This document shows, piece after piece, positions 1-64,000 of a stretch of DNA of 64,000 bases. The notes beneath the pieces are model-generated. The model was given only the letters and a program-made list of their open reading frames with translations. It did no database searches and was not told where the DNA came from. Position numbers and translations under genes: made by a program. This DNA comes from an uncultured Candidatus Saccharibacteria bacterium. Lineage in GTDB: Bacteria; Patescibacteriota; Minisyncoccia; Phycocordibacterales; UBA2100. The DNA is taken from assembly GCA_964586255.1 (NCBI GenBank), contig CAZPGE010000001.1, positions 64,750 through 128,749 of the forward strand, written 5' to 3'. Numbering within the stretch: position 1 is the first letter of the stretch; the number at the start of each line of letters is the position of its first letter.

Positions 1-8
1 GGGAGAAG

Positions 9-1178
9 GTGCCCAAGGCCGTGCTGGAGCCGACGCTCCAAGCACTCCTCCTCATGATTGGTATCAACTATTGGTGCGTGTATCCCTCGCGCGATATGCG
101 GATAGAAGGGTTTACGCTCACACGTGCGCAGGCGCGCTTTTGGGACTCGATCTATTTGAATGGACTCGGGGAATTCTTCTACGACATGCAGATGGATTTT
201 CACAATCTGATTGCGTTTCCGCACGATGACTCAACGGCCGCGCCTACGCCCGCGCGATTCGTGCTGCCCGCTCGGGCGCTTCTGTTGAACGGCGCGGGCA
301 AAGATTCCGTCCTTTCGGCCGAAATGTTGAAAGCGTCGGGTACGCCGTTCGACTTTTTCGCTTTTGCCCCCACGCCCGCGCACAAGCGTATCGCCGCGCT
401 CGTCGGTTCGAAGACCGTCAGGGCCAATCGTCGTCGCGATCCGCGTGTGAGCGCGATGATGGGGCTCTTTGGAGTGTCGAATGCGTACCCGTCGGTCTCC
501 ACATTTACTTTCATCGCGACGTTGCTCGCGGAACTTCTCGGCTACAACTCGATTATCTTTTCCAACGAACGCAGTGCTGATTTCGGCAATCTCACGTACC
601 TCGGCTTGCCGGTGAATCACCAATGGTGCAAATCATCCGAGGCGGAAAAACTAATCAACGATTACATACAGTGCTATATAACGTCCGACATTGCGACTGC
701 CTCGCTCCTGCGGGAATACAGCGAGCTCGAGATCGTACGCCGCTTCGTACGCTATCCGCAGTACCTGCGCTACGTCACGAGCTGCAACAGCTATTTTTGG
801 CTTCCGCGCCCGGTGCAACATATGTCGCGCACCGCTTACTGGTGCAAACAATGCCCGAAATGCGTGTTTCTCTTTGCATGCTTCGCGACGTATCTGCCCA
901 AAAGGGAAGTGGTCGATATGTTCGGCGCCGATCTCTATGCTGAAAAGCGCCTTTTGCCGCTTGTGAGAAGCATCCTCGGTATTGAAGGGTTCAAGCCTCT
1001 CGATTGTGTCGGTGAGCCTGAAGAGATGATTCTTGCCATGCATTATGCGGCTCTTCGGAAGGAATATGCCGGTGAGCCGGCGATGCTGCTTTTTGATGAA
1101 CGCTTCCCATCAAATTATGATTTTGAGAGACTTGCGAAGAAAGTATTTGTTGATGGGGGAATGGGCAAAGCGTTTTAA
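9..1178 (+). CDS. PP-loop ATPase superfamily protein (N-type ATP pyrophosphatase-like) with a C-terminal Cys cluster; possibly 5'-partial
   Basis: ORF begins at the window edge with GTG. It carries a PP-loop-like motif GAGKDSVLSAEM (SGGxDS-like) and a C-terminal WCKQCPKC...C...C cysteine cluster. No finer family assignment is possible without searches. Confidence 0.5.
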   Translation: MPKAVLEPTLQALLLMIGINYWCVYPSRDMRIEGFTLTRAQARFWDSIYLNGLGEFFYDMQMDFHNLIAFPHDDSTAAPTPARFVLPARALLLNGAGKDSVLSAEMLKASGTPFDFFAFAPTPAHKRIAALVGSKTVRANRRRDPRVSAMMGLFGVSNAYPSVSTFTFIATLLAELLGYNSIIFSNERSADFGNLTYLGLPVNHQWCKSSEAEKLINDYIQCYITSDIATASLLREYSELEIVRRFVRYPQYLRYVTSCNSYFWLPRPVQHMSRTAYWCKQCPKCVFLFACFATYLPKREVVDMFGADLYAEKRLLPLVRSILGIEGFKPLDCVGEPEEMILAMHYAALRKEYAGEPAMLLFDERFPSNYDFERLAKKVFVDGGMGKAF

Positions 1179-1348
1179 AAGAGCAGGAGCCACTATTCGG
1201 TGAATAATCGCGCCTGCTCCGCGGGCAGGATTCTCCCGCGCCTCTCGCTCTGCCGTCGCAGAGCTCGGGCTGGGCACCGCCTCGCGGTTCGCCAAGTTTG
1301 GCTCACATCGCTCCGGCGTTCGAATCCTATCCAACGGTAGAAAAAGAA

Positions 1349-1378
1349 AAAGCCGGAGACATGCTCCGGCTTTTTTCT
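1349..1378. terminator. Bidirectional rho-independent terminator (gccggag-N-ctccggc hairpin flanked by A/T runs)
   Basis: Sequence aaaaagccggagacatgctccggcttttttc lies just downstream of the minus-strand tRNA 3' end and downstream of ORF 9..1178. Confidence 0.6.
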
Positions 1379-1422
1379 TCTTGGCTCCGCGGGTAGGATT
1401 CGAACCTACGACCAACCCGTTA

Positions 1423-1998
1423 CACGTATCCTCTCGTTACTGAAAGGGGTGGACTATATCATCATCCAGCTCCAGTTTTGGTTCGTCGTTTCGATGAACC
1501 AAAACTGGGGCTGGATGCGAGGCGCTTCCGGTCTTTCAACCGTACTCCCTTGCGGGATAGTCTCTACACCTTCCCCGTCATCGACGGGGCTTGGCTCGGG
1601 ATTGCCCGCGCTTACGCGCTAGGGTTTCCCCGAATTCACCTCGTTTTTCAACCGAAATTACTTTCGGAAGCTGCGTCATGCCGTCGTGCACTTCTGAATG
1701 GCAATTTGCACAGAGCAGGACGCATTTGTCCAACTCGGCGCGCATCTTTTCCCATGATCTCGTAAGGCCGCGCATTGAAAGACCAAAGTCTTTCAATCGG
1801 GGATTGAGATGATGGAATACGAGCGCTCTTTTACTGCGGTTGTACCCGCAAACAAAGCATTTGCCTCCACCGTATGCTAGGGCCATGTCGCGAAGCTTCC
1901 TTCGTCTGGCAGCAACGGCTTTCTTCAGATAGTCAGCACGGTCGGCATAGGTGCGCGTGTCTGGCATACACTAGTGAGTATACCATCGTGTGCGCTCC
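1423..1998 (-). mobile_element. Putative group I intron (tRNA anticodon-loop insertion) carrying an HNH homing-endonuclease ORF
   Basis: The 576-nt insertion sits between the tRNA halves. The upstream exon ends in U and the insertion ends in G, as at group I 5' and 3' splice sites. It contains an HNH ORF in the same orientation as the tRNA. The ribozyme core was not verified. Confidence 0.5.
1578..1967 (-). CDS. HNH endonuclease (intron-encoded homing endonuclease-like)
   Basis: Carries the motifs CFVCGY...LVFHHLNP...CVLLCANCHSEVH (C-x2-C, HH, N, C-x2-C-H), an HNH nuclease signature. It lies wholly inside the tRNA-Asn insertion. Confidence 0.7.
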   Translation of the reverse strand: MPDTRTYADRADYLKKAVAARRRKLRDMALAYGGGKCFVCGYNRSKRALVFHHLNPRLKDFGLSMRGLTRSWEKMRAELDKCVLLCANCHSEVHDGMTQLPKVISVEKRGEFGETLARKRGQSRAKPRR

Positions 1999-2189
1999 AC
2001 AGCGGGCCGCTCTACCACTGAGCTACCGCGGAATATGTATCTGACCAAGAACATCCACCCCGCATCGCGGAATGTGCTCAGAGTATAGCCAAATACGCAG
2101 AAAAATCCATACGTGCGCAAGGGGTAAAGACGCGAAGAAAATGTATAGTGCAAAGAGGCACGCAGTGTGTCCAAGCAAAAGGAAGAAGA

Positions 2190-2522
2190 ATGCGGCGATT
2201 AAGAAATGAGAAAGCATCTGTGGTCAGCGAGGCGGTGGAGCAATTCCGACGACTCCAGACAAAATTCCCGGGTGAGCTCGATGCGAGCACATTAGCGCAG
2301 ACTGAGAGGGATGTCCGCGACATCGTGATGCGCGGACTCTATACCGGTCGAGCACCTGGTATGGTCACGGTCAGGTTTCGAAATGTCGGGTGTACGCCCG
2401 GCTCGCGCAAACTCGACGATTTCTTCGTCGAGTTCACGCCACTGTCAGGCGGAAGGGTTGAGACGCTGGGTGTCGAGAATTTCCTCGAGACTTACCGCTT
2501 TTTCGCGAGCGACTGCGCGTAG
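2190..2522 (+). CDS. hypothetical protein
   Basis: ATG preceded by AAGGAAG 5 nt upstream (good SD). No recognisable motifs. Confidence 0.4.
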   Translation: MRRLRNEKASVVSEAVEQFRRLQTKFPGELDASTLAQTERDVRDIVMRGLYTGRAPGMVTVRFRNVGCTPGSRKLDDFFVEFTPLSGGRVETLGVENFLETYRFFASDCA

Positions 2523-2640
2523 TTCCTAAGGCGCCTGAGTGCGTCCTGATGCCCCGCTCCGCCATTCGCCAATCGGCGAAGGTGGAGCGAGGTATCTTCT
2601 TTTCATGAATACTTCGTTTTGGTGGTGTACAATAAATCGC

Positions 2641-3015
2641 ATGGATATACGCATAAAGACGACGGATTATGAGATTACTCCTGAAGTGTCTACATATCTC
2701 GGCGAGAAGATTGCGTCGATAGAGAAAATGCTCGGTACCGACGCGCTTATGGCCCGAATCGAGGTGGAGATAGGACGCGCGGCGGGGAATCAGCGACATG
2801 GCGACAACCTGTGGATTGCGGAAATATTGCTGCATTACCCTGGGGGGCCGCAGATACGCGCGAGCAATCATGCAGACAATGTGAATACCGCGATTGATGA
2901 TGTGAAAGAGGAAGTTCTCAGGCAGCTTCGCACGGAAAAACAAACGCATCGCAGGCTTCTTCGCAAGGGCGGTGCCGCGATAAAGCGCTGGATGCGTTTT
3001 GGCTCAGAGGATTAG
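2641..3015 (+). CDS. hpf: ribosome hibernation promoting factor / ribosome-associated inhibitor A (RaiA/HPF family)
   Basis: N-terminus MDIRIKTTDYEITPEVSTYLGEKI is typical of the YfiA/HPF family. Size is about 124 aa. Confidence 0.75.
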   Translation: MDIRIKTTDYEITPEVSTYLGEKIASIEKMLGTDALMARIEVEIGRAAGNQRHGDNLWIAEILLHYPGGPQIRASNHADNVNTAIDDVKEEVLRQLRTEKQTHRRLLRKGGAAIKRWMRFGSED

Positions 3016-3860
3016 AGCGGCTTTGCGCCTGAGCGCGCAAATTCCTCGTAGGGCATCGCATTCTTTCCCTCCGGCTTGACCGTATCGAGTACGAGCGCCC
3101 GTCCTTCTATGTGTGCATCGAGAATTGCAACGCGGATTTTCTTTCCCGCGCGCTCAAAGTAAGCATACGTACCGGGCCATCCCTCAAAGGCGTAAATTTT
3201 GCGGAGATTTTCCAGTACATCGCCCTTGAGGTCGAGTAGTCCGTCGTCTTTTGAAAACTTGCCGCTGTAGGTGGCGACATCGTGGTTCTGCTCTTCGGGC
3301 TCAATTGTGCCCGCGACATACTCCCGCAGAATCTGTGCGAGGAGCGCGCCGCCGAGCGGGACGAGTATCTGTTCAAGCTCGGGATTTTTCACCGGCCATT
3401 CCGTGATTTGCGCTTTCTTCTGCGCCACGATAGGTCCGTGGTCCATTTGCTCGTCGATGAGTATGACCGAGACACCGGTGTCCCGCTCGTTGTTCAGGAT
3501 TGCACTGCGCATGGGGGACGCACCGCGAAGGCGGGGCAGGAGAGAGGGGTGCATGTTGAGAAAACCTTTTTTGGGGACACCGAGGAGCGATTGTGGCAAA
3601 ATCTTCCCGTAGTCGACGACGATCGCGACGTCCCAGGAGCTGCTTTCAAATTCAGTCCAATCGTATGCAAGTGGGATATTTCTTTGCTTTGCCCACGTGG
3701 CGACGTCGGTGTCGACTTCTTGCAGTCCGCGACCCTTCTTTTTTGGCGGCGTACTCACTATGAGGCTCGGCAGGAGCCCCGCTTTCTCCAGTTCATCGAG
3801 CACCATAGTCGCGATGTGCGACGTGCCAAAAAATGCAAACTGCACGTTATTCTTCATCAT
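3012..3860 (-). CDS. fmt: methionyl-tRNA formyltransferase
   Basis: N-terminus MKNNVQFAFFGTSHIA matches the Fmt start, and the formyltransferase core is present. It sits immediately downstream of def. Confidence 0.85.
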   Translation of the reverse strand: MMKNNVQFAFFGTSHIATMVLDELEKAGLLPSLIVSTPPKKKGRGLQEVDTDVATWAKQRNIPLAYDWTEFESSSWDVAIVVDYGKILPQSLLGVPKKGFLNMHPSLLPRLRGASPMRSAILNNERDTGVSVILIDEQMDHGPIVAQKKAQITEWPVKNPELEQILVPLGGALLAQILREYVAGTIEPEEQNHDVATYSGKFSKDDGLLDLKGDVLENLRKIYAFEGWPGTYAYFERAGKKIRVAILDAHIEGRALVLDTVKPEGKNAMPYEEFARSGAKPL

Positions 3861-4398
3861 CAGACTTGTCGTCATAGAGTTCGGTGGCTTTTTCTGAGTA
3901 AAGGATGCCTTCGAGGTGGTCCATCTCATGCTGGAATATATGGGCGAGAAAACCCGATGCCCCTCGCATGAACGGCGTACCGTTTTCGTCGTATGCACGG
4001 ACGGTGGCCTTCTCTGCTCGTGGCACCATGCCCCACTTGCCGCGAATCGAGAGACATCCTTCGTGTTTGTCAGTGCGGCCGCGAGACATCTTGAGCAGCT
4101 CCGGATTTATATATACCTGGTCGGGAAGCGCAGGTTCTGCACCCTCTTCCTCTTTGTCCGGCTCGTCAGGAGCGTTGCGTGAGTCTCTCGCGAGAGCTCT
4201 GCCAGAGACAATAAAGAGTCGGAGTGGTTCGCCGACCTGATTCGCCGCGAGTGCCACACCGAATTCTTCTTTGGAAAGCAGAGATTTCATGTCTGCAACC
4301 AGGCCTTGGATGTGCGCACTCGAAATTTCCGCGAGCGGTATCTCGCGTGAACGCCCCCGCAGAGCGGGGTTCTCTCCGTGGGGGAGAATGATTCGCAT
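3847..4398 (-). CDS. def: peptide deformylase
   Basis: Def motifs EGCLS and HEMDHLEG are present. The gene overlaps the fmt start, forming a def-fmt operon. Confidence 0.9.
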   Translation of the reverse strand: MRIILPHGENPALRGRSREIPLAEISSAHIQGLVADMKSLLSKEEFGVALAANQVGEPLRLFIVSGRALARDSRNAPDEPDKEEEGAEPALPDQVYINPELLKMSRGRTDKHEGCLSIRGKWGMVPRAEKATVRAYDENGTPFMRGASGFLAHIFQHEMDHLEGILYSEKATELYDDKSDDEE

Positions 4399-4646
4399 GC
4401 TCAAAATATAGTGTCTTACGGGATAAAAGGAAAGCGCTCGGCTGTGAGCCGAGCGCGAATTGAGGAAGGGAGCAAGAGCTGCGTTCGAAACAACTCATCC
4501 GTTAGCGAGACGGCGTGTCCGGCAAACACGTCTCCCTTCCAGCCCGGGCGGTACCAGAGTGTCATGCGCTACACTCGACGGATCTTCGCCAGGGCAACGA
4601 AACCGGCCCACTTTATAGCATACGTATGCAGGTATACAATCGAGGC

Positions 4647-4958
4647 ATGAAACATATCGGTTCGCACCTACGAAAGGCACTGAATGCCTCAAAAGAGACG
4701 GAGCGAGGAGAGCTCATGCGCTACTTTTGTGACCGCCTCAATACGACGCGTGTGCCCGACGGATTGCCGCCGGTCGCGATGGGCCGGATGGGCAAGCTCC
4801 TCCAAAAAATCCCGACAAAAGATCTCTACTACCTCAAGCGTATCTGCGACGACGCTCCAAATTTCTCGAAGAAATTTTGGTGGGAGATAAATCCCAAGAA
4901 CCATACGGAGGCGGCCAAGAAAGAATCTGCGGCAAAGTTCAAGAAATCCGACCGGTAG
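4647..4958 (+). CDS. hypothetical small basic protein
   Basis: ATG with GAGG 5 nt upstream. No recognisable motif. Confidence 0.4.
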   Translation: MKHIGSHLRKALNASKETERGELMRYFCDRLNTTRVPDGLPPVAMGRMGKLLQKIPTKDLYYLKRICDDAPNFSKKFWWEINPKNHTEAAKKESAAKFKKSDR

Positions 4959-4999
4959 AGTTGGTCAAACGCCGCCGTGCGGATACAATACGTCGACCT

Positions 5000-6016
5000 A
5001 TGGCGTTTACATTTTCTCCTAAGCTCGGTATCGACCTCGGCACGACGACCGTGCTCGTGTTTGTGCCGGGTAAGGGTATCGTGCTCAACGAGCCGTCGGT
5101 CGTCGCGGTGTCTCTCAAAGAGAACAGAATCCTGGCCGTGGGCAACGAGGCCAAAGAGATGGTCGGCCGCACCCCCGATGAAATCACCGCATACCGGCCG
5201 ATGAAAGACGGCGTCATCGCGGATTACCGTGTGACGGAAGCGATGCTTCGCTACTACATAAAGAAAGCACTCGGTCGCTGGAATTTGTTTCGCCCTGAGG
5301 TCATGATTTCCGTCCCTGCTGGTGTCACCTCCACAGAGCGGCGCGCTGTCGTAGAAGCGGCGACAAAGGCCGGCGCAAAAGAAGCGTATGTAGTGAAAGA
5401 ACCAATCCTTGCGGCAATCGGTGCGGGCATCCCCATACACGAGGCGCGAGGCCACATGATTGTCGACATTGGCGGCGGCACGACCGACGTCGCCGTGATA
5501 TCGCTCGGCGGTATCGTGGCTTCCACATCGGTGAAGTGCGCGGGCAACCGCATCGACCGCGCGATTGCAGACTATGTAAAAAAGAATGCGAACCTCTCGA
5601 TAGGCGACAAAATGGCTGAAGAGATAAAAATCCAAATAGGCTCTGCGGTGCCCGTGGAGGAAGAGCTCACGATGATGGTGAAAGGACGCGACCATCTTAC
5701 AGGGCTTCCGCGCTCAGTAGAGCTCGGTACCAACGAAGTTGTGCGTGCGATAGGTAAAGAGCTTCGCACCATGATTCAGGCCATTAAAGACGTGCTTCAA
5801 GAGACTCCGCCGGAGCTTGCCGCCGACATCATCGACAACGGCATCACCATGACCGGGGGCTCTTCGCTTTTGCGCAACCTACCTGAACTCGTCTTCCGCC
5901 GCACCGGCGTGAAAGCGCGGATGGCAAAAGACGCCCCATACTGTGTGGCCAAAGGTACGGGCGAGGCTCTCAAACACCTCGAGACTTATAAGAAGGCGAT
6001 TATCTCGAAGAGGTAG
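5000..6016 (+). CDS. mreB: rod shape-determining protein MreB/Mbl (actin-like ATPase), stand-alone copy
   Basis: N-terminus FSPKLGIDLGTTTVLVFV and the actin-fold phosphate motifs are present. DIGGGTTD is also present. Confidence 0.85.
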   Translation: MAFTFSPKLGIDLGTTTVLVFVPGKGIVLNEPSVVAVSLKENRILAVGNEAKEMVGRTPDEITAYRPMKDGVIADYRVTEAMLRYYIKKALGRWNLFRPEVMISVPAGVTSTERRAVVEAATKAGAKEAYVVKEPILAAIGAGIPIHEARGHMIVDIGGGTTDVAVISLGGIVASTSVKCAGNRIDRAIADYVKKNANLSIGDKMAEEIKIQIGSAVPVEEELTMMVKGRDHLTGLPRSVELGTNEVVRAIGKELRTMIQAIKDVLQETPPELAADIIDNGITMTGGSSLLRNLPELVFRRTGVKARMAKDAPYCVAKGTGEALKHLETYKKAIISKR

Positions 6017-6045
6017 TTGACAGAAGCTCTCGTATGGTGTATAAT
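6017..6045 (+). promoter_or_regulatory. Consensus sigma70-type promoter (TTGACA-17 nt-TATAAT) upstream of the membrane protein gene at 6091
   Basis: TTGACA at 6017-6022, a 17-nt spacer, then TATAAT at 6040-6045. AGGAGG precedes the ATG at 6091. Confidence 0.6.
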
Positions 6046-6090
6046 ACACTCCGAGCAAATTCAGTCTTGTTAGAGCCAAGGAGGCTTCAA

Positions 6091-6741
6091 ATGCGCGGTG
6101 AATACATAGGCTATGCGACCGACGTTGTCTTCAACATGCCGTCCCCCTGGGGATGGTTCGAAGTAGTCTGGTGGCGACATGGTTCGGCACCGTTCACGAC
6201 GATCTTCGTCGCAATCGGACTCATCACAAATGTCACGCTCGTCGCGACATCGTTCCAGAAGTGGTGGGGATCGCTCGCGACCCTCATCGCCGTGAATGCA
6301 GTCTTCGGGTTCTTCACTGTGGGTGGCGCAATCGGCTGTCGCAGCGATGGCTGTGAACTCGCACATACGTGGATGATTGCCATGACCTGGCAACTCGCGT
6401 TTATCGAGATCGCACTCGGCCTCTTCGTGCTTTCTGCGGTCGGACACATTATTTCAATCGCAGAAGAGGTGTATCACGCCGTGCGACCTGAGTGGAGAAA
6501 GCTGGACGCGGAATGGAAGTTCTACATTCTGTGCACTCCTGCATTCTTCACAGCGATCTTACCGATGGCGTATGCAGTCTTCGCGGGGGTCCTCTTCGCA
6601 AACACGGCTCCGTTCGAACTGCTGCGTTGGATGATGCATGATTCACTCTGGATGAGTATCTGGACGGCATCGCTCGTCATCCTTCTGCCCGGCATGTGGG
6701 TTGCTGTGCGGAGCGAATGGTGTCGCGATCACGTGTGCTAA
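6091..6741 (+). CDS. hypothetical integral membrane protein
   Basis: Strong RBS AGGAGG. Multiple hydrophobic segments, Trp-rich. No family recognised. Confidence 0.55.
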   Translation: MRGEYIGYATDVVFNMPSPWGWFEVVWWRHGSAPFTTIFVAIGLITNVTLVATSFQKWWGSLATLIAVNAVFGFFTVGGAIGCRSDGCELAHTWMIAMTWQLAFIEIALGLFVLSAVGHIISIAEEVYHAVRPEWRKLDAEWKFYILCTPAFFTAILPMAYAVFAGVLFANTAPFELLRWMMHDSLWMSIWTASLVILLPGMWVAVRSEWCRDHVC

Positions 6742-6764
6742 CAAGGCAACAGTTCTTGAGGCTT

Positions 6765-6797
6765 CGCCCGGGATGATTTTCCCGGGCGATTTTTTTA
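6765..6797. terminator. Bidirectional intrinsic terminator (cgcccggg-atgatttt-cccgggcg followed by a T-run)
   Basis: GC hairpin followed by TTTTTTTATTT. It lies between convergent genes ending at 6741 and 6795. Confidence 0.65.
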
Positions 6798-7280
6798 TTT
6801 GCCCTGTAGTTTGGCGATATCGGCGACAAGTTTGCTGAGGTCGCGCTGTATATCGGTGAGCTTCTGCTGGTGCTGTGCCTCGATACGCTCTTCCTCGACT
6901 TCTTCTTCCGTCATCTCCCCGACATCTTCGCTGATGTCTTCCACGTCTTCTTGCAGCTCATCGACGTCGCCTTGTATTTCGTCGATGTCCTCCTGAATCT
7001 CCTCCACGTCTTCTTGCATTTCATCAATGTCGCGTTCCACGCCCTCGATAGTCTCTGTCGTGTAGTTGAGTGTCATTTGTATAAATATAGCGAGGTAAAT
7101 CGCTTCGAGAGAGACGATGGTCGTGAGCACCAAGAGCATCCGGTCAAGCGCGATGAGGTGTGAAAACGCGAGCGCGAAGCTTCCTATAAAAAGGATAGTG
7201 TGCAGGATGATGGACGCAGGCGATCCTACCCAGCGAGTGACCGTGAGCGCGGTTTTTTGTACGTTGTTGGGGTGAGCCAT
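6795..7280 (-). CDS. membrane protein with a C-terminal acidic heptad-repeat (coiled-coil) tail
   Basis: Two predicted TM segments, followed by the tail DIDEMQEDVEEIQEDIDEIQGDVDELQEDVEDISEDVGEMTEEEVEEE. Start chosen at MAHPNN, which has GAGG upstream. Confidence 0.5.
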   Translation of the reverse strand: MAHPNNVQKTALTVTRWVGSPASIILHTILFIGSFALAFSHLIALDRMLLVLTTIVSLEAIYLAIFIQMTLNYTTETIEGVERDIDEMQEDVEEIQEDIDEIQGDVDELQEDVEDISEDVGEMTEEEVEEERIEAQHQQKLTDIQRDLSKLVADIAKLQGK

Positions 7281-7323
7281 GAGCCTCAGTATATAGCACG
7301 AGGCCCTTGATATACTCAAGCGT

Positions 7324-7980
7324 ATGGCATTTGTAGGCAATGCACTCCTCGTCGCAGGAGATTCCTCGGCGGTTACTGACGTCTTGGAGCGTCTGCGCGA
7401 AGAAGGGATAGACATTCAAAAGAATCCGGATGTGTATGTTCGTAGCTATACGCACTTTGGCGTGGACGACGCGAGAGAGGTGCGAGAGCGTGCAGATCTT
7501 TCTGCGCAAGGGGAAAGGAGAATATTCGTACTTGCGACACCCGTCATGACGACAGAGGCACAAAATGCATTGCTTAAAACACTGGAGGAGCCGCCCGGGA
7601 ATGCTCTTTTCATAGTAGTCGTACCGGCGCCGGAGACGCTGCTTCCCACGCTGCGCTCGCGCATGCAGAGACTCGATGTGGACGCAGATGTGCAAAAGGG
7701 AGCAGTGGAAAGTGGCGCGTTTCTGGCTGCATCACCGGCCGCGCGTCTCGATATGATCAAACCGCTTCTTGAGAAGGGTGATGATGAGAGGCGTGACATC
7801 TCACACATCATCACGTTTCTGTCAGTACTCGAGCGTACGATGGAAAACGTACCTCGAAGCGCTAGCAAGGAAGGCCTTGAGGCAATTTACCGAGCGCGTG
7901 CATTTATGGCCGACAAAGGATCACTGCTCAAGCCTCTCCTTGAACAGGTCGCGCTCTTGGTGCCTCGCGTGAAGCCATAG
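7324..7980 (+). CDS. holB: DNA polymerase III delta' subunit-like clamp-loader protein (short form)
   Basis: ALLKTLEEPP motif typical of DNA polymerase III gamma/tau/delta' subunits, at only 218 aa. Confidence 0.55.
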   Translation: MAFVGNALLVAGDSSAVTDVLERLREEGIDIQKNPDVYVRSYTHFGVDDAREVRERADLSAQGERRIFVLATPVMTTEAQNALLKTLEEPPGNALFIVVVPAPETLLPTLRSRMQRLDVDADVQKGAVESGAFLAASPAARLDMIKPLLEKGDDERRDISHIITFLSVLERTMENVPRSASKEGLEAIYRARAFMADKGSLLKPLLEQVALLVPRVKP

Positions 7981-7994
7981 TACAATGATCTCCT

Positions 7995-8549
7995 ATGGCA
8001 GACTACGATTTTAAATCATTAGAAGGAAAGATAGCCGACGCAAAGGACTGGTTGTCGAAAGAGTACCGAGGCTTGCGCACAGGGAGAGCAGCGCCGGCCA
8101 TATTGGATTCGGTCATGGTCTCGGCGTATGGGTCCATGACGCCTCTCAAGCAAGTGGGCAATGTGTCGGTGGAGGATGCACGCACACTTCGTGTGAGCGC
8201 CTATGACGCAGGTGTGCTCAAGGACATAGAGCGCGCAATTTCCGCAGCGAATCTCGGCGTAGGTACGTCGGCCGACAGCTCCTCAGTGCGCGTCACGTTC
8301 CCTGAGCTCACTTCGGAGCGCCGTGAACAGCTCATCAAATTTGCAAAGGGAAAGCTTGAGGAGGCACGTACATCGGTACGTCTCGCGCGCGACGACTCGT
8401 GGAAAGAAATCCAAGAGCGAGAGCGGGAAGGTACCCTGACCGAAGACGACAAGTTTTCCCTCAAGGAAGAGATGCAAAAAAAGGTAGACAAGGCCAACGA
8501 AGACCTCGAAGGCATGTTTGAAGCGAAAGAGAAGGAGATGAGTGCATGA
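7995..8549 (+). CDS. frr: ribosome recycling factor
   Basis: Full-length RRF similarity (VRVSAYD..., LTEDDKFSLKEEMQKKVD). Confidence 0.85.
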   Translation: MADYDFKSLEGKIADAKDWLSKEYRGLRTGRAAPAILDSVMVSAYGSMTPLKQVGNVSVEDARTLRVSAYDAGVLKDIERAISAANLGVGTSADSSSVRVTFPELTSERREQLIKFAKGKLEEARTSVRLARDDSWKEIQEREREGTLTEDDKFSLKEEMQKKVDKANEDLEGMFEAKEKEMSA

Positions 8550-9628
8550 CGACCGCGCTCCTCGTGATAGGGATTTTAGTGCTGCTTATCGTCGCGCATG
8601 AATTCGGTCACTTCCTCGCCGCAAAAATATTTGGCGTGCGTGTACAAGAGTTTGGCGTCGGCTTTCCACCGCGCGCGTTTACGTTTGGTTTATGGGGAGG
8701 GACTGAATACACACTCAACTGGATTCCTTTCGGTGGCTTCGTAAAGCTTTTCGGAGAAGAGGAAGGGAGCGACCATGGCAAGGGAAGCTTCATCGATGCG
8801 CCGCGCTGGAAGCAGGCACTGATTCTTGTCGCGGGCGTTACGGCAAATATGGTCATCGCGTGGATGCTCTTTGCAGCTGCGTATTCTTTTGGCATTTTGC
8901 ATGTCGTCGACGACGAATCACTTCCTGGTGGGCGACTCCTTGTCACTGACGTGGTGCTTGGCTCTCCGGCCGATGCAGGAGGAATCAAGCCTGGCGATGA
9001 AGTCCTGAGCGTCGCGGATTCGGAAGGACTCAGTGCCACTCTTACCCCCGCTGGCATCATGAGTTTTGTGAGTGAGCGCGGTGGCGAGGACATCACTATT
9101 GAGTACGTGCACGGCACCGCCACATCAAGTGCCATCGTCCGACCGGCGCACGCAGTCATCGCAGAGTCTGCCGGCAGGCCAGCGATTGGTCTCGGGCTTG
9201 CGATTGTCACTTCTGAAGCGCTGCCGTTTAAAGAATCTCTCAAGGCCGCTGGTATGAGTACCTACAACACACTCCGTCTTTCCTTTGACGGGTTGTGGGA
9301 CATCGTAAAGAGTGCCCTTCGCGGAGCTCCCAATTTGCAAAATGTCACGGGCCCTATCGGCATCATTGGAGCGGTCGGCGAGGCTTCGCAAAACGGGTGG
9401 GGATACGTGTTGTCGCTCGCCGCATTTATCTCGGTGAATCTCGCAATCATCAACCTCATACCGATTCCGGCGCTCGATGGAGGGAGGCTCGTCATTGTGG
9501 GCATCGAGGCGCTCATGCGTCGAGACGCGCCAAAACTCGCGATGCAAGTACTCAATGCGCTCGGCATTGCACTCATCATCATCTTGATGATTACGGTGAC
9601 GTATCAGGATATCCTGAGACTGTTATAA
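8546..9628 (+). CDS. rseP: RIP metalloprotease RseP (site-2 protease, M50 family, with PDZ domain)
   Basis: HEFGHF (HExxH) sits in the first TM helix. A PDZ-like region follows, and the C-terminal NLIPIPALDGGR motif is present. Confidence 0.8.
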   Translation: MTTALLVIGILVLLIVAHEFGHFLAAKIFGVRVQEFGVGFPPRAFTFGLWGGTEYTLNWIPFGGFVKLFGEEEGSDHGKGSFIDAPRWKQALILVAGVTANMVIAWMLFAAAYSFGILHVVDDESLPGGRLLVTDVVLGSPADAGGIKPGDEVLSVADSEGLSATLTPAGIMSFVSERGGEDITIEYVHGTATSSAIVRPAHAVIAESAGRPAIGLGLAIVTSEALPFKESLKAAGMSTYNTLRLSFDGLWDIVKSALRGAPNLQNVTGPIGIIGAVGEASQNGWGYVLSLAAFISVNLAIINLIPIPALDGGRLVIVGIEALMRRDAPKLAMQVLNALGIALIIILMITVTYQDILRLL

Positions 9629-9635
9629 AAATTAT

Positions 9636-9668
9636 ACCGGCGAGCGCACACGTGTCGCTCGCCGGCTT
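9636..9668 (+). terminator. Intrinsic terminator after rseP
   Basis: Hairpin ccggcgagcg-cacacgtgt-cgctcgccgg followed by cttcctt. Confidence 0.5.
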
Positions 9669-10001
9669 CCTTGGGTGCCGCTCTGCGGCGGCATCCCTCC
9701 CCCTACTTCTTGACCGAGCGAAGTTGGCAGCCCTCGAGCTGTTGTGACTTCTGCGGTGTCGCACAGTGCGCATCATGCGCACGCGGTGTTGCCATGGGCC
9801 CGGTCGTCGTGTGGGCGAAAGAACGTAGTGCAGGGCGCTTCTCGAGCGACCCTGGTTCATCAGACTTCATTGGATGTATCTCACCTCCTAAAACGAAGTT
9901 GCTGGGAGTGTATCGAGAATCATGTGGAGAGTCAAGTATCGAAATGAAAGCTCTGGCGTGTCAAGTGCCACTCCTCAGATATGCGTTAGAATGTGGCTCA
10001 C

Positions 10002-11249
10002 ATGCGGCAATCACAGCTCTTCACCAAGACACGAAAGACCGCTCCGAAGGATGAGGTCGCCAAGAATGCACAATTGCTCATCCGTGCCGGGTATATTCAT
10101 AAAGAAATGGCTGGCGTGTACTCATATCTGCCGCTCGGCATCCGTACGCTCCGGAAGATTGAGAACATCGTTCGCGACGAGATGAACGCAATAGGCGGTC
10201 AGGAGATTCAGATGGCCACGCTTCATCCAAGCGAAAATTGGAAGAAGACGGGAGGCTGGGATGGCGTCGACGTGCTTTTCAAAATCCAGAGTCGTACCGA
10301 GAAAGAGTACGCTCTGGGGCAGAGCGAGGAGGAGATTGTGACACCCATAGCGCAGGAATACGCCACATCATATCGAGATATCCCCGTCGCCATCTATCAG
10401 ATAGCGCAGAAGTACCGCGACGAATTGCGTGCAAAGAGCGGTATCATGCGCGGTCGCGAGTTCGGGATGAAAGATATGTACAGCTTCCACGAGACGCAGG
10501 AGGACTTCGAGAGATTTTACGAAAAAGCCAAGGAAGCGTACTTGAAGGTGTATGAGCGCTGCGGATTGGTTGCCAAAGTGACCGAAGCGTCCGGAGGCGC
10601 TTTCAGTGAAAAGTTGTCCTATGAGTTTATGGTGCTTACCGATGCGGGGGAAGACGACATCGTCTACTGCGCATCGTGCACACATTGTGCAAACATCGAA
10701 GTCTCAAAAGCGCAGGAGGGTGATACGTGCCCGAAGTGTGGCAAAAGCACGCTCGCCAAGGCCACGGCGGCGGAAGTGGGCAATGTGTTCGACCTCGGAC
10801 AGAAATACCCGAAGGCATTTGGATATACATTTAAAGATAAAGACGGCAATGACACGACTCCGATTATGGGGTGCTATGGAATCGGGACGACGAGGCTCAT
10901 GGGTACCATCGTCGAAGTCCTCTCCGATGAAAAGGGGATCGTGTGGCCCGCTTCTGTTGCGCCATTTGATGTGCATTTGATTTCTCTCACCGGCGGCAAC
11001 GAGGATATTATTGCGGAAGCTGACAAGCTCTACGAACTACTCCGCGAGCACGGTATCGATGTGCTCTACGACGACCGCGATGCACGAGCAGGTGAAAAGT
11101 TTGCTGACTCCGATCTTATTGGTATTCCTACGCGGCTCATCGTCTCGGAGAAGACTATCTCACAGGGTGGTGTTGAAGTAGTCGCGCGTGCAAGCGGCAC
11201 GACCACATTTGTGAGTGACAGCGCGATAATAGAGCAGCTTGCCAAGTAG
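10002..11249 (+). CDS. proS: proline--tRNA ligase, bacterial-type N-terminus but lacking the INS editing domain. A Cys4 zinc-ribbon-like insert sits where INS normally is.
   Basis: N-terminus MRQSQLFTKTRKTAPKDEV...YSYLPLG matches bacterial ProRS. At about 415 aa it is far shorter than the usual ~570 aa. The cysteine cluster CASCTHC...CPKCG lies between the class II motifs. Confidence 0.8.
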   Translation: MRQSQLFTKTRKTAPKDEVAKNAQLLIRAGYIHKEMAGVYSYLPLGIRTLRKIENIVRDEMNAIGGQEIQMATLHPSENWKKTGGWDGVDVLFKIQSRTEKEYALGQSEEEIVTPIAQEYATSYRDIPVAIYQIAQKYRDELRAKSGIMRGREFGMKDMYSFHETQEDFERFYEKAKEAYLKVYERCGLVAKVTEASGGAFSEKLSYEFMVLTDAGEDDIVYCASCTHCANIEVSKAQEGDTCPKCGKSTLAKATAAEVGNVFDLGQKYPKAFGYTFKDKDGNDTTPIMGCYGIGTTRLMGTIVEVLSDEKGIVWPASVAPFDVHLISLTGGNEDIIAEADKLYELLREHGIDVLYDDRDARAGEKFADSDLIGIPTRLIVSEKTISQGGVEVVARASGTTTFVSDSAIIEQLAK

Positions 11250-11251
11250 CT

Positions 11252-12334
11252 ATGAGTTCATTTGGGAAGCGGTTGCGCGGGTATAAAGAGAGGGTGCTCG
11301 GATTGTTTTCCAATGACATTGGCATCGACTTGGGTACCGCAAACACACTTGTGTACGTGAAAGGCCGCGGCATTGTCATCAACGAACCATCGATGGTAGC
11401 GATAAATACTAAGACAGGCCAGGTGGTAGCAGTGGGTCAGCAGGCAAAAGACATGATGGGTCGCACACCGGCACACATTCAGTCCGTACAGCCTGTCGTC
11501 GATGGCGTTATTTCGGACTTCGAGATTACCTCGGAGATGCTCTCGTATCTCATCAACAAGGCGCAAGCGGGACGCTCCAAACTACTCGGTCCGCGCGTAG
11601 CGGTCGGCGTCCCTTCAGGAATTACGTCCGTCGAAGTGCGTGCCGTGCGCGATGCTGCGCGTGCTGCGGGAGCACGGGAAGTGCATGTGATCGAAGAGCC
11701 CATGGCTGCCGCGATAGGTATAGAGCTTCCCGTCCATGAGCCGCAGGGCAGTATGGTGATTGATATCGGCGGCGGCACTACCGACATTGGCATCGTCTCG
11801 CTCGGAGGGCTCGTCAATGCGCGCAATGTCCGCATCGCCGGCGATAAATTCAATCAAGACATCGTGAGTCACATTCGCAACGAGTACAAAATGCTCATCG
11901 GAGAGAAAAGTGCCGAAGAGCTCAAGATTGCCATAGCAAGCATATCGCCCACGAGGCAGCACATGGAGGCGATAATTCGCGGTCGCGATTTGGTCACCGG
12001 ACTCCCGCGTGAAATCATGGTCACAGACCAAGATGTGCGAAATGCTATCGGGCACTCGATCGAGGAGCTCGTCGAGTCTGTAAAGGAAGTCTTGGAGACG
12101 ACGCCGCCTGAAATTCTTTCCGATGTGATTCGTCGCGGTATCTATCTTGCGGGCGGAGGCGCGCTCATTCGTGGTTTGCCAGAGTATCTTACACGCAATC
12201 TCGGCGTGCCCGTGATGGTGGCAAGCGATCCGCTAACGGCCGTGGTTCGAGGTACGTCGATAGTGCTCAACGACCTTGATTTGTATCGTGAATCAATGTT
12301 GCGCAGTGACGACGAGCTCGTTCCTACAGAATAA
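11252..12334 (+). CDS. mreB: rod shape-determining protein MreB (second copy, in the mreBCD operon)
   Basis: IGIDLGTANTLVYV and DIGGGTTD are present. It is followed by mreC and mreD. Confidence 0.85.
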   Translation: MSSFGKRLRGYKERVLGLFSNDIGIDLGTANTLVYVKGRGIVINEPSMVAINTKTGQVVAVGQQAKDMMGRTPAHIQSVQPVVDGVISDFEITSEMLSYLINKAQAGRSKLLGPRVAVGVPSGITSVEVRAVRDAARAAGAREVHVIEEPMAAAIGIELPVHEPQGSMVIDIGGGTTDIGIVSLGGLVNARNVRIAGDKFNQDIVSHIRNEYKMLIGEKSAEELKIAIASISPTRQHMEAIIRGRDLVTGLPREIMVTDQDVRNAIGHSIEELVESVKEVLETTPPEILSDVIRRGIYLAGGGALIRGLPEYLTRNLGVPVMVASDPLTAVVRGTSIVLNDLDLYRESMLRSDDELVPTE

Positions 12335-12336
12335 CC

Positions 12337-13128
12337 ATGGTATCGCAGTTTACATTTAACGCGCCGCACGGTCGAAGTGGCCGTAGAAAGCTTATCTATG
12401 CGACGCTTCTTGTACTTGTATTACTCATTCTAGATGGTATTTCGGGCGGCTCAGTACGCGCACTCATGCAGCGCTCGGTCTCGCGCGTATGGATGGCGAG
12501 TGCTCAGGTGAGAAGCGCGGTGTTTGGTACCGGATACTTCTCGACACATCGCTCGCTCGCGGCAGAAAATGCATCATTGCGCTCTCAGCTTGATAGAAGT
12601 GCGGAAGACGCAGCAGCGTACGAAGTGGCGCGTCAAGAAAACGAATTGCTTCGCGCGCTTTTGCACCTCGCACAGCAGGAAAAAGGCATCACCGCGCCCG
12701 TAGTCTCTTCCGTGCGATCTTCTCCGTATGGCACGTTTCTCGTGGGGGCTGGCGAGGGTGATGGAATCACGGTGGGGAGTCTCGTCGTCACTGAAGGTGG
12801 ATTTGTGGTGGGAAAAGTAAGCGAAGTGGGGCAGCGTACGACTCTGGTAACGGAGATTTTTGCGGGGGGTGCCGAGGTGGACGCGGGCGTGAACGGCGCT
12901 GTGGCGCCCGCGGAGGGTAGGGGTGGCGGCAATGCGCGCGTGATGATGCCGCGCGGCATAGAGATCAACGTGGGGGATGTGGTGACCGCCCCGCAGCTTG
13001 GCGGTCGACCCATCGGGCTCGTGGGACACCTTGAGTCAGACACCTCAAGCGCTGAACAGACCGTGTTCGTGAGCCTGCCCGTGAACCTCTCTTCGCTCAG
13101 ATACATCTACATCGTGCCTATTCAGTAA
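12337..13128 (+). CDS. mreC: rod shape-determining protein MreC
   Basis: N-terminal TM, a coiled-coil region with LRSQL/ENELLR, and a C-terminal beta domain. Located downstream of mreB. Confidence 0.7.
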   Translation: MVSQFTFNAPHGRSGRRKLIYATLLVLVLLILDGISGGSVRALMQRSVSRVWMASAQVRSAVFGTGYFSTHRSLAAENASLRSQLDRSAEDAAAYEVARQENELLRALLHLAQQEKGITAPVVSSVRSSPYGTFLVGAGEGDGITVGSLVVTEGGFVVGKVSEVGQRTTLVTEIFAGGAEVDAGVNGAVAPAEGRGGGNARVMMPRGIEINVGDVVTAPQLGGRPIGLVGHLESDTSSAEQTVFVSLPVNLSSLRYIYIVPIQ

Positions 13129-13135
13129 TCGCCGT

Positions 13136-13381
13136 ATGCGGATCGCTATTGCCAGTGTCGGGTTTCTCAGCGCCATTCTCGGAGTCCCGTGGCTCACGGC
13201 ACTGTGCATTGTGGCGCTTGCCCTCCGGTACCGGTCATGGGAGGCGATACTTCTCGGTCTTTGCGTAGATTTCCTATGGCTCCCTCTTGGACTTTCTGTA
13301 TACACGCTTCCGTACTTTACGATTGGAGCACTTTTTGTCGTATGGGTATTTGAGCCTCTTCGCATGCAGTTTTTGAGGTAG
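13136..13381 (+). CDS. mreD: rod shape-determining protein MreD (short)
   Basis: Small polytopic membrane protein between mreC and PBP2. Assignment is mainly by position. Confidence 0.5.
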   Translation: MRIAIASVGFLSAILGVPWLTALCIVALALRYRSWEAILLGLCVDFLWLPLGLSVYTLPYFTIGALFVVWVFEPLRMQFLR

Positions 13382-13406
13382 TGGCGCATCGGTATATAGT
13401 GAGACG

Positions 13407-15131
13407 ATGATGTTTCGCAGGCAAAGACGACTCCGCAGAATTCGCGAGATAGCACCAGAGGACATCTTTCTCGATTCAAGTAATCTGCCCGAACTCAGCT
13501 CGAGTCAATTCGAAGGGCGCGTAGAAAAGCCAGTCGCCGTGAAGGCAATATTTGCCGTAGGGGTATGCTTTGCGCTCGTTGTCGCGGGTTTCGGATACCG
13601 CGCGTATTCGCTCCAGGTCTCAAGCGGTGAGAAATACGCGAAAATATCAAAAGAGAACACCCTCGACCGCTCACTCATCTTCGCGACACGCGGTGTGATG
13701 TACGACAGAAGAGGGGAGGAGCTTGCATGGAATGAGGCGCAGAGCGCTTCCTCGACGCTCGGTGAGGTGGCATCGAGTAGTGACACGTACGCGCTTCGCA
13801 TGTACAGCCCGCTGGCTGGCCTCTCACACGTGGTCGGATTTTTACAGTATCCGAAAGCTGATGCAAAGGGTAAGTGGTGGAGAGAAGAATATGCGGGAGT
13901 GTCGGGTATGGAGCTATCTTTTGACGAACTTCTTGCGGGCCAGAATGGTAGCGCCATCATTGAGACGAATGCGCTTGGTGAGATAGAGCGCGAGAACATT
14001 GTTGTGCCCCCGCAAAACGGTGCCGATCTGAGGCTCGCAATCGATGCAGAGCTTCAGAGCAAGCTCTACTCGCAGCTCGCGGCGCATGCGAGTACACACG
14101 GGTTTAAGGGAGGTGCCGCAGTAATTATGGATGTTCACACTGGTGAATTGCTCGCGCTTACTTCGTTTCCGGAATACGACCACTCCGCTTTTGTCGCGGG
14201 GGACAACGAAGCGGTACGCGCCGCCTCGAGCGACTCCCGCACGCCACTTCTCAACCGTGCTGTATCAGGTCTTTACACGCCGGGGTCTATTGTGAAGCCG
14301 ATGTTTGCGGCAGCCGCACTGCAAGAGGGAATTATCAGCCCTGAGAAGCAAATTCTCTCGACAGGCGCGCTCGTGCTTCCCAATCCATACAACCCCGATG
14401 CGCCATCGATATTCCGCGACTGGACCGTCCACGGTCTCGTCGACATGCGCACCGCTATCGCGGTCTCATCGGACGAGTATTTCTACGTGATAGGCGGAGG
14501 ATTTGGCTCACAAAAGGGTCTCGGTATCTACAAGATTGATGAGTATGCGAAACGCTTTGGGCTAGCGAGCGCTACGGGCATTGATTTAATGGGAGACAGA
14601 GAGGGCATTATCCCGACACCAGAGTGGAAAGCGGAAGTTTTCGGACCAGACGATCCGTGGCGCATCGGCAATACGTATCACACATCCATCGGACAGTACG
14701 GATTTCAGATATCCCCGCTGCATGCGGTACGCTTTACCGCTGCGATAGCCAACGGCGGCAAGCTTCTCAAGCCACAACTCCTCGCGAGCTCCACGCCAGA
14801 GTACACAGACATTGGTATACAAGACCAGTATCTTCAGGTCGCGAGAGAGGGGATGCGTCTCGCTGTCACGTCGACGCGTAAAGATGCGACAGTTAAATCA
14901 CTCAATATTGCGGGCATACAGATTGCCGCAAAGACAGGTACCGCACAGCTCGGCGCGCGCAACGAGGCCATGAACTCGTGGTCGGTAGGCTTTTGGCCAG
15001 CCGACGAGCCCAAGTACGCGTATGCGGTGGTCCTTGAGCGCGCCCCCGCAGGGACGCTCGCGGGCGCTTCGCCGGCCATGGCACCCTTTTTCCACTGGCT
15101 CGTAGCGAATCGACCCGAGTACGTACGATAG
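13407..15131 (+). CDS. mrdA: penicillin-binding protein 2 (peptidoglycan D,D-transpeptidase, elongasome)
   Basis: PBP dimer plus transpeptidase architecture. It is the last gene of the mreBCD-pbp2 operon. Confidence 0.75.
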   Translation: MMFRRQRRLRRIREIAPEDIFLDSSNLPELSSSQFEGRVEKPVAVKAIFAVGVCFALVVAGFGYRAYSLQVSSGEKYAKISKENTLDRSLIFATRGVMYDRRGEELAWNEAQSASSTLGEVASSSDTYALRMYSPLAGLSHVVGFLQYPKADAKGKWWREEYAGVSGMELSFDELLAGQNGSAIIETNALGEIERENIVVPPQNGADLRLAIDAELQSKLYSQLAAHASTHGFKGGAAVIMDVHTGELLALTSFPEYDHSAFVAGDNEAVRAASSDSRTPLLNRAVSGLYTPGSIVKPMFAAAALQEGIISPEKQILSTGALVLPNPYNPDAPSIFRDWTVHGLVDMRTAIAVSSDEYFYVIGGGFGSQKGLGIYKIDEYAKRFGLASATGIDLMGDREGIIPTPEWKAEVFGPDDPWRIGNTYHTSIGQYGFQISPLHAVRFTAAIANGGKLLKPQLLASSTPEYTDIGIQDQYLQVAREGMRLAVTSTRKDATVKSLNIAGIQIAAKTGTAQLGARNEAMNSWSVGFWPADEPKYAYAVVLERAPAGTLAGASPAMAPFFHWLVANRPEYVR

Positions 15132-15227
15132 GGCCAAGAGTTATTCGACTTGGCAATTCCTGCCCCTCCTGTACAATGCGTCCACCGCGCCCACAAAAAG
15201 GCGCGTTTCCTAGATAGAATTCACCAT

Positions 15228-15698
15228 ATGATGACTGAAGAAGCCAATTACCTCAGCAAAGAGAAGTTTGATGAACTCACGACAGAGCTTGAGCACCTCA
15301 AGACGGTCCGCCGCCGCGAAATCGCGGAGCAGCTCGAATACGCTCGTTCGCTCGGTGATTTGTCCGAAAACGCGGAGTACGAAGAGGCTCGCAACATGCA
15401 GGCTGCTACCGAAGACCGCATCCGCACGATAGAGGAGCAGCTCTCGCACGCGCGCATCATCGAGCACACAAAAGGGAGCACTGTATCACTCGGAAGCGTC
15501 GTCACCATACAGAAGCAGGGAGAGAAGGAAGAGCACACATACGAAATCGTCGGCTCTGCAGAGGCCAACATGCAGGAACACAAAATCTCGCACCTCTCGC
15601 CTATGGGCTCAGCGCTCATGGAAAAGAAAAAAGGTGATACTTTTTCTTTCGAGACACCAAAAGGTCTCCAGAAGTACAAAATCATCAACGTCAAATAA
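15228..15698 (+). CDS. greA: transcription elongation factor GreA
   Basis: Sequence LTTELEHLKTVRRREIAEQLEYARSLGDLSENAEYEEA matches GreA, including the conserved acidic DLSEN and AEYE-like motifs. Confidence 0.85.
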   Translation: MMTEEANYLSKEKFDELTTELEHLKTVRRREIAEQLEYARSLGDLSENAEYEEARNMQAATEDRIRTIEEQLSHARIIEHTKGSTVSLGSVVTIQKQGEKEEHTYEIVGSAEANMQEHKISHLSPMGSALMEKKKGDTFSFETPKGLQKYKIINVK

Positions 15699-15702
15699 TC
15701 AA

Positions 15703-15732
15703 AACCGCCCCGGAGGGGCGGTTTTGATTTTG
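15703..15732 (+). terminator. Intrinsic terminator after greA
   Basis: aaaaccgccccggaggggcggttttgatttt. Confidence 0.7.
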
Positions 15733-15770
15733 GACTCCGCTGACGCAATGGTATATTCTGTGACGTTCAC

Positions 15771-15844
15771 GGGCCTTTAGTTCAGTGGTAAAACGCCGCA
15801 TTCGCATTGCGGAGGCGGGGGTTCGATTCCCCCAAGGTCCACCA
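15771..15844 (+). tRNA. tRNA-Ala(CGC), CCA encoded
   Basis: Acceptor stem GGGCCUU/AAGGUCC has a G3:U70 pair (Ala identity). Anticodon loop is UU-CGC-AU and the T-loop is UUCGAUU. Confidence 0.75.
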
Positions 15845-15845
15845 G

Positions 15846-17102
15846 ATGTACGACACTATTATAGTCGGGGCGGGAGCTGCGGGACTGATGGCAGCGAGAG
15901 AGCTGTCTAGGACGGGTAAGCGCGTACTTATACTTGAGGCGCGCGACCGTGTTGGCGGAAGAATCTATCCGCTCTCAGAAAAAGAGTTCGGATATGAGGC
16001 TATGGGTGGCGCGGAATTCGTGCATGGGCCGGCGCCCGTAACATCGGCACTCATTGAGGAAGCGGGGCTCACTATGCAACATCCTACGGAATGGTGGAGC
16101 GTACTCGACGGTGAACCGACGATTTCGGAACGACCGTCCGTTCACAAGGCTCCGCTTGAAGAGAGACTGAAGGCATTGACGATAGACATGACAGTCATGC
16201 GGTTCCTCGACATGTACTTTCCGTCTCCTGAGCATGACGACCTGCGGGAATTTATGCTCCAGTGGGTCGAGGGTTACGATGCGGGTGATCCCGAAAAATC
16301 GAGTGCATTTGCAGTACGGGACGAGCTTCTGCTTGCAGGCCAGTGGCAGCAACGAAACCTGCGAGAGGGATACGGGGCACTCATCGCGTTTCTTGAAAAA
16401 GATATACGAGCACATTCCTGCGAGATACTTCTGCAAAATGAAGTCAAACATATAGATTTTTCCGGTAATCGCGTGCGCGCGCTTACCAGTGCCGGGGAAT
16501 ATGAAGCAGATCGTGTAGTCGTGACCGTACCACTGCCTCTCATTGCGCGAATCTCTTTCAATCCCCCAATCCCAATGAAAATCGAGGCCGCGGCGAAAAT
16601 AGGTTTCGGGTCGGTCATCAAGATACTTTTACGCTTTCGTTCGAAGTGGTGGGGCGGCGTCCGTGAGAAAAAATTTGAGAATCTATTTTTTCTGTTTTCA
16701 AGAGAAGAGATACCTACGTGGTGGACTCAGTATCCCGAGCCGCATACGACACTTACCGGTTGGGTGGCCGGTCCGCGCGCGCGCCGCTTACGCGCTAAGA
16801 CGAAAGAAGAACTTGAAACGCTCGCCCTCGGTTCGCTCTCAAACATATTTGGAGTTTCTACGGAATTTCTCCGGCGCGAACTCATAACCTGCAAAGCAAT
16901 CGACTGGGACAACGATGTGCTTGCACTCGGTGCATACAGCTACGCCACGCCGGATACGCCGGAGGCTTTGAGAGAATTGGCTAATCCGGAATCGGGCAAA
17001 GTTTTCTTCGCGGGAGAGGCGGTGGCGACCAGCGAAGGTCAGGCTACTGTCGAGGGAGCGTTTGCAAGCGGTAGGGACGTCGCGCGTTCAATTAATTCAT
17101 GA
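15846..17102 (+). CDS. FAD-dependent amine oxidase family oxidoreductase
   Basis: N-terminal dinucleotide-binding motif IIVGAGAAGLMAARELS...VLILEARDRVGGRI, typical of flavin amine oxidases. The ATG starts 2 nt after the tRNA-Ala 3' end. Confidence 0.65.
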   Translation: MYDTIIVGAGAAGLMAARELSRTGKRVLILEARDRVGGRIYPLSEKEFGYEAMGGAEFVHGPAPVTSALIEEAGLTMQHPTEWWSVLDGEPTISERPSVHKAPLEERLKALTIDMTVMRFLDMYFPSPEHDDLREFMLQWVEGYDAGDPEKSSAFAVRDELLLAGQWQQRNLREGYGALIAFLEKDIRAHSCEILLQNEVKHIDFSGNRVRALTSAGEYEADRVVVTVPLPLIARISFNPPIPMKIEAAAKIGFGSVIKILLRFRSKWWGGVREKKFENLFFLFSREEIPTWWTQYPEPHTTLTGWVAGPRARRLRAKTKEELETLALGSLSNIFGVSTEFLRRELITCKAIDWDNDVLALGAYSYATPDTPEALRELANPESGKVFFAGEAVATSEGQATVEGAFASGRDVARSINS

Positions 17103-17562
17103 GCCAGATAGTGCCGTTGAGAATTGCGGCAAACGCTATCCACACGGCGTAGGGCACGAGGAGCCACGCTGCCGTGCGGTCGATGTCGCGAGCGCCCACG
17201 ATAAGCATCACGACGCACCAGAAGAGGAAAAGTATTTCCACAAACGCGATAAAAAGCGCGTGAAATCCAAAGAAGAATATTGACCACGCGGCATTGAGCA
17301 GTAAGTGGCAGAAAAAGAGGGGAACCCAGCCGCGCATCTCGCTCGCATGCGGGTCTTTTTCCCAGACGATGTAAAGCGCGCTCGCCATAAGGCCATAGAG
17401 CACAAACCACACCGGAGCAAAAACCCAATCAGGCGGTGTGAAAAAAGGCTTCTCGAGTGTGGCGTACCACGTGCGCACGCCGTCTTGAACAAAAATAGAA
17501 CCAAGAAAACCGGCACCGTAGGAGGCGAGGATGGAAACACCGAGGTGTACCCATGAGCGCAT
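17092..17562 (-). CDS. tspO: TspO/MBR family tryptophan-rich sensory protein
   Basis: WYATLEKPFFTPPDWVFAPVWFVLYGLMA matches the TspO signature. Five TM helices. TATACT lies just upstream of the ATG, so the mRNA may be leaderless. Confidence 0.75.
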   Translation of the reverse strand: MRSWVHLGVSILASYGAGFLGSIFVQDGVRTWYATLEKPFFTPPDWVFAPVWFVLYGLMASALYIVWEKDPHASEMRGWVPLFFCHLLLNAAWSIFFFGFHALFIAFVEILFLFWCVVMLIVGARDIDRTAAWLLVPYAVWIAFAAILNGTIWLMN

Positions 17563-17652
17563 ATTCACAGTATAGCGCCCCACTGATGGAGTGTGTCAAG
17601 CGAGCGTGTCTAACTTGAGAATAGGTTTCATTTGCGCCATAATCTCGTTCAC

Positions 17653-17726
17653 GCACCCTTAGCTCAGTTGGTTAGAGCGTTCGATTCACATTCGAAAGGT
17701 CTCAGGTTCGAATCCTGAAGGGTGCA
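17653..17726 (+). tRNA. tRNA-Val(CAC), CCA not encoded
   Basis: Cloverleaf GCACCCU...AGGGUGC-A with anticodon loop UU-CAC-AU. Confidence 0.75.
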
Positions 17727-17898
17727 CAGCGACGAACGAGTGCGCCCTGCGGCGCAATCGCTCGCGCTGTGCAAGGCGGAGCGATGTCTCACGAGCTTGT
17801 GAGACCGCGAGCCGGGGTCGCGGAATTTCCGAGTGACGACGAGGAAATATTCGTGACCACAAGTTATGCAATAAGATGTCCGGAGTGATGTTTTTGGT

Positions 17899-17972
17899 CG
17901 GGCCGTAGTATACCGGTAGTACGTACGATTCGGGTTCGTGAAGACCGGGTTCGATTCCCGGCGGCCCGACCA
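17899..17972 (+). tRNA. tRNA-Pro(CGG), CCA encoded
   Basis: Cloverleaf CGGGCCG...CGGCCCG-A-CCA with anticodon loop UU-CGG-GU and a 4-nt variable loop. Confidence 0.75.
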
Positions 17973-17993
17973 AGAACATCACGCATGAGGTAG

Positions 17994-18064
17994 CGGGCCG
18001 TAGTATACCGGTAGTACGCATGGCTGGGGGTCATGTAGACCGGGTTCGATCCCCGGCGGCCCGA
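17994..18064 (+). tRNA. tRNA-Pro(GGG), CCA not encoded
   Basis: Same acceptor and D arm as the neighbouring tRNA-Pro. Anticodon loop CU-GGG-GG. Confidence 0.7.
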
Positions 18065-18100
18065 AAGAAAATGGTGAACCAGAACTGCTATAATCGCGGC

Positions 18101-19057
18101 ATGGATTTCAGCATCTTCTCCTTAGGATCCAACGACGCACTCGCCGAGAAGATTGCGGGGCACATGGGCGTAAAGCTTGGCGCGATAAAGACCAAGGTCT
18201 TTTCCGACGGGGAACAGCAGGTGCAGTTTCTTGAGAATCTTCGCGGCAAGAATGTATTCCTTGTGCAGTCGACGAATCCGCCGGCAGACAATTGGGCACG
18301 GCTTTTTCTGGCTCTCGATGCGGCGCGCGGCGCCTCTGCCCGCGAGATTACAGCTGTCGTGCCGTATTTCGGCTACGCGAGGCAAGATAGGAAGTCGAAG
18401 CCGCGCGAGCCGATATCGGCGAGAGTTTTTGCGACGACACTCGAGGCGCTTGGAGCCGACCGCCTGCTCACGATGGATTTGCACAACGACGCGATAGGCG
18501 GATTCTTTCGCACGACCAATGTCGACTACCTTTACGCGCGCCCGGTGCTCATCAATCATTTCAAAGAAGTGTTCAAAGATGCCCTAGCGGCTGACGAATT
18601 TGTGGTGGTGTCGCCAGACGCAGGAGGCGTGGTGCGTGCGCAATCGTACGCAAAGCGACTCATGAAAGATGCAGAGCTCGCTATCATTCACAAAGAACGT
18701 GATATTCCCAATCAAATAGCTCGGATGAAACTTATCGGCGACGTGCAGGGGAAGGTCGCGCTCATTATCGACGATATGGCCGACACATGCGGTACGCTCG
18801 CACGCGCTGCCGCGCTCCTTAAAGAGAGCGGTGCCAAGGAAGTGTACGCCGCGACCACGCATGGCGTACTGAGCGGCAAGGCGAAAGAGACTATCGACGA
18901 ATCTCCAATATCGAAGCTCTTTATTACTGATACGATTTCGACGGAGAGGGAACTCTCGCCGAAAATTGAGGTCGTGTCAGTTGCCGGGATATTTGGTGAT
19001 GCCATACAACGCATCGAAAGCGGGGAGTCGTTGAGTGCTCTTTTTGAGGTAGAATGA
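18101..19057 (+). CDS. prs: ribose-phosphate pyrophosphokinase (PRPP synthetase)
   Basis: MDFSIFSLGSNDALAEKIAG aligns with the Prs N-terminus. AVVPYFGYARQDRK is the PRPP synthetase signature. Confidence 0.9.
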   Translation: MDFSIFSLGSNDALAEKIAGHMGVKLGAIKTKVFSDGEQQVQFLENLRGKNVFLVQSTNPPADNWARLFLALDAARGASAREITAVVPYFGYARQDRKSKPREPISARVFATTLEALGADRLLTMDLHNDAIGGFFRTTNVDYLYARPVLINHFKEVFKDALAADEFVVVSPDAGGVVRAQSYAKRLMKDAELAIIHKERDIPNQIARMKLIGDVQGKVALIIDDMADTCGTLARAAALLKESGAKEVYAATTHGVLSGKAKETIDESPISKLFITDTISTERELSPKIEVVSVAGIFGDAIQRIESGESLSALFEVE

Positions 19058-19061
19058 CGGT

Positions 19062-19343
19062 ATGGAAACACCGCGCCGCGATAGGCATGAGGGGAGCCAG
19101 CTCGACATCGCGCAGGAGGTACGCGCCGAGGCAGCCACATATCTTGAGGACAATGCAGAGTTGAGGGAGAACGTCTTGGGGTGCAAGAGTGCGGTCGAAG
19201 TCCGCGAGAAGATTCTCTCTCATTTTGATTTCCCCACAGAGTTCAATGCTTCACCGTCGCCGATTCTATCGGAGTTGCAAAAGGCGGTACTTGCAGAAGC
19301 GGTCGGCACTTGGAATGCGCAGCGCATCGCTGAGAGTCAGTAA
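19062..19343 (+). CDS. hypothetical protein
   Basis: ORF immediately downstream of prs. No motifs. Confidence 0.35.
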   Translation: METPRRDRHEGSQLDIAQEVRAEAATYLEDNAELRENVLGCKSAVEVREKILSHFDFPTEFNASPSPILSELQKAVLAEAVGTWNAQRIAESQ

Positions 19344-19348
19344 TTCGT

Positions 19349-19368
19349 TTCCTCTCGGCCGGAGTCGA
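19349..19368. repeat. 20-nt direct repeat of the tRNA-Arg 3' end (T-loop plus acceptor), 112 bp from the tRNA. att-site-like footprint.
   Basis: ttcctctcggccggagtcga is identical at 19349-19368 and at 19481-19500, inside the tRNA. Confidence 0.6.
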
Positions 19369-19481
19369 GTCAGGAATATTTCTTTTGCCGTCGCAAAAGA
19401 AATTTCACGACCCTGGCTCGCACTCACACGTGCTCGTGTGGGACCCGCTGCGCCCGTTCGATTCCAGACGTAAGCTACGCT

Positions 19482-19553
19482 TCCTCTCGGCCGGAGTCGA
19501 ACCGACATCAATCCCTTCGGAGGGGACTATCCTATCCATTGAACGACGAGAGG
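19482..19553 (-). tRNA. tRNA-Arg(CCG), CCA not encoded
   Basis: Minus strand reads CCUCUCG-UC-GUUC-AAUGGAUA-GGAU-A-GUCCC-CUCCGAA-GGGAU-UGAU-GUCGG-UUCGACU-CCGGC-CGAGAGG-A. Acceptor, anticodon and T arms are good. The D stem includes two G-U pairs. Confidence 0.65.
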
Positions 19554-19632
19554 TCTCTCGTACTATAGGCGAGCTCGTTATGCACTCCAAATCTAATCCC
19601 GCGCGAATCTGCGTCTCTGGTACTATATCGAT

Positions 19633-20109
19633 ATGAATCCGCAGACCAAGACCACCACGCTTATCGGCATCCTTGTCGTCCTCACTATCGTAGCCGGGCT
19701 TCTTATCTCGCTTTCTAATATCGCCAAGCAGCAGCGCATCCTTTCTATCAATACATTTGAGGAGTGCGCGCTCGCTGGGTATCCGATTGCGGAGTCATAT
19801 CCTGAGCAATGTCGCACGCCCGACGGCAGGATGTTCGTCAATGACAAACAGCTCCCTGTTTCAAATGAGCCCGATGGGCTCGGTATGTCGGCCAATGGGT
19901 GCGCCGTAGCGGGCTGCAGTGGGCAACTCTGTGTATCAGCCGATGAGGCGGGCTCCGTCATCACCACGTGTGAGTTCAAAGCCGAATATGCGTGCTACCG
20001 CGAAGCATCGTGCGAGCCGCAGACAGACGGGAAGTGTGGCTGGACCGAGACCAGAGAGCTCAAACGCTGCCTCGCAAATCCTCCCGCGTTTACGCCGGAG
20101 GCCAACTAA
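19633..20109 (+). CDS. secreted or membrane-anchored cysteine-rich protein (hypothetical)
   Basis: N-terminal TM or signal segment followed by a domain with 10 Cys. Confidence 0.45.
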   Translation: MNPQTKTTTLIGILVVLTIVAGLLISLSNIAKQQRILSINTFEECALAGYPIAESYPEQCRTPDGRMFVNDKQLPVSNEPDGLGMSANGCAVAGCSGQLCVSADEAGSVITTCEFKAEYACYREASCEPQTDGKCGWTETRELKRCLANPPAFTPEAN

Positions 20110-20198
20110 CCTCCGTTTACATTGGGTTCTCAGTATTTCATATTGTAAGGATCGTATAATACGAACCCGGCGCGAGCGCCGGGTTTGATGATGTCGGA

Positions 20199-20609
20199 TT
20201 ACCGAGTCCGGAATAATTGCGCGCTGTCCATCGCAATCATATGTTGTTCGAGCCCGATGATGATCTTACGAAGGAAGATAGCAGTTCCTCGCAAAGCGTC
20301 CTTATCGAAGGTGCCGCTGATCGCGCCGTCAATAACTGCAATGTGATCGAGAAAGCTTTGATTCCGGGCTGACTCGTCGGTGCGGAGTTTCAGGGCCACG
20401 TCGATCTTGCGGCGAATATTGTTTCCTTTCTCGGGTCCGCGCTCCATGCGCCGAAGCACGTTCAGTCGCGCGAGGACCAGGTTCGCGAGGGTGGGATCGA
20501 GACTTTTCCGACCACTCTGATTGTTGGCCAGATCTTCTAGCTGGACGGCGAGCTCATTGAGCGCCTCGACGTCCGGTTTCGACCGGGGTGTGTCGTCACT
20601 TTCTGACAT
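20199..20609 (-). CDS. hypothetical protein
   Basis: Start MSESDD has GAGGAAGG upstream. No family recognised. Confidence 0.45.
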   Translation of the reverse strand: MSESDDTPRSKPDVEALNELAVQLEDLANNQSGRKSLDPTLANLVLARLNVLRRMERGPEKGNNIRRKIDVALKLRTDESARNQSFLDHIAVIDGAISGTFDKDALRGTAIFLRKIIIGLEQHMIAMDSAQLFRTR

Positions 20610-20794
20610 CCGATACCTTCCTCGATTGAGTTGATGACTGTACATCTTATAGAACATTAATAGCAAAATGTCAAACTGTCTTCTTCGCGGACTGATTGAA
20701 GTCTGCTAAGATGTCGCTCTAAGGGCCTATAGTGGGTATATAGGCCGCTCGAAAAAAATGAGAATACATAGTATTCTCACTTTGTTTCTCGCTA

Positions 20795-20865
20795 GGGCCT
20801 ATAGTTCAGCGGTAGAATGCGTCCATGGCATGGACGAGGTCGGGGTTCGACTCCCCGTAGGTCCA
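20795..20865 (+). tRNA. tRNA-Ala(GGC), CCA not encoded
   Basis: Acceptor GGGCCUA/UAGGUCC has G3:U70. Anticodon loop is AU-GGC-AU and the T loop is UUCGACU. Confidence 0.75.
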
Positions 20866-20911
20866 CTAAAAATAACGAGGACAATGCGTAGCATTGGCCG
20901 ACTTTATTTTC

Positions 20912-20931
20912 TGGACCTACGGGGAGTCGAA
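20912..20931. repeat. Inverted copy of the tRNA-Ala(GGC) 3' end (20846-20865). With the tRNA 3' end it forms a long hairpin.
   Basis: tggacctacggggagtcgaa is the exact reverse complement of ttcgactccccgtaggtcca. Confidence 0.6.
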
Positions 20932-21023
20932 AGACGGAGGCGGGGAACCCATGTACTCATGGGTCGCCGAGTCAGGGCAGTGACCACTTAGCCTGAGCCT
21001 GTCGAAGGGTTAGTGAGTCACGC

Positions 21024-21042
21024 CGACTCCCCGTAGGTCCAC
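21024..21042. repeat. Direct copy of the tRNA-Ala(GGC) 3' end (19 nt), ~160 bp downstream of the tRNA
   Basis: cgactccccgtaggtccac is identical at 20848-20866 and 21024-21042. A 19-bp perfect hairpin follows at 21045-21087. Confidence 0.6.
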
Positions 21043-21044
21043 AA

Positions 21045-21087
21045 AGCGAAAGAATCTGCCCTGCGGCAGATTCTTTCGCTTTGTGGA
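21045..21087. terminator. Perfect 19-bp stem-loop (caaagcgaaagaatctgcc-ctgc-ggcagattctttcgctttg). Candidate terminator downstream of guaA; lacks a U-tract.
   Basis: Seen directly in the sequence. It lies ~100 bp 3' of the guaA stop on the minus strand. Confidence 0.4.
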
Positions 21088-21182
21088 GGGGCGGAGCCAT
21101 GTTTTACGAGCACGTAAAACGGGCGAGCCGTGGTCAGAGAAATTTCTGAGCGGCGAAGAAATTATCTGTGACCCACAATGCA

Positions 21183-22772
21183 TCATCCCCATTCGATGGT
21201 CGTAGGCGGTTTGTCGGAGATACGGTAGACGACAGCGCCTACCTCCCGCACCTCGTTGGTGATGCGACGAGACACACGGTCGAGGAATTCATAGGGGAGA
21301 TGAGCGAAGCGCGTCGTGAAGCCGTTCACGCTCCACACGGCCCAGAGCGCCACTACATGGCCCATGCCAGCGTCATCACCTTTACTTACGGTGTGCTCAG
21401 ATGCGGTGAGTGTAGCGCCTGCTTGCCATACAGAATTGTAGAGATCGGCTGCACGAAGCTCTTCAATGTAGATGCCATCGATGGCGCGCGCGGTCTTGAG
21501 CTTTCCAGCGGTAATCTCGCCTTCGATGCGCACGACGAGGCCTGGGCCGGGGAATGGGTGCCTCACGAGAAGCTCTTCGGGTACGCCGATTTCTCGGCCA
21601 ATTGCGCGCGCGGAATCTTTTACCTCGGTCTCGAGTGGCCGGAGCTCTGGCACGGAGAATTCAATGCCCGTGTTGTGGTGTATCTTTATCTCTGCAGTGC
21701 GTGCCCCTGTCTTATGTCCGTGTCCGCTCTCGCGCAAATCCGTGTAGAGCGTGCCTTGTGCGACAAAGTCTGCGCCGAATTCTCGAATCTTTTCTTCAAG
21801 CACCTCTTTATAGATGCCGCGCATGGCAAGTCGCTTTTCTTTCATCGCGGTCTTACCTTTGAGTGCCTCGAGGAATCGGTCAGTGGCGTCGACTATCTCG
21901 ACATCAATCCAATCTTGAGTGCCAAAACAGTCGTGCACAAAGCGTTCGTCATCGGGCCTATCGATTCCACGGATATAGACGCCTTTGATCTTTGCACCCG
22001 CTTCTCTCAACAGATACGCGACTACCGAAGAATCTGAACCGCCCGAGAGTGCGATAAGTACTTTCTTGCCGTCAATTTCTTTCTTGAGCTCAGTAATTTT
22101 TTGCTTAGCTACAGATTCGGCCGGGAATCTATCGGTGATACCGCAGATATCGAAGCAAAAATTCTCAAACATTCGGGGGCCTTCGAGTGAGTCGGAGACT
22201 TCTGGATGGAATTGAACACCCCAGAGATGTTCAGCACGACCCGCAGCAACCGGCGCATTGTCGGTCGAGCCCAGCACCGTGAGCGCGTCGGTAGCGACTA
22301 TCTTATCGCCATGACTTTGGAGCACCTGCGTCGATGCGCGGATACCGTCGAAAAGTGCATCCTCACCGGAGAGGTGAAGCATATGCACGCCGAATTCTCG
22401 CTTCTCTCCCGCAACGACAGAGCAGCCCACATGCTTCGCCCACATTTGGAATCCGAGGCAGATGCCAAGGGTCGGAATACCGAGGTCGAAGATTGCGTTA
22501 TCAAATGGTGGCGGTTCTTCGTGCACCGATGCGGGTCCGCCAGAGACGATGATGCCCGCGGGACCAGCTTTTTTGACATCTTCGGTGGTCACCGTGGCAG
22601 GGTCAGCGACGAGGCAGTACACACCGAGCTTTGAGAGCTGCTGTACGATAAGGTGGTCAAACTGGGACCCCATCGAGAAAAGGAGGATGAACTGCTTTGT
22701 CTTGCGGACGCGGAGCTCCTCCGCGAGAGATTCGATCGCTTCCGGGGTGGCTGAGCGGAAGATACTGAGCAT
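21183..22772 (-). CDS. guaA: GMP synthase (glutamine-hydrolysing)
   Basis: N-terminal GATase domain (FILLFSMGSQFDHLIVQQLSKLGVYC), PP-loop LIALSGGSDSSV, and C-terminal KPPTTIEWG. Start set at MLSIF (22772). The ORF continues upstream to 22898, but that would overlap the divergent gene. Confidence 0.85.
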   Translation of the reverse strand: MLSIFRSATPEAIESLAEELRVRKTKQFILLFSMGSQFDHLIVQQLSKLGVYCLVADPATVTTEDVKKAGPAGIIVSGGPASVHEEPPPFDNAIFDLGIPTLGICLGFQMWAKHVGCSVVAGEKREFGVHMLHLSGEDALFDGIRASTQVLQSHGDKIVATDALTVLGSTDNAPVAAGRAEHLWGVQFHPEVSDSLEGPRMFENFCFDICGITDRFPAESVAKQKITELKKEIDGKKVLIALSGGSDSSVVAYLLREAGAKIKGVYIRGIDRPDDERFVHDCFGTQDWIDVEIVDATDRFLEALKGKTAMKEKRLAMRGIYKEVLEEKIREFGADFVAQGTLYTDLRESGHGHKTGARTAEIKIHHNTGIEFSVPELRPLETEVKDSARAIGREIGVPEELLVRHPFPGPGLVVRIEGEITAGKLKTARAIDGIYIEELRAADLYNSVWQAGATLTASEHTVSKGDDAGMGHVVALWAVWSVNGFTTRFAHLPYEFLDRVSRRITNEVREVGAVVYRISDKPPTTIEWG

Positions 22773-22818
22773 AGATAGCGCGATGGTAACACAGACTTGG
22801 TTGGCATATAATTCATAC

Positions 22819-23232
22819 ATGTCAGGCATAGAGAATGGAGGCAATGGCGAGCGAGATAAAGATATAGAGGACGACATCACGCTGGAGCTCAGCGACATTG
22901 AAGCAATGCTGAAAGACCTTGAGGCAATGATGCCGGAGGTGCAAGAAGATATTGGTCACATCAGTGCCAACATAGAACGCGTGCGCGAACAGCTTGCACT
23001 GTTTGATGCTCGCGCCGAAGAGATGAGGGAGAGTGGTGAGCTGTCTGAAGACATGGAGGTCGCACGATCCATCGGGAAAGCCATGAATGACATCGAAGCT
23101 GGACTCCAGCGACTCATCGAAGATAAGGACGTCGTGCTCAGTACACGCATGTCGATAGAAAATGCCATCGTGGACCTTAAGGAAACTCGCGAGGAGCTCG
23201 AATCTGGTCTTCCAGAGAAGAAGCTTCAGTAA
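22819..23232 (+). CDS. acidic coiled-coil protein, paralogous to the C-terminal tail of the protein at 6795..7280
   Basis: ERDKDIEDDITLELSDIEAMLKDLEAMMPEVQEDIGHI... shows the same D-I-E/x-E-M/I-Q-E-D-V/I heptad pattern as the 6795..7280 product. Confidence 0.45.
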   Translation: MSGIENGGNGERDKDIEDDITLELSDIEAMLKDLEAMMPEVQEDIGHISANIERVREQLALFDARAEEMRESGELSEDMEVARSIGKAMNDIEAGLQRLIEDKDVVLSTRMSIENAIVDLKETREELESGLPEKKLQ

Positions 23233-23266
23233 GCAACGTCCGGTACATGCGTGCTAGCATATTGGC

Positions 23267-23608
23267 ATGAGAGAGTCTCCACGCCAGCCGCGTAATCTAG
23301 ATTCGAAAACAGAGAGTTCGCTCGCATTTTTGGGTCATCGCATCGAGAGCTGGGAAGCTCTAAAAGCTGCCGCAGATCCGTTGTCAGTACGCGCAGAAAA
23401 GGCACGAGAAGAGATAGACAAAGAGGTAAGTGCACTAACTGAGAACGGTTTTTCCCGCGGCGATGCTGAGATAGCATTCTTGAGTCAAGATTTTGCACTG
23501 CTGCTGTCGGCGCCCTCCGACGAGGCGGAGTTTGCGCGGCTCTGCAATGAGAGAATCGAGCTCTACCGAGGGTTACGAGGTGAGTATATAGAAAGTCTGA
23601 ACGACTAG
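23267..23608 (+). CDS. hypothetical protein
   Basis: ORF only. Confidence 0.35.
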   Translation: MRESPRQPRNLDSKTESSLAFLGHRIESWEALKAAADPLSVRAEKAREEIDKEVSALTENGFSRGDAEIAFLSQDFALLLSAPSDEAEFARLCNERIELYRGLRGEYIESLND

Positions 23609-23692
23609 TGTCAACGACGATTTCGAGGCCCCGTCTGAGGGCCTTTTTCATATCCGTAAGAGGTGGTTGTCAGTGTGGATAAGTGCCTTGCG

Positions 23693-23737
23693 GTGGGGTA
23701 TAGTGGTATATACTCTAATGCAGTGGGAAAAAGTGGG
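23693..23737 (+). promoter_or_regulatory. MraZ operator-like direct repeats (GTGGG/GTGGT boxes with 10-bp periodicity) overlapping a TATACT -10 upstream of mraZ
   Basis: GTGGG at 23693, GTGGT at 23703, GTGGG at 23723 and GTGGG at 23733. TATACT lies at about 23707-23712. Confidence 0.55.
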
Positions 23738-23749
23738 AAACCGTAGAAT

Positions 23750-24187
23750 ATGATGTTTATAGGGGAATACGAACACTCGCTCGATGAGAAGAAGCGCATC
23801 TCGCTGCCGAAGTCTTTTCGTAAGGATTTGGGTAAAAAGGTAGTGATGACGCGCGGACTCGACAACTGTCTCTTCGTCTATTCGCGCGCGAACTGGGAAA
23901 AGGTCGCAGCTAAGCTGCAGGAGCTTTCCTTTGCTCAGGCGGACACGCGAGGATTCAATCGATTCATTCTTTCGGGAGCTGCTGAGGTAGAGGTGGATAG
24001 CGCGGGCCGCATCCTCATACCGGAGCATCAAAAAGATTTCGCAGGCCTCAAGAAAAATGTCGTATTCGCCGGTGTGTCGGACCGCGTCGAAGTCTGGGAT
24101 GCGACGAGGTGGAACACCTACAAGGCCCGTATCGAAAAGCAAGCTGATGCGCTCGCCGAGAAGCTCGGGGAGATAGGCGCGCTCTAG
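23750..24187 (+). CDS. mraZ: transcriptional regulator MraZ
   Basis: MMFIGEYEHSLDEKKRISLPKSFRK and a second half, giving duplicated MraZ domains. It is the first gene of the dcw cluster. Confidence 0.9.
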   Translation: MMFIGEYEHSLDEKKRISLPKSFRKDLGKKVVMTRGLDNCLFVYSRANWEKVAAKLQELSFAQADTRGFNRFILSGAAEVEVDSAGRILIPEHQKDFAGLKKNVVFAGVSDRVEVWDATRWNTYKARIEKQADALAEKLGEIGAL

Positions 24188-24222
24188 TTGCACCAGATTG
24201 CTGGGGGATTATTTCAAACGTC

Positions 24223-25182
24223 ATGCGCACGCGACGCCTTATATCTCCCGGCAATCCGATGCCATTAGAAAAAAGCAGTCTGCTTGCGCCGGTAGGGCAT
24301 CGCACGGTTCTTTTACATGAAGCAGTTGAATCGCTTGCTATAGAGAAAGATGATGTCGTCGTCGATGCCACACTCGGTGGCGCAGGTCACGCACAGGAGA
24401 TTGTGCAGCGTCTCGGAGAGAAGGGGGCGTTTATCGGCTTTGATGCCGATGAAGAGGCCATAGAGAGAGCGTCAATGGCACTCAAAGATTCAAAAACACG
24501 CGTGCATCTCATACATGCCAACTTCCGCCATATGCGCGGTGAGCTTGAAAAAATTGGCGTGACGCGAATCGATAAAGTGCTTTTTGATCTCGGGTGGTCT
24601 GGATTCCAGCTTACAGCTGGTCGAGGCTTTTCCTTCCTCTCCGATGAGCCGCTCTCGATGGCATATGACAAAGATCAAACGCTAAACGCATACGTAATCG
24701 TCAACGAATGGCAGGAAGAATCGCTTGCCGACGTGATATTCGGGTGGGGCGAAGAGAGATACTCGAGACGTATCGCGAGCGCGATCGTCGCCGCGAGAGA
24801 GCGCTCTCCGATACGTACCGCAAAGGAGCTGGCAGACATCATAAAAGCTGCCGTGCCGACATCAGCGAGATATGGTCGGACACATCCAGCTACCAAGACG
24901 TTTCAGGCACTTCGTATTGCAGTCAACGACGAACTCGGTGCGCTTGAGGAATCTCTTCGCAATACGTGGCAGATTCTCGAGGAGGGTGGTCGTATGGCAG
25001 TCATTAGTTTCCACTCGCTCGAAGATCGAATAGTGAAGCAGCGATTTGTCGGCTTAGAGGAAAAAGGGGAGGGGACTCGCATCACACGCAAGCCGATTGT
25101 CCCTTCAGATCAAGAATTATCAAACAATCCGCGAGCTCGTAGTGCGAAGCTCCGCGTAATCGAAAAGAATCACCATGGGTAG
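24223..25182 (+). CDS. rsmH: 16S rRNA (cytosine1402-N4)-methyltransferase RsmH (MraW)
   Basis: VLLHEAVESL...VVDATLGGAGHAQ SAM-binding motif. An alternative ATG exists at 24259. Confidence 0.85.
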   Translation: MRTRRLISPGNPMPLEKSSLLAPVGHRTVLLHEAVESLAIEKDDVVVDATLGGAGHAQEIVQRLGEKGAFIGFDADEEAIERASMALKDSKTRVHLIHANFRHMRGELEKIGVTRIDKVLFDLGWSGFQLTAGRGFSFLSDEPLSMAYDKDQTLNAYVIVNEWQEESLADVIFGWGEERYSRRIASAIVAARERSPIRTAKELADIIKAAVPTSARYGRTHPATKTFQALRIAVNDELGALEESLRNTWQILEEGGRMAVISFHSLEDRIVKQRFVGLEEKGEGTRITRKPIVPSDQELSNNPRARSAKLRVIEKNHHG

Positions 25183-25573
25183 GCTCAAATCAATCAGTAA
25201 ATATCGTCCCTCGATATTCCAGACGTCTCTGGATTTTTCGAGTGCGCGAAAAAGCATGACGCTTGCCGTGGAGCATCCATATGAGAGCGCGTTCTTGCGC
25301 GCCCTCATGTTGATACTCCTCGTTCTCTTCACAGGGTATCTCTATTTCGTCGGGGCGTCGGTCCTCAACATAATCGCCAGAAAAGAGGCAGGCACCGAGA
25401 CTACCCGTCTGCAAAGTGCAATTGCAGTGATGGAGCAGGAATATTTTGCCCTCTCGCACAGTGTCGACGAGTCTATTGCGACTTCCATAGGGCTCACGAA
25501 CCTGCGTGAGACACAGTACGTCTATCGTCCGGGCACTGCCGTGGCTGCTACAATACCCGGCAATGGTATCTAG
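25175..25573 (+). CDS. ftsL: cell division protein FtsL-like small membrane protein
   Basis: Single-TM protein between rsmH and ftsI. Assignment is by position and topology. Confidence 0.5.
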   Translation: MGRLKSISKYRPSIFQTSLDFSSARKSMTLAVEHPYESAFLRALMLILLVLFTGYLYFVGASVLNIIARKEAGTETTRLQSAIAVMEQEYFALSHSVDESIATSIGLTNLRETQYVYRPGTAVAATIPGNGI

Positions 25574-25597
25574 TCTTAGGCGCCCTCAATTACAGGT

Positions 25598-27313
25598 ATG
25601 AAATCGACGCTCGTCTTCCGCGCGCGTCTCCTGTGCGCCATCTTCCTTGTAGCTGCATTCGTACTCATTCTTCGGCTGTATTTTGTACAAATCGTTTTGG
25701 GTGACTCATATGCACAGGACGCTATGGGTCAGTACGTGCAGCGTGCCGGCGATGAAGTAGCACGAGGAGATATATTCTTTACGGATAGAGATGGCGAGAG
25801 TGTTGCGGCTGCAGTCACACAGTCTGGATGGCTACTCGTCGTAGTGCCAAAGGACCTGAAAGATCCGCAGATGGTCTATGACGCGCTATCGGCACACGTA
25901 GAGATCGACAAAGAGCGTTTTTTTGCGAGCGCTACAAAGGCTAATGACCCATGGGAAGAGATGGCGCAGCGCGTATCAGATGAAGCCGCGGCTGAGATTC
26001 GTGCGCTGAAACTGGCTGGGGTGGTACTTGTGCAGGACAAGTGGCGCAACTATCCGGCAAAGCAGCTCGCCGCACAGACGCTCGGGTTCGTAGGGTACAA
26101 AGGCGAAGTAAAGACAGGTGTGTACGGTCTGGAGCTTCAGTGGCAAGAGACGCTTTCGCATAAACGGGAAGGTCTCTATGTGAATCCGTTTGCGGAGATA
26201 TTTACCAATGCGCGTGCGGCCCTTGCTGCCGATCCTGCAAAACAAGAAGGGAGCATAATCATCTCTATCGAACCCACCACACAAGCACAGCTCGAGAAAA
26301 CACTCGATGAGGTCATGAGCGAGTATGCGCCACGCGTGACCGGCGGCATCGTCATGGATCCGAAGACGGGTGAGATTGTCGCCATGGCTCTGCGGCCAAG
26401 CTTTGATCCCAATGTGTACAACACCGTGGAGAATCCGGCGGTGTTTACAAACGCGCTCGTAGAAGGAAGGTACGAACTCGGCTCCATAATGAAGCCGCTC
26501 ACCATGGCAATCGGGCTCGATGTGGGCGCCGTGTCGCCACAGACGACCTACTACGACACAGGCTGCTTCACGCGTTCGGGGAAGAAGATATGTAATCATG
26601 ATAAAAAAGCGCGCAACACCACAGAAATGCAGCAAGTCTTGAGTCAGTCACTCAATCTTGGTGCGACTTTCGTGGAAGAGCGCGCAGGCTCCGCGACCTT
26701 CACAAGGTACATGAAGTCACTCGGGCTCGAAGAAAAGACCGAAATAGATTTGCCCAATGAGGTGACGGGTGACCTCAGTCCGCTCGGGGAGGGCGTAGGA
26801 CCTGAGGTCAACTTCGCCGCGGCGTCGTTTGGCCAGGGTATCTCGGTGACTCCGATTGCGATGACGCGCGCGCTCGCGGCGCTCGCCAATGGCGGCAAGC
26901 TGCCGAATCCTCATGTGGTCACGCACGTAAAATTCTCGAGCGGTATTACGCGTGAGGTAGAGGAAAAAGAGAGACGACAGGTCTTCAAGTCTGAGACTGC
27001 CGAGGCCGTTACGCGTATGCTCACTGAGGTTTACGATTCGGCGCTGCTTAATGGGAAGTTGAAGCAGGAACATTATTCTATTGCGGCAAAGACAGGGACC
27101 GCGCAGCTCGTAGACTCCAATGGTGCGTACTACTCGGATCGATACCTGCACTCATTTTTTGGGTACTTCCCCGCACACGATGCTCGATTTATCGTGTTTC
27201 TCTTTGCGGTAGAGCCGCATGGTGCAGAATTCGCATCCGCCACTTTGGCGCACCCATTCCTCGATATTACGAAATTCTTGATAAACTACTACAGTATTCC
27301 GCCTGATAGATAG
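25598..27313 (+). CDS. ftsI: peptidoglycan D,D-transpeptidase FtsI (PBP3-like class B PBP)
   Basis: N-terminal TM, PBP dimerisation domain, and a transpeptidase domain with the SIMKP SxxK motif. Confidence 0.8.
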   Translation: MKSTLVFRARLLCAIFLVAAFVLILRLYFVQIVLGDSYAQDAMGQYVQRAGDEVARGDIFFTDRDGESVAAAVTQSGWLLVVVPKDLKDPQMVYDALSAHVEIDKERFFASATKANDPWEEMAQRVSDEAAAEIRALKLAGVVLVQDKWRNYPAKQLAAQTLGFVGYKGEVKTGVYGLELQWQETLSHKREGLYVNPFAEIFTNARAALAADPAKQEGSIIISIEPTTQAQLEKTLDEVMSEYAPRVTGGIVMDPKTGEIVAMALRPSFDPNVYNTVENPAVFTNALVEGRYELGSIMKPLTMAIGLDVGAVSPQTTYYDTGCFTRSGKKICNHDKKARNTTEMQQVLSQSLNLGATFVEERAGSATFTRYMKSLGLEEKTEIDLPNEVTGDLSPLGEGVGPEVNFAAASFGQGISVTPIAMTRALAALANGGKLPNPHVVTHVKFSSGITREVEEKERRQVFKSETAEAVTRMLTEVYDSALLNGKLKQEHYSIAAKTGTAQLVDSNGAYYSDRYLHSFFGYFPAHDARFIVFLFAVEPHGAEFASATLAHPFLDITKFLINYYSIPPDR

Positions 27314-27343
27314 AGTGATGCGGTAGAATGATGCGGAATTCTT

Positions 27344-28639
27344 ATGCTCAATGCTTTAAAAAAGACCCTCGTTACACTTCTTGTATGGGAAGCGCGCCTT
27401 GTGTTGTGGCGCCATAAGCCGCGCATTATCGCGGTGACGGGAAGTGTGGGAAAGACCACGACTAAAGATGCTATTTACGCCGGGCTATCCGGCACACTTC
27501 GCATGCGAAAGAGTGCAAAGAGTTTCAACAGCGATATAGGTGTGCCACTCACCATTTTGGGTTGTGAGAATGCCTGGAACAATCCATTCAAGTGGATAGC
27601 GAATCTTTTCCGAGGACTGGCGCTCGTCGTACTTCCCACCGACTATCCGGCATGGCTCGTGCTCGAAGTCGGGGCTGATAGGCCTGGCGATATTCGGCGC
27701 ATAGCAAAATGGCTGCGCCCGGAAATCGCCGTCTTTACCGGCGTACCGGAGATACCGGCACATGTTGAATACTTTTCATCACCTGAGGATGTCATGAGAG
27801 AAAAGCGCGCACTTGCAGAGTATGTGCGGCCGGGAGGCAAGCTCGTAATCAACGGTGACGACCTTCGCTCAAAACAGCTTCACGGAGATTATCGTGGCAT
27901 ATCGGTCACGTATGGGTGCGAGAGCAACAACGATTTCTTTTCATCGCATGAAGAGATTGTGTATGAAGATGAAGAGCCGACGGGGCTGCGTTTTCGCGCC
28001 AATCATGGCGCCTCGTCAATCCCCGTAAGCGTACACGGCGCCCTCGGCCGGCCTCGCGTGTACGCCGCTCTCGCGGCAGTAGCTGTCGGCGACTGTGCCG
28101 GGGTAGATAGTGTGTCGGTAAGCCGCGCGCTCGATACCTGGGAGCCACCACCGGGTCGCGTGCGCATACTGCCGGGCATGAAATATTCCGTACTCGTAGA
28201 TGACACATACAACTCTTCACCCGTGGCGGCACTCGCGGCACTCGACATCCTTGCTGACATTCGTACAGCGGGAAGAAAGATCGCGATACTCGGCGATATG
28301 CTGGAGCTCGGTAGGTATACAAAAGAGGCGCATCGGCAGGTGGGAGAGCGAGCGGCAAAGACTGCTGACATCTTGATTACGGTGGGTTTTCGCTCTCGCG
28401 CGGTTGCAGAAGCGGCGCTCGATGCGGGCATGTCGGAAAGTGCGATACGGCAATATGAAATGGGGGAGGCGGAGCGCGTCGCAAAGGAATTGCTCCCTGA
28501 GGTTCGCAAGGGCGACATTATCCTCGTGAAAGGCTCGCAAGGTATGCGGCTAGAAAAATGTGTTCGTGCGCTGATGGCAGAGCCCGAACGCGCACCAGAA
28601 CTTCTGGTGCGCATGGAAGACGAGTGGGCTCTGAGGTGA
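27344..28639 (+). CDS. murF: UDP-N-acetylmuramoyl-tripeptide--D-alanyl-D-alanine ligase
   Basis: AVTGSVGKTTTKD P-loop and the DDTYNSSP motif (MurF DDSYNANP-like). Confidence 0.75.
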   Translation: MLNALKKTLVTLLVWEARLVLWRHKPRIIAVTGSVGKTTTKDAIYAGLSGTLRMRKSAKSFNSDIGVPLTILGCENAWNNPFKWIANLFRGLALVVLPTDYPAWLVLEVGADRPGDIRRIAKWLRPEIAVFTGVPEIPAHVEYFSSPEDVMREKRALAEYVRPGGKLVINGDDLRSKQLHGDYRGISVTYGCESNNDFFSSHEEIVYEDEEPTGLRFRANHGASSIPVSVHGALGRPRVYAALAAVAVGDCAGVDSVSVSRALDTWEPPPGRVRILPGMKYSVLVDDTYNSSPVAALAALDILADIRTAGRKIAILGDMLELGRYTKEAHRQVGERAAKTADILITVGFRSRAVAEAALDAGMSESAIRQYEMGEAERVAKELLPEVRKGDIILVKGSQGMRLEKCVRALMAEPERAPELLVRMEDEWALR

Positions 28640-28641
28640 GT

Positions 28642-28893
28642 ATGGAAGACATGCCTCTGTACGATACGAAAGAGCAAGCGCTCGCAGCGACAGGAGAGAT
28701 TTACCAACACTACAAAGGCGGCGTGTACAGGCTCGTGCACAAAGGCGTGCGGCACAGTGAGACGCTCGAGACGGGTGTCATGTACGAGCATCTCTGGCCG
28801 CACGCACACGGATATTGGTATCGTCCGGAGTCAATATTTTTTGGCACGCTCGAGAATGGCGAACAGCGCTTTAAACTGGTGAAATCCTTGTAA
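28642..28893 (+). CDS. DUF1653-like small protein
   Basis: YQHYKGGVYRLV...HSETLE..VMYEHLW pattern matches what I recall of DUF1653. Confidence 0.5.
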   Translation: MEDMPLYDTKEQALAATGEIYQHYKGGVYRLVHKGVRHSETLETGVMYEHLWPHAHGYWYRPESIFFGTLENGEQRFKLVKSL

Positions 28894-28932
28894 CTATCCA
28901 CATCGTATCCGAGACTGCATTAACACTCTGAT

Positions 28933-28955
28933 ATTCTTAAGAATGTGAGAGTATG
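28933..28955 (+). promoter_or_regulatory. 23-nt element with palindrome TTCTTAAGAA, ending in the arsR-family gene's start codon. Candidate operator; copy 1.
   Basis: attcttaagaatgtgagagtATG. Confidence 0.45.
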
Positions 28956-29240
28956 GCAGATTCAATAAAGGGACCAAAAAAGATGGAGAGACATTTCAAG
29001 GGTGTCGCAAATCATCGACGTATTCAAATCTTGCTCCTCATAGGGAAAGAGCCAGGCTTGTCATTGGATGTCGTAGCTGACAGAGTGAAGGGCAACATGA
29101 AGACTATCGCGGAGCATACGCGCAGGCTTGCGCTCGCTGGGCTTGTGGAGAAGCGGTACAGAGGGAGGGAGGTAGAACATCACCTTACTCCGTACGGTCG
29201 CCAATTTCTTTCATTCATCAATACATTCTCACGTTCTTAA
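28953..29240 (+). CDS. ArsR/SmtB-family transcriptional regulator (winged HTH)
   Basis: NHRRIQILLLI...LSLDVVADRV...KTIAEHTRRLALAGLVEKRYRGREV matches the ArsR HTH pattern. Confidence 0.7.
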   Translation: MADSIKGPKKMERHFKGVANHRRIQILLLIGKEPGLSLDVVADRVKGNMKTIAEHTRRLALAGLVEKRYRGREVEHHLTPYGRQFLSFINTFSRS

Positions 29241-29256
29241 GAAAGTGAGAGTATGT
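29234..29256 (+). promoter_or_regulatory. Second copy of the 23-nt TTCTTAAGAA-containing element, overlapping the arsR-family stop codon. Copy 2.
   Basis: gttcttaagaaagtgagagtATG matches copy 1 at 21 of 23 positions. The TAA stop sits inside the palindrome. Confidence 0.45.
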
Positions 29257-29304
29257 GAAATGTCGCTGGTAAATTGTGAGATTTTTTGTACTATTTGCGC
29301 GACT

Positions 29305-29376
29305 GGCCCCATCGTCTATCGGCTAGGACACATCCTTCTCAAGGATGGAAGCGGGGTTCGATTCCCCGTGGGGTCA
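29305..29376 (+). tRNA. tRNA-Glu(CUC), CCA not encoded
   Basis: Acceptor GGCCCCA/UGGGGUC-A, anticodon loop UU-CUC-AA, T loop UUCGAUU. Confidence 0.7.
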
Positions 29377-29537
29377 ATGACTACAGAAATCCTGCTCTGC
29401 TGCAGGATTTCGGAGCATTGACGGGCGCAGCGTTGTGAGCATAGAAGGGCGAACCGCGAGCCGGGGCCGGCGACCAAAACTCGCTGACGAGCGAGTTTTG
29501 AGTTGTGGGCCAGGCAAGTGATGTTACTGTTGCTAAT

Positions 29538-29837
29538 ATGAATTCTATTGAATTGATTTTAAAAATTTTAGTAGGGATCGTGGTTACGGTGGTGTTGGGT
29601 TTTATAGGTTTGATGTTGCTTACAGTTTCCTCAGATGCTGGAACGAACACCTCTTTATTTAGATTTGCAAGCTTGGTTGAGGTGCCGGTCATTCTTGGGC
29701 TCATAGCTCTTATGTGGTGGGGCTTGTTTCGAGTTCCAAAAACTCAACCTCGCACTTGGCATGGGATGAGTACAAGCACCTTTGTTTTGATTGCAGTTAT
29801 GGTCGCACTATACGCTTTCCTTAAGCTGTATTATTAA
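29538..29837 (+). CDS. small membrane protein (hypothetical)
   Basis: Three hydrophobic segments. Start is uncertain (29505 or 29538). Confidence 0.4.
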   Translation: MNSIELILKILVGIVVTVVLGFIGLMLLTVSSDAGTNTSLFRFASLVEVPVILGLIALMWWGLFRVPKTQPRTWHGMSTSTFVLIAVMVALYAFLKLYY

Positions 29838-30064
29838 GCGCTTTCCCATACCGCTGCCATTGGTAGAGTTCTTGTACCAACTGGTACCAATTTTCTCCCA
29901 CTTGGGTCACAAATACTCAAAGACCTGCAGCAGTGCAGGTCTTTGAGCATCTGTGACATTCGGAGTGATGTTACGCGAGCTCGCGCGACCGCGAGGCAGC
30001 GCCTGCGACCGATTCCGCCCGACGGCGCGGCTTCGAGTTGTGGGCCATGTATAATATTTTGTAT

Positions 30065-30397
30065 ATGCGGACGTGGGGCATTTCACTCGTGTTGCTTATC
30101 GCGCTTATTGCCATCGCGAACATCTATTCGATAGGGAAGGACGTGTCCAAGGAAATCGGCACATTTCCCGACGGGCGTATGGTGAGTGTGGAGACCTACG
30201 TGCAGCAAAACATTTCAGAGCTCTCTCCTCTCAAAGAAGTATTGGGTGGGAAATATTACGTCACAGAAATTCACGCGTCGAATGGTCGCGGCATAGTGCA
30301 CTATGAAGATGGTCATGTTGCTCATGCGGCAGACTTCACCTACACGATTCATTCAGACGTCGGAATCACAATTGATTCATTCGTCGTACGATTTTAA
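30065..30397 (+). CDS. hypothetical protein with N-terminal TM anchor
   Basis: TATAAT at 30047 lies just upstream. Start is uncertain (30038 or 30065). Confidence 0.4.
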   Translation: MRTWGISLVLLIALIAIANIYSIGKDVSKEIGTFPDGRMVSVETYVQQNISELSPLKEVLGGKYYVTEIHASNGRGIVHYEDGHVAHAADFTYTIHSDVGITIDSFVVRF

Positions 30398-30405
30398 GTA
30401 TTTGT

Positions 30406-30714
30406 ATGACAACGAACCCCTACATCAATGCAGCATTAGCCAGTGCGTACATCGTCCTTGTGGCACTCGGAATCACAACGCTCGGTACGTTGGTTGGACC
30501 TGATTCAGATGATACGGTGCTGGCACCTATTGCGATGCTCTCGCTCCTCGTATTGTCCGTCGCCTTCATGGCGTTTATGTTCTTTTACCGTCCAGTCGCG
30601 CTCTTGCTCGACGGCAAGCGTGATGAGGCCGTTGCCTTCTTTGCTCGTACGCTCGCTGCCTTCGCGCTCATCACGGCGATTGTGCTTGCTATCGGTTTCG
30701 CAATCTTCATGTAA
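30406..30714 (+). CDS. small membrane protein (hypothetical)
   Basis: Three TM segments. Confidence 0.4.
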   Translation: MTTNPYINAALASAYIVLVALGITTLGTLVGPDSDDTVLAPIAMLSLLVLSVAFMAFMFFYRPVALLLDGKRDEAVAFFARTLAAFALITAIVLAIGFAIFM

Positions 30715-30717
30715 TTC

Positions 30718-32572
<1,855 letters not shown>

Positions 32573-32651
32573 CTCGGTTGACGAACCCTTTTTAGTGGCT
32601 CTATAGAGCCACGGAGACTTCATGAGTCGCTCATTAGACAACGATTAGGGC

Positions 32652-32680
32652 TTGACTGTCAAGACTTTCTGTGCTATCCT
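32652..32680 (+). promoter_or_regulatory. sigma70-like promoter (TTGACT-17 nt-TATCCT) upstream of the 3D-domain gene
   Basis: TTGACT at 32652-32657 and TATCCT at 32675-32680. Confidence 0.5.
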
Positions 32681-32699
32681 AAAGCGGTAAGGTAATCCC

Positions 32700-33284
32700 T
32701 TGCGGCGCATGACAGGAATCATATCAACGGCCATTGGAGGCCTCTTTCTTTTGTCCACAACAGGACTTGGTGCCACAACGACGGCTCCGGTCGTCGAGGA
32801 CGCTCCCACGTTTACCGTCTCTATGACGGGCTACAATGCCGTACCGGAACAGACCGACGGCGATCCCTTTACCACGGCAAGCGGCGCTTACTCCAATCCG
32901 GAAGTCGTAGCGGCTCGCTCCGTAGATCTCAGGGAGAAGCTCCCTTTTGGCACGGTCATCGAGATTGTGGCTCACAATGACCCTAAGAACCCGAACTGCG
33001 GATTCTCTGTGGTAGAAGAGCATCTTGGCCTTCGCGTCATCGCCGACTCCATGCATCCTCGAAAGCGCAACCAGATAGACGTGCTGCTCCCGGCTGAGAA
33101 GTCAGTGCGCGCAGCAGGTCGCTGGGTAAATCCGGCCGTCGCGCTTGGGGTGTGCAAAAACATCGAGATACGAGTCGTAGGTAAGGTCGCCATTAAAGAT
33201 ATTCCGAAGACTCAGAAAGGTCTCCGGCTTGCAGTCGGCGTCCTCAAGACCGCTGACGAACAAGCGCTCGCCATCAAGAAGTAA
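32700..33284 (+). CDS. secreted 3D-domain protein (MltA/RlpA-like cell-wall binding or lytic fold)
   Basis: Signal or TM segment, then TGYNAVPEQTDGDPFTTASG...VDL..LPFGTVIEI, resembling the 3D domain (YuiC/YabE-like). Confidence 0.55.
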   Translation: MRRMTGIISTAIGGLFLLSTTGLGATTTAPVVEDAPTFTVSMTGYNAVPEQTDGDPFTTASGAYSNPEVVAARSVDLREKLPFGTVIEIVAHNDPKNPNCGFSVVEEHLGLRVIADSMHPRKRNQIDVLLPAEKSVRAAGRWVNPAVALGVCKNIEIRVVGKVAIKDIPKTQKGLRLAVGVLKTADEQALAIKK

Positions 33285-33302
33285 CACATCTATACTGCAC
33301 GC

Positions 33303-34169
33303 ATGAGGGCTTGCTATCACGTAGAAATAGTCACGCCGAAGAACGTCGTGCTCAATGGTCTCGTGCTCGGTGCGAAAAAGCCGAAGCGCATGTTCATTTG
33401 GCTGCACGGGCTCAATAGCTCGATGTTCAGCAAAATGTCCATCATGGATCTCCTGACGGACAATGAGACTGCTGTGCTCGCTTTCAACAACCGCGGCCAT
33501 GACAAAGTATCCGCGATAACGACAACAAGCGGAAAGAGCACGAAGCTCCGCGGTGGTGGCGCGCATGAGGTCTTTACCGACTGCGTCGATGATATCGACG
33601 GAGCTATCCGTCTTGCGCGAAGTCTCGGCGCAAAGGACATTTTTCTGGTCGGTCATTCCACCGGCTGTCAAAAATCTGTGTACTGGGCAAGTAAAAAAGG
33701 CAGGGGCATCAGTGGTATCGTCCTCCTCGCACCCGTGAGTGATTACTCTGCGGGCCTCTTGGTAAGCGGTAAGGGCGTACTTTCGCGCGCGGAGAAGATT
33801 GCACGTACTCTTGTGAAAAAGCGTCGCCCGCATGAACTCCTCCCTGAAGATGTGCTCGCTTGGGGTGAGATGGCGGATGCGCAGCGATTTCTGAGTTTGT
33901 ACACACCTCAGAGTGTGGAGGAGATTTTCACGTACGCGCAACGGGGGAAGAAACCTGCTCGACTTGCGAAAGTTCGGCTTCCTATCTTGGCAATACTCGC
34001 AGAGCGTGATCAATTCGTGGACCGCCCGCCGGCGGAACTCTATGCGTGGTTCTTACAACATATATATGAAGGCGAGGTACATATTGTCGAGGGAGCCGAA
34101 CACGGCTTTAGGGGAGCGGAGAGAGAGGTTGCCGGCATTATAAAGCAATGGTCAAAAGCGCGTCCATAG
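33303..34169 (+). CDS. alpha/beta hydrolase fold protein
   Basis: GHSTG nucleophile elbow. HG (LHGLNSS) at the N-terminus. Confidence 0.6.
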   Translation: MRACYHVEIVTPKNVVLNGLVLGAKKPKRMFIWLHGLNSSMFSKMSIMDLLTDNETAVLAFNNRGHDKVSAITTTSGKSTKLRGGGAHEVFTDCVDDIDGAIRLARSLGAKDIFLVGHSTGCQKSVYWASKKGRGISGIVLLAPVSDYSAGLLVSGKGVLSRAEKIARTLVKKRRPHELLPEDVLAWGEMADAQRFLSLYTPQSVEEIFTYAQRGKKPARLAKVRLPILAILAERDQFVDRPPAELYAWFLQHIYEGEVHIVEGAEHGFRGAEREVAGIIKQWSKARP

Positions 34170-34201
34170 GATAGGGTGACCGGAGCACGTGGGAGGGAAA
34201 C

Positions 34202-34747
34202 ATGCTTGATGCATCGCTCGGAGGGGCTTTTCCGCGCGAAAGCGTGGAAAAGCTTATTCCATCGTTCGTTAAGGAAGGTGCTACGGCGGAATGCTCAATG
34301 TACAGTATTTCGCCACACAAGGGTGGCTCCATGTACGATGGCAGGCTGTACTTCGAGACGAACAGGGGGCTGAAGCTTATGCACGCCCAAGGCGGCGTAA
34401 AGCAAGCGATAGCATTCGTCGGATTTGACATAGAGAATGACGCAATGCAAATTCGTCAGCTCCAAGGCAAGAGAGGGTTTGCTCATCTTTTGCAACCGCT
34501 GAGGTGGGAGCACTTACTGGTACGCGCAATCGTTGAGCTGGCGAAACGCGCCTCGGATTGCACTGAAGTGCACATGCCGCGGGCTGCATCGCTCACATTC
34601 TACGATTTCCCTATGGGCCTTTCGGTTCCGCGAGAAGCATTCCACCAGACCATGAAGCTTCGATACGACACGACGGCAAAGCGGCTTGGATTCAAGTGGA
34701 ATAGTTGGAAGGGAGCGTACTACCTCAATATACGGACCGATGCATGA
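34202..34747 (+). CDS. hypothetical protein
   Basis: ORF with no assignable motif. Confidence 0.4.
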   Translation: MLDASLGGAFPRESVEKLIPSFVKEGATAECSMYSISPHKGGSMYDGRLYFETNRGLKLMHAQGGVKQAIAFVGFDIENDAMQIRQLQGKRGFAHLLQPLRWEHLLVRAIVELAKRASDCTEVHMPRAASLTFYDFPMGLSVPREAFHQTMKLRYDTTAKRLGFKWNSWKGAYYLNIRTDA

Positions 34748-34801
34748 GTGCGTCGGTCCGGTCTTTTTTTACGCGCGCGCTGTGCTAAAATGCCGCCATC
34801 T

Positions 34802-35593
34802 ATGGCCACCGAACAGATAGCTGAGCACGCAGTGGAAGTGGGAGAGGTCGCGCACGAGGGTGGCATCCACGTGGCGATTGCCGCAGAAAAGCTCGGTGAA
34901 TTTCTTGGCTTTCCCATCACCAATACACTCGTTGCGAGTTCTATTGTCTTTGTGGTGCTGCTCGTCCTCGCATTTACCGTAGGACGTCGTCTTAAAATGA
35001 TTCCGGGGCGGCTCCAGTCCGTTTTTGAGCACGCCGTGGAGGGCGTATACGACTATGTCGCAGAGACACTGGAAAGCAGGGAAATGGCTCGCCAGTACTT
35101 TCCACTTATAGTGACCATCTTTCTTTTCATCTGGCTAGCAAACCTGATGGAATTCATCCCGGGTATTGGGTCTATTCTCTATCACGGCGAACCGCTTCTT
35201 CGCAGCGTGAATACCGACCTCAATACACCGCTCGCACTCGCGCTCATATCGTTCTTCGTTATCGAGATTACAGGCATCGTGGCAATCGGTATCGTGAAGT
35301 ACGGTGGAAAATTCTTCAACTTTCATTCGCCGATAGATTTCGTTGTCGGCATAATCGAATTTATTGGAGAGCTCGTACGTGTCGTCTCGCTCTCTTTCCG
35401 ACTTTTCGGCAACATCCTAGCTGGCGAAGTCGTCCTTGCGGTTGCGACGTATTTCGCGCCGTACCTTTTGCCTGTGCCACTTATGATGTTTGAGATCTTC
35501 ATCGGCACCCTCCAGGCAGCAATTTTCGCACTTCTCACGCTCTTCTTCATCAAACTCGCTATCACAGAACCGCACGGAGCTGAAGCTCATTAG
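34802..35593 (+). CDS. atpB: F0F1 ATP synthase subunit a
   Basis: FRLFGNILAGEV and the essential Arg region are present. It heads the atp operon. Confidence 0.85.
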   Translation: MATEQIAEHAVEVGEVAHEGGIHVAIAAEKLGEFLGFPITNTLVASSIVFVVLLVLAFTVGRRLKMIPGRLQSVFEHAVEGVYDYVAETLESREMARQYFPLIVTIFLFIWLANLMEFIPGIGSILYHGEPLLRSVNTDLNTPLALALISFFVIEITGIVAIGIVKYGGKFFNFHSPIDFVVGIIEFIGELVRVVSLSFRLFGNILAGEVVLAVATYFAPYLLPVPLMMFEIFIGTLQAAIFALLTLFFIKLAITEPHGAEAH

Positions 35594-35665
35594 GGCATAG
35601 AAACGGCGCAATCCTGTGATAATATGCGGTCGGTCGAGGTTCTTTATTAGACAAAACAACACTAG

Positions 35666-35902
<237 letters not shown>

Positions 35903-35970
35903 CACTGCGTGTTGCGCTCTATCGCGCAGCCGCAGTGTGTGAATTTAATAACTCGGAACAGAACACAACT

Positions 35971-36420
35971 ATGTCAGAACTCTTCGCAGCATTTGGTATC
36001 GATTGGAGACTGCTTCTCATACAGGCAGTCAATTTTGGCGTGCTGCTCGCAGCGCTGACGTATTTTCTCTACAAACCGATTCTCGGCATCATTGATGAGC
36101 GTCGAGAAAAGGTAGCGAATGGCGTACGCACTGCCGAAGAGGCGGCGCGAAAGCTCGCTGACGCGCAAGAGGAGAGTAAAAGTCTTGTGGGTACCGCCGC
36201 GCGGGACGCCGAGCAGATAGTCGCCTCGGCTCGCGGTCGTGCCGACGAAAAGGGCAACGAGATACTCCGCGCAGCCGAAGTAAAGGCGCAGAGTGTGCTC
36301 AAGGACGCAGAGTCTCGCGCAGAGGAGGCGAAGCGACTTGCGCTTGAAGAGAGTAGCAAAGAAATCGCCCGCGCAGCGATGCTCGCGGCGGAAAAGATTC
36401 TTCGTGAGAAATCGGCGTAA
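35971..36420 (+). CDS. atpF: F0F1 ATP synthase subunit b
   Basis: N-terminal TM followed by a long charged helix. Confidence 0.8.
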   Translation: MSELFAAFGIDWRLLLIQAVNFGVLLAALTYFLYKPILGIIDERREKVANGVRTAEEAARKLADAQEESKSLVGTAARDAEQIVASARGRADEKGNEILRAAEVKAQSVLKDAESRAEEAKRLALEESSKEIARAAMLAAEKILREKSA

Positions 36421-36424
36421 AGAT

Positions 36425-36814
36425 ATGGAGCAATCGTACGCACAGGCGCTCTGGAAAATGGTAGAAGGCGGGATGACCCCGCATCAAGCTGTCCTCGCTG
36501 TAAAAGAGTCGCTCGAAAGGTACGGTAGAGGAGCGCTCTTGCCTCGTGTAGCGAGCGCATTTGCGCGTCTAGCGGAGCGGGAAGGAAAGAAAAGTGACGT
36601 TGTGCTCACTGTAGCGAGAGAGAAAGACGAGCGTCATGCACGCACGGCGGCAAAAGAATTGCTTGCCGAGCTACACATAGATGCGGACGGCCTCAAGACG
36701 CAAGTCGACGATACGCTTATCGGCGGCTGGCGCCTCGAGGGTAGAGGGATGCTCGTCGACAACAGCTACAAGAGCAAACTGCAGCGAATTTATAATCAAG
36801 TAACAAGCGCATAG
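36425..36814 (+). CDS. atpH: F0F1 ATP synthase subunit delta (short, ~129 aa)
   Basis: Position between atpF and atpA, plus an OSCP-like C-terminus ([21 protein letters not shown]). Confidence 0.7.
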
Positions 36815-36825
36815 CATTAATACGT

Positions 36826-38397
36826 ATGGACTCATCGACGGTACAAAAGATCATCAAAGAGATTGAGAATCTCGCACCTGCGCACGAGGGGCAGCATGTT
36901 GGCAAAGTTGTCGCGGTGGGTGACGGCGTTGTCGCTATCGATGGACTCTCCAAGGCGGTGATGTCTGAAATTCTTCTTTTTGAAGAGGGTAAGGGCAAAA
37001 AACTTGCCGAAGCCATGGAGGAGACGGGGGAGCTTTACGGACTCGTCTTGAACCTTGAAGAAGACGGCGTGCGTGCCACGATTCTCGGCGACACGGCGCG
37101 TGTGCACGAAGGCATGACGGTCAAATCGACGGGTAAGATTCTCGAAGTACCTTCCGGCGAGGAGCTTCTTGGTCGCGTAGTGAACGCGCTCGGGGAACCA
37201 ATCGACGGCAAAGGCCCGTTTAAAAATCCGACCATGATGCCGGTCGAACGCGAAGCGAAAGGTGTCATTCAGCGTAAGTCGGTCACGGTGCCTCTTCAGA
37301 CCGGTATCAAAGCTATCGATGCGATGATTCCGATAGGTCGCGGTCAGCGTGAGCTCATCATCGGTGACCGAGGTACGGGAAAGACCACGGTCGCTATCGA
37401 CGCGATACTTAACCAAAAGAACGAGCCGAAAGAGACGCGCCCAATCTGTATCTATGTCGCCATTGGCCAAAAGGAATCAAAGACCGCGCGTATCGTGCAG
37501 CAGCTCCGCGAAGCGGGTGCTCTCGAATACTCAATCGTCGTCGATGCTCCCGCATCGGCCCCGGCTGCGCTTCAGTACCTCGCACCGTTTAGCGGCGTCG
37601 CCATCGGAGAATACTTTATGGATGCCGGCAAAGATGTGCTCATCATCTACGACGACCTCTCAAAGCAGGCGACCGCGTATCGCCAGCTCTCGCTCCTCCT
37701 TCGTCGTCCGCCAGGTCGCGAAGCGTACCCGGGTGACATCTTTTACCTCCACTCGCGTCTTCTCGAGCGCGCAGCGCGCCTCTCAGACGAGGCAGGGGGA
37801 GGCTCCATCACGGCGCTTCCTATCATCGAGACACAAGAGGGTGACGTGTCCGGGTACATCCCGACCAACGTAATCTCTATTACTGACGGCCAGATGTTCC
37901 TCATTACCGATCTCTTCAACAAAGGCATCCGTCCGGCAATCGACGTTGGTATATCGGTCTCTCGCGTGGGCTCAGCAGCACAGACCAAAGCGATGAAAGG
38001 CGTCGCAGGCGGTATCAAGCTCGAGCTGGCGCAGTTCCGCGAGCTCGAAGCGTTTATGCAGTTTGCTTCCGACCTCGACAAGGAGACTGCAGACCGCATC
38101 GAATCCGGCCGACGCATGGTGGAAGTTCTAAAGCAGAAAAATGGCGAGCCTATCGCGGTAGAGAAGCAGGTCGCCGCGATTTACGCAGCAAACCTCAAAT
38201 TCTTCATGGATGTGCCGGTCAACAAGGTCACGACGGTCGAGAGAGCGTATGTCGAATTCCTCGATAGCAACTTCGCGCAGACACTTGCTGGTATCAAAAA
38301 GACGGGCCAGCTCTCCGATGATGCCAAGAAAGAGCTCGGAAAAGCAATGGAAGATTTCCGTGCGGCGCACGGCGAATATTTCACCGAGGCAAAATAG
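36826..38397 (+). CDS. atpA: F0F1 ATP synthase subunit alpha
   Basis: GDRGTGKT Walker A and full alpha-subunit similarity. Confidence 0.95.
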
Positions 38398-38409
38398 CAG
38401 TACCGCTTT

Positions 38410-39315
38410 ATGGCAAACCTCAAGTCCATAAAGTCAAAAATACTCTCGTATAAAAAGACGGGAACTGTTACGCATGCAATGGAAGCGGTTTCGGCAGTAA
38501 AGATGCGCAAGGGACAGGAGCGTGCACTTTCTGGCCGTGCCTACGCTGCCGCCGCGCTTACCGTCATGGAGCGTCTCGCAGGTACCGCCGACCTCTCGCG
38601 CCATCCGCTCATGCAGGAGCGCGCAGGGAAGACGGCAATAATCGTGATAACGAGCGACAAGGGGCTCGCAGGCTCGCTCAACAGCGGTGTGATTCGCAAA
38701 GCAGAGACGCTTGCAAAGACTCTCGATAAGGCCGATGTCATCATCTATGCCTTTGGGCGCAGAGGAGGGGAATACTTTACATCGCGAGGATTTGATATGG
38801 GTCTCGTGAAGACCAATGTGAGCGATGATATCACCGAGGGCGAGATGCGAGAGATGACCGCAGATATACTTTCGCGCGCCGACATCACATCTGTGTATGT
38901 CGTATACCAAAACTTCGTTTCCACCTTTGAGCAAGAGCCTTCTGTCCGCCAGATAGTGCCGGTAAAGCCCGAGGCGATGCGGGAGATTGTCGCAGGCATC
39001 CGACCCGCTCGCGGTAAATATGCGCCACAACCGACTGCTGAGCGCATCCCTGCACCGGCTGCGTACACCGTCGAGCCAGATGCTGATGCAGTGCTCTCCG
39101 TGCTTCTTCCTAAGCTTATCAATGTGGCAGTCTTCCACTCACTTTTAGAGAATAAGGCATCTGAGCACTCGGCGCGCATGGTGGCCATGAAGAGCGCGAG
39201 CGATAAGGCGAAAGAAATGGCGCAAGGACTCACGCGCACATTCAACAAAGTCCGCCAAGCAGCTATTACGCGCGAAGTTTCGGAGATTACCTCAGGTATT
39301 GAAGCGATGAAGTAA
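38410..39315 (+). CDS. atpG: F0F1 ATP synthase subunit gamma
   Basis: MANLKSIKSKI...AMKSAS...ITREVSEITSGIEAM gamma signature. Confidence 0.9.
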   Translation: MANLKSIKSKILSYKKTGTVTHAMEAVSAVKMRKGQERALSGRAYAAAALTVMERLAGTADLSRHPLMQERAGKTAIIVITSDKGLAGSLNSGVIRKAETLAKTLDKADVIIYAFGRRGGEYFTSRGFDMGLVKTNVSDDITEGEMREMTADILSRADITSVYVVYQNFVSTFEQEPSVRQIVPVKPEAMREIVAGIRPARGKYAPQPTAERIPAPAAYTVEPDADAVLSVLLPKLINVAVFHSLLENKASEHSARMVAMKSASDKAKEMAQGLTRTFNKVRQAAITREVSEITSGIEAMK

Positions 39316-39322
39316 TGCTCGT

Positions 39323-39912
39323 ATGCGCGAGCTTTTGATAGCAACAAAAAACGCGGGGAAAGTTCCTGAGATCTCGCAGCCGCTCGAAGGCACGCCATTT
39401 CGGATTATTTCTTTGCTCGATTTGCCCGCTACGCTGGATGTTGAGGAGCATGCCATGACGTACGAGGGCAACGCTATCATCAAAGCGGTTACATATGGTC
39501 GTCGCACAGGCTTGCTTGCGCTCGCCGACGACTCGGGTCTGGAAATAGGTGCGCTTGAAGGCGAGCCGGGCGTGCAGACGGCACGGTTTCTCAGCGGTAC
39601 CTATCGAGAGAAGATGACGACGCTTTTGGAAATGCTCAAAGATGTGCCCGACGATAAGCGCGGCGCCGTCTTTAGGGCCGTCGTCGCCATATACGACCCC
39701 GCTACGGATAAGGTGCGCACATGCGAAGGCGTCGTGACGGGTTCAATCGTGCGTGAAATACGCGGGGAGAGTGGTTTTGGATACGACCCAATATTCGATT
39801 ACGAGAATAGGGGGAAAACCGGCGGGGAGAACGCGCGCAGCGAGAAGCTTGAGCTCAGTCATCGTGCGCGCGCGATGAACAAGGCGAGAGAGATTCTATT
39901 GGCAGAATTTGT

Positions 39913-39916
<4 letters not shown>
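39323..39916 (+). CDS. rdgB: non-canonical purine NTP pyrophosphatase (RdgB/Ham1 family dITP/XTP pyrophosphatase)
   Basis: IATKNAGKVPE...FGYDPIF...SHRARA are Ham1/RdgB motifs. It is embedded in the atp operon. Confidence 0.8.
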
Positions 39917-41714
<1,798 letters not shown>

Positions 41715-41719
41715 GCGCT

Positions 41720-41971
41720 ATGGCAGATCACCCCAATACATTTCATCTGGTAATCGCCTCAGTCGGTGAGACGATCTTCGACGGTGCCGCAATTTCTGCG
41801 ACTATTCCCGGCGAAGCAGGAGAATTCACGATACTTCCATCGCACGAGCCGCTTGTTACGACACTCAAAAAGGGTTTCATTTCGGTGAAGACGTCACAAG
41901 ATGCAAAAAAGTTCGAGGTTGAAAGTGGAGTACTTGAATGCTCGGGAAGCCGAGTAGTCGTCCTCTTGTAG
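41720..41971 (+). CDS. atpC: F0F1 ATP synthase subunit epsilon (N-terminal beta-sandwich only, 83 aa)
   Basis: Epsilon N-domain similarity (HLVIASVGETIFDG...ILPSHEPLVTTL). The C-terminal helical hairpin is absent. Confidence 0.75.
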   Translation: MADHPNTFHLVIASVGETIFDGAAISATIPGEAGEFTILPSHEPLVTTLKKGFISVKTSQDAKKFEVESGVLECSGSRVVVLL

Positions 41972-42013
41972 TTTTCAACACGAAGAGATATCCCTTCGCT
42001 CGTAACAGGTACA

Positions 42014-43831
42014 ATGAGCGTAATGCGTTACGCGGCATTTTTTGTTCTTGCTCTCTCCTTTCTCATTCCGACATCGGCGAGCGCCGCGTTTGTGCCACTC
42101 GTGAGTAATAAGGGGTGTACCGCCGCATCGGCAGGCAATCCCTCCGGCGAGAAATCGTTCTCATTCATAAGTGGAGCACAGGAAGTGAAAGCATATCTTG
42201 ATTCAAAAGTTGCCTGTCCGAGCGCCTGCTTCCATGAGACCGTCACGCTCGAAGTGGGGGCTTTAGGTATTAAGACAATTATCCGAGGAATTAATGCGTG
42301 CACGAGAACCGAAAAAGACCCCAATGCGGAGGATGCTGTTAAGGACAAGAGAGGCTGCGGTGCGGGTCTCACAGCACCCACGGTGACCGTAAAGGTGACG
42401 GGTCTTGTTCAGAAAGAGTATCCGGCGAAATCTCGATGTGATGCTGAAAACATCGCGGCGGCAATAGACGCGGTCGCAAAAGGAGATATGAGCGGCGCTC
42501 AAGCGGCTTTGGAGAGACTTGCGGAGTCGCCCGACCTGCCGCCGGAATTACGTGGTGCAATTACTGGCAACCAGGGTCTCATCGATGCATTTGTGCAGAC
42601 GGGCGTGACTCCACAGCAGGCAGCGAGTATTGTGCAAAGTAATCCGGTGGCGGCGGCAAACTATATAAACGCTATTGCTCAGAATGATACACAAGCAATT
42701 GCCGCCACTGCAGCGCAGCTCAACTTGAATCCCAATATTTCTTTCGCCCAGCAGCGGGCGATCATGCAAATCGCAGCGCAATCTGTTCCCCAGCAGCAGG
42801 CACCTGCACAGCAAGCGCCCAATGCAGCTTCAACGTTTGCCGATGGTGCGGTGTCCGATATCGTAAAAGCGAAATGCGCTATCGCGAGTATCGAGAGCGG
42901 CAGTTGCCAAGGAAATCATTTCTTACGCGGCCCGATAACCCGCAGAGGGGATCGCGCGTACGGCAAATATCAAGTCATGGGCGCCAATGTCCCTTCGTGG
43001 ACGATGCGCTCGTGTGGCCGTGCATATAGCCCTGAGGCATTCCTCAGAGACCCGCAGTGTCAGGAGAAGGTGTTTGAGACCATCTTTTCGGAGCATGTGC
43101 GCTCGTGTGGTAGCTACGAAGGGGCAGCATCCAAGTGGTTCAGCGGACGGTGCCAGATCACAAACTCGAATGATGGGTATACATCGGTTTCGACGTACGT
43201 TCGTCGCTTTGCTGCCGTGTTCGGAAGCTCCACGATGCCGTTTGGTTCTGCGGCGAGTCTACAATCCTTTGGACAAAGTCCGTTCTCGCAGGTAAATCCA
43301 TTCGGAGAAATACGAGACCAAAGTATCACGTGCGATGACAGGTATTGCTATCTCCAAAACTGGTCGGGGCAATCCACCGGCGGTCCCGTATCTACGGGCA
43401 TGCCAGTATCCACTGGTGGACCAATTTCCACAGGAGGACCGGTCTCAACAGGTGGGCAAGTCTCGACGGGAGGTCAAGTTTCTACCGGCGGCCAGGTTTC
43501 CACAGGTGACACAGGACAGACGAGCGGAACATCGGGTGGTACGAATCAGCCAGCCCCCGCGCAGGTGCCGCCTGTGGCCTCGCTTATCATCCAGCCACGC
43601 GAACCGCTGCGCGATAATCCGATCGTCGTATCGTGGTCCAGCGTTGGTATGCGATTAGCTCCTACATGTCGCGTCCTCGTAGCATCGAGTACGACCGCTA
43701 TCCTTGCAGAAGCAAACGAAGGGTCAAAGACTATTCGTCTCGGAAGCGCTGGCTCATACAAATTTACACTGGAGTGCAAGGCTATGAGTGGTGCAGATGT
43801 ACGACAGACGACCACAGTACTGGTAAAGTAG
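42014..43831 (+). CDS. secreted large protein with tandem VSTGG(P/Q) repeats (hypothetical)
   Basis: N-terminal signal peptide ending in ASA-A. Cys-containing globular regions. Eight or more pentapeptide repeats PVSTGMPVSTGGPISTGGPVSTGGQVSTGG..., encoded by 15-nt tandem DNA repeats at about 43380-43500. Confidence 0.6.
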   Translation: MSVMRYAAFFVLALSFLIPTSASAAFVPLVSNKGCTAASAGNPSGEKSFSFISGAQEVKAYLDSKVACPSACFHETVTLEVGALGIKTIIRGINACTRTEKDPNAEDAVKDKRGCGAGLTAPTVTVKVTGLVQKEYPAKSRCDAENIAAAIDAVAKGDMSGAQAALERLAESPDLPPELRGAITGNQGLIDAFVQTGVTPQQAASIVQSNPVAAANYINAIAQNDTQAIAATAAQLNLNPNISFAQQRAIMQIAAQSVPQQQAPAQQAPNAASTFADGAVSDIVKAKCAIASIESGSCQGNHFLRGPITRRGDRAYGKYQVMGANVPSWTMRSCGRAYSPEAFLRDPQCQEKVFETIFSEHVRSCGSYEGAASKWFSGRCQITNSNDGYTSVSTYVRRFAAVFGSSTMPFGSAASLQSFGQSPFSQVNPFGEIRDQSITCDDRYCYLQNWSGQSTGGPVSTGMPVSTGGPISTGGPVSTGGQVSTGGQVSTGGQVSTGDTGQTSGTSGGTNQPAPAQVPPVASLIIQPREPLRDNPIVVSWSSVGMRLAPTCRVLVASSTTAILAEANEGSKTIRLGSAGSYKFTLECKAMSGADVRQTTTVLVK

Positions 43832-43835
43832 GCGC

Positions 43836-44129
43836 ATGGGATTTAAGCGAAATAAGGAGGATTTCGTGTGTGAACACTGTGGGAAGCACGTGCAGGGAGA
43901 TGGGTACACAAATCATTGCCCCGCGTGTCTGTGGAGCAAACATGTCGATGTAGACCCGGGCGACAGAGCAGCCGCGTGTGGCGGGATGATGAAACCCACC
44001 GTGCTCGAAGGTACGACGCCAAAATATGTGATTGTTCATGTGTGTGAGCGGTGTGATTTTCAGCGCCGCAACAAAGTGCAGTCGAATGATGAGCCCGCGG
44101 CCATCGTGGCCTTGTCGGGAAAACACTGA
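43836..44129 (+). CDS. RNHCP domain-containing protein
   Basis: CEHCGKHV...NHCPACLWSKH...CERCDF Cys-rich pattern, characteristic of the RNHCP domain. Confidence 0.55.
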   Translation: MGFKRNKEDFVCEHCGKHVQGDGYTNHCPACLWSKHVDVDPGDRAAACGGMMKPTVLEGTTPKYVIVHVCERCDFQRRNKVQSNDEPAAIVALSGKH

Positions 44130-44346
44130 CTTGTCTTGTGTGCCCTGCGATGCATAATGCGTGCATGAAGAAGAATCTCGGACACGACCAAGAGGACAGA
44201 GGCGTGGAGGGGCACGTGGAAGAAGAAATCATCAATGGTGAAAAGATAGTCCACGAGGTTCCTCCCGCTGTAGACGGACTCGGACGACCTGCCGCGCCGG
44301 AAGATGATTTGGGCTGCGACTAGCGGCGTGTGTTAGAATCTCGTCC

Positions 44347-44940
44347 ATGATTGCAAAAAAGATTGTATTACTCTTGGGCCATCCGGACTCGGTGGGGCTC
44401 AACAACGAACTCGCCGCGGCATACGAAAAAGCGGCGCTCGATGCGGGCCATCAGGTTACCCGCTTTAATATCGGTGCCATGCAATTCGACCCGATTTTGC
44501 ATAAGGGGTATCGAGCGATGCAAGAACTCGAGCCGGACCTCAAGCGGTTTCAGGAAGCGGTGATCGCGTGTGACCACTTTGTAATCGTGCATCCCATATG
44601 GTGGGTCGGTATGCCGGCTCTGCTTAAGGGGCTCTTTGACCGCTCTTGGCTGCCTGGCTCCGCTTTTCGCTACATCAAGATGCAGTCGGGAAAGCGTACC
44701 GTCTTTTGGCACAGGCTTATGAAGGGGAAGACGGCACGCATAATAGTGACGAGTGGCACACAGCCATTCCTAGTCAGATTTTTACCGGGCAATGTAAACG
44801 CACAGCTCAAATGGGGCATTCTTTGGTTCGCCGGATTTAAGACACGTACACTCTGGCTTGGTCCCTCTGAAAACGTGCCAGAGTCTCGGAAGACCAAGTG
44901 GCTCAAAAAGGTGACTCGCCTCGGTGCGCTCGCAAAATAG
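44347..44940 (+). CDS. flavodoxin-like fold NAD(P)H-dependent oxidoreductase (NQO1/MdaB/KefF-like)
   Basis: KIVLLLGHPDS...LNNELAAAYEK...CDHFVIVHPIWWVGMPALLKGLFDR matches the Flavodoxin_2 family pattern. Confidence 0.65.
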   Translation: MIAKKIVLLLGHPDSVGLNNELAAAYEKAALDAGHQVTRFNIGAMQFDPILHKGYRAMQELEPDLKRFQEAVIACDHFVIVHPIWWVGMPALLKGLFDRSWLPGSAFRYIKMQSGKRTVFWHRLMKGKTARIIVTSGTQPFLVRFLPGNVNAQLKWGILWFAGFKTRTLWLGPSENVPESRKTKWLKKVTRLGALAK

Positions 44941-45003
44941 CGAAGGGAAAAGCGGCCCAGAATCTAGTCAAAGCCGCGCTTGTGTGGTACTTTGCCTCAA
45001 TCT

Positions 45004-46104
45004 ATGGCACTCGCAGTGGGCATCGTCGGTCTTCCAAACGTGGGGAAATCCACGCTTTTTAATGCGCTTACAAAAAAGGGAGTGCCCGCTGAAAACTATC
45101 CTTTTTGTACAATAGACCCATCAGTCGGTGTCGTCGCAGTGCCTGACCACCGCCTCGATGCGCTGAGCAAGATGTCGAATACGCAGAAGATTGTGCCGGC
45201 GGCCGTAGAGTTTGTTGATATTGCAGGACTTGTGAAGGGCGCGTCCGAAGGGGAAGGCCTCGGCAACCAATTCCTCACGCACATTCGTGAGGTCGACGCT
45301 ATCGCTGAAGTCGTGCGCATGTTCGATGACGAGGATGTGCTCCATGTGGCGGGCAGAGTAGAGCCGATGCAAGATATCGAAGTGATTGACCTCGAACTCA
45401 CGCTAGCGGACTTACAGTCGGCGCAAAAGCGCCTTGAGAGATTGGAGCGCGATTCTAAAAATGGCGATAAGGACCTCGTCGCGGAACGAGACGTGCTTCG
45501 CAAGCTCGTGCCAGCACTTACGCAGGGAAAAGCCGCGCGCACGGTAACGCTCGACGAAAAAGAAATGAAGATAGCAAAGTCATTCCAATTTCTCACGATG
45601 AAACCGATTCTCTACGTACTCAACCGCAAGGCCGGATGCGTGAATGTGGACGCAGAAAATGGAGAACGATGGCGAGAACTAAAAGGCTTTCTCGATCGCT
45701 CGGGTGCGCAGTATGTTTTTGTGGATGCCGGTGTAGAGCGCGAACTCTCTGATGTCCACGACGATGAGCGTGCGGATTTCCGACGGGAGCTCGGGGTGGC
45801 CGACGATGGCATCGATACGCTCATCAAGGCGGGGTACTCATTGCTCGACCTGATTTCCTTTTTTACGACAGGAGAAAAAGAGACGCGCGCATGGACGATA
45901 AAGCGTGGCTCTACAGCACCCGAAGCTGGGGCGGCAATTCATACGGATTTTAAAGATAAATTCATTCGTGCGGAAGTGGTGCACTGGGACAAGCTGCTCG
46001 AGGCCGGCTCGTGGTCAAAGGCAAGAGAGAAGGCGACATTGCGCACGGAAGGGAAGGACTATGTAGTGCAGGACGGCGACGTGATGGAATTTCTCCATAG
46101 CTAA
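45004..46104 (+). CDS. ychF: ribosome-binding ATPase YchF (Obg-family GTPase)
   Basis: GIVGLPNVGKSTLFNALT G1 motif and the TGS domain at the C-terminus. Confidence 0.9.
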   Translation: MALAVGIVGLPNVGKSTLFNALTKKGVPAENYPFCTIDPSVGVVAVPDHRLDALSKMSNTQKIVPAAVEFVDIAGLVKGASEGEGLGNQFLTHIREVDAIAEVVRMFDDEDVLHVAGRVEPMQDIEVIDLELTLADLQSAQKRLERLERDSKNGDKDLVAERDVLRKLVPALTQGKAARTVTLDEKEMKIAKSFQFLTMKPILYVLNRKAGCVNVDAENGERWRELKGFLDRSGAQYVFVDAGVERELSDVHDDERADFRRELGVADDGIDTLIKAGYSLLDLISFFTTGEKETRAWTIKRGSTAPEAGAAIHTDFKDKFIRAEVVHWDKLLEAGSWSKAREKATLRTEGKDYVVQDGDVMEFLHS

Positions 46105-46156
46105 AAAGAATGACCCGGCATTTCTGCCGGGTCGTACGCCTCGAACTGGTCGAGAC

Positions 46157-46684
46157 TTAGTTGGGATTCGGTGCTCCGCCGGAAGCGCTCGCGGACGCGC
46201 TGGAGACACCGACGCCGACGCCGATGGCGCTGCCGCCATAGCCGACACCCGTACCGCCGCTCCCGCCGAAGCCGAGGCCAAGACCGCCGTCACCGCCTCG
46301 CGCTCGCGCGGAGTTGATGTTCACCGGAGACGCACTCGCTCGCGAGCGGACATCGATGTTCGATGTGTTCGCGACATTGGTCGTCGCCGGCCGCAGCAAT
46401 GCTCCCGCGCCAGCAGTACCGGCACCGACAGCGATACCCGCCACGGCTCCCTTGAGCGCAGAAGGCACGACGCCTTCCGAAGCGGCCGTATTGATTGGCG
46501 CGACCTGACCCGTAGGACCGAGCGCGACAATCGTCGTGGTCGGCGGGCTCACGCCGTCGCCGGACGTTTCGATGGCGGCGACGGGAGTGCCGTTGGACAG
46601 CACGCCCTCCGTAATCGTGAGACGCGAACAAGCCCCAGACAGAACGCTCGCTGCGATGGCGAGGCACAGAAACAATCTGTTCAT
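46157..46684 (-). CDS. lipoprotein with Gly/Ser/Ala-rich C-terminal tail (hypothetical)
   Basis: Signal peptide plus lipobox LSGAC, then a low-complexity G/A/S-rich C-terminus. Confidence 0.5.
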   Translation of the reverse strand: MNRLFLCLAIAASVLSGACSRLTITEGVLSNGTPVAAIETSGDGVSPPTTTIVALGPTGQVAPINTAASEGVVPSALKGAVAGIAVGAGTAGAGALLRPATTNVANTSNIDVRSRASASPVNINSARARGGDGGLGLGFGGSGGTGVGYGGSAIGVGVGVSSASASASGGAPNPN

Positions 46685-46817
46685 TGTATTTCCCCAAGTT
46701 TTCCGCGCACCCTGATGACGCGCTGCTTGCATAGTAACACGTACAGGACTATACGTCAATCCTGAGCGAAGGGAGGACTACATGCTATGCTTTATGCATA
46801 TAAGCCTAGGAGCACAT

Positions 46818-47750
46818 ATGAATACAGCCCGTGTTACAGCCAAGGATTTCTTTATGTGGTTCGGTGCAATGGCCGCTCTCTACGGAGGTGTCGTCGCATT
46901 CGTATCACTCATATTCGAGTACATAAACGTCTCGTTTCCGAATCCCGTGCAGGAGGCGTATTACTACGCAGATTACGGCAGCAACATCAGCTATGAGACG
47001 GCGAGTCTCATCGTGCTTACGCCGGTCGTCATGGTGCTCATGCGCCTTATTCGACGCGACATCCAAGCAGACCCGTCACGCGAGGACACATGGGTGCGTC
47101 GTTGGGCGCTTGTCCTCACGCTCTTCGTAGCGGCCGCAGCCATGATTGTTGACCTCATCGTCGCGCTCACTACGTTTCTCCAGGGCGAGGAGATGACCGC
47201 GGCATTTCTCTTGAAGGTACTTACCGTGCTGCTAGTCGCAGGGGCTGGTTTCTTGCACTTTTTCTTCGATCTGAAAGGTTACTGGCAGCGTGAGCCCGCT
47301 CGCGCTCGTCTCATCAATTACGGTGTGGGGGTCTTGGTGCTCGTCACCATCATCGCCGGATTCTTTATCATCGGTACGCCGCAAGAAATTCGCCGCTTGA
47401 AACAGGACAACATTCGCGTTCAGAATCTGCAGGAAATCCAGTGGCAGGTGGTGAACTACTGGCAGCAAAAAGAAGCTCTTCCAAACGACCTTGTAGCGCT
47501 GAAGGACCCGATTGCAGGCAGTATCATCCCGGTGGACCCTAAGACAGGGGAGTCGTACGTCTACAAAAAGACCGGTACGATGACTTTTGAGCTGTGCGCG
47601 ACGTTCGATCGTGAAGGCGGGTTGAACTACTCCGTCACGAAGCCCGTGGAACTCGCAGCGGAGGACAATTGGCAGCATGGGGCAGGCGAAGCCTGCTTCG
47701 AACGCACTATCGACCCTGAGAAGTACCCACCATACAGCAAAACACGATAG
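46818..47750 (+). CDS. membrane protein (hypothetical; 4-5 TM plus C-terminal soluble domain)
   Basis: AGGAG SD lies 6 nt upstream of ATG 46818. Confidence 0.5.
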   Translation: MNTARVTAKDFFMWFGAMAALYGGVVAFVSLIFEYINVSFPNPVQEAYYYADYGSNISYETASLIVLTPVVMVLMRLIRRDIQADPSREDTWVRRWALVLTLFVAAAAMIVDLIVALTTFLQGEEMTAAFLLKVLTVLLVAGAGFLHFFFDLKGYWQREPARARLINYGVGVLVLVTIIAGFFIIGTPQEIRRLKQDNIRVQNLQEIQWQVVNYWQQKEALPNDLVALKDPIAGSIIPVDPKTGESYVYKKTGTMTFELCATFDREGGLNYSVTKPVELAAEDNWQHGAGEACFERTIDPEKYPPYSKTR

Positions 47751-47767
47751 CGCCGTGTCTTGATTTG

Positions 47768-47799
47768 AGAACCGCCTGCATGCGCAGGCGGTTCTTTTA
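47768..47799 (+). terminator. Intrinsic terminator between the membrane protein gene and leuS
   Basis: agaaccgcctgc-atgc-gcaggcggttct followed by tttat. Confidence 0.6.
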
Positions 47800-47831
47800 T
47801 GGCACAACAGGGCGTGTTACGCTGGTCTGCA

Positions 47832-50800
47832 ATGCAGTACGACCACCGGAAAATAGAGAAAAAGTGGCAGGACCTCTGGGCACGCAACAAGATATACACG
47901 ACGGTCGACCAGGTGCCGGGCAAAGATAATTTCTACCTGCTGGTCGAATTTCCGTATCCGTCGGGCAATCTCCACGTCGGACATTGGTACGCGTTTGCGG
48001 TACCCGATATTTTTGCGCGTTTCAATCGCATGCAAGGGAAAAACGTAATGTACCCGATTGGATTTGATGCGTTTGGACTTCCGGCAGAGAATGCCGCGAT
48101 AAAAAATAAGCTCAATCCTCGCGAATGGACTGAGAAAAATATTGCACACATGACGACCCAGATTGAATCGATGGGTACGATGTTTGATTGGTCGCGTCAG
48201 GTTTCCACTATCGATCCCGCGTACTACAAGTGGACACAATGGCTTTTCTTGCAGCTCTATAAGAAGGGATTGGTCTATCAGCGGGAGACTGCGGTAAACT
48301 GGTGTCCGACCGATAAGACGGTGCTTGCGAACGAGCAGGTGACAGACGGAAAGTGCGAGCGCTGTGGTGCTGAGGTGCAGCAGAGGCAGATGCTGCAGTG
48401 GAATATCAAGATTACCGATTATGCAGACAGACTCATAGACGACCTGGAGGCGCTCGACTGGCCCGAGCAAATAAAGGAGTCGCAGAGAAATTGGATAGGA
48501 CGTAGCGAGGGTGCCGAAATAGATTTTGCCCTTGATATGGGGGAAAAGTTCAAGTTTGTCATCCTCCACGGCTTTGAGAGTGGCCCCGATCGCCCGCGCT
48601 GGGTGTGGGCAAAAGCGAAGCTCGAGGAAATGGGTCACGAGGTGATTATCCCCGCACTCCCGAATCCGGGTGCGCCGACTGAGCGCGAGTGGGTGGAGAC
48701 AGCGCTTGCGGCTACATTGTACGATGAGCACACCGTGCTCGTCGGACATAGTCTCGGCGCAGTAGCAGCCCTAAAAGTGCTCGAGAAATTGGAAACACCC
48801 ATCGCGCGCCTCGTTACGGTCGGCGGGTTTGTCAGCAAGAATTTCAAGGACAACCCGCGTCCGTTTGAGAAGACATTTGTATGGAAATTTGACGGTGAGA
48901 AGATACGACAGAATGCTCGCTCAATCACAATCCTGCACGACCCGCGTGACTATGCTGTCTCGGAAGCGCAGGCTAAGGAGCTTGCGGACTTATTGCAGAC
49001 TCCTCTCACTATCGGCACCTCGAATAAGCCTCACTTTACGGGAGAGACGGAGCCCGATGTTGTCATGTGGCTTCGACCCACAATCCGCGTATTTACCACG
49101 CGCCCCGATACGCTCTTTGGCGCGACGTACCTCGTGCTTGCGCCAGAGCATCCGTGGGTAAAGCTCTCCCTTGAGCACGCGAATGTACTGAAAAACAATG
49201 ACGAGGTTCAAAAATATGTTGATGCGTCGTCAAAGAGGAGTGACCTAGAAAGACAGACCGATCAAAAGGATAAGACAGGGGTGAAGCTCGAGGGTGTGGA
49301 GGCACTGAACCCGGCGACGGGAGAGAAGATTCCGCTGTATGTCGCGGATTACGTACTCGGCCACTATGGTACAGGCGCAATCATGGCGGTGCCCGCACAT
49401 GACGAACGCGACTTTGAATTTGCGAAGAAATTTGGTCTGCCGATACGAGAAGTCGTTGCATCGATAGCGCGAAGCATGCCTCCACGCGAGGATGCCGTAC
49501 GTGAGAGCGAGAAGTTTCAGGAACGGGATGCGGTTATGTGCATCGTGAAGCACTGGCAGAAGGACGAGTACCTCTGCATTCAGTGGCGAGATTTTGACGT
49601 GCGAACTTTCATATCAGGGGGAGTTGAAGCAGGGGAGACACCTGAGCAAACAGGCCTGAGAGAGATACGTGAAGAAACAGGGTATCTAAATCCGAGATTC
49701 GTGCGCCGGGTGGGTGGCACATCGTATATCGAATTCTATCATCGCGCGAAAAAAACAAACGTTCGAGCTCGATTCAGTTATTTGTATTTCGAGTTGCAAA
49801 ATGAGGAAAGTGAACCGATGTCGGAGGAAGAGTCGGCGAAACACACTGTCGTGTGGAAGAAGCCTGAAGAAATACTAAGTTTTCTCACTATTTTGGAGAG
49901 AGAGCGTTTGTGGAAACTTTTTAACGGAGGCGAGTCACCATACTCAGGAGAGGGAGCGCTGATGCAATCGGAGGAGTTCAACGGCATGAATACTGGTGAT
50001 GCGCGGAAGGCGATGACCGAGAAATTTGGTCGCATGAAGAAGACGTATAAGCTTCGCGACTGGGTGGTCTCGCGCCAGCGTTACTGGGGTGTGCCGATAC
50101 CAATGATTCACTGCGCGAAGTGCGGCGCGCAACCCGTACCCGACGAGCAGCTGCCAGTGGTGCTTCCCGATGTCGAAGATTATCTGCCGGAGGGGAGCGG
50201 TAAATCTCCACTCGCGAAAGTGGATTCTTTTGTGCACGTAAAGTGTCCACAATGCGGTGCCGATGCGCAGCGTGAGACGGACACATTTGATACATTCGTC
50301 GACTCTTCATGGTATTTCCTGCGCTATACCGACTCGCAGAATCCGCAAGAGTTTGCGGCGAAAGCAAAGCAGGATAGCTGGATGCAGGTGGATCTCTACT
50401 CAGGCGGCGCAGAGCACACGACCATGCACCTGCTCTACAGCCGATTCTGGCACAAGGCGCTCTATGATTGCGGTCTCGTGGCAGACCCTGAGCCGTACGC
50501 ACGGCGCATGAATCGCTCGCTTATCATGGGGCCGGACGGCCAAAAAATGAGCAAGTCGAAGGGTAATGTCATCGACCCAGACGAAGTCGTGGCCACACTC
50601 GGCGCCGATACGGTACGCATGTACCTTGCGTTTATAGGCCCATACAACGAGGTCTCCAGCTACCCGTGGAATCCGGATGCGGTAGTCGGCGTCCGCCGTT
50701 TCCTTGAGCGCGTATGCAGACTTTCCGAGAAGCTTGTCGACGAGGGGGGAAACGATGCAGCGCTTCACAAGACGGTAAAGAAGATGTCGGATGATATACC

Positions 50801-51203
50801 GAAACTAAAATTCAACACCGCTATTTCTGCACTGATGATATTCGTCAATGAAGCGGAAAAGCGCGGTATGACAAAAGACCAATTTGCTCGCTTTGTCCGT
50901 CTGCTCGCGCCATTCGCGCCCCACGTCTCCGAAGAACTTTGGGAGCAGCTCGGCAATACCGGGAGTATTCACTTGGAAGCATGGCCGACATATGAAGACA
51001 AGTATCTTATCGACGACACGGTGTCGATGGCTATCCAGATTGATGGCAAGACACGCGGTGAAGTGTCTGTCGCAGCAGATGCTGACAAGGAGACAGTGGA
51101 GAGAGCGGCACGAGAAGTCGTCGCGGCGCGATTGGAAGGTCAGAAAGTCGCCCGTGTCGTCGTGGTACCAAGGCGATTGGTCAACTTCGTGCTGGAGAAT
51201 TAG
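47832..51203 (+). CDS. leuS: leucine--tRNA ligase carrying two inserted domains: a YdeN/RBBP9-like alpha/beta serine hydrolase (~48530-49080) and a NUDIX hydrolase (~49455-49960)
   Basis: Canonical LeuRS blocks are all in one frame: HVGH (HIGH) motif, TTRPDTLFGATY, AVPAHDERDFEFAKKFGLPI, WVVSRQRYWGVPIP, and KMSKSKGN. Between them lie ILHGFESGP...GHSLGA (serine hydrolase) and GGVEAGETPEQTGLREIREETGY (Nudix box). Total is 1124 aa against ~820-860 aa for a typical bacterial LeuRS. Confidence 0.85.
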   Translation: MQYDHRKIEKKWQDLWARNKIYTTVDQVPGKDNFYLLVEFPYPSGNLHVGHWYAFAVPDIFARFNRMQGKNVMYPIGFDAFGLPAENAAIKNKLNPREWTEKNIAHMTTQIESMGTMFDWSRQVSTIDPAYYKWTQWLFLQLYKKGLVYQRETAVNWCPTDKTVLANEQVTDGKCERCGAEVQQRQMLQWNIKITDYADRLIDDLEALDWPEQIKESQRNWIGRSEGAEIDFALDMGEKFKFVILHGFESGPDRPRWVWAKAKLEEMGHEVIIPALPNPGAPTEREWVETALAATLYDEHTVLVGHSLGAVAALKVLEKLETPIARLVTVGGFVSKNFKDNPRPFEKTFVWKFDGEKIRQNARSITILHDPRDYAVSEAQAKELADLLQTPLTIGTSNKPHFTGETEPDVVMWLRPTIRVFTTRPDTLFGATYLVLAPEHPWVKLSLEHANVLKNNDEVQKYVDASSKRSDLERQTDQKDKTGVKLEGVEALNPATGEKIPLYVADYVLGHYGTGAIMAVPAHDERDFEFAKKFGLPIREVVASIARSMPPREDAVRESEKFQERDAVMCIVKHWQKDEYLCIQWRDFDVRTFISGGVEAGETPEQTGLREIREETGYLNPRFVRRVGGTSYIEFYHRAKKTNVRARFSYLYFELQNEESEPMSEEESAKHTVVWKKPEEILSFLTILERERLWKLFNGGESPYSGEGALMQSEEFNGMNTGDARKAMTEKFGRMKKTYKLRDWVVSRQRYWGVPIPMIHCAKCGAQPVPDEQLPVVLPDVEDYLPEGSGKSPLAKVDSFVHVKCPQCGADAQRETDTFDTFVDSSWYFLRYTDSQNPQEFAAKAKQDSWMQVDLYSGGAEHTTMHLLYSRFWHKALYDCGLVADPEPYARRMNRSLIMGPDGQKMSKSKGNVIDPDEVVATLGADTVRMYLAFIGPYNEVSSYPWNPDAVVGVRRFLERVCRLSEKLVDEGGNDAALHKTVKKMSDDIPKLKFNTAISALMIFVNEAEKRGMTKDQFARFVRLLAPFAPHVSEELWEQLGNTGSIHLEAWPTYEDKYLIDDTVSMAIQIDGKTRGEVSVAADADKETVERAAREVVAARLEGQKVARVVVVPRRLVNFVLEN

Positions 51204-52681
51204 CGAGCGCGCACTTGCGGACCCTCTGGGCGGTCGTCGACCGTGTAGCCTTTTTCAAGCAGTGCAGAGCGAAGCTCGTCGGCACGTGACCAATTTTTGT
51301 CGGCACGAGCCTGCTCACGCTCTTCGAGTATGAGTAAAATGTCCTCTGGCAAATCCTGTGTATCCACTGCTCGGCCAAACTGCGCCGCAGAAAGCGAAAC
51401 CGCGAGCTCATCATCTTCGGCGAGCTTCAGGCCAAGAATCTTGTCGATGTCGGCGATAGTGGCGCGCATGTCCGCGGGAGACACGGAGGCGTCTTTCGTG
51501 AGCTCCCATATGCACGATAGTGCGCCCGGTGTATCGAGGTCATCGTCGATGCGCTCGAGTATTGCCGCGAGGTGTTCATCGTGTGGGCGACCGCCTTCCG
51601 GAGCGCTCTGTACAAGCGTGCGGAGGCGTAGGAATGCAGTCTGAGACGCCTCAAGTGCATCCCAAGAGAAATTTGCATTGGAACGATAGTGCGCACCGAG
51701 GTAGAGGTACCGGAGCGCGAGAGGGTGAAAGCCTTTCGCTACTACATCGGCAAGATAGACGACGTTGCCCTTCGATTTCGCGAGTTTACCGCCGGCGAGC
51801 TGTATGTGTGCACGGTGGAGCCAGAAGCGAGAGAGCGGCTTTTTGCCCGTTGCCGCCTCAGATTGCGCGATTTCGTTGTTGTGATGCACGGGAATGTGCT
51901 CGATACCACCGGTGTGAATGTCTATTTGCTCACCGAGCGTACGACGTATCATCGCGGAGCACTCTATATGCCAGCCGGGAAAACCCTGACCCCAAGGAGA
52001 GTCCCAGCCGATCTTTTTGTCGAGTTTCCAAAGTGCAAAATCGGTCGGATGTCTCTTGCCTGAGACCGTGGCGACGCGCGCACCCTCTTTTAGGCCAGCG
52101 AGGTCGATACCACCAAGTGCGCCGTACTCGGGAAAGCGCGATGTGTCGTAGTAGACACCGTCATCGGTCGAGTATGCGTAGCCCTTTTGTTCGAGCGATT
52201 CAATCATCGCAATCTGTGCAGGAATGTAGTCACTCGCGCGCGGAAATTCGATGCGAGTGGTATCTATGTTGAGCGCGGCGATATCTTCTAGAAATGCGGC
52301 GGTGTATTTCTCTGCAAGCGTGCGCATATTCTCGAGTGTGGGCTTCATATGCTCACGCTTGAGACCTTTGGTCATCTTGTCCTCGCCCTCGTCGGCATCG
52401 GATGTAAGGTGGCCCACGTCGGTGATGTTGATGACCTGCTTCACGGGGAAACCGTGGTATTCGAGCGTTCTGCGCACAAGGTCCGCAAAAACAAACATCG
52501 AGAGGTTACCGATATGCTGCGTGTCATAGACAGTCGGACCGCAGTTGTACATCCGAACAGATTTCACTGTCGCTGGAAGATCAAAACGCTGCACTTCCTT
52601 GGTGAGCGTGTTGTACAGAAAGAGGGGAGAGCTCGTCGGGGCCACCGGCTTCCTGCGAAAAGATAGAAAGGGCAACATCAT
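51200..52681 (-). CDS. cysS: cysteine--tRNA ligase
   Basis: CGPTVYDTQHIGN (HIGH) and KMSKS-like LAKSKGN are present. N-terminal start is uncertain (52681 or 52717). The 3' end overlaps leuS by 4 nt, convergently. Confidence 0.85.
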   Translation of the reverse strand: MMLPFLSFRRKPVAPTSSPLFLYNTLTKEVQRFDLPATVKSVRMYNCGPTVYDTQHIGNLSMFVFADLVRRTLEYHGFPVKQVINITDVGHLTSDADEGEDKMTKGLKREHMKPTLENMRTLAEKYTAAFLEDIAALNIDTTRIEFPRASDYIPAQIAMIESLEQKGYAYSTDDGVYYDTSRFPEYGALGGIDLAGLKEGARVATVSGKRHPTDFALWKLDKKIGWDSPWGQGFPGWHIECSAMIRRTLGEQIDIHTGGIEHIPVHHNNEIAQSEAATGKKPLSRFWLHRAHIQLAGGKLAKSKGNVVYLADVVAKGFHPLALRYLYLGAHYRSNANFSWDALEASQTAFLRLRTLVQSAPEGGRPHDEHLAAILERIDDDLDTPGALSCIWELTKDASVSPADMRATIADIDKILGLKLAEDDELAVSLSAAQFGRAVDTQDLPEDILLILEEREQARADKNWSRADELRSALLEKGYTVDDRPEGPQVRAR

Positions 52682-52756
52682 TGAGCACAGTATGACCGTA
52701 ATGAGGCCCTGCTTCAAGTGCTGCTGGGCGACGTGGTACGATATTCAACAACAGAC

Positions 52757-54457
52757 ATGGAGCTATTCGCAGAACTCAGCATCGTAATCGTCATTGCCGC
52801 ATGTGTTGCGGTCTTGATGCGTCTTCTGAGGCAGCCGCTCATCATCGGGCATATTCTTACAGGTCTCATAGTCGGACCTTTCGTATTCAACATAGTGCAT
52901 TCAGCGGAAACCTTTGCACTCCTCGGTGAGATAGGTATCGCCATCTTGCTCTTTACCGTGGGTCTTCATCTCAACCCCGATATCATACGGAAGTTTGGCC
53001 GCGTCGCCGTAATATGCGCGATAAGCCAAGTATTGATCACATTCACCATCGGATATTTCGCCGGCTCGTTGCTCGGGCTCGATTCTGTTTCCTCCTTTTA
53101 CGTTGGCGTGGCCCTTGCGCTCAGCAGCACGATAATCGTGATGAAGCTCATTACGGACAAAGGGGATATCGACGTGCTCTACGCAAAAATTGCAATTGGT
53201 TTCCTACTGGTCCAAGACCTCGTCGCCATACTTTTCCTTTTGGGCTTGCCAGTCTTCGCCTCTAACGACCTGAGCGTGGAAAGCGTGCTCCAATTTGTTG
53301 TCTCGGGCGTTGTGCTGATTGGCTTCGTGTATCTGGCGTCGCGATTCTTTATCTCCAAAGCAAGCAATTTCATTTCGGAATCGCAAGAATTCCTATTCCT
53401 ATTCGCTATCACATGGGGAATCGGCATCGCGGCGCTTTTCAATCACTTCGGGTTCTCTCTTGAAAGCGGAGCGCTTATCGCGGGCATTGCGCTAGCATCA
53501 CTTCCGGCAAGACATGAGATAAGTGCACGACTTGTACCACTACGGGACTTCTTCATTGTGATGTTTTTCATCTACCTCGGCTCCCAAATGCAACTCGTCG
53601 ACGCTACGACACTGATTCCAATTGCGCTCGCCCTTTCGCTTATCGTGCTGATTGTGAACCCTCTTATCCTGACTTCGGTCCTGGGCATCATGGGATACAA
53701 GAGAAGAACAAGTCTTCAGACGGGACTCACGATTGCTCAGATTAGCGAATTCTCACTGATAATCGTGGCACTTGGTGTGTCACTCGGTCACGTTTCGCAA
53801 TCGATACTTTCACTCGTGACGCTTGTCGGTGTGATAACAATCTTTGGCTCGACTTACCTCGTGAAGTATTCGGACAATATCTACGCCATGCTCGCTCCAT
53901 ATCTCGGAATCTTTGAGCGCGCGAATGCGAAAGAGCCGCATGTGAAAAAAGATGGGTACTCCGTGGTGCTCTTTGGCTGCAACCGAATCGGCTATGACTT
54001 TCTCGAATCTCTAAAAGAAATGGGTGAGAAATTCCTTGTGGTGGACCATGACCCAGAGACCATTCAACGGCTATCGGCTCAGGGCATCGTGGCGGAGTAC
54101 GGTGACGCAGGGGACCTAGACTTCCTGGGGACTATCGATTTTTCGAAGGTCGAGCTCGTCGTATCGACAGTGCCGCACAGTGAGACGAATCTCCTTATCC
54201 ATCGCGCAGTAAAGGCTGCCAATGAAAACGCGGTTGTCATGGTTGTCGCTCATAAGCTCGCAGATGCGCTGTCGCACTACGACGAGGGAATAGACTACGT
54301 GATACTTCCTCATTTCCTCGGTGGCAAGTATGCGGCCGAGCTCGTAGTGAAGTTTCGCGCCGATAAAGAGCGATATGAGAATTTGAGGAATAAGCACATA
54401 AAACATTTGCAGCTTCGCATGAGCTCCGGTCACGAACATCCGCACAGCAGCTCGTAA
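52757..54457 (+). CDS. monovalent cation:proton antiporter-2 (CPA2, Kef-type) with C-terminal RCK/TrkA-N domain
   Basis: About 12 TM segments, a Kef-like N-terminus (ELSIVIVIAACVAVLMRLLRQPLIIGHILTGLIVGP), and a C-terminal Rossmann-like VVLFGCNRIGYDF. Confidence 0.75.
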   Translation: MELFAELSIVIVIAACVAVLMRLLRQPLIIGHILTGLIVGPFVFNIVHSAETFALLGEIGIAILLFTVGLHLNPDIIRKFGRVAVICAISQVLITFTIGYFAGSLLGLDSVSSFYVGVALALSSTIIVMKLITDKGDIDVLYAKIAIGFLLVQDLVAILFLLGLPVFASNDLSVESVLQFVVSGVVLIGFVYLASRFFISKASNFISESQEFLFLFAITWGIGIAALFNHFGFSLESGALIAGIALASLPARHEISARLVPLRDFFIVMFFIYLGSQMQLVDATTLIPIALALSLIVLIVNPLILTSVLGIMGYKRRTSLQTGLTIAQISEFSLIIVALGVSLGHVSQSILSLVTLVGVITIFGSTYLVKYSDNIYAMLAPYLGIFERANAKEPHVKKDGYSVVLFGCNRIGYDFLESLKEMGEKFLVVDHDPETIQRLSAQGIVAEYGDAGDLDFLGTIDFSKVELVVSTVPHSETNLLIHRAVKAANENAVVMVVAHKLADALSHYDEGIDYVILPHFLGGKYAAELVVKFRADKERYENLRNKHIKHLQLRMSSGHEHPHSSS

Positions 54458-54515
54458 TTCCGACACCGCTCACCGGACTTCTCATACGGGTGTCTCCATG
54501 AGATAATTCATCGTC

Positions 54516-55748
54516 ATGAATGAAAAACGCTCCATTTCGTATGCGACAGCTGCACCAATAGCAGCGCTTATTCTGGTGCTTGGCTTTATCGGTGGCTCAA
54601 GCCTTGGCGGGAGCCCCGTGGCCAGCCTCTCAACGGACGCGAACATGCCCGAAGGCGTTGATTTTGCACCGGTCTGGAGAGCGTGGAGCGTGATAGATGA
54701 AAAGTTTGTACCTGCGTCCGTAGCGACGTCTACCGTGATAGCGACCAGTACGGCCGATAGGAATCAGGAACGTGTCTGGGGGATGATAGAGGGTCTCGCG
54801 AATTCGCTCAACGATCCATACACATTTTTCCTCCCGCCCGCAGAAAATGAACAGTTCGGTGAAGATATGAGCGGCAAGTTTGAGGGTGTTGGTATGGAAA
54901 TCGCCGTGCGCGATCAAGTGCTCACCATCGTGACGCCGCTCAAGGGTACGCCCGCAGAACGCGCTGGCCTCAAGAGCGGAGATAAGATTTTGAAAATCGA
55001 CGGCAAAGATACACACGACCTCGACGTCTCAGGAGCCATAAAGCTCATACGCGGTCCCAAAGGTACCATAGTCACGCTCACCATCGCGCGCGAGGGAGAC
55101 ACTAAAGTGCACGAAGTGGAAGTGATGCGCGACGTGATAAACGTGCCCATCGTCACCACGACCAATCGCGAGGACGGAGTCTTTGTGATTCAGGTCTCGC
55201 AATTTACTGCCAACTCTACGGACCACTTCCGCAATGCGCTTCGTGAGTTTGTGCAGTCAGGAAAGACGAAGCTCGTCCTCGATCTGCGCGGCAATCCGGG
55301 AGGCTATCTGGATGCTGCGGTAGATATGGCAAGCTGGTTTCTTCCGTCGGGAAAAGTGGTGGTGACGGAAGACTATGCCGGACACGCGGACAACATCGTG
55401 CATCGCTCGAGTGGCTACAATGTATTCAATGAGAATCTCAAGATGGTGATCCTCGTCGACCGCGGTTCGGCCTCTGCATCAGAGATTCTTGCCGATGCTC
55501 TGCGGCATTACGGAATCGCAAAGATGGTGGGTACCAATACATTCGGAAAAGGTTCCGTCCAAGAACTCGTGACCATCACGCAAGACACGGCACTCAAGAT
55601 TACCGTGGCGAGATGGCTAGGGCCGGACGGAAAGCAGATACCGCTTACTGGTATCGTGCCGGACGTGGAGGTGACGGTCTCGGAAGACGACCTCAAAGCG
55701 AAAAAAGACCCGCAGCTCGACAAAGCGATTGAGATGCTCAATATATAG
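54516..55748 (+). CDS. ctpA: carboxyl-terminal processing protease (S41 family, with PDZ)
   Basis: PDZ region (GLKSGDKILKIDG) and the S41 core DLRGNPGGYL. Confidence 0.8.
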   Translation: MNEKRSISYATAAPIAALILVLGFIGGSSLGGSPVASLSTDANMPEGVDFAPVWRAWSVIDEKFVPASVATSTVIATSTADRNQERVWGMIEGLANSLNDPYTFFLPPAENEQFGEDMSGKFEGVGMEIAVRDQVLTIVTPLKGTPAERAGLKSGDKILKIDGKDTHDLDVSGAIKLIRGPKGTIVTLTIAREGDTKVHEVEVMRDVINVPIVTTTNREDGVFVIQVSQFTANSTDHFRNALREFVQSGKTKLVLDLRGNPGGYLDAAVDMASWFLPSGKVVVTEDYAGHADNIVHRSSGYNVFNENLKMVILVDRGSASASEILADALRHYGIAKMVGTNTFGKGSVQELVTITQDTALKITVARWLGPDGKQIPLTGIVPDVEVTVSEDDLKAKKDPQLDKAIEMLNI

Positions 55749-55751
55749 GGT

Positions 55752-56198
55752 ATGAAGGTCGTGATGATAAAAGACGTGGGTGGGGTAGGGAAGCGGGGCA
55801 CACTCGTGGAGGTATCTGATGGCTATGCACTCAATTACCTCATCCCGCACAGAATGGCAGAGCAGGCGACGGCACAAAAGGAATCCGAGGTCGTGGCGCG
55901 CATGAAGAAAGAGGACGCGACGCGAGAGAAAGAGGCGAGTCTCACCGCCGCTATCATCCACGGACTGAAAGGGGCGAACATAAAAATCAGTGCAAAGGCG
56001 ACTGAAAAAGGCGGGCTCTTTAAAGCAATCAGTGCCATGGATATCGCAAAAGCAATCATGGCACAGCGCGGTGAGCTCGTGCGCGTGGCGCTCATCCATA
56101 TCGATACGCCTATCAAATCGACAGGTAGCCACACGATTACTATTCGCTCCGGAGACGTGGAATCGCAATTCACTCTCACCGTACAGACGGGCAAATAA
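55752..56198 (+). CDS. rplI: 50S ribosomal protein L9
   Basis: MKVVMIKDVGGVGKRGTLVEVSDGYALNYLIP matches the L9 N-domain. Confidence 0.9.
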   Translation: MKVVMIKDVGGVGKRGTLVEVSDGYALNYLIPHRMAEQATAQKESEVVARMKKEDATREKEASLTAAIIHGLKGANIKISAKATEKGGLFKAISAMDIAKAIMAQRGELVRVALIHIDTPIKSTGSHTITIRSGDVESQFTLTVQTGK

Positions 56199-56199
56199 A

Positions 56200-56232
56200 A
56201 TAAAAGGACCGGCGAGCCGGTCCTTTTATCAA
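56200..56232. terminator. Bidirectional intrinsic terminator between rplI and rpmA
   Basis: aaaaggaccggc-gag-ccggtcctttt, flanked by A/T runs on both sides. Confidence 0.7.
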
Positions 56233-56244
56233 AAGTATAGAGTC

Positions 56245-56517
56245 TTAGAGGACGTCGACGACACGGCGCGTCACAGAGCGACCGTCGAAATTGGTCTTGC
56301 GCTTTGCACGGAAAGAAACCTTGCCGTCTTTGAGTGCGAAAAGGGTGTGGTCCTTGCCCATGCCGATGTTTTTACCGGCCATGATAGCGGTGCCGCGCTG
56401 GCGGATGATTATCTCGCCGGTGCGAACTGCCTGACCGTCAGAGCGCTTTACGCCGAGATACTTCGGATTTGAATCGCGTAGGTTTTTTGCTGAGCCGCCT
56501 GCTTTGGTATGTGCCAT
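56245..56517 (-). CDS. rpmA: 50S ribosomal protein L27
   Basis: [24 protein letters not shown] matches the L27 signature. Confidence 0.95.
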
Positions 56518-56548
56518 GGTGGTTGTATTTCCTTGGTATTATTGCCTC

Positions 56549-56932
56549 ATGAGAATTTCTGAGGGTAGGCAGAATATACAGGAATTCGTGGCCAAATGCA
56601 AGGCTATCCTGGACCTTGGGGTAGGGGAATGGGGCCTATTCTTGGCTTTAGCGCTCGTCATATTAGCATCCTTTGGTTTGGGTCGTCTGTCGGCCCTGGT
56701 AGACGCTAAACCGCTTTTAGAGCTCCATACAGCCTCTGCGGCGGTGGAGCAGGGAATGGCCGCCGGAGGGCAATATGTGGCCTCCAGGACGGGGTCGACG
56801 TACTATTTCCCCTGGTGCTCCGGGGCGCTTAAGATTGCCCCTTCCAATGAGCGATGGTTTGCCTCGGAAGCGGCGGCGAAAGCGGCAGGGTATCGCCCAG
56901 CCAAAAACTGTAAGGGTTTGGCCACCGATTAG
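56549..56932 (+). CDS. membrane-anchored protein with degenerate Ada-type metal-binding-like C-terminal domain
   Basis: TM segment, then YYFPWCSGALKIAPSNERWFASEAAAKAAGYRPAKNC. This resembles Ada_Zn_binding (F-Y...C...N...F-S-EA...G-RPCK-C) but keeps only 2 of the 4 Cys. Confidence 0.45.
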   Translation: MRISEGRQNIQEFVAKCKAILDLGVGEWGLFLALALVILASFGLGRLSALVDAKPLLELHTASAAVEQGMAAGGQYVASRTGSTYYFPWCSGALKIAPSNERWFASEAAAKAAGYRPAKNCKGLATD

Positions 56933-56954
56933 GGACAGGGTACAATAGAGCCCA

Positions 56955-57545
56955 ATGATTGTACTTGATGTTGAGGCGACCGGTGTCGAAGCCAAGAAGC
57001 ATTCCATTGTGAGCATCGGCGCGCTCGATTTGGCGAATCCGAGTAATCGTCTGTATATGGAGTGTCGCGCATGGGATGGTGCGCACATCATGGATGAAGC
57101 GCTTGCGGTCAACGGCTTCACCAGGGAAGAGGTGCTCGATCCAAAGAAGCCAAGTGAAGCCGACCTTACGCATGAGTTTCTCCGCTGGTCGGAGGGAGTG
57201 GAGGAGCGGACATTTGCAGGACAGAATGTGTCTTTCGACCGTGACTTTTTGAAAGAGGCGGCAGAGCGAGCGGGGCACACCAATTGGCCTTTTGCGCATC
57301 GCACGCTCGACACGCACACCATGGCTTTTATGCATATGATAGAGCATGGTCTCGTGCCGCCGGTGAAGCACCGTCGCTCCGCACTCAATCTCGATGCGGT
57401 ACTGAACTATTGTGGTATTCCTGAGGAGCCGAGCCCGCACAATGCGCTCACGGGCGCTCTCTCGCATGCAGAAGTGATTTCTCGATTACTCTATGGCAGG
57501 AAACTTCTGCCAGAATTTGAACAATATGAAATTCCTTGGAAATAA
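56955..57545 (+). CDS. DEDDh 3'-5' exonuclease (DnaQ/epsilon-like)
   Basis: Exo I VLDVEATG, Exo II, and Exo III H..LTGALSHAEV. Confidence 0.75.
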   Translation: MIVLDVEATGVEAKKHSIVSIGALDLANPSNRLYMECRAWDGAHIMDEALAVNGFTREEVLDPKKPSEADLTHEFLRWSEGVEERTFAGQNVSFDRDFLKEAAERAGHTNWPFAHRTLDTHTMAFMHMIEHGLVPPVKHRRSALNLDAVLNYCGIPEEPSPHNALTGALSHAEVISRLLYGRKLLPEFEQYEIPWK

Positions 57546-58086
57546 CTTCGGTACACCGCGCGCTGAGAGGCAGCCGAGCCCTGAGAGCGGCGGTCTTGAG
57601 GTTGTGGAACTTACCCCGAATGATTGGCAGGAGCTTCGCGAGCTGCGCATACAGGCGCTCAAAAATGCGCCGCGGGCTTTTGGACAGACCCTAGAAGAGG
57701 CGCGCTCGCTTGGTGAGAGCGAATGGAAGCAGCGTTTTAACACAGGACGCTACTTCTGCGTGCGTGAGGGCGGCAAGCTTGTCGGTATGCTCTGTACAGT
57801 GCGTGAACGGGGCGAGAAAGTACAGCACGTACTCAACGTCTATAGCGTGTACGTAGCACCCGAGGCACGAGGCCGCGGCGTGGCACGTGCGATGTTCGAC
57901 AAGGTCATGAGCGAGTACATGGATGGATCTACACGAAAGATTAGACTTCGAGTCGCTTCCGACAACGAAGAAGCACGAGGACTGTATGAAAGCATTGGTT
58001 TTGAGCAAGTAGGGTTTCTGAAAGATGAATTACATGTCGACGGTGAGTATGTCGACGAGATTGTGATGGAGAAGTTTTTGGGCTAA
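57526..58086 (+). CDS. GNAT family N-acetyltransferase
   Basis: Acetyl-CoA binding motif VAPEARGRGVARAMF and the GNAT fold pattern. Confidence 0.7.
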   Translation: MKFLGNNFGTPRAERQPSPESGGLEVVELTPNDWQELRELRIQALKNAPRAFGQTLEEARSLGESEWKQRFNTGRYFCVREGGKLVGMLCTVRERGEKVQHVLNVYSVYVAPEARGRGVARAMFDKVMSEYMDGSTRKIRLRVASDNEEARGLYESIGFEQVGFLKDELHVDGEYVDEIVMEKFLG

Positions 58087-58104
58087 CGATTCTAAATCAC
58101 GTAT

Positions 58105-58599
58105 ATGCACACCATTCGCCGTTTTGGAACGTGGCTTTCGCTCACACTTATATGGCTCGCGAGCGCTTCTCGGTACTGGCTCACCGTCTCAAACGAAAGA
58201 ATTCGCGGAGCGCGCATAATCATCATCGATGACAGGCGCGTGCTCCTTGTCTCTCATTGGTATGCGCCGTGGGCGTGGACACTGCCGGGTGGTGGCGTTA
58301 ACAAAAATGAATCGCCGGAAGACGCGGCGATGCGTGAAGCGTTTGAAGAGACTGGCCTCAAGGTGCGCTCTCTTGGCGGTGAGATTGGACAGTATCAAGG
58401 CACCTGGGGTCGCCACGACCTCATCGCCGTGTACTGGTCGGGCGATTTCGAAGGCTCACTCGCCCTCAAGCCAAATCTGGAAATCATGGCACGCAGCTGG
58501 TTCGACATCGATAATCTTCCGGAAGAAATATCTCCCGCAAATCGCCGCCGCATCGAAGCGTATCGGGATGGAAAGAGGGAAGAGAGGGGGAAGTGGTAA
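58105..58599 (+). CDS. NUDIX hydrolase
   Basis: Nudix box GGGVNKNESPEDAAMREAFEETGL. Confidence 0.8.
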   Translation: MHTIRRFGTWLSLTLIWLASASRYWLTVSNERIRGARIIIIDDRRVLLVSHWYAPWAWTLPGGGVNKNESPEDAAMREAFEETGLKVRSLGGEIGQYQGTWGRHDLIAVYWSGDFEGSLALKPNLEIMARSWFDIDNLPEEISPANRRRIEAYRDGKREERGKW

Positions 58600-59099
58600 T
58601 ACCCTACAGTATCGATTTTGTATCCCACGACTCCCCCGGTCATAAAAGGGGAGAGTGCTCCCGCTTGGAAATATTTCTCGCAAAATTTGCATACGTATAT
58701 TTCGATACAGAAAACTTTCTAAAGAAATAAAGTGAGGGAGGGGTCTTGACAGGGGATGATGGAGTCGTGGTGTGGTGTGGATAACTTCTTCATCATTGCC
58801 CAGGCTACCATGTCGCACAATATATCTTTTGCGACGTATATACGTAGGCACAAAGGTAAAGCTGGCCCGTATTCCTGCCCGCGCTGAGCGCTCTGCTTGA
58901 TTGGTCTGGTATATTCCCGACCGCTTGTACGCCTCGAATATCGAGTACCCCGATTTCCGACCAAGACAATTCCCCAGAGCTCTTATACGGCTTTTTCAGC
59001 GGTTCTTTGACCAGGCCCTAGGCTCTTTATGACCCTCCAGTCCCCCGCCGTTTTTTTGATTTTTTCGGGGGAGTCGCAGGTCAAAATATTATGTGTGTT

Positions 59100-59471
59100 T
59101 TATCCATCGCAGGCACACCCGGGCGCTTTATGACAGGTATAACTTCTTGATATGCACGAATTACCGCACACCTTCCCTTTTGAGCAAATCTTGCAGCAGT
59201 AAGCACTCGGCTCTGGTGAATAAGACGACTGGCTGTAATAAGACGATTGCGCATAATATGACGCCTGATTGTAGTAGGCGCTTTCAACGTAATACGAAGA
59301 TTGAGTGTAGGTCGGTGCGAGTGGCTTTTGTATCGGCTGAACGAGCTGTTGTGCCGTCTGTGTCTGAGGTGGTAGCGGCAGCGCTACGGGCGTCGCCTTG
59401 GGTGCGGGTGTGTCATTCCCGCCCGTGAGGAAGACCAATACGACTACGAGCCAGCCCAATGAAGCAAACAT
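59100..59471 (-). CDS. small secreted Ser/Tyr-rich protein with C-terminal cysteine-rich motif (hypothetical)
   Basis: N-terminal TM or signal segment, YY/SSYY repeats, and a C-terminus CCKICSKGKVCGNSCISRSYTCHKAPGCACDG with 9 Cys. Confidence 0.5.
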   Translation of the reverse strand: MFASLGWLVVVLVFLTGGNDTPAPKATPVALPLPPQTQTAQQLVQPIQKPLAPTYTQSSYYVESAYYNQASYYAQSSYYSQSSYSPEPSAYCCKICSKGKVCGNSCISRSYTCHKAPGCACDG

Positions 59472-59549
59472 GGCGGCAGTATGGACCTCGCGTAACTGAT
59501 GTCAATTTGTTCACATTTCCTATGGTCTCATGGAGGCTATAATCCCCAT

Positions 59550-60200
59550 ATGACTTTCCAAATGCGGCTGGCGAGGGTGCTGACTCCCAAAGAGGCAAAG
59601 CTGTTCAAGAAGCTCAATACTCCGCAAAAGATTCAGGGGTACCTGGATACCTTGCCGATAAATTTTGAGACCAAAGGGGAGACGTATATGTCCCCTCGTC
59701 GGATGGTTGCGGCCAAGACAGCACACTGCTTTGAGGGTGCGCTTTTTGCAGCGGCCGTACTCGCCTACCACGGGCAAGAGCCGCTTCTCCTCGATATTCG
59801 TACGATTCCAAAAGACGAAGACCATGTGGTGACACTTTTTAAGCAGGAAGGGCGCTGGGGAGCGCTGAGCAAGACGAATCACGCGATACTCCGCTACCGC
59901 GACCCCGTGTACGAGTCACCGCGCGAGCTTGCGATGTCGTATTTCCACGAATATCTGATGAACGACGGCAAGAAATCTATGCGTGCGTATTCCGCACCAT
60001 ACGACCTCTCGAAGTTTGCGCCGGAAAAATGGGTAACTGAGGAAGAGGATTTGATATGGCTTGTAAACGCGCTCGACGACAGTCGTCACTTCCCTATCGC
60101 ACCAAAGAAAAATATTCGCCTCTTGCGCACTGCGTCAAAAGTAGAATTGCGCGCGCTGCAGACGACCGAGTGGCCGGAGCCGCGCAAAAGAAAAGCCTAG
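59550..60200 (+). CDS. hypothetical protein (possible transglutaminase-like Cys/His fold)
   Basis: GGAGG RBS. AHCFEGALFAAAVLAYHG resembles a transglutaminase-like catalytic Cys region. This is weak. Confidence 0.45.
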   Translation: MTFQMRLARVLTPKEAKLFKKLNTPQKIQGYLDTLPINFETKGETYMSPRRMVAAKTAHCFEGALFAAAVLAYHGQEPLLLDIRTIPKDEDHVVTLFKQEGRWGALSKTNHAILRYRDPVYESPRELAMSYFHEYLMNDGKKSMRAYSAPYDLSKFAPEKWVTEEEDLIWLVNALDDSRHFPIAPKKNIRLLRTASKVELRALQTTEWPEPRKRKA

Positions 60201-61450
60201 AGATAATCGAGCGGATTGAGGTACGCGTTGGTCGGCGCGAGAGGCACGCTCACTGAGGTGCCTGATTTGCATTTGTACGACTTGAATGAGAGCGCATCGG
60301 AGAGATAAACGGTGAAGTGGAGGTGTGGGCCGGTAGCGTAGCCTGTATCGCCCGCATAGCCCACCACAGAGCCCGTGGCGACCGTCTGGCCCTTTGCCAC
60401 GAGTATGTCAGAGAGGTGCGCGTAGAGCGTCGCGAGGCCGTTGCCATGCTTTATCAGGACCCACTTACCGTACTGGCAGTTGCGCACCGCGCCATGATTG
60501 ACCTCCAGCACGGTACCCGTCAGCGACGCGCGCACTGGCGTGCCGATGGATGCACGCAGGTCGATACCGTCGTGTGTGCCGGATTTATAGAGTCGGCCCG
60601 ACGAGGAGGTTTTTCCAAACTGCTGAGTCACAAACACGTTGTCGAGCGGCCAGCGGAGTACGCCCTTGCCCGCTGAAGGCACTTTCGATGGATCGAGCGT
60701 ATATTCGAGCTTCGATGCGAGCTCGAAGAGCGCTGCTTCAAACTGCACTTTCTCTGCTTGTTTTTGTGAAATGATTTTCTGATACGCGGACTCTTGCGAT
60801 TTTGTCTGCGCGAGAAGTTCGTTTTGCGCCTTGCGCGTCGCATCAAGCGAGCCCTGCTGTGTGGTGAGCTGCCGCTGCTGAGTCACGAGCTGTGCACGCT
60901 TTTCCTCGGCTTGTGTCTTGGTATCGGTGAGGACCTGCTTCGTCTCCGCAAGGCTCTTGATATCGCTGCGTACAGCGTCTTGGATGACCGCAATTGCGTC
61001 GATATCCTGCCAGGCGTCGGTGAGGTCGGATGCGTTGAGTATGGATATCGCGAGCGACCTTTTATCCGTGTCGTAGAGTGAGCGCAGCGACTCGGCGAGT
61101 CCTGCGCGATTGTTGTCTATTGAGCCTTGAGCCGCGTCGATACCGTTCGAAAGCTGCTGGATTTGCTTCTGCGTCGTACCGATTTGATTTTTTGTAAGTG
61201 TAATCTGTGCGGTCAGCTTTTTCCTTTGCAGGTCGAGCTCACCCAGCCTGCTCTGAAGTGTTTGCTTTTGTTGCGAGGTCGCTTTGAGCTGTGTCTCGTA
61301 CTGAGCGATTTCCTTGTTGAGTGCTTCTATTTGAGAATTGTTGGCGTCGATTTGCTGTTGCAACTCATCTGCAGATTGCCCGGAGGATATCGCTGGGAAT
61401 ACGACAAGAGCCGCGAGCATTATGGAGCATGTCAGCGCGAAGAGCCTCAT
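60197..61450 (-). CDS. M23 family peptidoglycan DD-metalloendopeptidase with N-terminal coiled coil (EnvC-like)
   Basis: Signal peptide, a long Q-rich coiled coil, and a C-terminal M23 domain with HDGIDL...GDTGYATGPHLHF. Confidence 0.8.
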   Translation of the reverse strand: MRLFALTCSIMLAALVVFPAISSGQSADELQQQIDANNSQIEALNKEIAQYETQLKATSQQKQTLQSRLGELDLQRKKLTAQITLTKNQIGTTQKQIQQLSNGIDAAQGSIDNNRAGLAESLRSLYDTDKRSLAISILNASDLTDAWQDIDAIAVIQDAVRSDIKSLAETKQVLTDTKTQAEEKRAQLVTQQRQLTTQQGSLDATRKAQNELLAQTKSQESAYQKIISQKQAEKVQFEAALFELASKLEYTLDPSKVPSAGKGVLRWPLDNVFVTQQFGKTSSSGRLYKSGTHDGIDLRASIGTPVRASLTGTVLEVNHGAVRNCQYGKWVLIKHGNGLATLYAHLSDILVAKGQTVATGSVVGYAGDTGYATGPHLHFTVYLSDALSFKSYKCKSGTSVSVPLAPTNAYLNPLDYL

Positions 61451-62796
61451 GATGTCAGTATTCGCTTGGCCTCAGTGATACGCGCAAGTGTGCGCTCTTT
61501 CCCTATCGCGGAGGCAATCATAAAAGGATCAGGGGACTTTGCTTTGCCCGAAAGGGCATAGCGCATTGGCCACAAGACCTGCCCTCTCCCCTCTTGCGTT
61601 GCGTAGTCCCACACCACATCTTTGAGACGCTCAGGTGAAGAAAATATTTCAGCGTCAGTATTGCCCAGCATCTCATGAAGCTTCTCTAGGTGTGCGACAG
61701 CAGTCGCTGCGTCGCTTCCCTTGCCGGGAAGCTCTTCTTTTACGGGCACTGGATCAGAGAAAAAGAAGTCGAGCTCACCATCGGCGCACATTTGGTCGAT
61801 ATCCGCCCACGTGCTTATGCGCTCTTTTATATTGAGCAGTATTTTGTGTCCCATTTCTTCGTCGTACGTGAGGCCCTTAACCGCAAGCGCCTTCCGAAGC
61901 CTTTCAAGTGCTTCGCTTGCGAATTCACTGTCCGGCAAGCGCAGCAAGTATTCGCGGTTGTACCAGCGGAGCTTTTCCACATCGAATACGGCGCCGCTTT
62001 TGTGCAAGTCAGTGAGCTCGAATTCCGCGACCATTTCATCGAGCGAAAGTATCTCTTTGCCCGACGGCGGTGTCCAGCCAAGTATCGCGATGTAGTTGAG
62101 CAGCGCTTCTGAGAGGAAGCCCTTTTCGCGGTAACTCTTTACAGATACATCGCCTGTGCGTTTTGAGAGCTTGGATTTGTCCGCACCGAGGTGAAGCGGA
62201 TAGTGCGCATAGACAGGTCGCGCATACCCAAGCGCTTCTTGAATGAGTATTTGGCGAGGTGTATTGGAGATGTGGTCCTCTCCGCGTATGACATGCGTGA
62301 TGCCCTGCGTGGCATCATCGACTACGACAGCCAGATGGTAGAGCGGGTCGTCTATGGCGCGGCCAATAGCGAAATCACCGAGCTCGGTGGTATCAAAGGT
62401 GATGTCACCGCGAATCACATCAGTAAAGGTGACCGATGTGCCGGGGTTGCGAAGACGCACCACCTGGACCATGGTGCCCGGCTCTTTCTTGCTCTCTTCT
62501 TCTGAAATGTATGCCTTATCTTGGTCGACGAGCTTTTGCATGGCGGCTGTGTGGTTGGCCACAAGTTCGCTAGAGCGAGAGAAATCGTCCCAGGAAAGTC
62601 CCAGCCAGGTGAGCTGGTCTTTGATGTCGTCTTCAAACTCGCGAGTGCTCCTCGCCTTGTCGGTGTCTTCGCTGCGAAAATATATCGTGCCACCATGCTT
62701 CTTTGCGTATAGATAGTTCAGTACCGCCATACGTGCGGTGCCTACGTGACAGTAGCCCGTCGGGCTTGGTGGAAATCGGACTTTTACGTTGCTCAT
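61447..62796 (-). CDS. gltX: glutamate--tRNA ligase
   Basis: PSPTGYCHVGTAR (HIGH motif) and KLSKR are present. Confidence 0.9.
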   Translation of the reverse strand: MSNVKVRFPPSPTGYCHVGTARMAVLNYLYAKKHGGTIYFRSEDTDKARSTREFEDDIKDQLTWLGLSWDDFSRSSELVANHTAAMQKLVDQDKAYISEEESKKEPGTMVQVVRLRNPGTSVTFTDVIRGDITFDTTELGDFAIGRAIDDPLYHLAVVVDDATQGITHVIRGEDHISNTPRQILIQEALGYARPVYAHYPLHLGADKSKLSKRTGDVSVKSYREKGFLSEALLNYIAILGWTPPSGKEILSLDEMVAEFELTDLHKSGAVFDVEKLRWYNREYLLRLPDSEFASEALERLRKALAVKGLTYDEEMGHKILLNIKERISTWADIDQMCADGELDFFFSDPVPVKEELPGKGSDAATAVAHLEKLHEMLGNTDAEIFSSPERLKDVVWDYATQEGRGQVLWPMRYALSGKAKSPDPFMIASAIGKERTLARITEAKRILTS

Positions 62797-63935
62797 ATAG
62801 GTTCGTGTTCCAGCGCCATTTCTACAAGCATCAGGCCGATTTTACGCGCTGCGTCCGGTCGCGCGTAAGCTTGTGCGGCTCCGCGCATAGTACTCATGCG
62901 GGCTTCATCGCTGACGATGCGATTAATCTCTGCGACGAGGATATGTGGTGAAAGATTACGTTGCTCGACGACGATGGCGGCGCCTGCGCGCGCATACGAA
63001 AAAGCATTCTCAGTCTGATCGTGGGAGACGTCTTCCGGAATAGGAACCAAAATGGCGGGTATATTCCAGCTTGCGATTTCAAATATCGTACCGCTTCCCG
63101 CTCGCGCTACGACGAGAGATGAAATACCAGCAGCCATACGAAGCGCGAGTGTGTTGAGGAGCCCAAAGACTCGGTATCTATTGTCGTGTGGCGAGTCTTT
63201 GAGAATAAGTTTTGCCACATTTTTCGCTTCTTCATAGTTGGCAGTGCCGGACTGATGGATGACGTTGTATGTGTTGACGAGCTCCGGCAAGGCGTCGATA
63301 ACAACTTCGTTTATCGCTTTTGCTCCTTGTGATCCACCCATGATCATAATTGTTGGTACGGTAGGATCGAGCTTAAGAAATTCATGGCCTCCCTCCTTGG
63401 CCGGCGACTGGATTTCTTTGCGGATGGGGTATCCAGTGCGAGCGATTCGGTCACGAATCTTCTCTGGAAAGAAATTTGCGGCTTCCACGTGTGCAAGTGC
63501 GATTTTCTTTGCAAACTTCGCAGACCAGAGTGAGACTCGGCCAGGTGTCGCGTCTGCGTCAAAAATGACGACGGGGATTTGAAGCATTCGAGCAGCTGCC
63601 AGCGTCGGGAAGGCAGCAAAGCCGCCCGATGAAAAGATGACGTCGGGGTAGAGTCGATACAGCAGGAAGGTGGAGCGTATGATGCCGACGGCCGACTTGA
63701 AAAAATCGAGGATGTTGAGAGCGCTTGTGTAGCGACGCAGCTTTCCTGCGGGCGATGGGTGGTAGACGATATCGTGCTCTTGAAGCGCTACGGGATCAAA
63801 TGGAGGCGGCCCAATATAGATAAGCTCAGGCTCTATGAGTGTGCGCTCTATGGAGATGTCTTGGACAGCTTGTGATACGGCAATAAGCGGATAGAAATGT
63901 CCGCCCGTGCCACCTCCTGCGAGAACAATACGCAT
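62793..63935 (-). CDS. murG: undecaprenyldiphospho-muramoylpentapeptide beta-N-acetylglucosaminyltransferase
   Basis: MRIVLAGGGTGGHFYP N-terminus and the MurG GT-B fold. Confidence 0.85.
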   Translation of the reverse strand: MRIVLAGGGTGGHFYPLIAVSQAVQDISIERTLIEPELIYIGPPPFDPVALQEHDIVYHPSPAGKLRRYTSALNILDFFKSAVGIIRSTFLLYRLYPDVIFSSGGFAAFPTLAAARMLQIPVVIFDADATPGRVSLWSAKFAKKIALAHVEAANFFPEKIRDRIARTGYPIRKEIQSPAKEGGHEFLKLDPTVPTIMIMGGSQGAKAINEVVIDALPELVNTYNVIHQSGTANYEEAKNVAKLILKDSPHDNRYRVFGLLNTLALRMAAGISSLVVARAGSGTIFEIASWNIPAILVPIPEDVSHDQTENAFSYARAGAAIVVEQRNLSPHILVAEINRIVSDEARMSTMRGAAQAYARPDAARKIGLMLVEMALEHEPI

Positions 63936-64000
63936 ATCGGCCTATTGTATCGTCCAAAAGGTCATCATCAAACCTTAGGCGCGTGTATGGCGGCGGGAAA

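Follow-up and report, generated by a model that had tools for sequence, protein, structure and literature searches.

Within the window analysed here (the whole 64-kb stretch of DNA), a tRNA gene is interrupted in its anticodon loop by 576 bp that carry an open reading frame. This raises the question of which tRNA the gene encodes, whether the insertion is an intron that can still remove itself from the transcript, and what the protein encoded inside it does. In our opinion the locus is, with high confidence, an expressed tRNA-Asn(GUU) gene, into which a self-splicing group I intron (subgroup IA, 576 nt) is inserted between U35 and U36; this intron carries an HNH homing-endonuclease gene in its P1 loop. 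The fold and the boundaries of this intron are shown computationally.

The interrupted gene is a canonical tRNA-Asn

A previous reading of this DNA, made from the sequence only, had described two exons and a 576-nt insertion, whose coordinates all hold (Table 1). When the two exons, which lie on the minus strand (2032-1999 and 1422-1382), were joined, a canonical 75-nt tRNA-Asn(GUU) was obtained (TCCGCGGTAGCTCAGTGGTAGAGCGGCCCGCTGTTAACGGGTTGGTCGTAGGTTCGAATCCTACCCGCGGAGCCA). ARAGORN recognised the joined exons as tRNA-Asn(GTT): the acceptor stem has 7 bp, the anticodon loop reads CUGUUAA, the base at position 73 is G, and the CCA is encoded. This agrees with what the previous reading had reconstructed across the insertion.

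The same split gene was found in 71 distinct related loci. In 71 of 71 of them exon 1 ends in CUGU and the discriminator base is G73, and the UCC...GGA acceptor ends (U1-A72, C2-G71 and C3-G70) are present in 69. Uninterrupted tRNA-Asn genes from elsewhere read CTGTTAA, as does the product obtained when the intron is placed between positions 35 and 36. These genes are located on other contigs; one of them (L168) is identical to the joined exons at 75 of 75 positions, and six others differ at the CCA end only. In L189, where the locus is syntenic, the difference is likewise confined to the CCA. As for the promoter of the tRNA-Asn gene, a scan with the sigma-70 consensus gave no sigma-70-type match, and a bare TATACT at 2087-2082 is a mere candidate.

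The LeuRS and PBP encoded in the window share clusters of at least 90% identity with proteins from Minisyncoccota/Parcubacteria MAGs, and nearly all of the 80 related genome loci are labelled as CPR lineages. Judged from these affiliations, the host is a bacterium of the Patescibacteria (Minisyncoccota/Parcubacteria).

Table 1. Features of the split tRNA-Asn locus, with positions in the window.
Feature	Position	Strand	Basis or remark
tRNA-Asn(GUU) exon 1: acceptor 5' strand, D arm, anticodon stem 5' strand, loop C32 U33 G34 U35	1999-2032	-	ARAGORN, joined exons
Extended -10-like motif TGGTATACT, 9 nt before the ORF ATG	1977-1985	-	candidate internal promoter
Hairpin UGGUAUAC (1985-1978) / GUAUGCCA (1969-1962), 8 bp, AUG within 3' arm	1962-1985	-	-10.4 kcal/mol
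Group I intron, 576 nt, between tRNA positions 35 and 36; first base G1998, last omega-G1423	1423-1998	-	RF00028, omega-G, covariation
HNH endonuclease ORF, 129 aa (ATG 1967-1965, TGA 1580-1578), in the tRNA's orientation	1578-1967	-	
Part of the ORF matching Pfam HNH, residues 37-95	1683-1859	-	
Internal guide sequence C-GCAG, inside ORF codons T98 and Q99; pairs with exon C32-U35 and intron G1 to give P1	1671-1675	-	
P2 hairpin CCGAAA-GUAA-UUUCGG	1652-1667	-	5/6 pairs change on both sides; 95% of cells paired
P3 (1643-1637 with 1524-1518), enclosing P4-P6, P7 5' strand, P7.1 and P7.2	1518-1643	-	98% paired; 4 pairs change on both sides
P4 (1633-1628/1601-1596), P5 (1624-1622/1607-1605), P5a (1619-1616/1611-1608)	1596-1633	-	covariation
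P6 (1595-1593/1570-1568) and P6a (1589-1585/1577-1573); ORF stop codon in P6a loop	1568-1595	-	
P7 pseudoknot, GACUA (1562-1558) with UAGUC (1456-1452)	1452-1562	-	conserved; predicted guanosine-binding helix
P7.1 (1557-1554/1549-1546) and P7.2 (1542-1539/1532-1529)	1529-1557	-	
P8, long hairpin, base pairs 1517-1513 with 1467-1463	1463-1517	-	94% paired; 4 pairs change on both sides
P9 hairpin CCUUUC-AGUAAC-GAGAGG, then AUACGUG ending in omega-G1423	1430-1447	-	72% paired; alignment rough here
tRNA-Asn exon 2: U36 A37 A38, anticodon stem 3' strand, variable loop, T arm, acceptor 3' strand, G73, encoded CCA (1384-1382)	1382-1422	-	
Intrinsic-terminator-like hairpin (12 bp), then T run; 7 nt past CCA	1347-1375	-	

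Boundaries and fold of the group I intron

The insertion matches the Rfam model RF00028 along its full length (positions 1-253) with 83.3 bits (E = 1e-19, gathering score 50). This result is far beyond chance and confirms the earlier proposal of a group I intron in the anticodon loop; among the relatives the score ranges from 54.8 to 86.6, and that of the window is near the top. The 576 nt follow a U and end in a G, as had also been noticed, and the terminal omega-G, which corresponds to G1423 in the window, is found in 71 of 71 relatives solely when the intron is read as lying between positions 35 and 36.

A model of the helices from P2 to P9 was drawn by hand and tested on 52 related sequences, in which 91.6% of cells were paired as compared to 36-47% when the model was slid, while none of 500 shuffles gave a value as high. 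Double changes were observed at 41 of the 58 pairs, and the core helices P3, P4, P5, P6, P8 and P9 are backed by compensatory changes. In P4, which is 99.7% paired, swaps between CG and GC, GC and CG, and GC and UA occur in roughly half of the sequences. The two strands of P7 are complementary in 52 of 52 sequences and, being invariant, provide no covariation either way. P7.1 (UCCC-GCAA-GGGA) and P7.2 (CGGU-UGAAAG-ACCG), which sit between the 5' strand of P7 and the 3' strand of P3, show double changes at 3 of 4 and 4 of 4 pairs, respectively. Extra helices of this kind are typical of subgroup IA. The family to which the intron belongs has been assigned to this same subgroup (PMC13011429).

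P1 and the internal guide sequence, which like P7 had escaped identification by eye, could now be located (Table 1). The U35-G1674 pair is the wobble pair of P1 at the 5' splice site. The motif GCAGC is invariant in the 52 sequences, and the first intron nucleotide pairs with the base 5' of GCAG in 65 of 68 loci, by means of four pair types, a result matched by none of 2000 shuffles. P1 therefore covaries across the ORF; it consists of only 5 bp, which must form across 324 nt, and the ORF-less relatives have the same P1, closed by a loop of 5-9 nt. These ORF-less introns also rule out that the first helix of the Rfam alignment (GCAAAUUGC.../...GGCAUGACGC), which lies inside the ORF, is either P1 or P2. 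In the window, no P10 pairing of exon 2 (UAACGG) with the nucleotides on the 5' side of the guide sequence was found, and a possible GUUA/UAAC P10 is present in one ORF-less relative (L023). We take P10 to be either lacking or dispensable, given that the exons can be kept together by the anticodon stem.

The HNH gene in the P1 loop

The ORF that had been read as an HNH nuclease in the orientation of the tRNA encodes 129 residues (1967-1578) and passes, although marginally, the cut-off of Pfam HNH (PF01844; 22.3 bits as compared to 21.4). Another match of the HNH profile is the D/En module of a maturase from a group II intron (6ME0), and a search of NCBIfam returned no model for the protein. 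Residues C37, C40, H52, H53, C86, N88 and H90 (CxxC...HH...CxNCH) are invariant in 27 homologues, in which C89 and H94 are at least 90% conserved. The ORF is under strong purifying selection, with a dN/dS ratio of at most 0.16 (pN 0.11-0.31 vs. pS 0.67-0.94). Relatives of the protein are present in at least 554 species-representative genomes. The HNH protein of the published tRNA-Asn intron in GCA_016699425.1 is 55% identical to that of the window.

In the predicted structure, pLDDT is about 90 for residues 1-100 and below 50 for residues 103-129; the best matches in a fold search were all HNH nucleases, and were weak (E of at least 0.16). The last 97 nt of the ORF (1674-1578) coincide with the guide sequence, P2, P3, P4, P5 and half of P6, so that the guess that the ribozyme core overlaps the ORF proved right. 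According to the mapped helices, the HNH gene fills the whole P1 loop; its frame continues across the guide sequence and P2-P5, and the stop codon falls in the P6 loop. Residues 103-129 are ribozyme sequence read in frame, predicted to be disordered and to lie outside the folded protein.

A conserved promoter-like hairpin at the start of the ORF

The extended -10-like motif that precedes the ORF (TGnTAnAnT) was found in 54 of 67 ORF-bearing introns, where 1.8 occurrences are expected. Elsewhere in the window it precedes two real genes, at 6-7 nt from the ATG, and a tRNA-Ala, at 13 nt; its total number in the window is 7 vs. 8.2 expected, which is no enrichment, and its placement relative to gene starts alone is suggestive. 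The hairpin between the motif and the start-codon region retains at least 6 contiguous bp in 43 of 52 distinct loci, as compared to a shuffle mean of 10.5 (maximum 20), with partner changes from G-C to A-U, C-G and U-A. The hairpin arm coincides base for base with the -10 motif, so that one of the two functions would suffice to account for this conservation. The unit stays with the HNH gene also when the gene lies outside the intron. Ahead of the viral homologues it was found in 4 of 68 cases, and it is therefore specific to the Patescibacteria branch. On the basis of its conservation and position, TGGTATACT is probably the gene's own extended -10 promoter, giving rise to a leaderless nuclease mRNA.

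A similar organisation is that of the td intron of phage T4, which belongs to subgroup IA, has P7.1 and P7.2 and contains the gene of the nuclease I-TevI with a promoter inside the intron; there, a hairpin in longer transcripts hides the translation start of I-TevI. We infer that the same regulatory logic may apply to TGGTATACT and the AUG hairpin. I-TevI, however, belongs to the GIY-YIG enzymes, and its gene, which has a ribosome-binding site, lies in the P6 loop of an intron that interrupts a protein-coding gene, whereas the HNH gene of the window is in the P1 loop of a tRNA intron, apparently lacks a leader and extends over the guide sequence and half of the core. The presence of a conserved extended -10/hairpin unit where the ORF begins is possibly a new feature.

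Free-standing relatives of the nuclease

Relatives of the HNH protein are also encoded by free-standing genes in phage tRNA arrays. Typically they stop 0-30 nt short of a tRNA gene or overlap it by 7 nt, and the tRNA is most often tRNA-Asn. At five Patescibacteria loci, the HNH gene is free-standing and its neighbour is a tRNA-Asn gene with an ORF-less intron. In the case of cyanophage psbA, a free-standing HNH gene is known next to a gene that contains an intron. Phage free-standing homing endonuclease genes that adjoin their targets include T4 SegB, in the tRNA region, and T4 mobE (PMC2790892, PMC13096335, PMC2988022). The relatives of the window protein resemble these genes in that they adjoin tRNA genes; the HNH gene of the window differs in that it lies inside the intron. 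The presence of free-standing relatives beside tRNA-Asn genes, both in Patescibacteria and in phage tRNA arrays, is possibly a new observation, as far as sequence comparison can suggest.

A tentative scenario, which we regard as possible rather than probable, is that the HNH gene is an autonomous cassette (consisting of the extended -10 promoter, the RNA copy of which pairs with the start codon, and of the leaderless ORF), from an HNH family specialised in tRNA genes and above all in those of tRNA-Asn. Three stages of its history might be represented: the gene standing free beside an uninterrupted tRNA-Asn gene, as in the phage arrays; the gene beside a tRNA-Asn gene with an ORF-less intron, as in Patescibacteria; and, as in the window, the gene located within the P1 loop, its 3' end being fused with the guide sequence. 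If this were true, we would have a natural series showing how a mobile intron arises when a homing gene that stood free is united with a plain ribozyme, and the promoter within the hairpin would be a switch that prevents ribosomes from reaching the ribozyme in the pre-tRNA.

Proposed mechanism and state of the locus

In the precursor, C32-U35 and the first intron base, G1, would pair with C-GCAG, 324 nt downstream, to form P1, in which the U35-G wobble would mark the 5' splice site. The core helices P3-P9 would fold with P7 as the guanosine pocket, and a free guanosine would attack after U35; the terminal G1423 would then enter the pocket and the exons would be ligated, giving a normal tRNA-Asn. 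The core is about 70% identical to that of the intron of GCA_016700035.1, which was spliced in vitro at 35/36 (PMC13011429). Catalysis by the window intron may be assumed by analogy with this family member, whose splicing is precise.

The nuclease would be translated from a leaderless mRNA started at the extended -10 promoter. Within the full-length pre-tRNA, the promoter's RNA copy would pair with the start-codon region and keep ribosomes off the ribozyme; whether this pairing acts as such a shield is an evenly balanced matter. The predicted enzyme would cut intron-less tRNA-Asn genes near 35/36, and the following repair would copy the intron in (homing). Mobility of the intron is suggested by its absence from the same syntenic locus in L189, where fmt is 87% identical; the purifying selection on the ORF and the adjacency of its relatives to tRNA-Asn genes also point, indirectly, to homing.

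That the HNH protein still acts in homing might be questioned. Selfish nucleases usually decay once they are fixed, and the strong purifying selection acting on this protein across very divergent Patescibacteria classes, at a syntenic locus, contrasts with such decay; moreover, among solved structures its closest relative is the DNA-binding/endonuclease module of a maturase from a group II intron, and limited horizontal transfer of these introns has been argued (PMC13011429). It could then be that the intron splices and is vertically inherited, while the protein is no longer a homing enzyme and is kept because it assists ribozyme folding or serves the host. The catalytic and zinc-binding residues, however, are invariant, and fairly close relatives differ as to whether the intron, together with its gene, occupies this locus. 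ORF-less introns of the same family exist, one of which splices protein-free in vitro (PMC13011429), and the related free-standing genes adjoin tRNA-Asn genes in phages in the way homing genes adjoin their targets. We consider the loss of the homing function unlikely, and a homing endonuclease the preferred interpretation.

Much less credit can be given to the hypothesis that the locus is a relic, in which the intron no longer splices and the split tRNA-Asn is a pseudogene, with an intact copy elsewhere supplying tRNA-Asn. Our view is limited to 64 kb of the genome, in which a second tRNA-Asn gene might lie elsewhere, but the other seven tRNAs within the window include no other tRNA-Asn, and intron-bearing and intron-less copies of the same anticodon rarely coexist (PMC13011429). 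Furthermore, all conserved core positions and helices are intact, in line with the high Rfam score, the exons are identical to working uninterrupted genes, a terminator is present downstream of the CCA, and the ORF is kept under purifying selection. The gene is a real and probably essential tRNA-Asn gene, which standard tools miss or mislabel as tRNA-Thr.

Annotation as tRNA-Thr and relation to known introns

In intron mode (-i), ARAGORN annotates the window gene as Thr(tgt) i(33,576) and makes the same call for about half of the relatives. Because the program places the same 576 nt two bases further 5', between positions 33 and 34, which gives a tRNA-Thr(UGU), the assignment to Asn required comparative tests. 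In the window, this placement too gives an intron that is preceded by U and ends in G, since both junctions carry the repeated GU. A tRNA-Thr(UGU) is nevertheless hardly tenable, and was rejected on omega-G, discriminator base, intron-less homologues and P1 register: with the 33/34 placement the last intron base is G in 43 of 71 relatives and A in 28, and the anticodon varies between UGU and CGU, whereas the 35/36 placement gives a terminal G in all 71 and GUU throughout; the body of the tRNA is Asn-like (U1-A72, G73); uninterrupted genes corresponding to the 35/36 product exist; the covariation of P1 (CUGU+N with N'GCAG) is in register with 35/36; and the spliced product of a relative, when sequenced, was that of 35/36, in a work that documents the same ARAGORN/tFind miscall (PMC13011429). 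A tRNA-Asn gene that is missed or mislabelled distorts the estimates of tRNA complement and completeness of Patescibacteria genomes, a point already made in that work (PMC13011429).

An Asn(GUU) intron with an HNH ORF had been regarded as unusual in the sequence-only reading, a claim that is now outdated. Patescibacteria tRNA-Asn introns at 35/36, together with the in vitro splicing of one relative, have been published by Nakagawa et al. 2026 (PMC13011429), and an earlier listing, as cited there, is the tFind type 'Asn.4Ug' (tFind preprint: Williams 2020, bioRxiv 10.1101/2020.01.27.920355). The element of the window is one more member of this known class, with which it shares host phylum, tRNA, insertion site, the U before and the G at the end of the intron, the IA features and the ARAGORN miscall as Thr(UGU) at 33/34; the published introns come from 95 complete genomes, whereas this copy comes from a metagenome contig of 325,912 bp, k141_1400151 of ERZ27247837. 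Taken by itself, it is biologically nothing fundamentally new.

Classical bacterial tRNA introns are found in cyanobacterial tRNA-Leu(UAA) at 34/35, in tRNA-fMet at 33/34 and in proteobacterial tRNA-Arg and tRNA-Ile at 36/37; they mostly belong to subgroup IC (81% of all bacterial tRNA introns), and the few that carry homing endonuclease genes encode LAGLIDADG or PD-(D/E)XK enzymes (PMC13011429). Unlike these, the window intron is IA-like, with P7.1 and P7.2, is inserted at 35/36 and encodes an HNH nuclease.

The text of PMC13011429 makes no mention of a promoter (other than T7), of an internal guide, or of the terms free-standing and leaderless. The additions made here are therefore the location of the ORF in the P1 loop, its frame across the guide sequence, the -10/hairpin unit and the free-standing relatives. 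What is gained is the structure at base level, with the guide sequence and half of the ribozyme core inside the nuclease frame, and the ideas it raises on how expression of the nuclease avoids disturbing splicing and on the origin of the nuclease gene. In the published set, 4 of 15 tRNA-Asn introns carry a PF01844 HNH gene (PMC13011429); considering the number of genomes with relatives of the protein, HNH-bearing copies are far commoner than these four from complete genomes.

Split tRNA-Asn(GUU) gene and placement of the intron

The two tRNA halves are separated by 576 nt and, once joined (75 nt), were folded by ARAGORN as a canonical tRNA-Asn(GTT): the acceptor stem has 7 bp, the loop reads CUGUUAA, the discriminator is G73 and the CCA is encoded. 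This agrees with the split gene that the sequence-only reading had placed at 1382-2032. Plain ARAGORN called seven other tRNAs in the 64-kb window, but no other tRNA-Asn.

A GU repeat at both junctions allows the 576 nt to be placed either after U33 or after U35. With either choice, a U precedes the intron of the window and a G ends it. ARAGORN in intron mode reports tRNA-Thr(UGU), that is, the placement after U33; Nakagawa et al. (mSystems 2026, PMC13011429) noted this Thr(UGU) 33/34 error in both ARAGORN and tFind. The placement was settled with 83 related loci, 71 distinct relatives being counted for the junction bases. With the placement at 35/36, the intron ends in G in each of the 71 distinct relatives. 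With the placement at 33/34, it would end in G in 43 relatives and in A in 28, and the anticodon would be UGU in some and CGU in others. Discriminator G73 is present in 71/71 and the acceptor end U1-A72/C2-G71/C3-G70, which is typical of bacterial tRNA-Asn, in 69. Scanning metagenomes for the ligated junction gave 26 contigs with uninterrupted genes; the one on contig L168 is identical to the predicted spliced product at 75/75 positions, and six others differ from it solely in the CCA end. Since the terminal G, the acceptor end with G73, the uninterrupted genes and the P1 register all favour 35/36, the tRNA-Thr(UGU) placement was rejected and, on sequence evidence, the gene is a tRNA-Asn(GUU) split at 35/36.

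Positions of the split gene, its insertion, and features of the window and related loci
Feature	Position	Strand	Remarks
tRNA exon 1	2032-1999	minus	tRNA half
tRNA exon 2	1422-1382	minus	other tRNA half
Group I intron model match (Rfam)	1713-1430	minus	
GCAG of the guide sequence	1674-1671	minus	
HNH ORF	1967-1578	minus	129 aa
Promoter-like motif, TGGTATACT	9 nt before HNH ATG	minus	extended -10 consensus
Terminator-like hairpin	1375-1347	minus	strong; starts 7 nt past tRNA
Small ORF	2148-2522	plus	between HPF and tRNA-Asn
Extended -10-like motif	7308-7316	plus	7 nt before ATG of DNA polymerase III delta'-like gene (7324-7980)
Extended -10-like motif	15749-15757	plus	13 nt before tRNA-Ala (15771)
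Extended -10-like motif	18086-18094	plus	6 nt before ATG of PRPP synthetase (18101-19057)
Leucyl-tRNA synthetase (LeuRS)	47799-51203	plus	1134 aa
Tyrosine integrase and HTH gene	L002:2116-3414		
rve-family transposase	L003:2157-3179		
Free-standing HNH	L075:1201-1518		tRNA-Asn from 1579
Free-standing HNH	L072:1183-1497		tRNA-Asn 793-1121
HNH of Synechococcus (cyano)phage S-H38	L164:1501-1806		not annotated in record; ends 7 nt inside tRNA-Asn
HNH of Salmonella phage Felix O1	L165:1312-1797		annotated; ends 7 nt inside tRNA-Ile
Long tRNA-Asn(GTT) calls	L086:1458-1545, L095:1480-1570, L107:784-870, L119:876-961		

Ribozyme structure and published class

The Rfam group I intron model, the sole non-tRNA Rfam family detected in the window, gave 83.3 bits at E = 1e-19, above the gathering score of 50, which substantiates the group I identity first proposed by eye. 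In the ORF-less relatives L023 (260 nt) and L072 (253 nt), exon CUGU is followed by a loop of 5-9 nt, GCAG and then P2. In the window the GCAG lies 324 nt into the intron, and the ORF therefore fills the loop of P1. Covariation is impossible on the exon side of this helix, that side being the invariant anticodon loop, but is possible at the adjoining pair. There the first intron base is paired with the base 5' of GCAG in 65/68 loci (G-C 57, A-U 4, C-G 3, U-A 1), a value reached by 0/2000 shuffles (mean 52.6). P2, P3, P4, P5/P5a, P6/P6a, the P7 pseudoknot, P7.1, P7.2, P8 and P9 were drawn on an alignment of 52 sequences, where standard pairs occupy 91.6% of cells, a share that falls to 36-47% once the 3' partners are shifted by 1-3 columns. 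Changes on both sides were found in 41 of the 58 pairs, and 0/500 shuffles equalled the observed value on any measure. P7 (GACUA/UAGUC) is invariant in this alignment, so that covariation speaks neither for nor against it. P10 was looked for in the window intron and was not found. The presence of P7.1 and P7.2 is consistent with subgroup IA, the class assigned to Patescibacteria tRNA-Asn introns by Nakagawa et al. (PMC13011429).

The sequence-only reading, correct in its finding, had considered a tRNA-Asn(GUU) intron with an HNH ORF unusual; the element in fact belongs to an already published class. In 95 complete Patescibacteria genomes, Nakagawa et al. (PMC13011429) described 35/36 group I introns in 15 tRNA-Asn(GUU) genes, 4 of the 15 introns carrying PF01844 HNH genes, and showed precise self-splicing in vitro with an omega-G-to-C control. 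According to the same paper, the type had earlier been named 'Asn.4Ug' by tFind (preprint, Williams 2020). With the intron that was spliced in vitro, the window intron core shares about 70% identity; the HNH protein shares 55% with the published Paceibacteria protein. The window intron is predicted to splice.

HNH protein and its overlap with the ribozyme

The ORF lies in the tRNA orientation and its product passes the Pfam HNH profile narrowly (22.3 bits, cut-off 21.4), as expected for the endonuclease proposed from the sequence. About 1,400 homologues are detectable; an alignment of 27 shows no variation at C37, C40, H52, H53, C86, N88 and H90, and conservation of 90% or more at C89 and H94. 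With respect to 24 relatives without indels, non-synonymous differences were 0.11-0.31 and synonymous sites were saturated (0.67-0.94). The low dN/dS, at most 0.16 where computable, indicates that the HNH gene is maintained. In the AlphaFold model, residues 1-100 are confident (pLDDT about 90) and residues 103-129 disordered. The best fold matches, none of them significant (E at least 0.16), are all HNH nucleases (Cas9 HNH, Cap5, Gme nicking enzyme, T4 endonuclease VII), and by sequence profile the solved structure nearest to the protein is 6ME0 (E = 1.7e-4), the DNA-binding/endonuclease module of a group II intron maturase. Nuclease activity and a target site would be expected of the window protein. 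The Pfam AI2M-like_HNH model also matches 1578-1967 (minus strand) weakly.

It had been argued that the ribozyme core must overlap the ORF or be very compact, and overlap was found: the disordered tail is the ribozyme-overlapping part, codons 98-129 running through the guide sequence, P2, P3, P4, P5 and half of P6. Of 58 ORF-bearing relatives, 56 have a reading frame that continues through the guide, with stops ranging from P2 (32 cases) to past P7 (3 cases); the window stop is in the P6 loop, 94 nt past the guide start. Because of this overlap, the tail '...TQLP...GEFGETL...GQSRAKP', conserved in some homologues, is best accounted for by conservation of the RNA, which is read in frame.

Candidate internal promoter and start-codon hairpin

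The motif TGnTAnAnT was found in the first 75 nt of 54/67 ORF-bearing introns (1.8 expected), at a distance of 3-10 nt from the in-frame ATG that follows, 6 and 9 nt being the usual spacings. Similar motifs occur elsewhere in the window, and their closeness to the ATGs of the delta'-like and PRPP synthetase genes and to tRNA-Ala makes leaderless transcripts from extended -10 promoters plausible in this organism; it points to the use of -35-less promoters and leaderless mRNAs by the genome.

In the RNA, the motif and the region around the start codon form a hairpin (UGGUAUAC/GUAUGCCA, 8 bp, -10.4 kcal/mol). Such a hairpin, with at least 6 contiguous pairs, is present in 43/52 distinct loci (shuffle mean 10.5), with some compensatory changes. 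In the long pre-tRNA transcript the hairpin would hide the HNH AUG; a transcript from the internal promoter would be without the 5' arm and hence would be translated. This arrangement resembles that of T4 I-TevI. The promoter-like motif with its hairpin, as a putative translational switch, may be a new detail.

HNH genes outside introns

In five Patescibacteria loci (L023, L071, L072, L075, L077), the HNH gene lies outside the intron, just upstream of, just downstream of, or divergent to tRNA-Asn, and the tRNA-Asn introns are short (192-331 nt) and ORF-less. These genes keep the TGGTATAC...hairpin unit before their start. Such free-standing copies may be a new detail.

Relatives with 42-60% identity are common in large phages, within tRNA arrays (at least 570 viral contigs), which may also be new; these copies lack the -10/hairpin unit, and no group I core was found at them. 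In 37/66 distinct viral loci, the tRNA closest to the HNH gene on one side or both is tRNA-Asn; downstream, the closest is tRNA-Asn(GTT) in 22/44, although Asn makes up only 14.5% of the tRNAs at these loci. The viral HNH genes (L084-L163 from IMG/VR, L164, L165) usually have their 3' end either 0-30 nt short of a tRNA gene or 7 nt within it, tRNA-Asn(GTT) being the most frequent. In several phage loci two tRNA-Asn(GTT) calls flank the HNH gene; one of the pair measures 86-91 nt and has a G1-C72 acceptor end as well as a long extra arm, which is uncommon for tRNA-Asn; it may be an artefact of ARAGORN or an atypical phage tRNA.

Host, polymorphism and neighbourhood

The LeuRS and penicillin-binding protein of the window fall in clusters of at least 90% identity with Minisyncoccota/Parcubacteria MAG proteins. 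The upstream neighbours fmt, HPF and then a small ORF recur in related genomes. On the related contig L189, with the same gene order and an 87% identical fmt, tRNA-Asn is uninterrupted; the intron and its gene therefore appear polymorphic at this locus, and such presence/absence polymorphism may be a new detail. The small ORF has no Pfam match and a 56% identical homologue on L189; relatives have a glutaredoxin-like gene at the same position.

Directly downstream of the split tRNA-Asn, two related loci carry a tyrosine integrase with an HTH gene (L002) and an rve-family transposase (L003) where the window has MurL, and judging from this difference, tRNA-Asn appears to be a hot spot for integration in the lineage.

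The intron/HNH cassette was also seen on MAG contigs labelled Burkholderiales, Gammaproteobacteria, Methylomirabilota and Omnitrophica (L012, L017, L047, L078), which are probably mis-binned contigs rather than transfer events. L012 is similar to a Nomurabacteria contig. L017 and L016, a contig of the same study labelled 'Saccharibacteria', have introns of equal length (566 nt) with identical ends, and the same 5' region.

Finally, the window LeuRS matches the bacterial LeuRS model, of 843 positions, in three separate stretches and, given its length, has about 290 extra residues.

Follow-up and report, generated by a model that had tools for sequence, protein, structure and literature searches.

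Editing domains of aminoacyl-tRNA synthetases (aaRS) are textbook elements of translational quality control, and the CP1 editing domain of leucyl-tRNA synthetase (LeuRS) is a drug target. Bacterial LeuRS, represented by Thermus thermophilus (1h3n/2byt), E. coli (4aq7) and the family model TIGR00396, have the class Ia plan with the HIGH and KMSKS signatures, a CP1 domain with the TTRxDT and HDxRD motifs, and anticodon-binding and C-terminal domains. B. subtilis YdeN (1uxo) and human RBBP9 (2qs9, 7oex) are compact alpha/beta hydrolases of about 180 residues with an HG oxyanion motif, a GxSxG nucleophile, an acid and a His-Phe pair. Valacyclovir is an L-valyl ester of a nucleoside analogue. RBBP9 splits acyl bonds to hydrophobic amino acids whose alpha-amine is free and removes them singly; a title cited in PMC7730578 also reports it as a valacyclovir-activating enzyme. 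The aaRS of streamlined organisms are known to gain extra domains, as in the fusions of TyrRS-B2, LysRS and TrpRS noted earlier in CPR bacteria (PMC5370408) and in the family NF040702 (isoleucine--tRNA ligase, N-acetyltransferase domain-containing). These cases differ from the LeuRS described here both in the synthetase and in the domain acquired. Our literature search found no published account of Nudix or YdeN-type hydrolases nested in the CP1 domain of LeuRS, in agreement with the sequence-only reading of this locus, which knew of no LeuRS of such architecture.

The window, that is, the whole stretch of 64,000 nucleotides that was analysed, contains one unbroken open reading frame at 47799..51203 on the plus strand. 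Translation from the ATG at 47832 gives 1123 amino acids plus a stop, which agrees with the N-termini and lengths of homologues (1120–1150 aa); the in-frame ATG upstream, at 47799, is a less likely start. The leuS gene at 47832..51203 (+) encodes a bacterial-type LeuRS with two nested domains, and the whole protein scores 951.7 bits with the NCBIfam model leuS_bact TIGR00396 (cutoff 548.4). The HIGH, TTRPDT and KMSKS landmarks read from the sequence alone were found within this single frame. The first part of the gene (47832..48536, +) encodes the N-terminal half of the Rossmann catalytic domain and the first CP1 beta-strand, GRSEGAEIDF; it aligns with T. thermophilus residues 4–237 and contains a Pfam tRNA-synt_1 match at aa 11–222. 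HIGH is present as HVGH (47973–47984, aa 48–51), and none of 121 sequences departs from its H48 or G50. The main part of the CP1 editing domain occupies aa 418–553 (49083..49490, +; Pfam tRNA-synt_1_2, the LeuRS editing domain, at 417–548, 185 bits). It carries the threonine-rich peptide TTRPDT (49095–49112, +, aa 422–427) and AHDERD (49395–49412, +, aa 522–527) with the conserved Asp of the GTGxxMxVPxHDxRD motif. T423, R424 and T427 are kept in 121/121 sequences, and D524 and D527 in 120/121; in about 27 of the 121 relatives the motif is the one-residue-shorter variant G-A-L/V-F-G/A-D-AHDERD, with both Asp retained. The end of CP1 is followed by the second half of the catalytic core; together they cover aa 702–903 (49935..50540, +) and align with T. 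thermophilus residues 375–582, after which the alignment jumps to residue 638. The KMSKS loop (50544–50558, aa 905–909), in which K905, M906, S907 and K908 are invariant in the 121 sequences, and the anticodon-binding and C-terminal domains follow at 50541..51200 (+; Pfam Anticodon_1 at aa 977–1088). The protein is clearly related to T. thermophilus LeuRS (1h3n, E 1.5e-209). In contrast to that enzyme, it lacks the leucine-specific domain (T. thermophilus 582–638), a feature that had been overlooked in the sequence-only reading. The synthetic and editing motifs are intact, and the gene product is a functional-looking bacterial LeuRS whose host is a Kaiserbacteria-like CPR bacterium.

Unlike in 1h3n, CP1 loops that in T. 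thermophilus contain about 5 and 0 residues hold enzyme domains of 182 and 148 aa. More than 100 independent homologues from Kaiserbacteria/Paceibacterota (58–88% identity), drawn from independent NCBI, JGI, ENA and Logan assemblies, have the same two-insert architecture. Among the 120 top homologues, both inserts are present in 105, while 14 have the hydrolase only and two the Nudix domain only. Misassembly, frameshifts joining separate genes, or inteins would be the trivial explanation, and we regard it as effectively refuted. The frame is continuous, the GC content shifts only gradually (0.45–0.58) over the insert boundaries, and the architecture and synteny are common to the independent assemblies. 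A Pfam scan of the whole protein gave no Hint/intein family match at E≤0.01. The junctions of insert 1 (ALD|MGEKF...WLRPT|IRVF) and insert 2 (MPPRE|DAVRE...FNGGE|SPYSG) are without splice-junction residues, as expected if these are domain fusions. We also compared the gene with L081, its syntenic orthologue of 88% identity. The dN/dS ratio was 0.040 for the hydrolase, 0.049 for the Nudix domain and 0.019–0.051 for the core, with dS near saturation (0.96–2.06). Purifying selection on both inserts is as strong as on the synthetase core. In the full-length AlphaFold2 (AF2) model (pLDDT 90.0, pTM 0.77) both inserts are confident discrete domains (89–97). Each of the two CP1 surface loops holds an entire hydrolase that folds as a unit of its own and whose active site is intact. 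To regard the gene as chimeric and one of a kind would be wrong: more than 100 sequence clusters with this architecture are already public under automatic names, and the theme of a Nudix domain in LeuRS spans CPR bacteria and gut Bacilli-like MAGs and recurs in the prolyl-tRNA synthetases (ProRS) of DPANN-like lineages.

Insert 1 (aa 236–417, 48537..49082, +) replaces T. thermophilus residues 237–243 in the alignment with 1h3n. It lies in the first CP1 beta-hairpin, 5 residues ahead of the threonine-rich editing peptide. The sequence-only reading had placed a YdeN/RBBP9-type serine hydrolase here, at about 48530–49080, and the domain scans recovered it. In the whole protein, Pfam gave Abhydrolase_6 (32.0 bits, cutoff 26.3) and Ser_hydrolase PF06821 (24.4 bits, cutoff 22) at 243–422; the insert by itself passed the gathering threshold of PF06821 (29.3 bits, cutoff 22) and scored 33.3 bits with PF12697. 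As a single sequence it matched YdeN (1uxo, 8.5e-12) and RBBP9 (4e-9) in the PDB, and as a profile it matched them at 1e-20 and 9e-20, respectively, over residues 5–171. The resemblance to both proteins extends over the full length of the domain. The oxyanion pair H246-G247, the nucleophile S307 in GHSLG (48750–48752), the acid D370/D373 (48939–48950) and H401 (49032–49034) form a Ser-Asp-His arrangement with the GxSxG motif. H246, S307, G309 and H401 are present in 119/119 family members and D370 in 118/119; position 373, which aligns with D138 of RBBP9, is D or E in all 119. Unlike YdeN and RBBP9, the domain is nested within another enzyme, and the RBBP9 residues that anchor the alpha-amine are replaced. 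S76, Y99 and E108 of RBBP9 align with L308, F333 and P342, and therefore these anchors are not conserved; position 342 is variable across the family. Conserved instead are D340 (100/119), R343 (112/119) and D354 (111/119). An auxiliary deacylation activity had been proposed for this domain. The family-level analogy with RBBP9 speaks for it, but the idea loses support because the alpha-amine anchors are not conserved.

Insert 2 (aa 554–701, 49491..49934, +) falls between T. thermophilus residues 374 and 375, in a variable CP1 loop downstream of AHDERD...LPIxxVV. A Nudix domain had been expected at about 49455–49960. Pfam NUDIX was found at aa 567–681 of the whole protein (47.7 bits, cutoff 21.1, E 2e-12), and the insert by itself scored 52.4 bits. 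The Nudix box GX5EX7REUXEEXGU is an exact match, GGVEAGETPEQTGLREIREETGY, at 49617–49685 (+), within the 49614–49688 read earlier. Its G596, E611, E614, E615 and G617 are kept in 107/107 sequences, R610 in 105/107 and E602 in 102/107. The AF2 model of the insert (pLDDT 93.3, pTM 0.86) has the alpha/beta/alpha Nudix fold. Foldseek returned 497 PDB matches at E≤0.001, and the best 50 of the 497 are all Nudix proteins, with 2azw (TM 0.82) and the Ap4A hydrolase 3i7u at the top. The neighbours include the Aquifex Ap4A hydrolase (aq_158, 3i7u), M. smegmatis MutT1/Rv2985 diadenosine polyphosphatase, Ap4A-bound E. coli RppH, CT771 and NUDT2. These Ap4A/NpnN hydrolases and RppH share the canonical box and the fold with the insert (TM 0.64–0.82, query-normalised), but the identity is only 15–21%, and the subfamily of the insert has conserved positions of its own (Y/F636, L655, E667 and W675). 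The Nudix subfamily assignment is weak by fold as well as by sequence, with Foldseek E-values crowded between 7e-10 and 1e-7. The best PDB match by sequence was the Aquifex Ap4A hydrolase (E 7e-5). The NCBIfam equivalog cutoffs were not reached by the insert for RppH (24.5 bits, cutoff 259) or MutT (21.5 bits, cutoff 148), and the best member of its subfamily had 39.8 bits against a cutoff of 118, so that the scores stay below the equivalog level for Ap4A hydrolase, RppH (NudH) or MutT. Thus, the earlier suggestion of Ap4A hydrolysis is consistent with the nearest structures and is not borne out at the equivalog level.

We searched for this Nudix subfamily elsewhere with a profile of insert 2 and found 131 clusters (50% identity) at E≤1e-30. 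The subfamily has a sharp edge: members score 104–216 bits, compared to 13–25 bits for the remaining Nudix genes in those genomes. Its setting, either within an aaRS or in front of leuS, sets it apart from the Ap4A hydrolases and RppH. Nearly every multi-domain host in the best 150 profile matches is a LeuRS. In CPR bacteria and gut Bacilli-like MAGs the domain is nested in LeuRS at no fewer than four different sites in 1–3 copies, and Pfam finds up to three NUDIX domains per LeuRS at differing sites. Copies at different sites resemble free-standing proteins more than sister copies. The second copy in P0132 scores 161 bits with the free-standing P0193 and 122 bits with the best other insert; the second copy in P0121 scores 179 bits with P0147 and 143 bits with its sister copy. 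ProRS with the Nudix domain form 5 clusters from independent assemblies, and their nearest relatives are labelled DPANN archaea. The free-standing orthologues P0143, P0393 and P0394 each directly precede leuS among the genes on its strand, and two of these three LeuRS are insert-free; the P0143 and P0393 loci have the Flavodoxin_2-YchF neighbourhood seen in the window. P0147 lies within a MetRS...LeuRS cluster, and 5 of the 10 free-standing members examined are away from any aaRS.

Because the Nudix domain was captured repeatedly into LeuRS and ProRS and also stands as a separate gene upstream of insert-free leuS, we infer that it is functionally coupled to the synthetase. We give a probability of about 0.5 to the explanation that both inserts are autonomous hydrolases tethered to LeuRS, and that the Nudix domain probably clears by-products of the Ap4A type. 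Each insert would be an autonomous enzyme on a LeuRS tether and no mere structural spacer. The Nudix domain would most likely break down nucleotide by-products of adenylate chemistry where they are formed. Candidates are aberrant ATP-like nucleotides or dinucleoside polyphosphates such as Ap4A and Ap3A, which would arise from an attack of ATP or ADP on Leu-AMP bound to the enzyme. LeuRS is not known as a major Ap4A producer, and this counts against the explanation. The serine hydrolase most likely acts on a small ester or amide, and this is the weakest step. By analogy with RBBP9, the leading candidate would be an alpha-aminoacyl ester, either the A76 ester of a mischarged tRNA or an aminoacyl ester or thioester in free form.

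Related LeuRS also host a Ham1/ITPase (201 bits), HAD_2, a DUF559 endonuclease (106 bits) at the site of the window's serine hydrolase, and unknown modules. Therefore, a generic explanation, absent from the sequence-only reading, has to be weighed: small housekeeping enzymes (Nudix, Ham1/ITPase, HAD, esterase) may be nested, in streamlined symbiont genomes, in several tolerant surface loops of a long, essential and constitutively expressed LeuRS simply for co-expression or by a local insertion process, and act on the general nucleotide or metabolite pools with no mechanistic link to leucylation. LeuRS has at least six insertion hot spots, and on the core tree gains and losses of inserts are patchy and polyphyletic. 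The window genome has two other free-standing Nudix genes, with Ham1 beside one of them in L081, and the free-standing member P0176 adjoins Fpg/MutM, the classic partner of MutT, which points to a MutT-like role with oxidised nucleotides. The aaRS fusions noted earlier in CPR fit this explanation as well. We consider it possible but rather doubtful, as the Nudix inserts are one sharply bounded subfamily and no random set of Nudix genes, their hosts in the best 150 profile matches are almost only LeuRS plus ProRS, the captures at differing sites are independent, and the nudix-leuS gene order is conserved where LeuRS is insert-free. The 5' end of a mature tRNA is produced by RNase P and bears a monophosphate. 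This is one reason why it is unlikely that the Nudix domain is an RppH-like 5'-pyrophosphohydrolase or decapping enzyme (for 5'-ppp, Np4N- or NAD-capped RNA) led to tRNA or mRNA by the synthetase. RppH models are the best NCBIfam matches for nearly all members of the subfamily, and several top Foldseek matches are RppH structures with RNA or Ap4A, but the scores do not exceed 39.8 bits against RppH cutoffs of 116–259, and the present data hold no link of the domain to RNA binding. It is still less probable, and in our opinion very improbable, that the nested hydrolases serve as a built-in antidote that destroys LeuRS inhibitors mimicking the aminoacyl-adenylate (Trojan-horse antibiotics) and confers target-site-linked resistance. 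The cleavage of alpha-aminoacyl bonds in the RBBP9 family and the nucleotide-X substrates of Nudix enzymes would suit such a role by analogy, and several hydrolase types are recruited to one antibiotic target. However, neither a resistance-type context nor homology to known immunity proteins was found, the RBBP9 substrate anchors are not conserved in insert 1, and a housekeeping role is favoured by the wide distribution, which takes in gut Bacilli-like MAGs and DPANN-like ProRS.

Returning to the tethered hydrolases, the window LeuRS exemplifies a habit of tiny symbiotic microbes that is widespread and apparently undescribed, the nesting of small clean-up enzymes in LeuRS. More speculatively, the aaRS of ultra-small symbionts (CPR, reduced gut Bacilli and lineages whose ProRS is DPANN-like) could be platforms for an extra layer of quality control. 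The aaRS-associated Nudix would destroy adenylate by-products (Ap4A-type alarmones, aberrant nucleotides) at source, and the YdeN-type esterase of Kaiserbacteria would be a second, chemically distinct deacylation site beside CP1. If true, this would be a new mechanism of proofreading or by-product clearance that is physically part of LeuRS. Enzymes nested in CP1 that are under selection and appear catalytically intact are a directly testable case of new functions coupled to a synthetase. They offer a handle on the control of Ap4A-type by-products or on nucleotide-pool hygiene in minimal genomes. They also tie an uncharacterised Nudix subfamily to a functional context in the Rosetta-stone manner, and show where LeuRS naturally tolerates insertions, a map of use to protein engineering. 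Even if LeuRS is only a permissive scaffold, its role as a recurrent host of nested enzymes in CPR bacteria would be an unreported pattern of genome streamlining.

The leuS gene is part of an uninterrupted single ORF at 47799..51203 of the forward strand of the window; with the start taken as the Met at 47832, as in the homologues, it encodes 1123 aa. Using Pfam on the whole protein, we found tRNA-synt_1 (aa 11-222), Abhydrolase_6 together with Ser_hydrolase (aa 243-422, each above the gathering threshold), the LeuRS editing domain (aa 417-548), NUDIX (aa 567-681, 47.7 bits) and Anticodon_1 (aa 977-1088). The NCBIfam model leuS_bact matched the protein with 951.7 bits (cutoff 548.4). The domain scan of the translated ORF recovered LeuRS, the serine hydrolase and NUDIX in the places where the sequence-only reading had put them, and its coordinates and motifs were right to within a few bases. 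The limits of the inserts were set by alignment to the T. thermophilus LeuRS (1h3n). Insert 1 (aa 236-417) replaces T. thermophilus residues 237-243 in the first beta-hairpin of the editing domain CP1, directly ahead of TTRPDT. Insert 2 (aa 554-701) lies between T. thermophilus residues 374 and 375, in a variable CP1 loop past AHDERD...LPIREVV. The same alignment shows that the leucine-specific domain is missing from this LeuRS. Across the insert boundaries, GC content shifts only gradually (0.45-0.58).

To assess conservation, 5.8 billion proteins were searched and the best 120 homologues (58-88% identity) were taken, which represent numerous independent assemblies of Kaiserbacteria, Paceibacterota, Parcubacteria and Minisyncoccota. 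The architecture recurs in these related genomes: in the MAFFT alignment, 105 sequences carry both inserts, 14 the hydrolase alone and 2 the Nudix domain alone. In the hydrolase, H246, S307, G309 and H401 are present in 119/119 sequences, D370 in 118/119, and position 373 is D or E in 119/119. The Nudix box has G596, E611, E614, E615 and G617 in 107/107, R610 in 105/107 and E602 in 102/107, and the LeuRS motifs HIGH, TTRxDT, HDxRD and KMSKS are invariant or almost so across the family. Mean pairwise identity is 0.42-0.47 for the inserts and 0.63-0.79 for the core, so the inserts evolve faster. We calculated dN/dS against L081, the syntenic orthologue locus with 88% identity, the only informative pair; those with L001 and L002 were left out because their synonymous sites are saturated. 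The values were 0.040 for the hydrolase, 0.049 for the Nudix domain and 0.019-0.051 for the LeuRS segments, with dS near saturation (about 1-2) in this pair as well. Despite their faster evolution, the inserts are under purifying selection as strong as that on the core. In the AlphaFold2 models, the two inserts form confident separate folds, that is, discrete domains: the full-length model (113 sequences) has pLDDT 90.0 and pTM 0.77, with 89-97 for both inserts, and the Nudix insert alone has pLDDT 93.3.

These conservation, selection and model data lead us to reject the readings in which the architecture is an artefact or a relic. A misassembly, frameshift or chimera is excluded by the continuous ORF, by more than 100 independent homologues and by the synteny with L081. 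Inteins, already discounted in the sequence-only reading, are excluded too: Pfam detected no intein family and no Hint match, and the insert junctions carry no splice residues. The inserts cannot be degenerate or pseudo-enzymes either, given the invariant catalytic residues and dN/dS of 0.04-0.05. Thus, this LeuRS is intact, and so are the two hydrolases nested within loops of its CP1, each of which is under selection and folds discretely.

Several observations concern the CP1 motif and the surroundings of leuS. In about 27/121 family members, and in L003 and L004, the CP1 motif (equivalent of window aa 512-530) is one residue shorter, GALFG-DAHDERD or GAVFA-DAHDERD instead of GAIMAVPAHDERD, and both editing Asp residues are retained. 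The cysteinyl-tRNA synthetase gene (51200-52717, reverse strand) is convergent with leuS, with a 4-nt overlap of the 3' ends (51203 for leuS, 51200 for cysS); this arrangement is kept in L081. Between YchF and a DUF5671-like gene lies a 200-aa ORF rich in Gly/Ala/Ser (46157-46759, reverse strand), within a stretch whose GC content is locally raised to 0.65-0.68 compared with about 0.54. Its L081 counterpart (191 aa) has no Pfam match.

Insert 1 is a compact alpha/beta hydrolase of the YdeN/RBBP9 type. A single-sequence search found B. subtilis YdeN (1uxo, 8.5e-12) and RBBP9 (4e-9), and a family profile matched them over the whole domain (1e-20 and 9e-20, respectively). To our knowledge, RBBP9 is the sole characterised member of this type. 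According to a title cited in PMC7730578, it activates valacyclovir. Insert 1 has the catalytic machinery in common with RBBP9, but not the specificity site: the residues S76, Y99 and E108, which anchor the alpha-amine in RBBP9, correspond to L308, F333 and P342. We therefore reject RBBP9-type substrate recognition. The substrate of insert 1 may be a small ester or amide, perhaps an ester of the alpha-aminoacyl type; because the anchors are not conserved, we suggest this only weakly. In the related proteins P0195 and P0215, a YdeN-type hydrolase sits at another LeuRS site (~767).

Insert 2 is a canonical Nudix domain. Its best PDB sequence match is the Aquifex Ap4A hydrolase 3i7u (7e-5). Foldseek placed it near an uncharacterised E. 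faecalis Nudix protein (TM 0.82), 3i7u, the diadenosine polyphosphatase MutT1/Rv2985, and also RppH, CT771 and NUDT2, with closely bunched E-values throughout. Insert 2 reached none of the NCBIfam equivalog cutoffs, the best weak matches being consistently RppH. Aminoacyl-tRNA synthetases form Ap4A from aminoacyl-AMP and ATP. In view of this and of the nearest structural and sequence relatives, the Nudix domain may act on nucleotides that arise as by-products of adenylate chemistry; the leading candidates are dinucleoside polyphosphates of the Ap4A type.

In GTDB genomes, a Nudix domain with an intact box occupies the identical CP1 site in hydrolase-free LeuRS of other Parcubacteria, Paceibacterota, Moraniibacteria and many gut 'Bacilli/Tenericutes/Scybalousia' MAGs. 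CP1-Nudix LeuRS also occur in MAGs labelled Nanoarchaeota or Woesearchaeota. The LeuRS of two such loci (L005, labelled Woesearchaeota, and L022, labelled Nanoarchaeota) are of bacterial type, and L005 also carries the hydrolase (39% identity); the explanation is either mis-binning or CPR-DPANN gene transfer. A search of 1.84 billion representatives with the insert 2 profile gave 131 clusters at E<=1e-30. Among the best 150 matches, the Nudix domain was found in LeuRS at ~207-221 in query coordinates (one or two copies), at ~545, the site used in the window (tandem copies in P0139), and at ~805-815 (single copy), with up to three copies per protein (P0121). The same subfamily is present in ProRS of ~641-674 aa, between the anticodon-binding and C-terminal domains; these are five clusters from independent assemblies (P0253, P0272-P0275), whose closest relatives without the insert carry the label of DPANN archaea (Nanoarchaeota or Woesearchaeota). 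The profile separates the subfamily (104-216 bits) from the other Nudix genes in these genomes (13-25 bits). Thus, the association of Nudix with aminoacyl-tRNA synthetases is subfamily-specific and repeated. The window also has two free-standing Nudix genes (~39913-40329 and 58105-58599, both on the forward strand), which share 60% and 97% identity with their L081 counterparts; in L081, the first comes after a Ham1/ITPase gene. Their scores with the LeuRS-Nudix profile are just 13-25 bits, which places them in other subfamilies.

Nudix copies at different sites often resemble free-standing proteins more closely than they do their sister copies. This suggests independent captures and disfavours simple intragenic duplication. 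A single ancient insertion inherited vertically is likewise disfavoured: in a neighbour-joining tree of 775 core columns, which is crude and without support values, Nudix-bearing LeuRS are polyphyletic, and forms with the hydrolase, the Nudix domain or both are intermixed.

The principal rival explanation is that LeuRS is a permissive scaffold that hosts house-cleaning enzymes (Nudix, Ham1, HAD) solely so that they are co-expressed. The variety of nested modules and of sites speaks for it. Related CPR LeuRS (P0149, P0191, P0194, P0256, P0160, P0162, P0159, P0172, P0204, P0217) contain Ham1/ITPase (201 bits), HAD-type hydrolases, a DUF559 endonuclease (106 bits) at the site of the window's hydrolase, a ~140-aa 'KTIETRA' module of no assigned family at core site ~767, a 'GFWNEYVG' module, also of no assigned family, and a weakly nucleotidyltransferase-like module. 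The free-standing subfamily member P0176, directly after Fpg/MutM, also fits a scaffold; P0182, P0193, P0397 and P0395 have no link to any aminoacyl-tRNA synthetase, the ORF following P0395 being epimerase-like and not leuS.

The gene order of the subfamily and leuS tells against the scaffold. The free-standing members are real genes, on contigs of up to 381 kb. In the P0143 orthogroup, leuS is the next same-strand downstream gene in 3/3 members with usable context; P0143 itself ends 1 nt upstream of a 951-aa LeuRS carrying a CP1 Nudix. P0393 and P0394 lie upstream of insert-free LeuRS of 807 and 828 aa, respectively, P0147 within a MetRS...Nudix-LeuRS cluster, and P0141 near ProRS. In the P0147 locus (L085), leuS is immediately preceded by a 145-aa Nudix, which was dropped as support for lack of a match to the subfamily profile; in that cluster only P0147, further upstream, matches it. 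The Flavodoxin_2-YchF neighbourhood of the window is common to the P0143 and P0393 loci, and the P0143 locus also has the DUF5671 gene found ahead of leuS in the window. There, the interval between the DUF5671-like gene and leuS is only 81 nt, so the upstream Nudix gene is absent and the Nudix lies within leuS instead. An upstream Nudix gene in some genomes and a Nudix inside leuS in others is a classic Rosetta-stone pattern, and this is the main reason to prefer a functional coupling of Nudix and LeuRS over pure hitch-hiking. Between P0393 and its insert-free leuS, a 578-nt non-coding gap (L088, 5493-6070) has no ORF in any of the forward frames and might contain a leader or a regulatory RNA.

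Elsewhere in the window, a group I catalytic intron (1430-1713, reverse strand; Rfam RF00028, 83.3 bits) abuts a tRNA 3' half (1381-1425, reverse strand) with the T-arm GTAGG-TTCGAAT-CCTAC, acceptor and CCA. Neither splicing trials with ARAGORN nor a motif search located the 5' exon. An ORF at 1578-1967 (reverse strand) overlaps the intron. Seven tRNA genes lie at 15771-20866 and 29304-29377 (Ala-CGC, Val-CAC, Pro-CGG, Pro-GGG, Arg-CCG, Ala-GGC, Glu-CTC), including a cluster of several at 17.6-18.1 kb.

The sequence-only reading knew of no described LeuRS of this architecture, and our full-text literature searches likewise found no published description of LeuRS with Nudix or YdeN-type inserts. 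Other aminoacyl-tRNA synthetase fusions in CPR have been reported by Mukai et al. 2017 (PMC5370408), and NCBIfam has an IleRS with a GNAT domain, which is a different synthetase with a different domain. Homologues can already be found in databases, where automatic annotation has called them, for example, 'NUDIX domain-containing protein', 'alpha/beta fold hydrolase' or 'leucyl-tRNA synthetase/predicted esterase YcpF'. Since the average protein is smaller in CPR than in other bacteria (PMC9297842), the enlarged LeuRS of the window stands out. The nested-hydrolase LeuRS is a widespread, apparently undescribed form of aminoacyl-tRNA synthetase with accessory domains, and it brings with it a testable functional hypothesis.
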